Of a stretch of 64,000 nucleotides of DNA, positions 1-64,000 are shown piece by piece. Source of the stretch: Pecten maximus (Eukaryota); NCBI RefSeq assembly GCF_902652985.1, contig NC_047017.1:21018001-21082000 (forward strand), written 5' to 3'. A program made the translations under genes and the position numbers. Numbering within the stretch: position 1 is the stretch's first letter; each line of letters begins with the position of its first letter. The notes under the pieces were generated by a model. That model ran no database searches. It saw only the letters and a list, made by a program, of their open reading frames with translations, and was not told where the DNA came from.

Positions 1-897
1 CTGGGGTATACGAAAAAGAGTGTATTTTGTAGCAATTTAGATCCTGTTCGTTTCAATATATAGAGAAAATAAACCCCTTGACATGGGGAAATAAAAAGTA
101 GCCTACTTAACTGTGAAATGTAATATTTCTACTGCAATGCTATAAATGTTTATGGTATACATTTATACAAAAACATGCATTCGTCATCAGGAGTCTGATA
201 GACTTTGAAATCACTTTTACATGTACAAGAGACATTACATGCCGATGTAAAGTGGTACGTTCAGCTGTAGTCATATACAAATGTATTTGAAAAATAAAAA
301 TTTTACCAACTCAGGGAATTAAAAATATAGACTGAAGTTCTGTCAGAGGTTCTCATGAAATGCTGAGTATAAGTTTTTAAAAGCTTGAAAACCATGATAT
401 CTAAATGTATGAAATAATATTGAGGTGTGACCGTGTCACTGACACCATTTGGCCATGAGATTTGAGTGTTTGATGTAAAAACCATGCATGTATGCTTGCA
501 GCAGTTACTTATAGAATTGGAGGAAATCTGTGTGAAAAACATGGAATTCTGATCATTGCTTATCTCTCAATCATCAGTCATCGCTAATGAATCCTAACAA
601 AGGTAGAGTCGTGTGGGGTATAGCACTATGTACCTCTTAGTCCCAAATGGCAATAGAGACTAACTGCATCAGAGGTAAAAAAAATTGTACAGTATGAATT
701 AGTGATGCTAAATTAAATTGAAGTTAAAAAGACACAATATGTAATACTGGAAAGTCATGACATCATAATTTTAAAAAGATCACAAAAACAATAGTTTTAT
801 TTAACCTTTGATTAATTGGAATTTCCCTGCCCCAGTAAATTTCACTACTCTACCAAAGACGGTTTGGTTTCCTGTGTTAGAGCATCACTTCCGTTAC

Positions 898-924
898 TTG
901 AAAACAGACCGCATGAGGAATTAT
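898..924 (-). CDS. Candidate 27-nt phase-0 microexon (IIPHAVCFQ) at the neurexin SS2 position
   Basis: ggaatttttcAG|ATAATTCCTCATGCGGTCTGTTTTCAA|GTaacg. Frame-preserving with no stop, but the pyrimidine tract is short and the donor non-consensus. Confidence 0.25.
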
Positions 925-2909
925 CTGAAAAATTCCTTGTTTAATTGGTAACCTAGAAGAGAAAATATTCCTAATCAATGGCCTTCGAAAGCCGATCAAA
1001 TGTTCGAGAAGTGTGCTTCAATTTAGCCCCCACACAGGCCTGATACGAATGAACATTGCGATCCCACCATGTGCTTGACTAATTGGTCTTTCCGGTATTA
1101 AAATGCTCGACTTAATTTTTCCCTCAAACAATTGTTCCAAATGTAACCCCAGATAATGAGAATTTTAATTTCGACATGTACTGCTCAAGGGAACTACTAA
1201 CTGTCTATAGAAGCCTAAAGCGAAAAACTGCCTATTAATTGCGAAGTGCTTGTAGATCAACAATAATAAAAATGTTTTTTAAAATCAAATTTCCTGCCTT
1301 AAAACCCTTTCAGCTGATATAGCACTGGCCATCACATAGAATGTACAGTACATGCTGCAAGCAGCTTCACAGTAAACAGCCTTAAGACTTTTTACCAGAT
1401 TACAAGACGAATCCCAGCAATCTGACATGGCGCCAATCCTTTGTAGGATCCAACAATGCACTGTAACAGTACCCATCCTCTTTTTGATTGGCGATATTTG
1501 CTGGGCATAGAATTTCTTAGAAGAAGGAATTAATCCATACGAAATTCTCATGGATCTGTGACAATTTCATTGTTCTGAAGTATCATCAGAGATATTTTTG
1601 TCTGATATTTCATGGAAGTGAGACATAAATGTCATGATTTTGACTCAGCCCCTGTACCTATGACAGAGCTGTGAGAGGGATTGACCGCAACTGCACTCTG
1701 TTACTCAATGTCCCTCGGGAAGCGGCCGCACATCCAGACCAATTACGTTCCGCGTTAATCATGCTCATTTATGTTACTACATTCTCTACATAAAGTGCAA
1801 AAATTATTCTTGTCATTTCATTTGCATTGATTTTCCTGATCTTGCTGTTAGTAATCCAAACACTCCCTATACCACGGTCATAAGTCTGTAGAGACACACG
1901 TTTACAATTATCATGTGAGAAATATCTGCACCCTATTCTGGGGTCAAGAGTCATGTATTTACGTCTAAGGAAATATTCCATTGCACAGGAAGAAATGAGG
2001 GTCATGTGAAAATGCTGTAGGAGCTATTGCACAATATCTACGGAGGAAAATAACAAGCACGATGTCTCTCGAGGAAAACAATATTTTTTATCTTCAAATG
2101 TTTAAGATTATAAAGTGTCAGCATCATTATGAAAGGCATTTTTGAAACTTGTTTGAATTCAACATGTCATTTATGTTAAACATAAACATTTGAAAATATT
2201 TATATCCCTTCTCTATCAGAATTCATCTTGACCTGAAATTTCCCCCAATATACAGACAACTAAGACATCATAGATACCATGAACAAGTTGATATTCCATG
2301 ACTATTTTCTAGAAATTTTTTTATAGAAATGATTAAACGTTGATGATTTAGTAAATTTAAAGCTGTATGCAAAAACTTTTGAAAGAATAAATTTCTATTT
2401 CATGATATAAAACTAGAAATAAATTTTAGTTGAAAGTTATTGTTAAGAAGCTATCATCAAGGATAATTACCCTTCCATGCCAGATATCAAACTGAAGTCA
2501 TTATTGATTTCAATACCTGATCAGGGATTTCATGATAAATGTTTGCAGAGACAATATTGTGCATGTCAGCTTATGGTCAAAGAATTGCAATGCAAAACCA
2601 GTAGATGGCTAGATTGTCCTAATCTACCAAGCGGTGAGAAATATAATTATACTGTTATACCGAGCTAAAAAGGAACTGTGTGTTGAAGAAAAGAAAACTA
2701 CCTCTATGGTACGGCATACCATTCTGGTGAAAGGACTAATAGTCAAGTGAAAGTATAACAAACATTTTATAAAAGTTCACTAAAAAATGTCTGGAAATTT
2801 CATAACAAAAGTGAGTAAACAGCTACATAGCCTATGAACAACAATCACTAAATTTTGGCAAAGTGAAAATCCAGAAAGATAAGAAAAAAAAAATTAACAA
2901 TCCACTTAC

Positions 2910-3070
2910 CTCCCTTGTTTTCCTCTTCACCAGCACATGATGCCAGTGGTTGTCATCAAAGCGATAGACACCTGGTCGGATTTCGGATTCATACGTTCCA
3001 GATCCAAGATTAACCGTGACACTAACTCCGCCATTTTTCAGAGACACGATCAAGAAATCACTTCCTTGGC
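2910..3070 (-). CDS. NRXN: Alpha-neurexin-like internal exon (161 nt, phase 1 to phase 0), LNS2 continuation ending at the SS2 position
   Basis: Acceptor gatatttcAG (3071-3072), donor GAG|GTAAGT (2908-2909). Joins the upstream exon in frame (G|GC=Gly). Translates GQGSDFLIVSLKNGGVSVTVNLGSGTYESEIRPGVYRFDDNHWHHVLVKRKTRE, matching the LamG motifs LKNGxV, NLGSG and FxDNxWH. Confidence 0.92.
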
Positions 3071-4384
3071 CTGAAATATCAAAAGATATTGTAGATGATA
3101 AAATACGATGAAAACAACATTGATCAATCAAGAAGGGCATCGCTGTGTGTGAAAACTGAAAACAAGCCCCTCATACATAAATACACTCGTCAAATCTTAG
3201 TTTGATAATAAAAGCATCTACATGTATTTTTTTTTAGAGGAATCCCTGAGGAGGGGTTACATATTACTCTTTAACAATACGTTAATATATACAGACTGGA
3301 TACAAGGGGCTCCTGAGCTCGCTGACTTTCAGTCATTGTAATAACTTGAACTAAGAAAACTTATTTCACAGAGGAAAAGAACCCTTCAAAGTGCTCCATT
3401 ATGACTTCACCTTTTCCTTAAACCACTCAAATATAGAGGTTATCTCTCTTTGCTCACAACAAAATATTCTGTCAAGATCAATCTTCATATACAATAGAAA
3501 AAAAAATACAATTTAATGACTGAAATATTTTATGTTATAATAAAGACTTGATGTATTTTAAAACTACAAATACTGATTATGTTGTGAAGTTTCAAAGGCC
3601 TGATAGTAACAGAAAACCTTCTGCTATGTACTGAAATAATTTTATTAGTGAGGGGTACTAATATATTGCATTAATTGCTTAAATGTAAAGTAAACATCTA
3701 TGTAAGTGTCTGCCAATGAATTTCAAGATTCATCGCTTTTAAAGAATTTTTTATGAAATTGAAGAAGATCAAGAAAACCTTCGGAGATGAAAGACCTGAG
3801 CCTTTAATAACATTTTTATTCAATTTCAACAACAAAGGTAGTTCTATCCATTAAATTAAAACATAATGGAAAAAAGAAAGGGGTCAATTTGATTGTCACA
3901 AAGCTCCAGAACACTCCAGGATTAATCCCTTAACGATGACCAGAGCTAGCCAGGCCTATGTCATCCACAAAGTTTATATATGGTGTCCGTATCACTTAAG
4001 TGTCCATGGGAGGCTAATTACGGGGACAAAGTGATGGTAACAGGTTGGTAGGCTGCCAAGGCGAGTAAAAACATTTACTGACGATGCCATGTAGTCAGTT
4101 TCTAGATGCCGAGTAAAAGCAGGAAAAGTCTATATACTTAACAACATAAAGACAAGAAGCCGTTGATCGGAGATGTCGTGAGCAGCCTTCGACTCTACCG
4201 ATGTACAAAGGCTTCTCGGCATTTTACCATTAGGTATGGGATTACTAAAGGAAACAAACGATATGACAATATACAGTCATTATGCTGTAGACAGCAATTA
4301 ATCAAAGGTACAAGCAGACTACAGGCAACAGCTTTCACCAATGAAATCTATACCCCTTCTTAAATAGAAGAACAGGTAGTAAAA

Positions 4385-4660
4385 AAGTCATGATATCTAG
4401 GGGACTAAAAACCATAGTATCTAAGGAATCAAAAATTCAAAGTGTCTTTGTGACTTAAAAAATCAGTGTTTATAGGAGTAACAATAATAGTGTCTATGGA
4501 ACGGAAAACCATAGTGTCAAGAAACTATAAATCCGTGTCCATGGGACTAAAGAACGACAACATATAGTATCTAAGGGACTAAAATGACTGTGTCTATGGG
4601 ACTAAATTTCATGGTAACTATAAGGGACTAAAAATTATTGTATCTATGAGACTATAAACT
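4385..4660. repeat. Degenerate ~25-30 bp tandem repeat (gggactaaaaaccatagtatcta-like), resuming at ~4935-5000 after the SINE
   Basis: Recurrent gggactaaa and tagtgtcta/tagtatcta words. Confidence 0.55.
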
Positions 4661-4682
4661 AGGGTAAACCTTAATCGATTAA

Positions 4683-4928
4683 GGTGGTCGGCTGGCACAG
4701 TGGTAACACACTTGCCTTTCACCTAGAGGGACAGGGTTCGATTCCCCGATCGGACGTAAAAAGGTGCAGTCACCTTCCCGACCACATGGGTTTTTCCCGG
4801 GTGCTTCAGTTTCCTCCCACAGTAAGACCCCTCGTGCACTTCCACCCAGGCCATCAAGCGTGATTAATATAAGCTCATATAACTTGTTTCACAATTGTTG
4901 TAAAATAAATAAAGTTTACATTTATATA
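4683..4928 (+). mobile_element. tRNA-derived SINE with V-domain-like core (V-SINE), near full length
   Basis: Pol III A box TGGCACAGTGG (4693-4703), B box GGTTCGATTCC (4735-4745), core tgggtttttcccgggtgcttcagtttcctcccaca, AT-rich tail. Second copy at 53187. Confidence 0.85.
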
Positions 4929-5059
4929 CATTTTGTATCTATCTTAGAAATTAAAAGCAAGAGTATCCAAGGGACAAGAAACCATGGTATCAAAAAGGAG
5001 TTAATTTAATCTTAAACATCTCTTGATCAGATGTGAATGAGCAGACGCAGAAAACATAC

Positions 5060-5203
5060 CTGTGTAGAAGAGAAGGCCGCTGGGCTGTCGTGTGCGGAAG
5101 TAAAGACTAACTTCGTCTGTATTACTAGTCGGAGCACCCTTTGCTGGCCATTCATACATGAAATATTGTGAGCCAAAAAACGTAACTTCAGAAGGGGTTC
5201 TTT
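5060..5203 (-). CDS. NRXN: Alpha-neurexin-like internal exon (144 nt, phase 1 to phase 1), start of LNS2/laminin-G domain
   Basis: Acceptor ctcttttgtcttttcAG (5204-5205), donor G|GTATG (5058-5059). Translates xRTPSEVTFFGSQYFMYEWPAKGAPTSNTDEVSLYFRTRQPSGLLFYT(G), resembling the neurexin LNS2 start as I recall it (ATFxGSEY...DEITLSFKT...NGL..HTG; insect ...FRTRQPNGLLFYTG). Confidence 0.9.
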
Positions 5204-6199
5204 CTGAAAAGACAAAAGAGCAAAACAGAAATAAGCACAAGTGTATTCAGCAAACAACTTTACAATGCAAATGCACAAGATATTAGTACCTTTCAATACA
5301 AAATCCATCCTTGTAGAACTTGTCAATGATGCTGAGGACAGAAAGTGTTGATACTTAGGGGCAATGGAGGACGGTCAAAAGGACCACCAACCAAATCTGA
5401 ATGGGTATAGGCATAACATCTTTATAATTAAATAAATTCCATTACTTTTAATATTAGATTTTAAAAGTACAGTATTATAATCCATAACATTTTAAATTCT
5501 AAACATATTTTTGCACTAAAATACATTTTTTCTAATGATTGCTACATCAGTTTAAGGAGAATCTTACTGCTTAGTTCAGGTATAATTCCCTATATCCAAT
5601 GTTAAACATAACAGTCTGGCTGAGTTTACGACACATAATCTCCCAACCCCACCTGTGATATAATGAATTATCCCAGTGAGATAAATACATGTTGTAGTTC
5701 ATCAGCTCGTATTCAACTGTGGCTTGGATAGCACTACAAATAAATTATGATCACATGATTTCCTCTTATGATTCCTCATCTCCTGCCATTTATGCACACT
5801 GCTTGTCTTTATCACATACATAAAGGTTTATCAAAATTGCCTCTTTTAACGTTAACACACAATCTTTTATATAAACTTATTACACACCATAATCAGCAGG
5901 AATTGTGGTACTTAATTATATCATAGTAATGACAAATCTTGTTAAAATATTACTTTAAACGTTGACCTATATGACCTTACCACGTGGGTTGGGCATTAAA
6001 CACTTCAGTTGTTTATTATGCTATAATCAAGAAACTAACAAAATATGTCAAGTTGTAAGTATCACGTCATAACAAATATGACCTTAATATGTAACTTAAT
6101 TGGACTGATATGTACATCAGAGCGTTGTACCACATAAAACGCTTTAAGAACACATCTAGAAAAAGGACAACATCCACATACCCCTAAACAGCGTTTACG

Positions 6200-6310
6200 A
6201 TGGGGGTTTGAACGGGGAAAATTCTCATTAGGGATAATTGGGGCCTAGAATCGTATGTTAGTCTCTGGTGTGAGATATAGCAATTGCCTTGCCACCTGTG
6301 CCACAGAGCT
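6200..6310 (-). mobile_element. Possible degenerate tRNA-SINE head
   Basis: Minus strand reads gctctgTGGCACAGGTGGcaagg...tctcacaccagagac...cgattc, an A box with a decayed B box. Confidence 0.25.
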
Positions 6311-6509
6311 TTTATGTTCTGCAGGAAAATCCATCACCAGCCACCTTCAGAATGTCAACATTTAAAAAAAAAATGTTCATGAAGAAGGCCCAATTAACTT
6401 CAATGTCAGTACCAGGAAGTAGTTAGAAGTACTACACATGCACATTTGAATTATTGACCCCATTGCTGTATTCAATGACCTCAAGACACATGACCTCAAG
6501 ACACATATG

Positions 6510-6800
6510 ACTTGTGAACTTTGAACCAGTGACCTTTGCATTCATTGACCTCTATACCGGAAATCTGTGAACTTTGAACCAGTGGCCTTTGCATTCAATG
6601 ACCTCTACACCAAATTTGTGAACTTTGAACCATTTATCTTTGCATTCAATGACCTCTACTTTAAACCAGTGACCATGATTGCATTCAATGACCTCTACAC
6701 CAAATTTGTGAACTTTAAACCATTGACCTTTGCCTTCAATGACCTCTACACCAAATTTGTGAACTTTGAACCAGTGACCTTGTATTCATTAACCTCAATA
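6510..6800. repeat. 51-bp minisatellite, ~5-6 copies
   Basis: Unit tttgtgaactttgaaccagtgacctttgcattcaatgacctctacaccaaa; explains the 17-aa-periodic ORF 6567-6803. Confidence 0.9.
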
Positions 6801-7549
6801 TGAGATTGCAGAGCCATTAGATATTGCAGACTAACCAACACCAAATCTGCAGCCGAACACAAGAAATCTGAAGTAGTCTAACCTATAAGGCTTCTGACAT
6901 TTAGGATTCGATCGCGAGGCTGGATTTCACGATAAATTTTTTTATGTTTAATTTTTTATTGCGTGAAGCAATTTACTGTTAGATGCATAATTGTGAATGA
7001 GAAGTTTCCCTGAAGTTCTCAAGGTACGCTGGGTAATTAGGAAACAGAACACCAGAGGGGTATTGATACCTATAGGATTGTGGGATCAAGGTAACTCACA
7101 GTGCCCTGCAGGCTTCACTAGATTACTGATAAATCTAATACCACCGCCTTCAAAGCCTTGTTAACTTTCAATACATTTACCGTTACCAGAGAAAATATAG
7201 AGTTTATTAAAAGCGCTTTCTGAAAATCAAATGCAGTGTATATTATTTAGATGCAGTAATGAATATATCCAATACTTAAAATATTAATCCTTATCACTTG
7301 AAAATTTAACACCTGAAGATTTCTCATTAAAAAAAATTTCTAGACACCATAATTTATGTTTCTAAAAGTATTGTAACAATACTTAAATTCTGAGTTTTAT
7401 ACTATAGACAAAAAAAACCCTTCCTAATAGCTAGAGTATAAATACCAAAGGTAGGGAAATGGGTACCCACTCTCTAGCAAACTGGAATATTTATACACTT
7501 CAACATTATACAATGTACATGTACTGATTTGATATCCATCATGAAAGGT

Positions 7550-7950
7550 CTAGATTGCACATGTTTCTAACTTACACAGAATTCTAGATTGCACAAGTTT
7601 TTAACTAACACAGGTTTCTAACTTACACAGGTTTCTAGATTACACAGGTTTCTAGTGACAAGCTTCTAGATTACACAGGTTTCTAGTGACAGGCTTCTAG
7701 ATTACACAGGCTACACAGGTTTCTAGATTACACAGGTTATTTAGATTACAGAGGTCTTTAGATTATACAGGTTTCTAAATTACACATTTAGGTTTCTAGA
7801 TTACACAGGCTTTTAGCTTACACAGGCTTCTAGTTTACACATGTTTATAGCTTACACAGGCTTCTAGTTTACACAGGTTTCTAGATTACATGTTTCTAGC
7901 TTACACAGGTTTCCAGATTGCACAGGTTTCTAGATTACAAAGGTTTTTGG
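7550..7950. repeat. 17-bp minisatellite, >20 copies
   Basis: Unit ttacacaggtttctaga. Confidence 0.9.
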
Positions 7951-9889
7951 CTTCTAATATCACTCAAGTAGAAAGTCAAGATTTCAAAACTATAGGTACG
8001 CGTACTCAGAGTTGTGAAGTTGACCAAGCTTTAATCAGGCTGTTTTGCAATAGTGATAATCAGGTTGTTTTGCTGCTGGGGATAAGATTTTAAACATGTC
8101 TGGGGAGATGTTAATTAGACATTGTGTCTTTATTCCGGGATTTTCAGGCGACTAGTTCTGCTTGAGTTTTAATCAAATCGATCATAATGTTGTTGTTCTT
8201 TGGTTTCATGAAAACAGTGGGTTTTTAAAAAAATTTAATGTTAAAATCTAGTTAACTCATTTTCTTTGAGTCACATTTAGCCTGTATACATATGAATCCA
8301 GCAAAGTCAGTTTTTATCAGAGGATCAACATCCGGTGCCACTCCACAATGAGCTGCCCATATTTCCTAGCATTCAAATCATGTCTACAACATTGATTAAT
8401 GGTGAAATATTGATTTCTTCTAGCAGTACATACTGTACCAGAATAAATGGAGTGTGAACTACCTAATTTATTGTTGTAGTCTAAAAACAAAAATGCAAAA
8501 TGCATGTCGAAGCATCAAAGCCTGGTATGAGCCCGACATTCAAACTGACCTCTAGAGGAATCCTTACCATGTAAAACCAGCATGCCTGGCAGTGTCTAGA
8601 AAACACTTACAGCGAAATCAAATTAATGACTTAGTTGGTCTAATTTGCCGTTAGAGTTGTTTTCCTGTTTCAGCGTTTTGTACAATTTTGGGAATCCTTC
8701 ATTATTGATTGATGCCTGATTTGATAGGAGTTACCAGCGCAGTACTTTATAGGGGGAACATGGCCGGTATTGTGATCCTGGCCCTTCACACTCAGCTACA
8801 CTATGTCTTTCGATCGGCTCCTCGTCAATTTCTCAAGGAAAATCAATGCTGAATGAGGAAGAAGCCTTGTTAAAGGCAAAATTTCTGATACGAAGGATGC
8901 TTTCTAAATCACAAAAAAAAAAATTACCACCCTAAATTGGTGGATTGAGACCATGGAATCAAACAGTATCTTCCTCACCAATATCAATTATAGCCTTCGG
9001 TGATCCAGTATGAAACCTTCATCTCGCTCTAAACAACGGAATCAAATTTTCTTACTTGTCCACATGTAATCATCCCTCCTCAATCAGAGAGCATTACGGC
9101 AATGGGCAAATGAGGTTCCAATGCATATACACCGAAATCTCTAGGATTGGAGGTGAGATTAGTATCGAATTCTAAACTACTGCTCAAGGAGAATTCACTC
9201 TCATAGAAAAAAACTTTGTATCCTGGAGTCAGGTTTTCATTTATACAGCATGCATGCTGGCAAATCAAAGGGTGTGATATTGTGATGTTAGGGATCAATT
9301 GACAAGGAGTGTACAAAGCTAGATAGATGGAATTGGAGTTGAAATAATGACCGACACCAAATACATTGATATTTCATGACAGAATAAAGAGATGGAATCT
9401 TCTTCAAAATACATCAGCGAATACAATCACGTGTTTAGTATACTCTTCTTTCTGAATTTGTCAATATAAACCAGCACATGCTGATGTCTCCTGTCAAACT
9501 CTGCAGCACTCCTTCAGGCATACTGATAAACAACATGCCACCTTAAGACTGTCCAACATGAATGGTTTCTTTCTCTCTCTCTAATGTGGTTGACTAGTTT
9601 TTATAAATGTCTCCTGCACTTTCTCACATCCTGCTGTCAAACTTGCCTTCCTCCCCATGCATTTTACACCTTCACCATTAATGGCAAGTGAGACGTATGG
9701 CATTTATTGGAGTTTTGTGTGTTTTAAAACATTTAACCCTTATATATAAAGTATCAAATGTCTAGATCAGTAAAGGTTTGTGGCATTAAGTGTATCATCA
9801 TAAATAGATCTCAATTCCTCCAAATTTCGTCCATGTCCATAATTATAAATATTTATTTTCCTAAGTTGTCAATAATGACCGCAGAAGTC

Positions 9890-10560
9890 CAAGAACTCCA
9901 TATGAGCCACTCCTCATGACCTTAGACCTGTTCATGAATGCAACACCCTCAATAAAACTCAATCTGAGCCACTTCTCATGAACTTTGACTTGTTCATGAA
10001 TGCAACACCCTCAAAAGAACTCAATCTGAGCGACTCCTCATGAACTTTGACCTGTTCATGAATGCAACACCCTCAGAAGAACTCAATCTTAGTCGCTTCT
10101 CATGAACTTTGACCTGTTCATGAATGCAACACCCTCAAAAGAACTCAATCTGAGCGACTCCTCATGAACTTTGACCTGTTCATGAATAAAACACCCTCAG
10201 AGAACTCAATCTTAGTCACTCCTCATGACCTTTATCATGTCCTCAATGACTTCAGAAGACAAAGGACTATCTGAGTCAATCCTCCTGACCTTTGACCTGT
10301 TTATAATGCTCCCAGAAGACCACGCTGGTCTCCTTCTGATATCACTCATTATGACCTTTGAACCGGCCATATGACAATCACAGAAGAACAAGGACTATAT
10401 ATCTGGGTCACTTCTTTTAACCTTTGAACTGTTCATATTGACCTCAGAAGGACTCAATCTGACCCACTCCTCATGACCTTTTATTTCCCCATAATGACCT
10501 CATAATGACCTCATAAGGACTCTATCTGTGCCATTCCTCACAAACTTTGACTCGTCTGTA
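9890..10560. repeat. 62-bp minisatellite, ~6 good copies (9890-10240) decaying to ~10560
   Basis: Unit aagaactcaatctgagcgactcctcatgaactttgacctgttcatgaatgcaacaccctcaa, with internal inverted repeat tcatgaac/gttcatga. Confidence 0.9.
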
Positions 10561-11369
10561 ATCACTTAAAGCAGACCAAGGACTCCTCTATGCATGCCCT
10601 CTATTACATCCTTAGTAGAAAGCTAAGGACCCGAGACCTCATGATCTGTGATCTGTCCTCAGCCTCTTCTTTAAGACCCTGGACTCCGTGGTGTGATTAG
10701 CCTATTTTTCTCCTGTCGATATTTAATGGGTGTCTCCTAGCCGAGCAAGTCGTTTGCCCACACTTGGCCGTCTACCAAAGGCTACTGTTGCCTGCACTTA
10801 ATAATTACAAAATGAAATATCAATAGCTAAGGGAATATAAGTCACCAGTAATAAATAACAGTTAATCCAGTTATTGGGGTATTGATCTGTCTAAATCCAC
10901 TTATTCTCCCGTATATAGGCAAAACAAACGGCCTGTCCCATCCCCCATTTCACTCTCATAACAGGTGCTCCCTCAATTTATCCCCTATTGTCAAAAAAAA
11001 ATGTACCTTTGCTAAAAGCTGGTCTTGTTGTAAACTATATTACTCCCTTTATAGATATTCTTTCATCCACTTAAAATATTCCTGAGATATATTTTGTTGT
11101 CCATCAAACATTTCCCTCAACACAACAACTTTGGGAGTTAACCTACCCGAGTTCAATCTTCGCATCAATCCCATCAGTTGTCACTATGAACCTGTATTTC
11201 TATTTTAAACAACTAATGTGATAGCATCAATGATTGTAATCAGGTAAAGTCTGGATGTTACAGACAGGGGGACCAATCACAAAAAAAAAAAAAAAGAAAG
11301 AAAAAAAAAAGGATGACACGAACTGAATCACATACAACACAGCTGGCTCCAAAGAACTCTTCATTTACC

Positions 11370-11490
11370 TTGTAGTGGGATTGAACTGGACTTAAATGCC
11401 AGGTAGTGGGGTAGCTCAATTGGTTACAGTATGATCCATCAAAGATTTAGGATGTCCAGTTATCATCTGGTTGTTCCTATTACATGTGGC
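11370..11490. mobile_element. Degenerate tRNA-related interspersed repeat fragment
   Basis: A-box-like ggggTAGCTCAATTGGtta on + preceded by a reversed B-box-like gggattgaact; no cloverleaf. Confidence 0.25.
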
Positions 11491-14400
11491 ACTCGACTAA
11501 TGATACTTATGGATGGCGCCTTGGTTTGAATCTGTCTGGTTGTTCCTCAGCTATCATACTCTTACTTTGTAATGTGTTATCGAGCTATATTAGTACTGTA
11601 ATAATCTGAATTGATGCTGACCACAGTGTAATCATTGTTCCTTAAGTTAGAGAATTCTTTAATTAAATTTAAAAGAAATAGCAAGCAAAATACATAGTAT
11701 TTCAGGAAAGTTCCTTAACTAAGATATTTTCCTTGAATCCAATTATGCTTTCCCATGGAAATTTCAGAGTTACAGAATTCCCTTATGCTAAGAATTAAAT
11801 TGATGAAATAAAGGCCAAGAATTTTTAAAACCTCCTGAACTCTTAGAACATTTCAAAACTACCTGTTTCTCATGCAGTTATCTCCAATGATGGTGAAAAA
11901 TACCATTTTAGGATCGTGGAATCAGACCACAGCTGCTGTGTCAGCTCTCAAGAGCTTTAATGACTCTGTTTAATAAGGATTACGTTCCGATGCGACGGTG
12001 GCACCATATAAAAACATTTTTACTGTATCATTCAAAAGACGTTTGAAAATCATTGAGCAGTCATTAACACGGATCAGTTAGTAATACTGCATCATAATGG
12101 GATGTCAAATTGGGCACCTTCGCCTGTTATTTCGTACCACGTAACTCGTTGAGCACAATGTCATTTCCTGGTGACAGCACACCTGAGATTTAAGGCTGCA
12201 TCTTCCTGCAATTATACTGGTTTAAGGTTTATATCGGCCAAGAAAACATGTTATGCAAGCTTCTTCTCTAATAAATAGAATCTTTGATGACACAAATCAA
12301 GTGACAACAGTATTTTGTGTTGCTATATTTAGTAATAATCTACAGTAAGTTCTCCCGTAAATAACACATGCGGTCATTTGGCGAGTTAAACAAGGGGAAA
12401 CTGCTATAATTAAAGAAAGAGAATGTCCTAAGGTCGCAGCAAATGTCAGAGGATTTTGTAACAATTAGGAAAGATCGATTTGTTGTGGGACTACATATAT
12501 ATACCTAGCTTTAAATTAGCTTCTAAACCTTTAAAACAAACCTAACAAAACACAATTGTTGCCAAATAGGTTTTTTCTTACTCGAGTTCAATTACACAAA
12601 ACATCTTTTACGGTTATTTCAAACTTCAGATTGTTTATCAATAGTACAGGTTAGGAGAATCTGTTTAAGAGTAATGTGTTGAAAAAAAACTTTATCTATG
12701 TATTACAAAGGTTACATTCATTAACAAATCTTCAATAAAACACATGTTTCCCCGCTGCACTAATACCGTATTTGCGAAGCCTTACAAAGGTCATTCGAGT
12801 CATTAACACATGAATACTGGTTAACTTTCCGTGACTGATATTTACACTCAAAGTGTCACATCCTACCAATCTTACACACATCACTAATGGAAGTTATCTC
12901 GACTGTTTCTGTCAAATCTAATCCACTTTAGTCGACACATGATGCAATGTTTTTAAAATAATATTTCTAAAATGTCAATCAAATGTGTAATGTGAATCAC
13001 AAAAAGTGGAAGCACAAAACAATTCCAGATTTTTTAAAGAATGTACAGTATGTATCTGTTTTCATTTTAATGCCGCTCCCTGTCACCGTGACAACTTACA
13101 TGCTCTATATCCTCCAATCCCAGGTTACCTGGTCCATTAGAGAAACTTTAACCAACTTAAATGCCAAGAGTGACAAAAGGGCATGGCTGTGTGGGGCAAA
13201 TTGTCATGACATCTGGTTTTTTACCAAAGATATCAAGTTGGTATTATGTAAGTCAAAGAATTGTTGTCGTGGTTACACTCTCATACTGCACTCATACAGG
13301 AGCCAAAAGTACCTCACCATCCATAGATTTTACTGTATACCCATATTTCTTGAATTTCCAAATTCTTTCACTGAATATTCCTGAAGCCAATTGTGATGTT
13401 ATCAAACTTAATTTGATATACTGAACCAGTATTGTCTGAGAAACAAAAATATATTTTGAGCATTTAGTTTCATACACACAACAAACTTTTTCTCTCAATC
13501 TGCTGGCTTTCAAAAATAATAAATTTTTAACAATGTTCTTAAAATGACATTTTAATTATCTCATTAGTTTGAAATACTGTTCTTCTTGAAGAAGGCTTAA
13601 TCTGTTTTGCGGGAGCATTTTCCATAATATCAATTATTTTATAGTCTGGTTCGAAAGAATAATAATTCACTGTAATGCTGAAACAAGAAACAAAACCAAA
13701 AAAACATCCCAATATGTAGTGACGAGAGAGCAGCCCTTCTTACTGCCACCGGAGGAGAAGAAACTGTAAAACCATATACATCTCGGATCCCAGTGTAAGG
13801 TAAAATAGCCTACTGACTAATGGAAGTCTTCTCTAATTATAGCAGCTATTGTCGAGTCTGGTTTACTGGTCAAATTAATCCTCCCGATCACTTATCATTT
13901 CTCTGTCTGTAATAACACCGTCTTCCCTCCAGACATTATCCTAACACGGGCATGTGGTATTTCAGGAACACAAGACCGTGACCCTGTCTCAGAGGGTCAG
14001 ACACAAGGTCAGAGTCTTGTGAAGGACATACATGACAAAGAGGCTGTAAGGACCAGAACAAATTTACAATTGCTTTCTTGAATAAATGCAAACGAACCTG
14101 GCATATACAGTAATTTCTTGCATATTCCACTCTCCTTTAGATTGGCCGCACAAGCCAAAGCTAATTGTTTTATGAATTAAAGTTTGGAGATACGTAGCCT
14201 GCTGCGGTACATTTCCCGCGGGTTATCTATAAATGTCATGAATTTTACACCGTTTCAGGAATCTCATCTGTACCTTGCCGTTCAGGTTATCAGAAAGCTC
14301 ACACAATTACAGGTATTGCCTTGAAATTTTTTAAAATTTACAGATCGTTTGAATGAACAAATGTTTTAAAATTTAAATATTTAGACTTGTGTGTTGCTGT

Positions 14401-15609
14401 TTCCTTTGTCTATTACTGAGAATAGACCTTGTATTTATTGGAAATATTCTATGGTTTAATTGCAGTTATTATGGTGTTTGAAAAAATTGTTTTGTCAGAT
14501 AGCCTGCAGAAGGCATTTTTTAATGTTGCAGATCATTAATATAGCCTGCAGGAAAAACACAGCAAATTACAGCAAAGAAATACAATATGAACATATGGAA
14601 TTAACACGGAAACGAATACAGTGTTATATGCCTTAAACCTGTATCTCAATACCTATAATATCTCTATATATATTAACAAATATTTGTCTGGTTTTAGGTC
14701 CAGACATGGTACAGTATATGGTAACTGGACCTCCGTATAAAGGTCACCTGGCTATAAGGGCAACTATTCTCTACTCCCTTGAGGGACAGACTTGATGGTT
14801 AAGATAAAGCCAACACAAGTGGATCGCTTACTCAACCTACATTTTTTCTGAACATCTTTGACAATTAATGCTGATGTACCTTCAGGCAGCCTGCTGAAAT
14901 CAAGTTACTCAACACACATCGTAAGACTTCATTCCATGTCAAATGCACACCCACGCCAACACATTCACCCACAACTCCAATCTACAATTACACACCTTCA
15001 GCATTTCGGACTTATCCCAGTTTATGTACTAACACGTTCGGTTCAGACAGCATTAGTCCCTAAAGTCCCATCACTCACAGAAACGCTTGACAATGTCATT
15101 ATATATAATTATGTTTATACTGAAGCATAAAAAGAATCGTCATATGTTTTTATAACAGTAATTACATGTACTGAAAATTCATTCTCAATGCAGATTAATT
15201 ATACCCAATTGAACTTTCTAACGACTCTTGTAATGAAACTTATAATAAATTTGCTTTTAGGTTTTTTTGCTTTTTTTTTTTAATTTGATCTCATTCAATA
15301 CTGAAATGTCTGTGATATGAGACAAGCAGACAAGAAATATAAAAAAATCCACATGTTTTGATAAAATTAAAATATAAGGTTGTCATGAGTCATGACTAAC
15401 TCTGAGCTCTGGGAATCAATAGACAGATTACAGAGTTCATGTTTGATAGGTACCCATATTGGAATATATAATCGATGGAAGATATCTTACTCCAGCTATA
15501 CATGTAAACACAGGATGAGCCCAGATATTAGTAAATAAAGAGGTAGGTATCCTTTACCTTTGAAGGGCAATATAAATTATACATTCTATGGAATTTCCCA
15601 TCTTCATTA

Positions 15610-16320
15610 GAATTTCACCTCCAACCAAACCTTGTTTGGACCATACTAGTCAAACATTCAAAAGAACTCTACCTCTAATGAACTCTTGTATTAACCATAC
15701 AAATCAAACATTCAAAGGAATTTTACCTCCAACCAACACTTGCATAAGTTGCAAGGACCATACAAATCAAACATTTAAAGGAATTTTACCTCATACCAAC
15801 CCTTGTAAGGGCCATACAAATCAAACATACAAAGGAACTTTACCTCATACCAACCCTTATAAGGGCCATACAAATCAAACATTCAAAGGAATTTTACCTC
15901 ATACCAACCCTTATAAGGACCATACAAATCAAACATTCATAGGAACTTTACCTCATACCAACCCTTGTAAGGGCCATACAAATCAAACATTCAAAGGAAT
16001 TTTACCTCCAATGAACTCTTGCAATGAATTCTACCTCCAGCTAATCCTTGTATGGGCCTTACAAATCAAACATTCAAAGGAATTTTACCTCATACCAACC
16101 CTTGTAAGGGCCATACAAATCAAATATTCAAAGGAATTCTACCTCTAATGAACTCTTGCAATGAATTTTACCTCATACCAACCCTTATAAGGGCCATACA
16201 AATCAAACATTCAAAAGAATTCTACTTCTAACGAACTCTTGTAATGAATTCTACCTCCAACCAATATGACCATACAAATCAAACATACAAATGAATTTTA
16301 CCTCCAACCAACCCTTAATG
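15610..16320. repeat. 54-bp minisatellite, ~12 copies with truncated variants
   Basis: Unit ccatacaaatcaaacattcaaaggaattttacctcataccaacccttgtaaggg; explains the 18-aa-periodic ORF 15588-16148. Confidence 0.92.
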
Positions 16321-17109
16321 TGAGAACTAAGAGAGTTTTTAAGGATATGATAGAGCAAATTCTCATGTTTCCATGAAGAGAAAAAATATGAAGAAAACAA
16401 AACTGAGAAATTGTGAAAAAAACAACAAAAAACAAAAGTAAGCTTGCTTGAATTTAATGTTCCTTGTAGTTCATTTGCTGTGAACTACATATCTTTATTA
16501 CATATTTGTTGAATTGTTCTAGGTCCAAAATTGGAGAAATATTAAGATTTATTTAATGTTTCTCAGAATACTTCAACAGAAAAAGACAGAAAAAAAACAC
16601 AAAGCAACTCCACATTGGCCATAAAGACAATCAACATGTCTGTTATAGCAGAGGATAGTGGAGAGAAGCAGGCGAACCTACCAGTTGATATGTCTGCTTG
16701 AACAAGTCTGGCCAAGATAAAAGCCATTTCAAGTTCTCCATAACAATATAGCATGTTCACAAGCCAGTATTTTTGATAAAAAAGAAGCAAGACACAGATA
16801 AATTATGTAGTTTCAAAATCTAGGGAAAGTATTCTGTATTATATGATGGCAATAACGTTAGAAACAACTTTTTCTGCAGACAGACGTTTCAGGGCAAGGT
16901 TCCACAGTGGTAATCACAGAGGAAGTCACAAATTCAAATACATTTGATACATTAATCTTATTTATTTCTTGCTTTATCTGACTTTTGATTCATTTTCTTT
17001 TTTTTCTTTTTTTTTTTTTTGTGTACTAATTGATATACATTTCTATACATATATATGTAAATATACTAATTAATACAGATAATATTATCCACTTCTTTAG
17101 ATGAGTAGT

Positions 17110-17560
17110 TTTACCAGGTGGAAACAACTGTATGACATGAACATAGCTCCCCCTGGTGGCAACAACTGTATGACATGAACATAGCTCCCCCTGGTGGCAA
17201 CAACTGTATGACACGAAACAGTAGCTCCACCCGGTGGCACCAAATGTTATTATATGACACAAACATAAATGCCCCCTGTTGGTAACAATTTAAGACACAA
17301 TCATAACTCCCACTGGTGGCAACAACTGTAAGACACAATCATAACTCCCCCTGGTGGCAACAACTGTAAGAAACAATCATATAGCTCCCCCTGGTGGCAA
17401 CAACTGTATGACACAATCATAGCTCCCCCTGGTGGCAACAGCTGTATGACACAATAATAGCTCCCCCTGGTGGCAACAATTGTATGACACAATAATAGCT
17501 CCCCCTGGTGGCAACAATTGTATGACACAATCATAGCACTCCCTGGTGGCAACAACTATG
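17110..17560. repeat. 38-bp minisatellite, ~11-12 copies, each with a CTCF-like motif
   Basis: Unit tagctccccctggtggcaacaactgtatgacacaatca; the reverse complement contains TTGCCACCAGGGGGAGCTA. Confidence 0.92.
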
Positions 17561-18469
17561 CAACTGTTGAAGTGCCCCCTTGGTCTCAACTCTGTCTTGT
17601 AAACATGTGGCAATTATATCATAGTTCCTTTAAATTTTTAGACCTATATGATTCAATCATAATTTTGTGTAAAAGGAAAATCTTCTAAGATACAGAACAG
17701 AGTTCTGATAGCATTATGCATTAGTCATATTGGTGTAGACATCAGCTAAATTTTATTGGCCAGCATAAATTGACATTACAGGAAAATTTTGAAATTATAT
17801 ACAATTTCTATATACATGTACATGCAATTTCTATATACAATTTCTATATACAATTTATAATCTTATTTGGAGTATTTCTATAGGGACTTAACAAGAAATT
17901 TACAAAGTGTTCCAAAATTTGCACATTTTGCAATATCTTGTTTCCAAATGTGTATGTATGAAGGATGTTCCAATAGAGAAGTAATTTGTGCAAGTGTAGA
18001 ACCTGTCTGTCTGCCTCTACACACTTGTCCATCACCAGTCAGTGGTTCTACCAGGATGTATAACTACAGACAGATACCCAGCCCAGACCGATCCCTTTGA
18101 TTCAGCTCTCCTCCATGTTATTTATACCAGTAGAGATACACTCACACTATGTATTATCATGTAGACATTGTCTTATCCTACATATCCCCCTTTGTTTTCT
18201 GATTACATTGTAATCCATCATATTTATCATAGATAATGTAATACCTGTGTCTATCTTTTTGATACACCACAACTTCCTCCATCAGCAGTTCCAATCTATT
18301 ATTTTTCAATTTAATCATTGGCCCCGATAGGACAAACAGGGCTTCAAGATATGTTTTTATCAAGCATTGCACTTAATGAACCCATCTTATAGCTTTGTTT
18401 ACATCCTGTGTTCCTGTATAAACATAAATGCCCTAAACCCTGTTTTCCTATGCATATATATAATATGCC

Positions 18470-19410
18470 AAGTTATCTAGATATCCTATACCTATATATA
18501 CAATACTTAGATATCTGATACCAAGATATCATGTTCCTACATATCATATACATATATTCTCTACTAGATATTCTACACCATGATATCCTTAACATTAATA
18601 TCCTATACCATGATATCCTGTATCTAGATATCCTATACCGAGATATCCTTTACCATATAATGTCCTGTTCCTTGATATTGATACCTAGATATCATATACC
18701 TAGATATTCTGTACCTTGATATCCTTTGCCATTATATCCTACACCATGATATGCTATCCTGTACCTTAATATCATATACCTAGATATCCTACATATATAT
18801 ATCCTAAACCTAGATATTCCATACCTTGATATTCCATACATTGATATTCTTTACCTTGATATCCTATATCCAGATTTCATATACCTAGATATCCTTTACC
18901 TTGATATCTTTACCCTTGATATCCTATATCCAGATTTCATATACCTAGATATCCTTTACCTTGATATCTTTACCCTTAATATCCAATACCTAGATATAAT
19001 ATGCTTTGATATGATATCCTGTGAATAGATATCATATACCAAGAAATCATTTACATTAATATCACATGCCTATGTATATCCTAAACCTAGATATCCTTAA
19101 TAACTATAGATTTCTTTTATCTTCTTTCCTATACATATATATTTCATACCTATATATATGATACTTTGATATCCTATACCTTATCATATCCTCCTAAACA
19201 TTGATATCCCAGATATTCTATACCTATACAGACATCCTATACCTTAATATCCTCCTAGACCATGATATCCTAGATATTCTATACCTATACAGACACCCTA
19301 TACCTTGAGATCCTCCTAAACATTGATATCCCAGATATTCTATACCTATACAGACATCCTATACCTTGATATCCTCCTAAACATCAATTGATACCCTAGA
19401 TATTCTATAC
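18470..19410. repeat. Degenerate ~15-16 bp GATATC-rich repeat with secondary ~60-bp periods
   Basis: Word gatatcctatacct(a/t)g; 60-bp duplication around 18855-18975 and ~60-bp units at 19190-19410. Confidence 0.85.
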
Positions 19411-22400
19411 ACCAACACATTACGTTTATACATCTCTTGGCCCATTACCTGTAATTCTCACCTTTTCAAACCAATACCCACCAACCCCTCTATCTGCCAC
19501 AACATTGACCTCATTCTCTCACCACCTACAAATGCTTCTAACATCAAATTCTGGCCAATACCCCTGTCAAATATATCATCACATACCCTAATTGGAGTTT
19601 ATAGCTGAATTACAGTAACCCCCAACCCACCGTTAAAACACATGGCAAACTGTAATCAAGTCGATATTGGGACTCATAATCCCTTCATTACAACGGCTAC
19701 ATAGTGAAAGTGAAGTCTTTCTCTCACGGTAATGTCATATCGGTGAAACAAAGTCGAGCAGTTATGCGTTAGCTATACCAAAAATAGACAATCAAATTAC
19801 TACAGCATATTAAATTTTCATTACTTTAGCAGGAACAACAACACATTAAAGAAGACTAAGGGAAGTTTTTATATCACTAGTATAATATAGTATATACACC
19901 CCTCCCCTCAGTATAAAACACCTGACTTAACCTAAAAAGTACAAAAAAAAGTATAGAGTTTGCAAGAAAAACAAATAATTATGTAATTAATAGTACACAA
20001 AGACTCCTGTTATTGTTTTTCCTTTTCACATGATGCACTCTTTTTTGCTTCAAAGCTCTTTCCTGAAGGTTTTTTTTTTTCGGAAATTTTTACTTTAAAG
20101 TACATTTTTTAGAAATCCAATTTTACACACCTTTATATATATATTTCATTAAGCAAAGTTTAGCGAATAGTAATATGATGCTGTGATATGTTAGCTGAAG
20201 TTAATATTCAAGCGAAATCCTATTAGTGTTTGAGTTTAATGTACTTGTACCTTTCAACACTATAATGCATCACGTAGAACCGGCCTGAAAGTTTTCCAAT
20301 CGACCGAGTGAAAAATCAATGAAATAAAACAGTTCTTATATATATACATGTATATGCATCACAATAAAACAAGCCCTGGAGCAAATCCTACACTTAAATT
20401 CTAGACTAAGCTTGTCTTCCCATTCTCATGGCGATAAAGCTTATAGTTTTGAACAATAAAAAAATTGAGTTAAAAACATTGTACTTCAATTTGCTAAAGG
20501 AAATTCTTGTGTATGCAAGCATAACATGTGCATCTTATTCTAGCGTTACAAACTGACACCAGTCCTTCTTCTCAATGTATATCAATTCACAAATCAGATT
20601 AGGAAATGTTTTTATAAGATTTAAAAACCAGTAAAGACCTTGTCTCACAAGAGACACTGATCGGTCCTGTGCTAATTTCCAGTTTGAAGATTTCCTGTTT
20701 TGTCAATACAGCAAAGCCTACAAAATTAGAGCATTGTAAAAAAAAAAAAATACAAATGTGAAGTAGGTTCGACAAGCTAGGGAACGTCCCTAGTCAATCA
20801 AGACAAGGCGCAAACATACACCGCAAATGTACGACAGCAGACACCATCACCAAAACACAATACAAATATTGCATGCTGCTCCAACTCATGCCGATAGAGG
20901 CATGGATCCAAGTTCCTTAAAGACTGCTGTATTTCTGTGTGTCCTATGTGCACCTAAACGTTACACAGGGACATTCCAGAACTATGATCATCCCATCTAG
21001 ATTCCACGATTCCATGTCATGCCGCATTAGCATGTGAATCCAGTGATTAAATTCCCTCTATCCTGTTCTCATTTTTTTTTTTTTTTACAAAACTCATTTT
21101 CTGCTGTCTTTCTGTAGATCGGCTCCAGCTAGTAAGTAAATTATTTACAAACCAAATAATCGACAAAAGTTACTAGATCTTGTAGACACTGGACGTTAGA
21201 TGTCTGAGAGATGTCGCAATAAAAATACCTGCTTGTGCGATACATGTTTAAACCCCGCCATCCGATCCTCCGTTACACAATACAGTATATACAGTTAAGG
21301 CCTTGAAGCTATACTTTTAGTAATATACTTTTGTTAGAACCAATATTTCTGAATATAATTATTTAATTTTAAAATTTTAAGACAATTATTATATATATAC
21401 AAACAGTTTCAATGCAAGTTGAAGTGTACCAGCAGCATCCTTTTTGAACAGTTGAAATGAAAAGCACTTAAACTGTCACTTCATTATATGCGAGTAAACA
21501 ATTTGTAGTTTTTCCAAACCAAATAAGCACTTATAATCATAAAACTATATCACACTTCGTGAAACTTAGTCTGTTTTTTTTTTTTTTTTTTAAAGAAATT
21601 TGTGTTTGGTTGTGTAGAAACGTTTAAATGTACTTTACTTATCAAGTTTCAAAACATGTCAAGAACCAAGAAAAACTGTAGGTATGTTATCAAACCTGAC
21701 AAGTCTGTGAGATAAGTTAGCTAACAGGGTTGTGTTACTTCAGGAGAGACATGTACGATATATATATAATCTGCCGGAGACAAGTCCGTCCAGAGAGTTT
21801 CAGATGTTTGCATCCCTTGCAGTGAGGGGGTGTACATCATCATCTCAGGACATGATTTAGGATCAACCAGTGAGCCAGGAAAACCTAGCACTTGTTGACA
21901 CTATTTGATAATTAACTTCAGTCAGAGTTAATTATTTTCCCAACATTTTCGCCATTTTTATACCACCACTGCAAGATTTGAATGTTTACAAAAGGCAAAA
22001 ACAAGCAACAAAGTTCAACAAGAAAACGATTATTTAACTTGTTAGTGCCAAAATTGTAGACATTATTCCTAGCCATGGAAAGACAAACAGTTATATACAT
22101 ATTTCATATCACTTCATGTTGTTAAGTGTCAAGGATGTAGGTACACTTCTAATTTCTTCTGTCAAAATGTTGAGAAACTTCCAGAAGCTAAGGTGCTAAC
22201 AGGTCGAGACAAGCGTTAGACGATACAAACAACGTTTCCAGCGATGTTAAAGTTCTAAGACATTTTTCACACTGACGGTGCCAAGGCAACTTGACAGACA
22301 ACTTCGACTAAATTAAAAATCCACACAACACAACAAAATTGTGTTGAGGTGGCTGTACAGAATACAAGAGAGGCCTCATTAATGCAGAATATGTGTGAAA

Positions 22401-25400
22401 GATGGAATTCCTCCGTGAATATTAATGAATGCAAATGACTGGTTTGTTTTACATTTTCAATACACCTATAAGTTATAGACGCGCTTAAGACGACAGTCGA
22501 AGAATTCCCTTGGATTTACCAATGTGGATGGTACATAATGCTCTTAAACAACTGTGTTTTTAAATCAGGAGGCTATTCCCAGGAATCTGTTCCATATTTA
22601 AACTTGCAGACTTCGTCACCAAGAGATTTTGTCCACATCAGTAGCTGTATGTCTTTTACAGAAATAGAAGAATTCTGCCTCAGTCGGTACAAATCCGCAC
22701 CAATTTCACCTCAAAGTGCTTTAACCCACATAAAGATGTCTGTAGGATTTTATCAGAAGTTTCCAAATAAAAGAATCCAATCTCAGTTTCCAAATAAAAG
22801 AATCCAATCTCATCAGGGATATTATATTGGTCTGCGGTTAATATCGGAGTGATTCTTCACATGAATCTAAATTTATAACAGACCTATGTTTTGTTTCATT
22901 TTATTTCCGTTTACATACAAATGGATTGTGAATTGATATATTGGACAAGTTTATCAGCTGACAGTTAAGACCAATATCTGTAACTAATACACAAGTTTAA
23001 TTATTATCTGTGTCAAAAATTAGAAAACGATTCCCAAAAATTTCAATGGACAAATTTTAATCTAAATGCAGCCAGATACCATATCTGTAAGTGAAATCCA
23101 ATGCCTGTCAGCTCAAAATTTGTCGAGTTTTTATAACATGTTTTCATACATCATCAACACTTATAATCTAGCTGTCTTCCCATCTTATAAATTAGTCCTC
23201 CCACACATTCTCCATTTTCAATGCATAATAACGTCAGTCAAACATGCACAAATTCTTCTTCAACCCAACACAAGAAGTTCATGGTCATTCAGCAATAACT
23301 TAAACACAGAACTTGTAAGTAGTTAATCTACAAAAAACTAATAACCCTTAAAATTCAGTACCCTCTTACAATGTCATACATATAACTAGACATGTCAAAT
23401 ATAACCAATATTAAAATATATTTTCATTAGGTGTTTTAATTAGCATCCTGAAGGATTCACACCTAGCTTTAGAAATTCTGGTGCCAAATTTTTGTCAAAC
23501 TTGTTTTTTTTTTATCGCCGAATTATTTTATGCCATTTTTGTTGAACACTTTAAAACATCACTATATCTGCACTTACTGGAAGTACAACTCAAGAATTTT
23601 TGCACAATCTAACACTTTTAAGCACAACATTTCAAGAAACTATTGGAACCAAGAAAACAGTCTGTTATAATATATATCTGACACTCTTCGTTATTAAAAT
23701 TTATATAGGTCAAACTATAATTAAAATATAATGAAATTTGGCAAATTAAAAACTAAGAAAATAAGGTGTCAAGTGCTTTGTATCCAGGGCACCCAGCAGG
23801 CCTTAAATTGAGAGTATATATTATAGGTTTTTGACTCCCCTTAATGATACCTGATTTGTGAGTTTGAAGGGACTTGTCTAGTTGACATATGTTTTGACCC
23901 TTCAGATTTCTGGGAAGCAGTGATTTGACTTCCGTAATTCATAAAAGTCGAAGGTCAACCAGGATGCCCTAGCTGCTATCTATTGTGATTTTGTTATCAA
24001 TATGAACTGGACAATAAACATGTGTATTACAATAGTACCTGTACATGATATTACCCAGAAATTTGATATCTGCAAAGACACTAAACAAAATAAAAGATTG
24101 TATCAAACAATTATCTAAAAAGGAAATATTTCTCAAGCTATTTCCATTTTAAGCCAAATGCCACAAATCTTAATTTGTGTGCATAGTGATTGACATTAAA
24201 ACAACGGATATTGTTGACATCAAACTGTAAAATTATCTGATATTTGACAAACCATCAACAGAATTCTTCACATTAATCAAAGTCATCAAGCTTAATAATC
24301 ATTTAATGCTTTCAGACGGTTATTAACTGACTCTATGAAACCCAAGACAAATACTGAGAGATCGAAGCCCAGAATCTGTACCGTCCATCCCTATGCCTCA
24401 TCACATGTCTGGCTCCATTGACCAACCCATTTAATGGTCATTTCAGGACCTGTGCGTTAAAGCGCTGGCTCTCCCATCCTTATTTTATAATTTGATAAAT
24501 ATTGACAGAAGGCTGATAAAAGTCACCTTACAGCACTTATCCTCCAAAGTGACGTCCTGAAATCACCCACTAAAACAATCGGCCATCGGTGTACATCCTT
24601 CTACAGCTTACGGTTTATCTCCATGCTGTCAACATACCGTTTGTAGACCCTAGCTAGCTTACACAATAATATTATTGGATCATAGATTTAAATAATTCAA
24701 TTACTGAGACAATGTATAACTTCATTCTCTTACCCTAAAGAATTCACACAAAATATTAATAACAAAAACATATAATGTTTCTAAATATTTATCTCTGTTT
24801 TCTGACATCACAAGTACGTTTGACATTTCATTGGATACCAAGTTTCGTAAACGTAAGAAACAGGCGATAGAATCCTGATATTGTTTTCATGGCGTCTGTT
24901 TTATTAAATTTCTGGGATCCCTAAACTTTCTAAAAAGACCGAACTTGTTATTTTAATGAGCAATTGATATCTTCACTAAAACTATTAAAGGATTAAAAAT
25001 TCTGATAAGTACATAAAATTAATGAATATTGAAAATACACACAGAAATTGCTGACAATGTCATAGTAAAACCAAAGCTTGTCTGGATTCCGTGCAGGAGA
25101 ATAAGTATCGATAGAATGTCAAGGCAATAATTATATCTGATGCGGGCAGCCATCATTGTAAACATGTCAAAACGATTTCAAATAGTCAAAGCAGTAAACC
25201 AGATTGTTTATCAATGCTATTTGAGTCAAATTATTATCAAGCTTCATTACTTTGTCAATGTGTTAATTGTGGCGTAATCAGTATTGATTCGCCCCCTGCT
25301 GAGCCACATTGGAACCCCACATATACCAATCACTCGTGGTGCTCATTTTAAAACTGTCACAGTATACAGAGAGGTGTCATGGAGCAGACCATTGTCATAA

Positions 25401-25449
25401 GGATTCTCACTGCAGTTTTCAGGTTAATTAAAAAACAATTATACTGATA

Positions 25450-25590
25450 ATCAATATTTTACAGGTGTAACATCATCAATATTTTACAGGTGTAATATCA
25501 TCATTTACAGGTGTAACATCATCAATATTTTACAGGTGTAACATAATCATTTACAGGTGTAACATCAACATTTTATAAGTGTAACATATA
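25450..25590. repeat. ~21-26 bp tandem repeat, 5-6 copies
   Basis: Unit tttacaggtgtaacatcatcaatat, containing CAGGTG. Confidence 0.8.
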
Positions 25591-25652
25591 ATCAACATCT
25601 ATAGGCTTTACTGCTGTTAAAACTTCAAGCAGACAGGAAATTATGGCTTTAT

Positions 25653-27966
25653 AAAACAAGAGATCCCAGAGGGATCTTGGCGCCCACCATTGAATGATCT
25701 TCATAGGTTCCATGTCAGATTGATCTTTTCTCTACTTTTCCCTTCTTCTAAGTCTTACTAATCCTAATCTGTGTAAATACAGAAACAGCCCTCTATAGCT
25801 AGTACTTTTCAAACAAGGGGAAACTATATATAAAATTTAAGATTTAGCGATAATGGCTGTCTGTCGACCATGTTTTTGGATTGGTCCCAATATGCAAAAC
25901 TAGGCACTGAGGGGAACCTACATATGAAATTTGAGAAAGATCCCTTGAGTGCTTTCTGAGAAATAGCGATAACAAACTTCAATTGTCAAAATCCAAGATG
26001 GCTGCCTGTCGGCCATGTTGTTTTCTGATTAGTTTCAAAATGCAATATGCATAACTAGGCACCAAGGGGAACCTACATATGAAATTTGAGAAAGATCCCT
26101 TCAGTACTTTCTGAGAAATAGCGATAACAAACTTCAATTGTCAATATCCAAGATGGCTACCTATCAGCCATGTTGTTTTCTGATTGGTCTCAAAATGCAA
26201 TATGCATAACAAGGCACTGAGGGGAACGTATGTATGAAATTTGAGAAAGATCCCTTCATTACTTTCTGAGAAATAGCGATAACAAACTTCAATTGTCAAA
26301 ATCCAAGATGGCTGCCTGTCGGCCATGTTGTTATCCGATTGGTCTCAAAATGCAATATGCATAACTAGGCAACAAGAGGAACCTACGTATGAAATTTGAG
26401 AAAGATCCCTTCATCACTTTCTGAGAAATAGCGATAACAAACTTTAATTGTCAAAATCCAAGATGGCTGCCTGTCGGCCATGTTGTTTTCCGATTGGTCT
26501 CAAAATGCAATATGCATAACTAGGCACCAAGAGGAACCTACATATGAAATTTGAGAAAGATCCCTTTAGTACTTTCTGAGAAATAGCGATAACAAACTTC
26601 AATTGTCAAAATCCAAGATGGCTGTCTGTCGGCCATGTTGTTTTCCGATTGGTCTCAAAATGCAATACGCATAACTAAGCACCAAGGGGAACCTACATAT
26701 GAAATTTGAGAAAGATCCCTTCAGTACTTTCTGGGAAATAGCGATAACAAACTTCAATTGTCAAAATCCAAGATGGCTGCCTGTCGGCCATGTTGTTTTC
26801 CGATTGGTCTCAAAATGCAATATGCATAACTAGGAACCAAGTAGAACCTACATATGAAATTTGAGAGTGATCCCTTCAGTCTTTTCTGAGAAATAGCAAT
26901 AACAAACTTCAATTGTCAAAATCCAAGATGGCTGCCTGTCGGCCTTGTTGTTTTTCGATTGGTCTCAAAATGCAATATGCAAAACTAGGCACCAAGAGGA
27001 ACCTACATATGAAATTGAGAAAGATCCCTTCAGTACTTTCTGAGAAATAGCGATAACAAACTTCAATTGTCAAAATCCAAGATGGCTGCCTGTCGGCCAT
27101 GTTGTTTTCTGATTGGTCTAAAAATGCAATATGCATAACTAGGCACCAAGAGGAACCTACAAATGAAATTTGAGAAAGATCCCTTCAGTACTTTCTGAGA
27201 AATAGCGATAACAAACTTCAATTGTCAAAATCCAAGATGGCTGCCTGTCGGCCATGTTGTTTTCCGATTGGTCTCAAAATGCAATATGCATAACTAAGCA
27301 CTAAGGGAAACCTACATATGAAATTTGAGAAAGATCCCTTCAGCACTTTCTGAGAAATAGCGATAACAAACTTCAATTGTCAAAATCCAAGATGGCTGCC
27401 TGTCGGCCTTGTTGTTTTTCGATTAGTCTCAAAATGCAATATGCATAACTAGGCACCAAGGGGAACCTAAATATGAAATTTGAGAAAGATCCCTTCAGCA
27501 CTTTCTGAGAAATAGCGATAACAAACTTCAATTGTCAAAATCCAAGATGGCTGCCTGTCGGCCATGTTGTTTTCCGATTGGTCTCAAAATGCAATATGCA
27601 TAACTAGGCACCAAGGGGAACCTACATATGAAATTTGAGAAAGATCCCTTCAGTACTTTCTGAGAAATAGCGATAACAAACTTCAATTGTCAAAATCCAA
27701 GATGGCTGCCTGTCGGCCATGTTGTTTTCCGATTGGTCTCAAAATGCAATATGCATAACTAGGCACCAAGGGGAACCTACATATGAAATTTGAGAAAGAT
27801 CCCTTCAGTACTTTCTGAGGATTAGCGATAACAAGAATTGTTTACGGACGGACGGACGGACGGACGGCCGGAGGGACGGACGGACGGACGGAGGGACGGA
27901 CGGACGACGGACCACGGACGCAGGGCGATTTGAATAGCCCACCATCTGATGATGGTGGGCTAAAAA
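25653..27966 (-). mobile_element. Non-autonomous Helentron-associated element (HINE/DINE-1-like), complete
   Basis: On the minus strand: TTTTT, 12-bp-arm palindrome tagcccaccatc-N4-gatggtgggcta (27935-27962), (GTCC)n microsatellite (~27845-27915), 155-bp tandem array, subterminal repeat (plus gcccacc 25682-25688), stem-loop agatccc-aga-gggatct (25661-25677), then TTTT. Confidence 0.9.
25845..27840. repeat. 155-bp satellite-like array inside the HINE, 12 full copies plus a partial
   Basis: aattgtcaa recurs at 25981, 26136, 26291, 26446, 26601, 26756, 26911, 27065, 27220, 27375, 27530, 27685. Confidence 0.95.
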
Positions 27967-28925
27967 GATACCAGCTTTCAAATATGATCTTAATCTCTTC
28001 TACAAAAGAAATAAACACAACATTTTTGTATATTGGGGGTAAAAAATAAATATTAATCTGAAGGATCTATTTGTACTGTTTCATAATTTTCATATTGGAA
28101 TTCAACAAGGAGATGGACTTGGACCTTGAGTGTTGATGTTGACATTACTTGGGCATATTGTTAATTGATAGATATTTCTGCATTGAGGTATACTCTTTCA
28201 GGAATTGATAGGGAACGGCAGAAATTCTTGTTATTTTTGGAAACACATTCTGACTACACAATGTCGTCATTCTCAATACTGAAATAACCAGGCACATAAA
28301 ACAGAGAATCGGAATTCTAAACTAGGGAGAGTAGAAGCTGATTTAGGCTGCAAAAACACAACACGTAAACAATGAAGTCACCACTAAAATGTGTTCAGTG
28401 TTTATAAATAAGTAGTTATTTCTGTGAGAGAAAACATTTCCTTCATTCATGGAATTATTTTCTTCAATAAAAAGATCTGTTTCTGCAACTTATCGATCTT
28501 ATCTGTCGAAACGATGAGTGAAATATCTGTTTTATTCATGGAATTTAAAAAAAAGTATCTACAGCGAAAATTTCAGCTTATCATGAAAACAATTTTTTTA
28601 TATCAGTATGCTTTAAATTTGTTGAAAACACAAAGAGTGGTTTATAATCATATCAAAAGGAACACTATATATTGTACAATTTACTGCAACTGCTAGTGCA
28701 ACTTTCCGTGCAGTAGAAACGCTCCAGAGACACTTGTATCCCAGGGCCTTGTGGGTGGTAGCTCATGACTTTCATCAACTCTACACTCAAGTTTGGGATT
28801 GAAACACCCAAACATCTGAATTTCATATTAAATTAGAATTTATAGCTCATGTGGCACTATCAGAGCATATAAAATGCCAAGCTTATCTATACCCCATAGT
28901 TTCAGGAGTAATTCATTCATCAGAG

Positions 28926-29090
28926 TAGGAGTGGGGAGGGGGACTAATATAATACACTGTATGTATAGTAAGGTTGAGGGAGGACAGGGTAGGAGTGGGG
29001 AGGGGGACTAATATAATACACTGTATGTATAGTAAGGTTGAGGGAGGACAGGGTAGGAGTGGGGAGGGAACTAATATAATCACTGTTATG
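28926..29090. repeat. 64-bp tandem repeat, ~2.6 copies, abutting the 53-bp array
   Basis: taggagtgggg at 28926, 28990 and 29054. Confidence 0.9.
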
Positions 29091-31482
29091 TAGGAGGGTA
29101 GGAGATAGGACCTGGGACGTGGTGAGAGGGGTAGAGAAGGGTAAGGGAAGGTAGGAGATAGGACCTGGGACATGGTGAGAGGGGTAGAGAAGGGTAAGGG
29201 AGGGTAGGAGATAGGACCTGGGACGTGGTGAGAGGGGTAGAGAAGGGTAAGGGAGGGTAGGAGATAGGACCTGGGACATGGTGAGAGGGGTAGAGAAGGG
29301 TAAGGGAGGGTAGGAGATAGGACCTGGGATGTGGTGAGAGGGGTAGAGAAGGGTAAGGGAGGGTAGGAGATAGGACCTGGGACGTAGTGAGAGGGGTAGA
29401 GAAGGGTAAGGGAGGGTAGGAGATAGGACCTGGACATGGTGAGAGGGGTAGAGAAGGGTAAGAGAGGGGTAGGAGATAGGACCTTGGACATGTGGTGAGG
29501 AGGGGTAGAGAAGGGTAAGGGGAGGGTAGGAGATAGGACCCTGGGACACGGTGGAGAGTGGGTAGAGAAGGGTAAGGAGGGTAGGAATAGGATGCTGGGA
29601 TGTGGTGAGAGGGGTAGAGAAGGGTGGGAGGGTAGGAGATGGACCTGGGACTTGGTGAGAGGGGAGAGGAAGGGTAAGGGAGGGTAGGAATAGGATCCTG
29701 GGGGACGTAGTGAAGGGGTAGAGAAGGGTAAGGGAGGGTAGGAGATAGGACCTGGACATGGTGAGAGGGGTAAGAAGGGTAGGGAGGGTAGGAGAATAGT
29801 GACCCTGGGACGTGGTAGGAGGGGGTATAGAAGGGTAAGGGAGGGTAGGAGATAGGAACCTGGGTACTGGTGAGAGGGGTAGAGAAAGGGATAGGAGGGT
29901 AGAGATGGACCTGGGACACGGTGAGAGGGGTAGAGAAGGGTAAGGGAGGGTAGGAGATAGGACCTGGGACATGGTGAGAGGGGTAGAGAAGGGTAAGAGA
30001 GGGTAGGAGATAGGACCTGGGACACGGTGAGAGGGGTAGAGAAGGGTAAGGGAGGGTAGGAGATAGGACCTGGGATGTGGTGAGAGGGGTAGAGAAGGGT
30101 AAGGGAGGGTAGGAGATAGGACCTGGGACGAGGTGAGAGGGGTAGAGAAGGGTAAGGGAGGGTAGGAGATAGGACCTGGGATGTGGTGAGAGGGGTAGAG
30201 AAGGGTAAGGGAGGGTAGGAGATAGGACCTGGGATGTGGTGAGAGGGTAGAGAAGGGTAAGGGAGGGTAGGAGATAGGATCTGGGACGTAGTGAGAGGGG
30301 TAGAGAAGGGTAAGGGAGGGTAGGAGATAGGACCTGGGATGTGGTGAGAGGGGTAGAGAAGGGTAAGGGAGGGTAGGAGATAGGATCTGGGACGTAGTGA
30401 GAGGGGTAGAGAAGGGTAAGGGAGGGTAGGAGATAGGACCTGGGACGTGGTGAGAGGGGTAGAGAAGGGTAAGGGAGGGTAGGAGATAGGACCTGGGATG
30501 TGGTGAGAGGGGTAGAGAAGGGTAAGGGAGGGTAGGAGATAGGATCTGGGACGTAGTGAGAGGGGTAGAGAAGGGTAAGGGAGGGTAGGAGATAGGACCT
30601 GGGACACAGTGAGAGGGGTAGAGAAGGGTAAGGGAAGGTAGGAGATAGGACCTGGGATGTGGTGAGAGGGGTAGAGAAGGGTAAGGGAGGGTAGGAGATA
30701 GGACCTGGGACACGGTGAGAGGGGTAGAGAAGGGTAAGGGAGGGTAGGAGATAGGACCTGGGACGTGGTGAGAGGGGTAGAGAAGGGTAAGGGAGGGTAG
30801 GAGATAGGACCTGGGACACGGTGAGAGGGGTAGAGAAGGGTAAGGGAGGGTAGGAGATAGGACCTGGGACACAGTGAGAGGGGTAGAGAAGGGTAAGGGA
30901 GGGTAGGAGATAGGACCTGGGACGTGGTGAGAGGGGTAGAGAAGGGTAAGGGAGGGTAGGAGATAGGACCTGGGACACGTGGTGAGAGGGGTAGAGAAGA
31001 GTAAGGGAGGGTAGGAGATAGGACCTGGGACATGGTGAGAGGGGTAGAGAAGGGTAAGGGAGGGTAGGAGATAGGACCTGGGACGTAGGTGAGAGGGGTA
31101 GAGAAGGGTAAGGGAGGGTAGGAGATAGGACCTGGGACGTGGTGAGAGGGGTAGAGAAGGGTAAGGGAGGGTAGGAGATAGGACCTGGGACGTAGTGAGA
31201 GGGGTAGAGAAGGGTAAGGGAGGGTAGGAGATAGGATCTGGGACGTGGTGAGAGGGGTAGAGAAGGGTAAGGGAGGGTAGGAGATAGGACCTGGGACGTA
31301 GTGAGAGGGGTAGAGAAGGGTAAGGGAGGGTAGGAGATAGGACCTGAGACGAGGTGAGAGGGGTAGAGAAGGGTAAGGGAGGGTAGGAGATAGGACCTGG
31401 GATGTGGTGAGAGGGGTAGAGAAGGGTAAGGGAGGGTAGGAAATAGGACCTGAGACGAGGTGAGAGGGGTAAAGAAGGGTAA
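29091..31482. repeat. 53-bp purine-rich minisatellite, ~45 copies, with a G-quadruplex motif per unit
   Basis: Unit ggagataggacctgggacgtggtgagaggggtagagaagggtaagggagggta. Confidence 0.97.
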
Positions 31483-32354
31483 GAAAAAAATGTCTAATGG
31501 GATCGAGGGGTTTTAGAGCGGGTAAAAGGAGAGCTAGAAGGAATCGCAATAAATTGAGGCCTGCTATGCCCCTCCTCAGCCTCTGTCTAACTAATGTATA
31601 ACATATTGAATTAGCTCCGAGGCTACATACTCAAGGCATATAAAACTGATGGACTTTGGATGTATATATCATTTACGGGCTGATTGTTGGCGAAGATAAA
31701 CAAATTTCATGCTGATTTAATTCAAACTGAACAAATATGATGATGCCGATATCACTATACAATGAACTTATCTATTCTGCTTGTCAAGATACTCCCTGCA
31801 GACTTTTGAAAATTAATTACATCATCAACAAGCATGCAGCCCGTTTCTGTGAGAAACTATATAGCAGAGTGCCAGGTCAAGTTTAATGTACACTTGAACA
31901 AACCCATCTATATCACCAATACTTATATAACATAATTATCAAACCTACACAACATGGATTTTTTGGAAGCTTTATAAGTGTTTACAAACCATTATGTAAG
32001 TAGGTGACTCCCGCATTGAGGACAACTTAAGATTTTGTTGGTTTTTAAAAACAATCTTGAGTAATAGATAAAATAATAACGAGATTTAAAATCATTTATG
32101 AATTTCCTTTTGATTAACATTTTGTGAAAATGAGTCTTAGTAGTCAGTGTATTTTTTTATTTTTTTTTTAGATATAAAAAGTCTGTTGCTGTTCTTAAGT
32201 CAACTAATTAAATTATTGCATCTTTGAGAATGGGATACATCTTTGTGTGGTGTTGTCTCACCTGTGTACATTAGCGATGTATTTAAATATTCCCTAGGAG
32301 AGAGATAAGATGGTAACTACCGTAAATATGTGCATATAGTGCACACTTCTAGGG

Positions 32355-32928
32355 GTTAGATTTACACCCTACCTGTAGCCTGGGGGAGGGGCTAGATCTA
32401 CACCCTACCTGTAGCCCAGGGGAGGGGCTAGATCTACACCCTACCTGTAGCCCAGGGAAGGGGCTACATCTGCACCCTACCTGTAGCCCAGGGGAGGGGC
32501 TAGATCTACACCCTACCTGTAGCCCAAAGGGGAGGGGCTAGATCTACACCCTACCTGTAGCCCGGGGGGAGGGGCTAGATCTACACCCTACCTGTAGTCC
32601 AAGGGGAGGGGCTAGATCTTCACCCTACCTGTAGCCCGGGGGGAGGGGCTAGATCTACACCCTACCTGTAGCTTGGGGGAGGGTCTAGATCTACACCCTA
32701 CCTGTAGCCTGGGGGAGGGGCTATACACCCTACCTGTAGCCCAAGGGGAAGGGCTAGATCTTCTCCTACCTGATCTACACCCTACCTGTAGCTTGGGGGA
32801 GGGTCTAGATCTACACCCTACCTGTAGCCTGGGGGAGGGGCTATACACCCTACCTGTAGCCCAAGGGGAAGGGCTAGATCTTCTCCTACCTGTAGCCCGG
32901 GGGGAGAGTCTAGATCTACACCCTACCT
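32355..32928. repeat. ~36-bp minisatellite, ~15 copies, with a 120-bp higher-order duplication
   Basis: Unit tagatctacaccctacctgtagcccaggggaggggc; 32701-32760 is identical to 32821-32880. Confidence 0.93.
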
Positions 32929-33454
32929 GAAGTCCGTCTGATGCCGCTCACTATCAATACGCGAATCGTGATACCAGTTGGTTGGTCTTGAAATGTTGTG
33001 ACATGTTTAACACGTACATTGTTTGTGTTAAAAGTAACATTCTTTTTAATATCACATATTTCTAAACTGATGAATCTTATTGGAAAAAAAACCCAATTCT
33101 GATACAGTATCTGACCTGATGGATGCACTGCGCACTTACAGACACAAGTAAGGTTCACTATTTTCCAGTTTTTTCTTCTTTTTTTTTATAGAAATAAACA
33201 TTCTTTTTGTCTTCTATGTTTAAAGATTGATGAAATGTCAAATTAGCAGATTGATGGATAAGTACAAAGTCTTTTGACATGATCTAATTAAGTGCATCCA
33301 TCCCCTCGAGCTAAGTTCCAGAATGGTAAGAGTACACTAAAGGGAGCACTTACTGGGTAAAATATGGTAAAGGAGAGATGTACGAGGAGACATTCAGATG
33401 TCAAAATGTTCAATACAAAGTAAGGCAAGTATTCTCATGGTAGATTTACTGAAA

Positions 33455-34868
33455 CACCACAACTAAACGCCCCCCACCTGTACCAACACTGACACAAATA
33501 CAAATATAACCTTACCACGATGTCCCCCACCTACAGTACTGACACTAACACAAAGAATACAAAAATAAACCTTAGCACAACGTCCCCCGCCTGTACTGAC
33601 ACTGACAAAAAAATACAAAAATAACCTTACTACAGCGTCCCCCACATGTAACAAAACTCACACAAAAAAATACAAAATAACCTTACCACAACGTCCCCCA
33701 CCTGTACCAACACCGACACAAAAATACAAATATAACCTTACCACAACATTCCCCCCATGTAACAATACTCACACAAAAATACCAAAATAACCTTACCACA
33801 ACGTCCCCCACCTGTACCAACACCGACACAAAAATACAAATATAACCTTACCACAACGTCCCCCACCTGTACCAACACCGACACAAAAATACAAATATAA
33901 CCTTACCACAACGTCCCCCACCTGTACCAACACCGACACAAAAATACAAAAATAACCTTACCAAAACGTCCCCCACCTGTACCAACACCGACACAAAAAT
34001 ACAAAAATAACCTTACCAAAACATCCCCCACCTGTACCAACACCGACACAAAAATACAAATATAACCTTACCACAACGTCCCCAACATGTACCAATGCCG
34101 ACACAAAAATACAAATATAACCTTACCACAACGTCCCCCACCTGTACCAACACCGACACAAAAATACAAATATAACCTTACCACAACGTCCCCCACCTGT
34201 ACCAACACCGACACAAAAATACAAATATAACCTTACCAAAACGTCCCCCACCTGTACCAACACCGACACAAAAATACAAAAATAACCTTACCAAAACGTC
34301 CCCCACCTGTACCAACACCGACACAAAGAATACAAATATAACCTTACCACAACATTCCCCACCTGTACCGACACCAACACAAAGAATACAAAAATAAACC
34401 TTACCACAACGTCCCCCGCCTGTACTGACACTGACAAAAAAGTACAAAAATAACCTTACTACAGCGTCCCCCACATGTAACAAAACTCACACAAAAAAAT
34501 ACAAAAATAACCTTACCAAAACGTCCCACCTGTACCAACACCGACACAAAAATACAAAAATAACCTTACCATAACGTCCCCCACCTGTACCAACACCGAC
34601 ACAAAAATACAAAAATAACCTTACCACAACATTCCCCACCTGTACCAACACCGACACAAAATACAAATATAATCTTACCAAAACGTCCCCCACCTGTACC
34701 AACACCGACACAAAAATACAAAAATAACCTTACCACAACGTCCCCCACCTGTACCAACACCGACACAAAAATACAAATATAACCTTACCACAACATTCCC
34801 CACATGTAACAAAACTCACACAAAAAAATACCAAAATAACCTTAAAACGATGTCCCCTACCTGTACCT
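33455..34868. repeat. 55-bp A/C-rich minisatellite, ~25 copies
   Basis: Unit aaccttaccacaacgtcccccacctgtaccaacaccgacacaaaaatacaaatat. Confidence 0.95.
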
Positions 34869-35559
34869 AAATTGAGGCACAATCTTGATTAAGACAATAT
34901 AACCACTCACACTACAGTTATTATACAATAAAACTTTGGTGAGGCGAAGGGGAATGATATCCTGTGGTTAAACACTGTTATCTGTGCCCATAGTCTCACC
35001 TGGGGGAGGCTTCAATGCCATGACAATAGGTCAAAGTGATTAATGTTTTCAAAAATCAATCATGAGCCCACATTTGCCTTTTTCATGGTTTGTTCAAAAC
35101 ACCAATCTGCGTCATTGCAAGCAGCAGTGTGGCCATCTTCCCTCGACTATGATCCCCCACCCACACCAAAGCGTTCGCGTCCTTGTCTGCATAGGTCAAA
35201 TTTACCCCCAGAATCGTAGGGGCACCACAAACTTTATTACTTCGATTGGTGAGATGCTTTGTTTCAGAAATAGACAATGGAAAAAAAAGGAGAGATCTCA
35301 GCTCAATTCAATTTTTGACTTTATCTTAAACATGGTTCCTACATTCAAGCATGTTTCAAAGTCAGTGTATGAACCATGTTAAATAAGTTTGAATAAATTT
35401 ATGCAGTCCAAATTTTTTTGCAAAATGTTGACTTTTTCTAAGATTGTTTTTCAACAGAATTTGCAAAATGTTAAAATATTTGATAAGTATGTACAATTAA
35501 ATATCCACCTTAACTCTTAGCTCTGGCCAGGAGAACAATGTACATTGTAGAACGTAACA

Positions 35560-37800
35560 TCTCCTGTGGCCTCGAGGGATCGATGTGGAACATAATGTCT
35601 TGGGTGGCCTGGAGATCGAGTAAGACTAAGGTCTTTGGTGGTCTGGAGATTGAGTATGACGTAACTTCTCTGGTGGCCTGGAGATTGTGGCCTGGAAATC
35701 GAGTATGAAGTAATGTCTTTGGTGGCCTGGAGATTGTGGCCTGGAGATCGAGTATGAAGAGTATGAAGTTATGTCTTTGGTGGCCTGGAGATCGAGTATG
35801 AAGTAACGTCTTTGGTGGCCTGGAGATTGAGTATGACATAACATCTTTGGTGGCCTGGAGATCGAGTAAGACTAAGGTCTTTGGTGGTCTGGAGATCGAG
35901 TATGAAGTAACGTCTTTGGTGGCCTGGAGATCGAGTATGAAGTAACGTCTTTGGTGCCTTGAGATCGAGTATGAAGTAACGTCTTTGGTGGCCTGGAGAT
36001 CGAGTATAAAGTAACGTCTTTGGTGGCCTGGAGATTGAGTATGACATAACATCTCTGGTGGCCTGGAGATCGAGTATGACATAACATCTTTGGTGGCCTG
36101 GAGATCGAGTACGAAGTAACGTCTTTGGTGGTCTGGAGATCGAGTATGAAGTAATGTCTTTAGTGGCCTGAAGATCGAGTATGAAGTAATGTCTTTGGTG
36201 GCCTGGGGATCTTGTATGATGTAACATCTTTGGTGGCCTGGAGATCGAGTATGACCTAGCATCTTTGGTGGCCTGGAGATCGAGTATGACGTAACATCTT
36301 TGGTGGCCTAGAGATCGAGTATGAAGTAATGTCTTTGGTGGCCTAGAGATCAAGTATGAAGTAATGTCTTTGGTGGCCTGGAGATTGTGGCCTGGAGATC
36401 GAGTATGAAGTAACGTCTTTGGTGGCCTGGAGATCGAGAATGAAGTAACATCTTTGGTGGCCTGGAGATCGAGTATGACGTAACATCTTTGGTGGCCTGA
36501 AGATCGAGTATGAAGTAATGTCTTTGGTGGCCTAGAGATCGAGTATGAAGTAATGTCTTTGGTGGCCTGGAGATTGTGGCCTGGAGATCGAGTATGAAGT
36601 AACGTCTTTGGTGGCCTGGAGATCGAGTATGAAGTAACATCTTTGGTGGCCTGGAGATCGAGTATGACGTAACATCTTTGGTGGCCCGGAGATCGAGTAT
36701 GACGTAACATCTTTGGTGGCCTGGAGATCGAGTATGACTTAACATCTTTGGTGGCCTGAAGATCGAGTATGAAGTAATGTCTTTGGTGGCCTAGAGATCG
36801 AGTATGAAGTAATGTCTTTGATGGCCTAGAGATTGTGGCCTGGAGATCGAGAATGAAGTAACGTCTTTGGTGGCCTGGAGATTGTGGCCTGGAGATCGAG
36901 TATGAAGTAATGTCTTTGGTGGCCTAGAGATCGAGTATGAAGTAATGTCTTTGGTGGCCTGGAGATTGAGTATGAAGGAATGTTTTTGGTGGCCTGGAGA
37001 TCGAGTATGAAGTAACGTCTTTGGTGGCCTGGAGATTGAGTATGAAGTAACGTCTTTGGTGGCCTGGAGATCGAGTATGAAGTAATGTCTTTGGTGGTCT
37101 GGAGATCGAGTATGAAGTAATGTCTTTAGTGGCCTGAAGATCGAGTATGAAGTAATGTCTTTGGTGGCCTGGGGATCTTGTATGAAGTAATGTCTTTGGT
37201 GGCCCGGAGATCAAGTATGACGTAACATCTTTGGTGGCCTGGAGATCGAGTATGACGTAACATCTTTGGTGGCCTGAAGATCGAGTATGAAGTAATGTCT
37301 TGGTGGCCTAGAGATCGAGTATGAAGTAATGTCTTTGATGGCCTAGAGATTGTGGCCTGGAGATTGAGAATGAAGTAACGTCTTTGGTGGCCTGGAGATT
37401 GTGGCCTGGAGATCGAGTATGAAGTAATGTCTTTGGTGGCCTAGAGATCGAGTATGAAGTAATGTCTTTGGTGGCCTGGAGATTGTGGCCTGGAGATCGA
37501 GTATGAAGTAACGTCTTTGGTGGCCTGGAGATTGTGGCCTGGAGATCGAGTATGAAGTAATGTCTTTGGTGGCCTGGAGATCGAGTATGATGTAACGTCT
37601 TTGGTGGCCTGCAGATCGAGTATGAAGTAACATCTTTGGTGGCCTGGAGATTGAGTATGAAGTAATGTTTTTGGTGGCCTGGAGATCGAGTATGAAGTAA
37701 CGTCTTTGGTGGCCTGGAGATTGAGTATGAAGTAACGTCTTTGGTGGCCTGGAGATTGAGTATGAAGTAATGTCTTTGGTGGCCTGGAGATTGAGTAAGA
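35560..37800. repeat. 35-bp minisatellite, ~60 copies, with interspersed 14-bp short units
   Basis: Unit ggtggcctggagatcgagtatgaagtaacgtcttt; short unit gtggcctggagatt. Confidence 0.96.
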
Positions 37801-38619
37801 CATTATGGTCTAATTGGTACCCTGGAGATACTAACACAATGTAAATAACTTATTGGCGTTACTGGTAAGATTACACAATCCACAATCAATGTCCTGTCTC
37901 CGTCTGAAATACTGGGCCTCCACACAAGCTATTTAGGAGGACTGATTTGTTTTGATGCCAGTCCCAGCTGTGAAAGCAATGATAGTTTTCCCCCAATCCA
38001 ATTGGCATCAGCCAATCGAAAATGTTGTGTAAGAAAGAGACATTTTGTAAGTAGCGCCCAAGGTGGGAAGTCGGACAGGTTGGCTGACCGGGAGGGGGCT
38101 ACCTATGTCTGGGCAGACGATGTTCCATCGCATTTGTTCTAATCTGGCCCCGAGGACAAATGATTGGCTCTTACTCTATGCACAGTTGACTTAGGCAACA
38201 TGCAGTCAGCGCACAAATGGCTTCCATAATGGTGCCAGAACAACTGCCAAAAACAGTCAAACAAGTTATTCTGTGGTTAAATGTTGCATTTACAAACATC
38301 AAAAAACTTTCATTCAAAATTAATTGTTTGACTGTAGTAATTTTCTTCAATGTAATATTGATCCATTTTAGAGTCAAAGACGATGATTTTGCCACAACAC
38401 AGACATATTTGATGACGGTAAAATTAACCATACAGTGGTAAAACCTGAAACGGGAAATTTTTGATATGACGACTGGATACTGCACGTTATATCTTTAGAG
38501 GAATGTTCAGCTACTGACATTTTCAACTGAAATGTCTTTACAGATAAATTTCATTCTTCATATGAGTAACAATTGCATTTGCTATCCAGTGATAAGGCAA
38601 AATATCAATACTACAGATT

Positions 38620-39075
38620 TCTACAAAAGACATATTGGAACTTATACTAACTTATACTAATCACTACCAAGGAGTCAGAACATATTAGAACATCCATTGA
38701 CCTCTACCAAGGACAAATTGGAACTTAAACTAATCACTACCAAGGAGTCAGAACATATTAGAAGATCCATTGACCTCTACAAAGGACAAATTAGAACATC
38801 CATTGACCTCTACCAAGGACATATTAGAACTTTTATCAACCTCTACAAAGGACAAATTAGAACATCCATTGACCTCTACCAAGGACATATTAGAACTTTT
38901 ATCGACCTCTACAAAGGACATATTGGAACTTCCATTGACCTCTACCAAGGACATATTCGAACATCCATTGACCTCTACCAAGGACATATTCGAACATCCA
39001 TTGACCTCTACCAAGGACATATGGGAACATCTACTGACCTATACCAAGAACATACTGGAATTGCCACTGACTTCG
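38620..39075. repeat. 33-bp minisatellite, ~13 copies
   Basis: Unit catattagaacatccattgacctctaccaagga; explains the 11-aa-periodic ORFs on both strands. Confidence 0.9.
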
Positions 39076-42000
39076 GCCAAGTTCATGTTAGAAAACTCCA
39101 CATCTAGAGACTTCTAACCAATGTCATTTTAGAACATTAACTGTCAAGGTCATTGAGCCTCTGATAGTCAATTATAAAACAAAACTAAGAGTTTCTAGGT
39201 AAATATATCTTTTATAAAATGATACATATGTAGGTGACAGTCATGATGCAATCAAATGTTTCACAATGCTTGATTTACAGAAATAGTTTAAGAAACATTT
39301 CATCAGTTGTCCTGTGTTTCTCCAGCCATATGTGATTCATCTACTGACAGGTTAATTTTAAAATCATTAATTCTTAATGTGTTTTGTCTCCTCGATGCTC
39401 ATTAGTCTCTTCCTTCCTTTGCCTCTGTGAATCATCGGCAGCTTGTCAAGGCAAAAACAATACCACGACATCAATCAACCCATTAGAGAACATCTACTAG
39501 CCAAACCCATCTATGTCATGTTTCCTAATTCAAATATCGCATGTACAACTCCTTTAGTGACATTGTAGATATGTGTTAAACAGAGGTCGCATCATTAACA
39601 GTTTAGCTTAAATACTTAAAACCTGATGAGAGAAATATATCTCATCATGTGAACAGGTAATATGTTCCCTACCCAAGACAAAGTGTTGTCACTGCCGCCA
39701 AGCTGCCAGTGCCGTGTATTGGCTCTGGTATAGAAAACAGTTGCCCTTGAGAACTTGCATCGCCCAATACTGCATCGCCCTACACACCGGAAACATTTTA
39801 AACCGAAATGCAAAACAAAAGTAGGAGATGATTTATCATAATTGTGCTTGCTCTGATTGGTAAAACTTCCTTGTAAAACAACCATTTATCAAATCTTCAT
39901 TGACATTTATGGAAGACGAAATGCTTATGACTCACATTTTGGGGACAACCCCGCAGATTCACGCAAATCTTCACGATAAAATTCCCCCTGTATTGCATCG
40001 TTATATTTTGTGTGTGTGTCTATCCAACACCAGTGCTATGGTGAGAATTTGTCCCTGTTTTGCACATTGACGGATATTTATGAGGCCACAGGGAGGCTTC
40101 AAGTCTGACGATAATCCCCTTTACTTCCAATTCATAATGCATGTCAGACTTGCCAATGCACACAGCCAATACTTCTCCTGAATGCTTTGTAAAGCAGTCA
40201 GCTTCTGGCAGTCAACAGGACGAATAATATCTGGCTCCACACAAAACATGTTCCATTCCTTAACTGTCATATTTATGTCTGCTATCCACAACATAATCAT
40301 GCTTGGGACAAAATACATATTTCACGATATACATTATTTTGAAATTCAAACTTTTAAACTGTCACAATTTACTAAGGTACACTTTAACCACAAGGATTCA
40401 GAAATTGATATCAAAATTCTTTTCAGATACTTATATAATGTTCATGTCATGCAGTAATTAATGAAAAATAATAATTCTAAAAAGTGGTCAAAAGGGTAAT
40501 AGTTTCAGAAACTCTGCATATCTTTAAAATTATTGAAATAATGGTGGCAAGTACTTCAAACTTCATTACATTTTCACTAGATTTTTTTTTAGATACTAAC
40601 ACGATATAATTGTATGGAAGGATAAAACTGTGTCTAGTCATGCCACCCGCCTCTCCAGAGTATGTTTTCTCTAAAGCTACGAAGCAGACATTACCGCTAC
40701 TGTGACGACGTATCAAATCTTATATCTCAAACATCAAACAATAATGCTTCTTATTCCATTTGTAAGTTGAGAATCATGAGATTCTGTAATTTGAAAAGCC
40801 ATTACAATTCATCGCCATGGTCATGAAATTTTACTGAAATTTTATCTTGAAGAATCAATGAGGGATTTCCCTTGCTGCATGCTAGGTCTGTTTCCTGCGT
40901 GACTTAAAGTTCTACAAGCTCCCTGATATGCACAGACATATGACTATGTGCTGTAAATGTAAAAATCAAACTTGATACTAATGGGGTGAGAAAACAATAT
41001 ATTCCTTTTATTTTAAAACATTTATAGGTGTACTTATATATAATTTTCCTCTTTTTTTTTTAAATTAACAAAATTACCAATTTTCGAAAAATTTCTAATT
41101 AGGTTAATGTTTCCTAAACATCTCTGATGCTGTGATATGTGAATGTTCTAAATCAGATACTTTTTTCTATAAGAGTTCAATGAACGGTGTAAAAAAAGCA
41201 ATAACAGAATTCTCAAAACCCTTTGGAAAAGTTATAGAGGGCACAAATTCAGCATGGCTGATGTTTTCTATTAATTTAGCTATTGATGAAATGATTTTCC
41301 CCACTTTTAAGTCAGAATTTCTAATGCCATACCAATAAGGAGTTGTTGTAATTCAACTAGGAGCGGGAACACAGCTGAAGCCAAAGCAATTAATTTCCTG
41401 TGTGGAGTATTATTGAGTCATGTTTTAAGCCCCCAATGTCTCCTTGTCTATAAAGGACAACGGTGTCTGTTTCATCTGACCATTCTACTGATGCGGAAAG
41501 TCTGAATGGTAGACTGGAGAGCTCATTTAGGGAAAATCACTCAGGCATGAATTGTTAATGGTTATTGATGATGTCTATATGGAGATGCCAACAGGTCTTT
41601 TGACGGGAAGTCATGGAGACAAATTCCAATATGATACCGTGAATATATTAGAAAATAAATTTTGGACTTTCCAGAAGCACAAAAAGCACCTTGAAAACTT
41701 AAAAGTACAGATTAAACTTAAACTATTCACAAATATCACTCATTTTACTTCCATAATCACATTCCTATGAAAATTGTCTGTCAGAATTTGAAAGACTTCA
41801 CTTCGACATTTTGATCATGGTTATGGCCTCATTTCAGAGTTGGTTTTAAGAAAACCCTTTAAAAGTACTTATTTTATGATAAAAATATTCCGATTATGCT
41901 ATGAAGAGAACTAGGTGACCTTACTCTATTACACAGGCTTCAGTCTGGATGAGAAAGGATTTTCAGAAACCACAGGCGTCAATGCAATCCCATGTAGAAC

Positions 42001-42614
42001 CCACTTTAAATTCAGAATCCTGATAAGAAAAGGCGTAAATCCTGAATGTCTAAGTAGAGTCAAATATGATTAGCTATTTTATTTTGTCATGCGCCCTGGA
42101 GTTCACATGGCAGACAATTTTTATATCAAATATTGATGTTTATTCCCCATCATCAACTACCCCTGGCTTGTACCATCCACAAGCGACAGCGTTGACACCA
42201 ATTATGTAATTTGAGGAAGGGTGTCGGTTTGTCACACCTACCAAGGAGAGAGATTTGTGAAAACATCATCAGGATTCATTGTCACTAAAGCTAGCAGGAA
42301 CCAATCATCAAATGCAAAAGTGCGGAAAGAAAGCTTCATTTTATACTTTATTTCCTTAGAGACTAAACCTGGAATTAGATTTTTCCCGAGTAATAAAGAT
42401 GAAATCAAACAAAACACTGGTTTTGACAGGCGTAAATTCCACCTTCACTACATCTCTCAGTATCATCACCGTGGTGACTCTAGTCCTCTGATCAGCTGTA
42501 ATTGGTTCAATGATCAGCCAATCAGACAGGCTCTGTTTGGCTTTAAATACAGGTTTTGATGGTGAAGCCTGTCATTGAGGGTGTCATAACCGGTGCAGTG
42601 TGCCAAACAGAGAA

Positions 42615-43500
42615 CATCAAGCAAGTTAGGGATGACCTGTATCACCAAACACCAAGCAAGTAAGGAATGACTTAAAGGGCTTTTTCTGAGGGCTTTCTGG
42701 GGCCGTTAATGGGACCCATTCCCAATTGGAATTATTTCACTTTAAAGCCAAATTCCCAAAATTTGCAGTTTACTCCTCAAAAAAATTTTTCCGAATGACC
42801 AATTTTCTACCCAAAATGAGACAAAAAGGACCCTTCCTAAACCAGTGAGAAAAAGTCCTGATTTGTCTCACCAAACACCAAGCAGGTTTGGAATGACTTA
42901 TCTCATCAAACACCAAGCAATTAGAGGCGACTTATCTAACCAAACACCAAGCAGGTTTGGGGCGACTTGTCTAACCAAACACCAAGCAGGTTTGGGGCGA
43001 CTTGTCTCACCATACACCAAGCAATTAGAGGCGACTTATCTAACCAAACACCAAGCAAGAAGAGGCGACTTGTCTCACCAAAAAACAAGCAATTAGGGGG
43101 ACTTGTCTCACCATACACCAAGCAATTAGAGGCGACTTATCTAACCAAACACCAAGCAAGAAGAGGCGACTTGTCTCACCAAACACCAAGCAATTAGGGG
43201 GACTTGTCTCACCATACACCAAGCAATTAGAGGCGACTTATCCAACCAAACACCAAGCAAGAAGAGGCGACTTGTCTCACCAAACAACAAGCAATTAGGG
43301 GGACTTGTCTCACCATACACCAAGCAATTAGAGGCGACTTATCTCATCAAACACCAAGCAGGTTTGGGGCGACTTGTCTCACCATACACCAAGCAATTAG
43401 AGGCGACTTATCTAACCAAACACCAAGCAAGAAGAGGCGACTTGTCTCACCAAACAACAAGCAGGTTTGGGACGACTTGTCTCACCATACACCAAGGAAG
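42615..43500. repeat. 33-35 bp minisatellite with a 101-bp trimeric higher-order repeat, interrupted by a MITE
   Basis: Monomer accaaacaccaagcaattagaggcgacttatcta; near-identical ORFs start 101 bp apart (43121, 43222, 43323). Confidence 0.92.
42675..42860. mobile_element. ~186-bp MITE with 13-bp terminal inverted repeats
   Basis: Left aagggctttttct (42675-42687), right agaaaaagtcctg (42848-42860); splits one minisatellite monomer (gactta|...|atttgtctcacc). Confidence 0.6.
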
Positions 43501-46500
43501 CCAGTTTAAAGAAAGAGAATGTCATTAATATTGAGTCATTTTGGTATGGGATATCTCATTAAATCACCCAGAAGAAGGGACATCTCACTAACTACCGAGG
43601 TAAGGAAGAGAAGCATCACTTAACACCAAGTATTGGAGAGTAGTTTAGGGGAGTGTTAAACTGCTGTTTGATCCCCTGTAGCCCACAATGACAATATCTA
43701 CCAGGTATCAGACAACCACGCATCAGTTTACTATTACTTCTTGTTAAAACTCTATTAATTTATGTTTTTCACAGCTAGTGCCTGGCATGTCCTACAGTTT
43801 CAATAAATACATGTAGCTGACCAACATGCATATGTAATAACTAAATAAAACAGTCTTTGAATTAGATTCAGGGATCCATATTGTTCTCCTATGAGTATTT
43901 ACCTACATATGCTGTAGGATCCATGTATTTGAGTAAATAATTACAATGTCTATACAACTTCTGTCCAAAGAAATATAACATAAAATCAATACTATCAGTC
44001 AAAGAAACATTAAACTGTTTTATTGAATTTCTATATACAAATACCAATGGAAATATAATTCAAGACTTTTTTTTTGGCATTGTGGGAATCCAAAAACTCC
44101 AGTTCTGGACTTTCAGAATACCCAGTAACATCTTAATACACAAACCGTATTTGTAGATTATCCAATGGTCTGTCGTCAGCTATTGATTTCGTTAGGGGTA
44201 GTTTTCTAGCCTATGACGTCTTTGTCCGAGCCAAGAGATCATTTAGAGAAAATTTGTCTGAGGATTGTTCGGTAGAAATACACAGAATTTTCTATCAGAT
44301 TAACATCACCTGATCCAGCGTAGGCTACCATCCCTTATTATACATACTTAGTAAATCTCAAGAATGCTTGATTTCTAATGAGGACTCTTGGGGTCAATTC
44401 CATTATACTAGCTAAACAATTTGCCTTGTCATGCAGACCAAGAAGATCCTGGTAGAATTCCTACAGCTGGAATGTCTCGTCAGCCTGGCTATCCATCATA
44501 AATCACCTGATGATCACTTGGATCATTAAGTTGACTGAAACAGTCTACAGCCAATATGGTTGTGACAGTATAGGTCTTTCCCACACAAAGACCCACGGCT
44601 CCCAAGACTTTAGTATAATGCTGACCTTTTCCAATTTGTCATTGGTGATAATGCTTTTATTCTGGTCTAAAGCACGAGCTGGGGACTATTGGTTAGAGAC
44701 TTCCTTCATTTGTGAATGTATATTTCATGAAGGCGAGTAAAAAAGAGTGCATGGTTGGATTATCTCCACTTGATAATACAATTGCTCCCAAGCAAAGATT
44801 CCCTTGATACGGTGTGGGGATCCTTCGAAAGAATTTACTTGAATTATATTGCCAACAGACTCAAGTAATTTTCTCTCTTCTCACTTCAACAGCAATATAC
44901 TGGCACCATCTCTGTCTTTTCTGATTCTGTCTATCCACATCATAATTACCTTCTGGATTTATAAGTTGATTTATTAAGAATTATTAATTAACTAAGTACC
45001 GATATATCATTTCAAGTTTTGTTTGAGGTTACTTGAGCCATTATACAATGTTTTGCACCTGAATACAGCAACTGCAGCTCAAGTGAGATCACATGTGTGT
45101 GAAACACATGTCGCACGACAAAGATTAATCCATGTAATTGATGATAACTAGATACACAATTTCAAGAAAGTAAACAACAAAATAAGGATTTATTTCCTTG
45201 TTTAATTGTTCAGTATTTACTTACTAAATGTATTTAAATATTAAATCTTAATCCTGCTGTTGAAAGAAATGACGATTAAAAATCTCGCATAACATTCATG
45301 ACACCATTTATCTGACCAGCAATTAGACATCTTCCTGTGGCTATAGTGCACATTGGATTTTTTCATTTGTCAGTTTTGAAAAAAAGTGAGGACTACATGC
45401 ACAAATTTACAGCAGTAGAGGTAGAGTATAATTCTATTTTTTTTTTTTTTTATTCTTATTTTTTTTATTATTATTAAGAACTTTTTTTTTCATGATCCAA
45501 TTTTGGTCAGGGTTGGGATAATATTACATTGTAAATCGTACTCTATCGCAAATGACGCATTTTCATCAAAACGACTCTGTAAACGTGGGTTGTTACAACG
45601 TGTGAGTCGCGTTACTGTTAGCCTGTAGGCAAGGTTTCTGTCGATACAGGGCTTTAGCTTTAATTAAATTTCCCAGCGCACTCCTCCCTGTGTTTTTGTG
45701 TAAATATGTCTCCCTGATCCCAGATCAATCAAATTAATTACTTAATTGTGTGAGTTGTTTTAGTTTTTTGTGTTTGTATGTTATATATGAACCATGGAGT
45801 AGGAAGTTGTGTGATGTATCAATGTAAAAAAAAACAATTTTTTTTAATTCTCAATTGGGTTTTATTTAAAAAAATTACTTAACAGTTATTTTTCACAAAG
45901 GTTCTTTCCTCCTTTATATGTTTTGATGTTGTTTTCTAGTCCCCAATGAGTCCAGTTATATCTGTAGTCTGATAAATCACGGACAATTATTGGAGCATTC
46001 AGTGATGAACTGTATCAATTCTGGATCAGTACTTCAAAGACATATATTATATATCATCATGATGATAATAACCACCGACAGCCAGCATATACTCGCAAAT
46101 TTTGAATTTTTTTTTTACGGTTGGAGACATGCAGCGATATTTTACCAGTATTTTAGACCTAGATTATAAGTAAAACTTTTCTCTTCATTGATCAAGAATA
46201 ATTGAAAACATTTCTTTTGTCATATAGCTTGTTAAAAGGAGGTCAAAGTTGTCCATCTCTCAGGATTGAAATTGTCCTCAAGGAAATCATTTAAATTACA
46301 TGAAGCTAGTAAATGTATCACCAAGAACTGGTGAGGATACATTTGTAAATGCATGCACATATTTAACTAATGACTTGAAAGATACACACTTTTTGATGAC
46401 AAATTTGAAAGGTGCACATCAATTAATGATGTCATTGGCTAAGTATTCCTCAATGATGACAAACTTGAAACACAAACTTTTTGATGACACATTCGACAGG

Positions 46501-47684
46501 TACACAGAAATTTGTTTGGCAATTTTTTAGTGATTTGTTCGGGAAGATAACTCTGTTTAATTGTAGGATATGTATCTTTAACTACACAAATATAAATATC
46601 CATATAAAGTTGTTTTATCTCTATATTTATATCCCTCCCTAGAAATCAGTTTTTTTCCCACTGGACGCTTTGATCCGCCAGTGTGTACTCGTTTGACCTG
46701 TCGATTGACTGCGTACAAATCCAAATGTGATTATAACATGTGCAAACAATTACCGATTCTATATTTACCCACTGAGAACAGAGGGTTACGTCGCTGGTGA
46801 CCAATCTCCCTCAAGGACATCCAACGACTTCAAAGGACACAATGACAAATTTAGCCTGTTTGAGTCTGCTCTTCATTATGGCTATTTCAGACAATGCATT
46901 TTTACAGTTGTGCAAACACGCGTCACAGTTCGTCACAATTCGCGTATCTTAAAGCCTAACTACGACAGACGCAAATTTTCTATCTCAATGCTGGTGTACT
47001 CAAATATGAATATTCCCTTCATATTTACTCACAGCAGACAATGTTCTACAAACAATATGTTGGGTTAAATTACCACACTGAATCCCATAGCAACTGTAAA
47101 TGAATTACATTGATATTTGCCTGGTATCATCGTTACTTTATTAGCTAGCTGATATGATACACACATCATAGTCCCTATCAAAACCACTTAACCAATTGGA
47201 GTAACATTTTAAAATTACCCTGGCAGCAGAACATTTTACTTTTTTTTTTCTGCAGATGCAAACAAAATATTTAATCATTCTATAACTGTCATATGTGACA
47301 TAAAATTGAATTACCCTAGAGGCACTCGGTTAGAAACTAATAATTATAAAACAGATTTTTGTTTTCAGTAAAGAATTGCTATATTGATTAGATTTGAACA
47401 GCGAAGATATTACAGTTTGATAATATTGTACTTTATCGTGTGCTTTAGGATACATGGCAGAGATTGAGAATTACACAGAAATGAGTATGTATAGATATAC
47501 TACATTCTTACATGTTTATCACTCATTTTGTGAACGTTTAGCCTCTGTTTACATTACATTAATATCACCCTGTAAACTGTTACAGCAGTTTACAGTCCTC
47601 CTCTAAATTAATTAGATATTCACTCAGCATTTAACTGAAGATGTTTGTCTCCTGGCTAGGAACTACCATTTCCTAAGAATAAAT

Positions 47685-48670
47685 ATTGTATCTCATGGAA
47701 TGTGAAACTACATCCCTCAGAATGTGAATATTGTATCCCTCAGGATGTGAATATTGTATTCCTCAGAATGTGAATATTGCATCACTCAGAATGTGAATAT
47801 TGTATTCCTCAGAATGTGAATATTGTATCCGTTAGAATGTGAATATTGCATCCCTCAGAATGTGAATATTGCATCCCTCAGAATGTGAATATTGTATCCC
47901 TCAGAATGTGAATATTGTATCCCTCAGAATGTGAATATTGTATTCCTCAGAATGTGAATATTGCATCACTCAGAATGTGAATATTGTATCCTCAGAATGT
48001 GAATATTGTATCCCTTAGAATGTGAATATTGCATCCCTCAGAATGTGAATATTGCATCCCTCAGAATGTGAATATTGTATCCCTCAGAATGTGAATATTG
48101 TATCCCTCAGAATGTGAATATTGTATCCCTCAGACTGTGAATATTGCATCCCTCAGAATGTGAATATTGCATCCCTCAGAATGTGAATATTGCATCCCTC
48201 AGAATGTGAATATTGTATCCCAGAATGTGAATATTGTATCCCAGAATGTGAATATTGTATCCCTCAGAATGTGAATATTGTATCCCTCAGAATGTGAATA
48301 TTGCATCCCTCAGAATGTGAATATTGCATCCCTCAGAATGTGAATATTGTATCCCTCAGAATGTAAATATTGTATCACTCAGAATGTGAATATTGTATCC
48401 CTCAGAATGTGAATATTGTATCCCTCAGAATGTGAATATTGTATCCCTCAGAATGTGAATATTGCATCCCTCAGAATGTGAATATTGCATCCTTAGAATA
48501 TGAATATTGTATCCCTCAGAATGTGAATATTGTATTCCTCAGAATGTGAATATTACATCCCTCAGAATGTGAATATTACATCCCTTAGAATGTGAATATT
48601 GTATCCTTAGAATATGAATATTACATCTTTCAGATTGTGAATATTGTATCGTTTCAATGTGAATATTGTG
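47685..48670. repeat. 23-bp minisatellite, ~42 copies, decaying to ~48860
   Basis: Unit cagaatgtgaatattgtatccct. Confidence 0.97.
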
Positions 48671-51066
48671 AAAATATTTCCCCGTCAGTTTCCCTTGTGC
48701 TTGTGATTGTAAATATTGTATCCCCTGCTTGTGATTATTGTTTTCCTACTCTGATTGTGAAGAATGTGTTCACTCCCTCGATTGTGAATATTAATGTTAT
48801 TACTACCCTGATTGTGAATATAGTTTAATTTTCCAAATGTGAATTCCATCCCTCTGTGAATGTGATACTCACCTATTCCTACAGTGTGTCAGAATAGTGA
48901 GAATGGGTGCAGCGCATGCCATTATGTAGAGCGATACATAACTAATCCTAGTTTTAATGACTTCCTAGACAAACATCATCCTCTTCACTGAGACACACTA
49001 ATACTCAATAAATCTCCTTTAAAAAGCATTATAAAATTTTATGTATAATCAAAGAAAACTTACGTTTCAGATTTCTGCGAGGATTTCTTGGAGCACTTCC
49101 TGTCCAAAAGAAGTTTCATAAAATAATAACAATATTGCTGACAAAATCTGACTTTTGATTTACTAAACTTAATCACAATAAAATTGAACAGAGTTGCCTC
49201 TTGATGAATTGAGTTATTTCCTGATAATTCACACAAGTGCATAATATATTTATTGCTTTTAATTTTGTTCAAGATGAGATTTGTTAAATCTTCCACCTTT
49301 TACTAAACTTCAAGTTCTTTGCAGAGGCCTTATAAAGCTGTTTTTGTTTGAGCTTCAATAAAATCAACTGAAACTTTTTATTTCATTTCTGTTTCAATCT
49401 AAATCTTTGAGCATGGTGTCAATATTTGTCAACATACTCATTGATGCTAAAGATTTGTAGTATCTGACCAACTACAGCAAAACAACAGGGATGGGAACAA
49501 TCATTCAAAATAATACCAGTATATCTGATTCAGAACTTCAGCTAGAGATCATGTTTTCTGGATATAAACCACAATGGATTATTAGAAAGGAGATCAAAAA
49601 CCACACTGAAAGTTTTCGCAATTTATCTTTAAAATTTAGTTTAAATGAAGTCGGTAATATGGTATATACTTGACAGGCTCCCGTATAAACATTCAAGTCG
49701 TTGTCACATACCCCAGTTCACCGCCTGATTCAATCTACACTGACATGGTTTTTATTAAAGACAACTTCGCACAAACATCAGAACAAGCTTACAAGACAAT
49801 CTCTTATAACGTGTATGTTCACAGCCACACAATTCATCATCACCAATATAATTACGGCTTTGATGAAATCTTCAACAGTAGTCCTGAGACGAGCACTGTC
49901 ACTCACTCTGAGCCAGGACTTTAATCATACAGCCACATTATTAGATCACACTAAAACAAATCATATCATTAACCCCCAACAGATGACAGATGAACACTTG
50001 TTGAGCAGCTATACAACCAAGATGGAGGATGGTTGCCGTGGCGCCATGACCTGGCGAGCGCATGTCACAGAGCACTCTGGATGATGTGCAATCAAGCGCG
50101 GCAGTAACTCTACATCAGTAATTACACATACACTAATGTTCTGTAACTTTTATTGCAGTAATTAGTTTTATTGCTTTAAGAGTGCAAAAGACAATATGGA
50201 GCCCAAGCATGGAGTCATTCAGAATGTTTCGGTCCACATCCCGTAGATTTATGGTATACCACTAATAGCACGATTGTTTTGCTTCTCAGATCGGTAAAAG
50301 GGTACAAATTGCTGTGTTTATCATAGATTATCACACAGTGCGTGGGAAATATATGGATCTTGTTGACTTATTTACAACCAAGAACGACCATTAAATTTTG
50401 TAGTCAACAGATATTTCTTCCTGAATTTTAAAGGAAAGAAATTTGATTTAAACACCTGAACAATATTAAGATGTATAAGAATGAACTTAAATTCCAGTTA
50501 TTTATATTTTTCACAACATAATTGGAACATTTGTTAAAGTGCTGTTCTAAGTTCTGAGTTCTAATTCATTAGCTGGAGTTGTTGTCTAATTTACAATAGT
50601 GAAGATTTTTACACTAAAGAAACATACTGAAAACACGATAATTTTGGTGTGCTCAAATTTTATACCTTTTTATTTTATTACTGAATATACAGATATACCT
50701 CAATGATAAATTATTACAACCAAAATGATTGCAGGAGAAAACAGTATAAACAGCAATTAGGCTAATCATAATTTAGCAGAAGGTTTTAAGCATGAAAACC
50801 ATTAAAATAAGATAACCACTAAAATATGTAGGCTTACAGTATTCACTAAAGTGCCCTTCCACAAAAATAAAACAACACAAAAACTGGGAATCCATTCTAG
50901 AACTTTTGGAATGATAAAGCAGGATTTTATTCATTACTCGTGATACTTGTTAATTATAAAAATAGTTTCTTCATCATTGCAGAGAATAGATTCAAAAATT
51001 CCAGCTCCCTAAATGGGCCTGCAACTCAAACTGTCTTGATGTGATATATAGAAGAGAAACAAATTG

Positions 51067-51395
51067 AACAGCAAAATAACTTCAGAAGACCAGTACACAA
51101 TACAGAAGTGGTGGGGCTCTCTTCCTTAACAGGAAAATAACTTCAGAAGACCAGTACACAATATAGAAGTGGTGGGGCACTCTCCCTTAACAGGAAAATA
51201 ACTTGGGAAGACCAGTACACAATATAGAAGTGGTGGGGCACTCTTCCTTAACAGGAAAATAACTTCAGAAGACCAGTACACAATATAGAAGTGGTGGGGC
51301 ACTCTTCCTAACAGGAAAATAACTTCAGAAGACCAGTACACAATATAGAAGTGGTGGGGCACTCTTCCTTAACAGGAAAATAACTTGGGAAGACC
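51067..51395. repeat. 61-bp tandem repeat, ~5.4 copies
   Basis: Unit aacaggaaaataacttcagaagaccagtacacaatatagaagtggtggggcactcttcctt. Confidence 0.93.
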
Positions 51396-53186
51396 TGTTT
51401 GTATTGGAAACTTGTACAACACTCCAAAGAAACTTTATACATCTATCAATTTGATTCCTGGTACCAGCTAAGGATCCATTTCTAAAGAATCAAAAGTGCT
51501 TTCATATAAAACAATACATTTCAAAGATTGCCTTAATACAATTTAGGAGATATCATCAGTAGTATATGTTATGGCCTTCGAACCCTCCGGAGAAATTGGT
51601 GTCATCATTTCAGCATCAAGTCATCAGAAAAAAATGTCAAATAGGATGAACAGAAAAGTTGATAGCAGAGCAGCTATGGGTGATATAGAGCTATATTACA
51701 CGCAAACCATAAAAAAATTGGCATGTAACAGGAAACAGCGGATCTAGTCGGTAAATCAGTGAACTGTTCAGGCCCGCACACACGACCCGATCTAACCTTA
51801 TTGATTCCGACATCAAACCCAGTCTACATTAATAATCAAAACTTCATTATATAACTGTATTGATAATCTTAATCAAATACGGTGAGCTGTTAGTGTTTGG
51901 GGACCCACCAGCACGAGTTCAGAGAATATTGATGCTTGGTTTTCTTTATTCTATGTTATTATAAGCAGAGTATTTTCATTATTGGTGTCAGGGCTGACTC
52001 CACAATACAGCGAACTGCAGAACTAATCCATCGTAGATTGCACTAAGTCAGGACATGGAACTGTGAGTTATGTATACAGAGGTAACCCAGTCCTTCCACC
52101 AATAGAGATTACCACAATTTATCAGCAACGTTCACCTTGTAAATACCAATAGAAATGTTCAGCTCTTTTTCCATGATGACCAAACCCATGGATGAATGGC
52201 TAAAATGCATTAAATGATATCTATATGACATCATGAAAAAAGCAGACAAAACTCGAAACTGTTACTAACAAATTGCTAATGGCTTCAAGCATGGTCATAC
52301 AGAATACGAAACTGTGGCTGCAGGCACCAGAGGTGACAAAATTGACACAAACTGCAATTTCAAACCTGATATTTTTATCTTCGCTGACTTTCCCAGCATT
52401 TTGAAATATGACTTTTTATCAGAGCTGAAGTTATTGGTGGAGAAAAACCTGAATTACATCACAAATTTCTCCACATGACTTTCATCAGCTACCATTGAAA
52501 CATGGCTTCTACAAATGCCTGACATCAAATTGTAGGCTTTTAATGAAATTAAAGCTCCTTCCTGTGTAGTTTGGCTTCGAGGTTCCACAACATTAATGGG
52601 AGGTGGTCCTTAGCCTAACCACCACTGTCACCGGTACAAATGGTTGATGAATACGTGTCGTGCTGCACACCGCTTCTTCAATTGTCATCCAAGCACTTCA
52701 AAGACAAAAGCTATTGATCAAACTCCGAAAGAAGTCTCTTCAGTTTTATTTCCGACTTTCTATTCATACTTTTTAGGTGTCTTTTAATATAAGTACTTGT
52801 TGTTCAAACAACCCTCATACCAACCATTAGCCTCACAGTGATCAATACTGAAAAACATTGGAGTCACACCATCCCAAGGATTGGTAAACAGATTTCTATG
52901 TCCACTACTGCAGGTCAATCAGTGCATTCATCTTCATACATCTATGTCCAACATTCTAATTCCTTTAATCTCATCAAATGTTTGTTTCACTTGGAAACAA
53001 AACAAACAGCATCAATTAAAGTAAGAGTAGTAATTCCTGAAGCCAGCTTCCTCAGCAGTATAATCTTCCGGACAATAAACACTTATGGAACAAGAAAGAT
53101 AATCTAAATAATGTTTTATGAAAGACATTTTTCTTTACAAGACAGCTCTGTTAGGGTCAATCAAGACAAATTATGAAAAGAACAAA

Positions 53187-53400
53187 GGTGGTCCGGTGGC
53201 ATGACGGTATGACACTTGTTTCACCTAGACAACCAGGGTTCAATTCCCTGATTGGATGTAAAAAAGGTGTGAGCTAGGTCATGCACCTGCCCGACCATGT
53301 GGGTTTTCTCCGGGTACTCTGGTTTCCTCCTACAGTAGGGCCCCTCTCACTTCCATCTGGGCCAACAAGAGTGATTTATAAAAGTTTATATAAGTTATTT
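53187..53400 (+). mobile_element. Second, more diverged copy of the V-SINE
   Basis: ggtggtccggtggca...cacctag...agggttcaattccc...cccgaccatgtgggttttctccgggtactctggtttcctcctacagta aligns with 4683-4880. Confidence 0.85.
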
Positions 53401-54469
53401 TGATATTATTTTAAAAATAAAGTTTACTAGCAAGAGCATAACAAATGCTTATTTTTGTAGAAAATACACTTTTTGAACAATATTGTAATATATTGGCCAA
53501 GACTCTTTTAAACGAGTAAGACATTCTTTCGATTAGAGAGCAAGAGTTAAAACAAATACTCTTCTGGATTATAAAGCACCTTTGGACAAGACTGTTGAGT
53601 TTAGCAAAATCTCTTTTGGAAAAAAAGCACTGAGAATTAAAGGTGATCTTCCTATATTTGTAGACTGTGTAGATGTTGCTTGATCCGGAACCTAAGATCT
53701 CAGCAGTAAAGTGTGGGTGAATGGAGGCAGTAAAAGTACTATAGGCTTGAGATCTGACATACCTGGGTAGTTTTACAGGTGCCAAAGTCTGTAGATGAAA
53801 GCCATCGGCAGACAGGTGGAACCACATCTCACAGAACTCCTGTCAGTGTAAGCATGTTACAGACTCAAGGGTATAAACATGCAATACTATGCTGATTAAA
53901 ACATTTCAACATAGCTATACTTTATTTAAAATTTCTTTGATGCCGTGGCCAAGAAAATCACAGAATGAGTTTCTACAAGTTAACAACATGTCATGGTTCT
54001 TTAATTGATTAAAAAAACCAGAATCCATTATTTAATTATTTCAGCATCCATTTTAGAATACTGAACATTCCAATTCCCCAACAGTCTTCATGTGCATGGT
54101 ATCTATTCTAAGTCAACAAATTTTTCAATGTACTAAATATAATCAAGAATATTTCTTTTATGTACTTTGTTCTCTCTTCCCTTGAGAGAGAACCTAATGC
54201 CAATGTCAAAGGATTAAAAAAGTTATAAATGTAGGGAAGTCCTCCGTAAACCTTGGTCAGAAATATAGACAACACTTGGACTGATGTAATTCACACACCA
54301 GCCTCAGGATACCAAACATGGCCCAATCCAAAACACACAAATCCTATAGGTAACTAAGACCCAAACCAAATATTATTCTGTTCCATATATACCAACCTAA
54401 GGCAACCATATAAGTTGCTGTTACCACACACACTAACCTTGATAAACAAAACAAGATATTGTTCAACAC

Positions 54470-54990
54470 GTGCTAACTGCAGGTAACCAAACATGACGAT
54501 GTCCAACATAAACCAACCTTAGGTAACCAAACATGATTCTGTCCAATACACACCAACCTCAGGTAACCAAACATGATTCTGTTCAATACACACCAACCTC
54601 AGGTAACCAAACATGATTCTGTCCAAGACACGTACACCAACCTCAGGTAACCAAACATGATTCTGTCCAACATAAACCAACCTCAGGTAACCAAACATGA
54701 TTCTGTCCAATAAAAACCAACCTTAGGTAACCAAACATGATTCTGTCCATCACACTCCAACCTCAGGTAACCAAACATGATTCTGTCCATCACACACCAA
54801 CCTCAGGTAACCAAACATGATTCTGTCCAACACACACCAACCTTAGGTAACCAAACATGATTCTGTCCATCATACTCCAACCTTAGGTAACCAAACATGG
54901 TTCTGTCAAACACACACCATCCTCAGGTAACCAAACATGATTCTGTCCAATACACACCAACCTCAGGTAACCAAACATGATTCTGTACAA
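54470..54990. repeat. 40-bp minisatellite, ~13 copies, with degenerate copies from ~54290
   Basis: Unit ccaacctcaggtaaccaaacatgattctgtccaatacaca. Confidence 0.94.
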
Positions 54991-55365
54991 GCCAATGCCA
55001 AACAAAGTTATGGCTTACACCATACATCCAGGCACCAAAGGCAGGCATTACTGTGTTGGCAAGGGATACTACATTACGAAACTTATTGCCAGACTTTGTT
55101 GAAAAGTGAGTTTTCTGGGTGTAAATATGTTTCGGTTTTAGCCTTGGCTGTAATCATGTATCTTTATTTGGGTCGTAAAACTTGTAGTCAATATAGAAAA
55201 TGACAGACACCGTGTCTTATAGATGCCCCAGTTCCAGAGGAATTAGCATTCATAACCTAGTAGACATCTCATCATTGCTCCTCTACTGATTCAATAATTC
55301 ATTACCCTGGTACCAGTCTGTGTGCATTACCCATATATACTCAACTATATCAGATGAAGAGGCTA

Positions 55366-55510
55366 CAGAAAAACCAAACAATAGTTGATATACTTAACCA
55401 AATACTCAATACCAGAAAAAAAAAAACAATAGTTGATATACTTAACCAAATACTCAATACCAGAAAAAAAACAATAGTTGATATACTTTAACCAAATACT
55501 CAATACCAGA
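55366..55510. repeat. ~45-50 bp tandem triplication
   Basis: aaacaatagttgatatacttaaccaaatactcaataccaga x3. Confidence 0.85.
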
Positions 55511-55939
55511 GAAAACAGACTTAAAATAAGATTAATTCTCTGTACCGATAAGGCAAGTCTTTTTTTTTTGTCTTTTTTTTTCAATTTTTGTTAAGCTTTC
55601 ACATCCATAAAAGCTATATATGAAACACACTAGCAGACAGCTAGTGCAGCCAAGTAGATATCTGATTTCTATAAGGAAAATCTTGGTAGATTGAAAGCAA
55701 GATGGCCGTGTTTAGGAAATGGATCAACTATATGGCTCCAACACATTGTCAGAAGCAATGATGTACTGTAATATAATGATGGGAGTAGATTGTTTTATTT
55801 TTGTATTGTTTTTGACTGACTTTTATACTGGTCAATCACAAGCAAGACAAAAAGGAGGATCTGACTTTTGTAAAATACAAGCAAGACACAAAGGGGGACC
55901 TAACTTTTGTAAAATATAAATGTAAGTGTTTAGTATAGC

Positions 55940-56400
55940 TTCATCTTGACTCAAATGTAAGTGGGCAACTTTTTGACCTCTTGGTACAAATGTAAGAGGG
56001 CACTTCTTCTTGACTAAAATGTGTGAGGGCAACTTCCTCTTGGTACAAATGTGTGAGGGTAATTGCCTCTTGACTCAAATGTATGATGGCAATATTCTCC
56101 AGACACAAATGTCTGAAAACAACTTTTTGCCATAAATGTGTGAGTACCACATCTTCTTGACTAAAAAATGTATGAGGGCAACTTCCTCTTCGAATCAAAT
56201 ATGTGAAGGTAACATCCCCTTGACTCAAATGTGTTAGGGCAATTTTCTCCTGACACAAATGTCTGAGAACAACTTCTGCGTATAAATGTGTGAGGACAAC
56301 TTTTTCTTGGTAAAAATGTGTGAAGACAACTTCTTCTTGGCACAAAGATAAAAGGGAAACTTCCTCTTGACTTAAATGTGTGAGGGCAACTTCCTCTTGG
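55940..56400. repeat. Degenerate ~30-bp minisatellite, ~15 copies
   Basis: Unit aaatgtgtgagggcaacttcctcttgactc; explains the 10-aa-periodic ORF 55941-56345. Confidence 0.85.
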
Positions 56401-59400
56401 TGTGCTTGAGAATTGCAAATAATTAATCATTATTTTTTCAAACCAACTGCACTGCCAATTGATTCTAATACAAATTACTATGGAAGCTTAAGGTGAAAAA
56501 TCAGAGCTGAATACCTGGTATTGTCCAGTTCCAGATTTCAGAAAAAAAAATGGTAGAATTAAATAGCATGGCAGTTTCAGAAATGATAGATGCTTTTCTG
56601 GAAAAAAACTAAAGGAAATATGCTGACAAAATTCAAGTTGTCATCTTATGTGAATAAGACACATTTTGACAAAGAGAGCTGCTACTATATTTCTGCACCA
56701 ATCAGCTCTCTCTGTAAACAGCTCTTTGGCATGTCAATAGGCCCTAGGCGTCCAATCCATATCACAAAGTGACAAGTGAAGAATCCAGGTCATTAGGGAC
56801 CCAGTAAGCAGTGGTGCAGTATTAACATGATACAGTATAGTGAAAACCATCAGATACACTGTTCTACACACACGCGATAACATCATCTATAACGGCCAAA
56901 TACATGAAAGATTCTCAATAGTCATATGGATAGGTTTTCATCCTGCTCAACTGAAGTTTCGTTCCATATAGTCGCTTTAGTCTTTTGTAAAGGCAGTAGG
57001 GTAAAAAAAAACTTCTCTAAAAGAAAAGGTTGATTAGTTATAGATCTATGAAGGATTTTACAAACAAGCAACTACTCAAAGCCATTTTGGAAGAAAGAAT
57101 TATTTTAATACATCTTTATGTAAGTGTTAAAATGATCATGCAAGAAGAACAAGAGAAAGAAGAACAATAGAAAGACAAGGAGAATTAATTCAAAACAAAA
57201 TTAGATAAGCAAGAAGATTTTTTAATTTATAAAACATGATAAATACATAAATGCCTTCATCACCAATAAAAACAAATTCTAAAGAGATTAATCAAATGTC
57301 TTTGAAATGCATAAGATCTGGCTGACCTTGACTTGAAATAACATCAATTTGTATATCTTTTAGGAAAGGGGGTCAATCATTCTGTGTTTGATAAATACTG
57401 TACAGCTTCGGATCATATCAATAAAGCTTCACTGAGAAGGTGTCTTACATGATTCAAAACTGTCTTAGTTACACCTGACAGGTAAGGTATATATGTAAAA
57501 CATAATGGAGGGTAGACATGCAGATGTCAAACCTCATTAAAAAAAATCATCAAACCACAAAAAAGAGCCTAATGATTATTTAATAAAGATTACCTTTGAT
57601 GTTGATGAAAAGACTGCTGACATCCAAACTTATCAGCACATCCCAATCAAACCATTAGGTTTTGGCATTAATTCTGCATGTCTGCTATAAAAAAATTATT
57701 TTCTACCCCAAAAGTAACACTACAATTTGTAGTCTTTGTTAGAACTTGTTTTTCATTGACACTAACAAAATGGCCTTGTAATTTTCAGATAATCAATTTG
57801 GAAGAATTGAATATTTCATATGGCACAAAAGTTGTTTGAAGTCTAGATAATCAATTAGAGAATTCAGTCATAGAGACACAATGGATGTTGCCTGAATCTA
57901 TGTCGGAACAATGTTTGACATATAGTAAAGAGTTACTATTGTGTAATACAAACATTTCCAGGAGACTGCTGTGAATGACCATGTTATTCAAGACACAATA
58001 GAAAAGCATAAAACTGCTGGTTTTATTACAGTCTACCCGTATTCTTTAGAACAAAACCAGCATCAGTTGAGTTACGACAATAATTACACACAACTTTCCT
58101 ACAAGATCGGACTCCCACTGGCAGTAAAGGACAGCCATTGATCATAAATACACAGTTACCTCTGTATACCTTTCATCTATGTTGTCAATAAGTGGACAAT
58201 ATCACCGAATCAATACCATTTTGTATATATGATTATTTATCAATTTCTTTCCTTCCTTTTTATTTTATAATTTTCTTTCATGTAACAAAACCTGCATTGC
58301 CTTATGTTGGTATAATCTGCATGTGTACCAGTGTTATTCAAGATCAAATAATAATATACTACATTTATAATGTAATGTTTATTGATTATTTCTGGAAAAT
58401 TTTAGTTGAAACTGTTAAATATATGTTGGAGACATATCTGAATATGGTATACAGAGTACATATGTACTAACGACCCTGATCGCTATATATTAGAAGTAGA
58501 GTACGATTATATTGACAAGCTATTTCCGATGGTCCAACAATTACCATCATGGGATATTAAGTTGGCCGTAACTAGGCACCAGACGTAGTATAATTACCAA
58601 GGAAATGTCCTCTTGCCCCATTCTGAAAGGTTTATTTGTCTCCCAATATTTGAGATAATGAAGTGCTTCCCTCTTATCGGGTGGCGTTCTTTATACAGCT
58701 ACCACAATTAACATTGTTCATTGTTCAGACCGAACATCTTGTTAATTTGTAGCAAGAAAATTTATGCAAGATTGCATATTGTATGAGAATGAGCTTCTCG
58801 TAAATCTACATTTAATCTTTATACTTAGAATTTTTTAATTCAGATATATGTTTTTTCCTAATATGATTACTCAACCCAAGTTAATGACCCAAAAAACAAC
58901 ACTATTTCTGCTTCATAATTCCAATATCAATACTCTGGATACTTTTGATTAGTATTTCATAAACTACGTGTCACAGTGATGGACCATGTCGAGCAGTGTT
59001 TTCTAGCAATGTGCCACACCCACATGTATAGTCTAGCTTTCTATTTGACGTCATGATGAAGCATTATGGAAACTTGCCATTTTGGCTCGCAGTTTAGAAT
59101 TTGATTGTCAGTTTTATCTGCTTGATATGTACATTGTCTTCAAAAAACTAGATTAGAATAGCATCAACTACAGGAAACTAAACTACCATGTTCATATTAC
59201 AAAAGGAAATGGTAAATAAAAATCTTAATTAGACCAGGTTTAGCTCTGTGACCTTGAACAGACAAGGTACAACAGTGCATACACAAAGTAATACAGCTCC
59301 TCAAGGACAAAACCTTCACCCGAATTTCATTGAACTTCAAAAATATATGGTTCCATCACCGAACAGCAGGTATTGGCTGCCAATTCCAAACAAGACATTC

Positions 59401-60594
59401 ATAAACTGCACACTTTCACTGCAAATTACACCTTTGACAATTCGTTATTGGGATATCTCCTAGAACAGTGAACAAGCATGACTTCTAGGATATCCCAGGC
59501 GGCAATAATTACCAGATGTATAATCTGTTTGTCATCTTCCAGCGTAATTATGTTGATAAAATTAGACGAAACCTGCTAACTTTGTTTCTCCTGTATTGTT
59601 TAGTTCTTCATAAGTTATTGGGTTCTTGGGAAGTTTTGCTGATGCTGTATAATAAACTACTGTCAGCTTTAATATAGTTAGACTTACATAATACACAAAT
59701 AACACGACAAGGTACTCAAGAACATGTATATGTATATACACCATTTCTTTTCTCTACAGACAACTGAAGCTTATTCAATAGAAACTTTAAAATATTTTTA
59801 AAGCTATACATATTTATCCATTTAACCATTTATCCATGAAAGTATGGAATCTAATTATAAATCTGTTTAAGGTAATTTATACGATTATGGTTATCATTTG
59901 AACAACAAAGAAGCTGTCTATAGCGTCCAAACAACAAGAACAGTCCCTCCTCAAAACGCCCCCAGGTAGAAGGTATATAATTGTGTCTGTTTAGATTATT
60001 CTATCATTTCTATTTATATCAGCTTTTAATCTTTCTTTTCCAGAAAAAATATAAACATATTGAATTTAAAACTCATTCTATATATTTTCTTAAAGTTTGA
60101 CATAACACCACTGTAGCAAAACTAGATTTTATTTTTCTACTGTTTGATAAACTTCCAGCATTGACAGAAAAACCTGGCAGATTAGACAAGAGTTGGATGA
60201 TGCTGGATATTAAGATCATGAAATTGTTAATTATTGATGTTGTTCAGCTCATAAGTCATTGCGGTAACCTTCGATACTCATATGCCTTACCTGACAAACG
60301 TCTTGACTGCATTGTAAGCATTCCTTATACCCAGCCATACACCAGTCCCCGTGGTCCTCAGTATAGCTACTGGGTGGTGTTATTACAGACATAATTCATT
60401 AATTATCTCACAAGGTACCCTGATAAAAATATTTCTGGCAAAGTCAGCTGGATCAAAGGGAACACATGTCCATCAAGTAGGCCAAAACGTCTAACTGGAT
60501 CATATATTTCTTTGCATAAATTTGCGGTATCATGCTATTTTGGCAACAAAGAAGATGACAACAGCAAAATATCAGTAAATTGATTGTCATTATA

Positions 60595-60826
60595 TATCCT
60601 AAATATTTATTATTTCATATGACTATTGACTTAAACTTTGTGGAAATCTGTTATTGTTGAAAATGCCAGGATAAAATATCAAACTGATATTAATGTAAAA
60701 TGTTAATTGTCGTATCCTAAATATTTATTATTTCATATGACTATTGACTTAAACTTTGTGGAAATTTGTTATTTTTGAAAATGCCAGGATAAAATATCAA
60801 ACTGATATTATTGTAAAATGTTAATA
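60595..60826. repeat. 118-bp direct tandem duplication
   Basis: tatcctaaatatttattatttc at 60595 and 60713; copies near-identical. Confidence 0.92.
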
Positions 60827-61266
60827 TATATATAGACAGGAATTTTTTGAGTCAAGGTCGATAAGGTCATTTTGATGTCCTGTTTGTAGTGGAATGTAGG
60901 AGAATAAAATAAGATGGCTCACTACAACTCACACACTCCGTCACACAAACAATCCTTATAAGGTTATACTTAGGCCTAATTTGATGACCAGAGGCTTGTT
61001 AAACAGTTACCATGGCAATCAGGTCTGTACAACCTCCTGTATTAGCTTGATGTGAAACATGGCCAATTTCACCCATTTTCACCTTCGTGAGTCGCAAATT
61101 TGCCAGTAATTCTTATTTATCCTATGCCATTTAGACAGAGCATGTATATCATTTCTCCAGTATTTATGATACCCCTTGACCATTTATCACTTCTTGGACT
61201 GAATGTATACCATTATCTTCAAAAGTTTACATGTCACCTAGGACAAAAACTGTTCTGAATCCTAAA

Positions 61267-61918
61267 ACACAGACTCTCTACCTCAACAGTCAACCCAGGA
61301 ACTGAACCCCATACACAGACTCTCTGGGTTCACCTCAACAGTCAACCCAGGAACTGAACCCCATACACAGACTCTCCGGCGACACCTCAACAGTCAACCC
61401 AGGAACTGAACCCCATACACAGACTCTCCGGGGACACCTCAACAGTCAAACCCAGGAACTGAACCCCATACACAGACTCTCTGGGGACACCTCAACAGTC
61501 AAACCCAGGAACTGAACCCCATACACAGACTCTCTGGGGATACCTCAACAGTCAAACCCAGGAACTGAACCCCATACACAGACTCTCCGGGGACACCTCA
61601 ACAGTCAAACCCAGGAACTGAACCCCATACACAGACTCTCCACCTCAACAGTCAACCCAGGAACTGAACCCCATACACAGACTCTCTGGGGACACCTCAT
61701 CAGTCAAACCCAGGAACTGAACCCCATACACAGACTCTCTGGGGATACCTCAACAGTCAAACCCAGGAACTGAACGCCATACACAGACTCTCTGGGGACA
61801 CCTCAACAGTCAAACCCAGGAACTGAACCCCATACACAGACTCTCTGGGGACACCTCAACAGTCAAACCCAGGAACTGAACCCCATACACAGACTCTCTG
61901 GGTTCACCTCAACAGTCA
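61267..61918. repeat. ~53-bp minisatellite, ~12 copies
   Basis: Unit acacagactctctggggacacctcaacagtcaaacccaggaactgaaccccat. Confidence 0.95.
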
Positions 61919-62459
61919 GTCATAGGGAGGCCCTCAGAAACCTCAGTAGTCTCTCCATGCCAGTAGCTGACCCTTGCATGAGGACTCTCAGGATATCTCA
62001 ACACCATATCCAGGAACTGAACCCCAGACAGATTTAATCATCTCTGCAGTACAAATCAGGGCCAAGACTGACCACAAGATTCCAAAGACAAGACTGACCA
62101 CTGACAATGCTATCCTGGTACCAAGGTCACAGCTTCTATATATACAGGGATCTTTTGACTACAGCATCCCAGTATTTCATATCATGATAATAATTGAATA
62201 AAAGCTTTGGAGCCATACAGCAGCCGTAAATGTCTCCTCTGGACAATGGTCAAGTTAGGCTTCACAAAGGCAAGAGACACTACAAGTGAAAAAGGTTGTA
62301 GTCCTTTCAAATGATGTTTTGGAAATCCATGATAATAGGAAGCAGCCTTGTTGACCTGTGAGTCAGTTCCTGTCAATACCAGGAACAGGCCAAGTCTGCA
62401 CCCAGACTGATTGATGGCCAACAAAATCAGTCATCTCATGGTGGATCTCAATGGCCACT

Positions 62460-63410
62460 GATAGCCTACATAGACAACTCAGCTTCCCACTAAACAGGTC
62501 TAATGGGCCTGTCACAGCCTACATAGACACCTCACCTTCCCAATAAACAGGTCTAATGGGCCTGTCAGAGCCTACATAGACAACTCAGCTTCCCACTAAA
62601 CAGGTCTAATGGGCCTGTCACAGCCTACATAGACAACTCAGCTTCCCACTAAACAGGTCTAATGGGCCTGTCACAGCCTACATAGACTCCTCACCTTCCC
62701 AATAAACAGGTCTAATGGGCCTGTCACAGCCTACATAGACATCTCAGCTTCCCACTAAACAGGTCTGATGAGCCTGTCACAGCCTACATAGACAACTCAA
62801 CTTCCTATTAAAGGACCAGTCACAGCCTACATACATATGCAGACAACTCAGCTTCCCACTAAACAGGCCTAATAGGGCTGTTACAGCCTACATAGACAAC
62901 CCAGCTTCACACTAAACAGGTCTAATGGGCCTGTCAAAACCTATATAGACACCTCAGCTTCCCACTAAACAAGTCTAATGGGCCTGTCACAGCCTACATA
63001 GACAACACTGCTTCCTAAATACAGGTCTAATGGACAACATAAACAACTCAGCTTCCTACTTAACAGGTCTAATGGGCCTGCCACAGCCATTGCAACATGG
63101 ACACCTCAGCTTCCCACTAAACAGACTAATGGGCCTGTCACAGCCTAATTCAACAACCTAGCTTCCCACTTAACAGGTCTAATAGGCCTGTCACAGCCTA
63201 CATATACAACCCTAGTCCACATATAAACAGGCCTAATTGACCTCTCACAGCATATGAAGACAATTCAGTCTGATTATACATATATAAGGTTTAATTGGCC
63301 TGTAAATAGCAGCCTACACAGACAATGATCAGGTTTAATGGGCCTATCACAGCCTACAAAGACAAGTCATTTTCCATATAAACAGGCCTAATGGGCCTGT
63401 CAAACCCTAA
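62460..63410. repeat. 53-bp minisatellite, ~18 copies, decaying rightwards
   Basis: Unit acagcctacatagacaactcagcttcccactaaacaggtctaatgggcctgtc, with internal inverted repeat acaggtc/ggcctgt. Confidence 0.93.
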
Positions 63411-64000
63411 CAAAACTGAGGGAGGGGAATTAGTCTCTTTTATATTTAGTAAACAACTTTGTCCACACAGGTATACACTCAATAACCTTTACGTTGATTA
63501 TGACATCACAATCAGATGTAGTAACATCATAATTAATCGGTAGCTGTGAAAACACGATGTCAAACAGAACTAATGTCTCTCTGTAAAAGTGGGCGGCAGG
63601 CAACCAGCTGCCTAGCCAGTTAATCATGTCACTAATAAGTAGCAAAGTAACAAAGACCTTTATTGTCATGGAAACCTGCATCATCATCACCCATCACACC
63701 TGTAGGTGAAATGTCAGGTGTCGTATGACTAAACCTGTAGTGTTATTACCCCTGGGTATATACCATACCATATACATTCACATAAAATACATCACCTGAT
63801 CCTCACCTGTTAGTTACCCATCTAACACATCATCAACCATCCGCCCTGCTAATTAAATATTAACACATCCCCTCCCCAGGGCGATACACGTTCTATCTGT
63901 TCCAGAGTTTACATGCCAACTGTAGCAAATCTCAAAGTTATTACCATATCATAAGTACTCCGGAGTGGAGGGTTTAATACTATAGTCAATGGAAATACTA

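What the first reader, a model, noticed from the sequence alone, without database searches (positions are those of the whole stretch)
17140..17585. Tandem array of co-oriented CTCF-like sites built from a 38-bp minisatellite inside a neurexin intron
Seen: the unit's reverse complement reads TTGCCACCAGGGGGAGCTA, and the core ctccccctggtggc is intact 7 times (about 17147, 17185, 17345, 17385, 17423, 17461, 17499) plus 4-5 variants, all in one orientation. Known: the CTCF consensus is TGGCCACCAGGGGGCGCTA (2 mismatches in 19), CTCF is present in most bilaterians, and clustered co-oriented sites form strong insulators or loop anchors. Inference: a copy-number-variable insulator or Pol II pause element about 12 kb upstream of the SS1-adjacent exon.
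Basis: partly seen in the sequence, partly recalled or inferred. Interest (0 to 1): 0.7.

Follow-up and report, generated by a model that had tools for sequence, protein, structure and literature searches.

The report
Scallop minisatellite carrying CTCF-type site
A 38-base repeat of 11 copies inside a scallop neurexin intron carries a close match to the docking site of the genome-folding protein CTCF, but it is one of at least 12 such repeats in a genome crowded with repeats, shows no sign that the site is kept by selection, and is likely an ordinary site that was copied by accident rather than a purpose-built insulator.

Summary
In detail: a 38-bp minisatellite (17117-17557, 11.3 copies) has 7 exact, co-oriented cores, in a neurexin intron 12 kb before the LNS2 exon and 31.5 kb after an SS1-type mini-exon. 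The motif is real in this genome: the 14-mer occurs 66 times against 1 for the reversed control. The array is not unique: 12 minisatellites with different spacers carry the motif, in a genome about 22% minisatellite. Motif positions are no better kept than spacers once ascertainment is matched (p=0.31), variants ignore the consensus (15 of 60), and a second organism has a shorter array whose four readable copies are all damaged. No CTCF gene was located here, and binding is untested. Best reading: neutral amplification of a CTCF-type site, likely bindable. One residue is open: best-consensus sites sit in arrays more often than expected (6 of 33 against 1.65%), though not replicated in a second set (2 of 40). 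The scan found such arrays before in sharks.

The parts
17117..17557 (-). 38-bp minisatellite, 11.3 copies; units 1-2 and 6-11 near-identical, units 3-5 diverged (40, 48, 34 bp)
17146..17159 (-). CTCF-type 14-mer, full match (copy 1)
17184..17197 (-). CTCF-type 14-mer, full match (copy 2)
17224..17320 (-). three diverged motif copies (near 17225, 17270, 17307)
17344..17357 (-). CTCF-type core with a variant last base (tail AGT)
17384..17511 (-). four full 14-mer matches at 17384, 17422, 17460, 17498
17536..17550 (-). last, diverged motif copy
49064..49099 (-). 36-nt SS1-type neurexin mini-exon flanked by AG and GT; matches the 12-residue insert of relatives P0003 and P0004, absent from P0001; upstream boundary of the host intron
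5049..5203 (-). neurexin exon starting LNS2; downstream boundary of the host intron (3' end approximate, from tblastn)
2904..3074 (-). next neurexin LNS2 exon (Laminin_G_2, E 2.5e-10; ends approximate)

Best explanation
This is a single-locus intronic minisatellite that likely arose when a short stretch holding one ordinary CTCF-type site was duplicated head to tail, and it likely drifts in copy number and sequence without selection on the motif. Shown: the array, its place in a neurexin intron, the genome-wide excess of the motif, 11 other arrays with other spacers, and no extra conservation of the motif. Inferred: slippage or unequal exchange, which makes roughly a quarter of a million minisatellites in this genome, sampled a pre-existing site; recent homogenisation spread an intact unit in this lineage while the second organism's copies decayed; co-orientation follows automatically from tandem duplication. 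Inferred and untested: scallop CTCF would bind the intact copies (the 14-mer has no CpG, so methylation would not block it), giving at most a local, dispensable roadblock or weak boundary.
For: Unit found nowhere else. Minisatellites cover 22.1% of a 400-kb sample, 115 arrays, and 24% of this window, 21 arrays. The 14-mer: 66 hits = 27 single sites + 7 arrays + 1 duplicate contig, against 1 control hit and 1.1-4.5 expected from Markov models; unsearched bases after the motif are biased (T at +14 in 17 of 27; C at +16 in 24 of 51) in the direction of the CTCF logo as I recall it. Motif vs spacer: matched null p=0.31; 15 of 60 variant types are consensus-compatible against 24% expected, p=0.46. 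Organism B: array about 144 bases shorter, about 86% alike, like its flanks (93% and 86%); 9 listed changes in 42 motif positions vs 11 in 75 others; 4 of 4 readable copies damaged. At the 11-mer level the share of loci in arrays (10 of about 374, an estimate) is not above baseline (p=0.09).
Against: Before matching for ascertainment the motif was less variable than the spacer in 10 of 12 arrays (p=0.003). The array has persisted in two organisms. Two aligned copies and most of 145 unaligned letters in organism B could not be read and may be intact; its units may not pair one to one with ours. No CTCF gene was located in G000, which weakens the step 'would bind'.
Confidence: 0.6

Rival explanations
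1. The array is a working, copy-number-tuned CTCF cluster (insulator or one-way loop anchor) that partitions the 74-kb first intron region of neurexin and is kept by selection.
For: It holds the only loose-consensus sites in 224 kb (7 of 7 hits); near-best motif without CpG (2 CpG in 441 bases); present in two organisms; CTCF-like motifs are reported at squid domain borders (PMC9023564, passages) and cephalopod loop anchors (PMC13652810, passages).
Against: No excess conservation; damaged copies in organism B; no convergent partner found in 224 kb; in an annelid CTCF motifs are mostly single, at promoters and without directional order (PMC7854359, passages).
Confidence: 0.15
2. CTCF-type sites themselves provoke tandem duplication (a bound-protein roadblock to replication or repair), so the arrays are a mutational by-product concentrated at such sites; this array is one product.
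For: 12 arrays with different spacers; 6 of 33 and, pooled, 8 of 73 loci in arrays against 1.65% (p=3e-5); in the tail-blind pair search 122 pairs vs 8 control, with G at motif position 13 in 7 of 10 other loci (my count). This fits the lack of selection as well.
Against: Second, independent set of equally good variants: 2 of 40 (p=0.14), one of them only a short duplication; random minisatellite units are already richer in CCACC (4.2x), CCAGG (2.5x) and G runs than other DNA; 11-mer level not significant.
Confidence: 0.17
3. The resemblance to CTCF is incidental: a G-run or Chi-like word favoured in minisatellites, or the site of some other zinc-finger protein.
For: Word bias in random units; CTCF gene not located; many 12-mer hits belong to a dispersed repeat with another tail; 13 of 27 single sites lie in long open frames, some in confirmed exons.
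Against: The reversed control has the same CCACC and G run yet gives 1 hit; the Chi-like pattern (recalled) is in 1 of 135 random units; the tail bias holds in sites without long frames (T in 10 of 14); chance would put about 0.02-0.06 such 14-mers in all units of the genome (arithmetic).
Confidence: 0.05
4. CTCF on the array pauses RNA polymerase II and so steers inclusion of the SS1-type mini-exon.
For: A 36-nt exon that is present in P0003 and P0004 and absent from P0001 bounds the intron; the motif lies on the sense strand. CTCF-linked splicing is known in mammals (PMC7124252, listing and one reference line).
Against: The array is 31.5 kb after the mini-exon and 11.9 kb before the next exon; the known cases act at or beside the exon (recalled).
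Confidence: 0.03

Closest known systems
DXPas34 minisatellite at mouse Tsix (PMC3149622, passages read)
   Same: Short-unit (30-34 bp) tandem repeat with a CTCF site per monomer; site number varies between related species and is lost in one vole.
   Different: DXPas34 is CpG-rich, lies at a promoter and has tested roles; this array is CpG-poor, deep in an intron, in a mollusc, with no binding data.
SLC6A4 Stin2 intronic VNTR (PMC2848977, abstract and introduction read)
   Same: Intronic variable repeat of 9-12 units in a neuronal gene, linked to CTCF.
   Different: 16-17-bp units, binding shown by ChIP and reporter effects; here 38-bp units with a closer consensus match but nothing measured.
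CTCF-bearing macrosatellites DXZ4 and ICCE (PMC3491370, PMC3218863, PMC6125249; search listings only)
   Same: Tandem repeats that multiply CTCF motifs.
   Different: Kilobase-scale or X-linked loop anchors whose titles report conserved CTCF motifs; here the motif is not better conserved than the spacer.
Spiralian CTCF sites (annelid Dimorphilus, PMC7854359; squid, PMC9023564; passages)
   Same: Same kind of motif in a related animal group.
   Different: Reported as single promoter sites or as enrichment at domain borders, not as tandem arrays.

Membership tests
CTCF binding site | Match to the core consensus | tested here: met
   13 of 14 to CCASYAGRKGGCRS; A at position 12 is as common as C among single sites here (14 vs 13). 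No position weight matrix was available.
CTCF binding site | Motif over-represented in the host genome | tested here: met
   66 vs 1 and 106 vs 4 reversed controls; the control carries one more CpG, which lowers it somewhat.
CTCF binding site | CTCF gene present in the genome | tested here: inconclusive
   PF23611 (150 of 387 candidates scored) and four recalled-motif patterns gave no CTCF exon; orthologues in three molluscs are cited in PMC10658182 (passage).
CTCF binding site | Upstream (zinc finger 9-11) motif | tested here: not met
   No upstream motif of the recalled kind among 51 single sites; it is optional in vertebrates (recalled).
CTCF binding site | Occupied by CTCF in vivo | not testable with these tools
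   No chromatin data reachable (one search lists none).
Insulator / loop-anchor array | Motif conserved above spacer, within and between species | tested here: not met
   p=0.31, p=0.46; 9 of 42 vs 11 of 75.
Insulator / loop-anchor array | Convergent partner site | tested here: inconclusive
   None by the loose consensus in 40 kb downstream and 184 kb in total elsewhere; weaker or farther sites not excluded.
Insulator / loop-anchor array | Enhancer blocking or contact boundary | not testable with these tools
   Needs reporter or Micro-C data.
Minisatellite (VNTR) | Head-to-tail 10-100 bp units at one locus | tested here: met
Minisatellite (VNTR) | Copy number varies between individuals | tested here: inconclusive
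   Runs X5 and X6 (two studies) hold a joint 17129 to 17329 with 30 letters on the short side; contigs cannot count copies. Between organisms the length differs by about 144 bases.
Transposon-derived (MITE/Helentron) internal repeat | Dispersed copies of the unit or flanks | tested here: not met
   Only self matches; the tool warns that its counts are lower bounds.

The most novel reading that the evidence does not exclude
In scallops, CTCF-type sites are hot spots that seed minisatellites: at least 12 independent arrays (units 33-117 bp, up to 125 copies) have each amplified such a site, several-fold more often than other DNA, so copy-number-variable clusters of CTCF sites arise again and again and give standing variation in chromatin boundaries in an animal group where CTCF's architectural role is still open.
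Probability: 0.25. Interest if true: 0.6.

Novelty: new member of a known kind. Interest (0 to 1): 0.3.

Why it matters
Whether CTCF builds chromatin boundaries in molluscs and their relatives is open (PMC10658182, passages). If bound, these 12 arrays are natural dose series (2 to 125 co-oriented sites, variable between animals) on which binding, insulation and directionality can be read without genome editing. The side result that a CTCF-type motif with a CpG-free variant is enriched in a bivalve genome is useful in itself. For neurexin regulation the finding adds little unless binding and an effect are shown.

Tried and rejected
Dispersed element: unit found only here. Structured RNA: z=+0.34, 59 of 100 shuffles fold as well; no Rfam match in 15000-20000. 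Coding: no exon of P0001, P0003 or P0004 maps to the array. An apparent upstream-motif likeness in the spacer was dropped because single sites show no such motif. The naive result that motifs are better conserved than spacers (p=0.002-0.003) was rejected after matching for how the arrays were found. The 79 vs 10 excess of the 12-mer was not used as evidence, since about 17 of the 41 other loci read belong to one dispersed repeat (my count by eye). CTCF gene hunt failed five times; chance expectation for these patterns is low and introns or divergence may hide the gene, so this is no evidence of absence. Expression: no RNA holder listed. Gene context of the other arrays: 1 Pfam hit among 89 frames, too little to test motif orientation against transcription. 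Heger et al. 2012 is not held. Literature: searches for CTCF with minisatellite, scallop, bivalve, mollusc, Crassostrea or VNTR terms and scallop minisatellites listed no paper on CTCF-motif repeats in a mollusc, judged from titles and abstract starts (25 of 87 listed, 23 of 28); subscription journals are not covered and no supplements were read.

Full report
Observation. The repeat is there as described. TRF finds period 38, 11.3 copies, 85% matches at 17117-17557. The 14-base core is exact seven times at the stated places and within two mismatches three more times, all in one orientation. Units 1-2 and 6-11 are close to the consensus; units 3-5 are diverged and of 40, 48 and 34 bases. Six copies read CCACCAGGGGGAGC on the minus strand, one base off the human consensus CCASYAGRKGGCRS quoted in PMC6746451 (passage). 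Co-orientation needs no explanation: any head-to-tail repeat gives it.

Host gene. Two frames at 5004-5246 and 2835-3170 (minus) match laminin G, the first only weakly. The best protein hits are scallop neurexins, the closest labelled Pecten maximus, and that protein matches neurexin-1-alpha structures at E 3e-278. tblastn over 224 kb places exon 1 about 15 kb beyond the window's right end and the LNS2 exons at 5.2 and 3.0 kb. A 36-nt AG/GT-flanked exon at 49064-49099 matches the 12-residue insert that two relatives carry at the SS1 position (the name SS1 is recalled). The array is thus 31.5 kb after the mini-exon and 11.9 kb before the LNS2 exon.

Is the motif meaningful here? The unit is single-locus, the motif is not. 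CCACCAGGGGG(A/C)GC has 66 hits against 1 for the reversed control and 1.1-4.5 from Markov models of order 1-4; a wider pattern has 106 against 4 (first 100 listed). The 66 are 27 single sites, 7 arrays and one duplicate contig. All 27 singles were fetched: they share no flanks with each other and 26 are not tandem. Bases outside the pattern are biased: T at +14 in 17 of 27 (p=0.0009) and C at +16 in 24 of 51 (p=2e-6), as in the CTCF logo I recall; of 36 positions tested, C at -11 and -8 also reached p about 0.001, so flank richness in C explains part. Against this: the control has one more CpG; 13 of 27 singles lie in frames open for 100 codons or more (30% for random GC-rich words, p=0.03) and some are confirmed exons. 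The tail bias stays in the 14 others (T in 10, p=0.003). I could not locate the CTCF gene. Molluscan orthologues and CTCF-like motifs at cephalopod borders and loops are reported (PMC10658182, PMC9023564, PMC13652810; passages); in an annelid the motif is the top ATAC motif but single and mostly at promoters (PMC7854359, passages).

The array is one of a dozen. Searches reveal eleven more minisatellites whose consensus unit holds the core, with periods 33-117 and 2 to 125 copies; their spacers look unrelated by inspection. Four weaker cases (a 21-bp array with a four-G consensus, a short duplication, a lone pair, a probable coding repeat) were left out. The genome is crowded with minisatellites: 115 arrays and 22.1% cover in 400 kb of evenly placed samples, about 260,000 arrays by extrapolation, with units making 1.65% of collapsed sequence. 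Chance sequence would put 0.02-0.06 of these 14-mers into all units, so the arrays most likely captured existing sites. Whether capture is above the neutral rate is unsettled: 6 of 33 loci without this one (p=1.5e-5 against 1.65%; p=0.005 or 0.07 against the reversed 11-mer, by whether 1 or 4 of about 65 loci count; the script used 66 and three 2-hit control clusters were not fetched), but 2 of 40 in the independent set (p=0.14; 24 of its 38 singles fetched) and 10 of an estimated 374 for the 11-mer (p=0.09). Random units are already enriched for CCACC and CCAGG.

Selection tests. In this array the motif differs from the consensus at 12 of 159 positions and the spacer at 27 of 272 (p=0.49). 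Over 12 arrays the motif is less variable in 10 (p=0.003), but arrays were found by exact motif copies; 87 control arrays given the same filter behave alike (p=0.31 by resampling, 0.22 by rank test). Of 60 distinct substitutions in motifs, 15 stay within the degenerate consensus against 24% expected (p=0.46). One contig of organism B (run X10) spans the locus: flanks 93% and 86% alike, array part 86% alike, about 144 bases shorter. In the part where changes are listed, 9 fall in 42 motif positions and 11 in 75 others; the three copies there lose the first core C, a base of the G run, or several core bases, and a fourth in the loose end also lacks the first C. Seven substitutions and one gap near the ends are not listed, so two copies and most of the unaligned part are unread, and units may not pair one to one. 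Runs X5 and X6, of two studies, show another unit arrangement at the left end, a hint of polymorphism that contigs cannot quantify.

How it most likely works. Shown: a single-locus minisatellite with CTCF-type motifs in a neurexin intron, no RNA structure, no coding role, no measurable constraint on the motif. Inferred: a pre-existing site was caught in a tandem duplication, and turnover has since spread intact units in this lineage. Untested: CTCF would bind the intact copies, which lack CpG, and could form a local roadblock of little consequence. I give this 0.6, site-provoked duplication 0.17, a selected insulator 0.15, incidental likeness 0.05 and splicing control 0.03. In favour of some role, the array holds the only loose-consensus matches in 224 kb; against it, no convergent partner was seen there.

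Known kinds and novelty. Tandem repeats that multiply CTCF sites are known: DXPas34, whose site number also varies among rodents (PMC3149622, passages), the SLC6A4 VNTRs (PMC2848977, abstract and introduction) and DXZ4/ICCE (listings). Earlier notes of this scan describe such arrays in sharks with a similar verdict (unchecked, not used as support; they led me to read the DXPas34 paper); none concerns this genome or this sequence. The searches named under Tried and rejected listed no mollusc case. Verdict: a real feature, new member of a known kind, interest 0.3; the repeated capture of CTCF-type sites across a scallop genome is the part worth a whole-genome test.

Noticed in passing
G000 C7:7.70 Mb (L039), C8:7.24 (L086), C9:15.04 (L087), C17:6.26 (L088), C18:4.08 (L041), C18:9.53 (L040), C10:25.6 (L180), C11:40.06 (L182), C12:39.34 (L183), C17:7.94 (L186), C7:8.72 (L193): Eleven further minisatellites with a CTCF-type core in the consensus unit and different spacers; the largest has about 125 copies of 50 bp.
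   Followed up: yes
window 49064-49099 (minus): 36-nt neurexin mini-exon at the SS1 position, missing from the database protein P0001 but matching inserts in two relatives.
   Followed up: partly
L090, L097, L098, L208 and others: CTCF-type 14-mers inside coding frames, in several reading frames; 13 of 27 single sites lie in frames open for 100 codons or more, and 4 of 11 tested frames pass a Pfam cut-off. More than I would expect by chance; possible exonic sites.
   Followed up: partly
40 random 10-kb stretches, L110-L149: Minisatellites (period 20-150, 3 or more copies) cover 22% of the sample; units are enriched for CCACC, CCAGG and G runs.
   Followed up: partly
window 25888-27920: 155-bp satellite (12.6 copies) followed by an ACGG microsatellite, the layout of bivalve Helentron/MITE-like elements as I recall it.
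   Followed up: no
L016, L017, L027, L028, L033, L047, L052 and others: A dispersed repeat family that carries the 12-base core with a non-CTCF tail.
   Followed up: partly
L196, L201, L213, L216, L217: A small dispersed family that carries a full CTCF-type 14-mer, a possible mobile carrier of sites.
   Followed up: no
L039 929-1150 (minus): MFS transporter exon about 300 bases from the 48-bp array; the motif is on the gene's sense strand, as in the window (below Pfam cut-off).
   Followed up: partly
window 29093-31483: 53-bp purine-rich array of 45 copies with GC skew near 0.8 in the same intron.
   Followed up: no
L089 (C1377) and C3674: Small contigs that repeat the C7:7.70 and C7:8.72 arrays; treated as duplicates and left out of counts.
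   Followed up: partly
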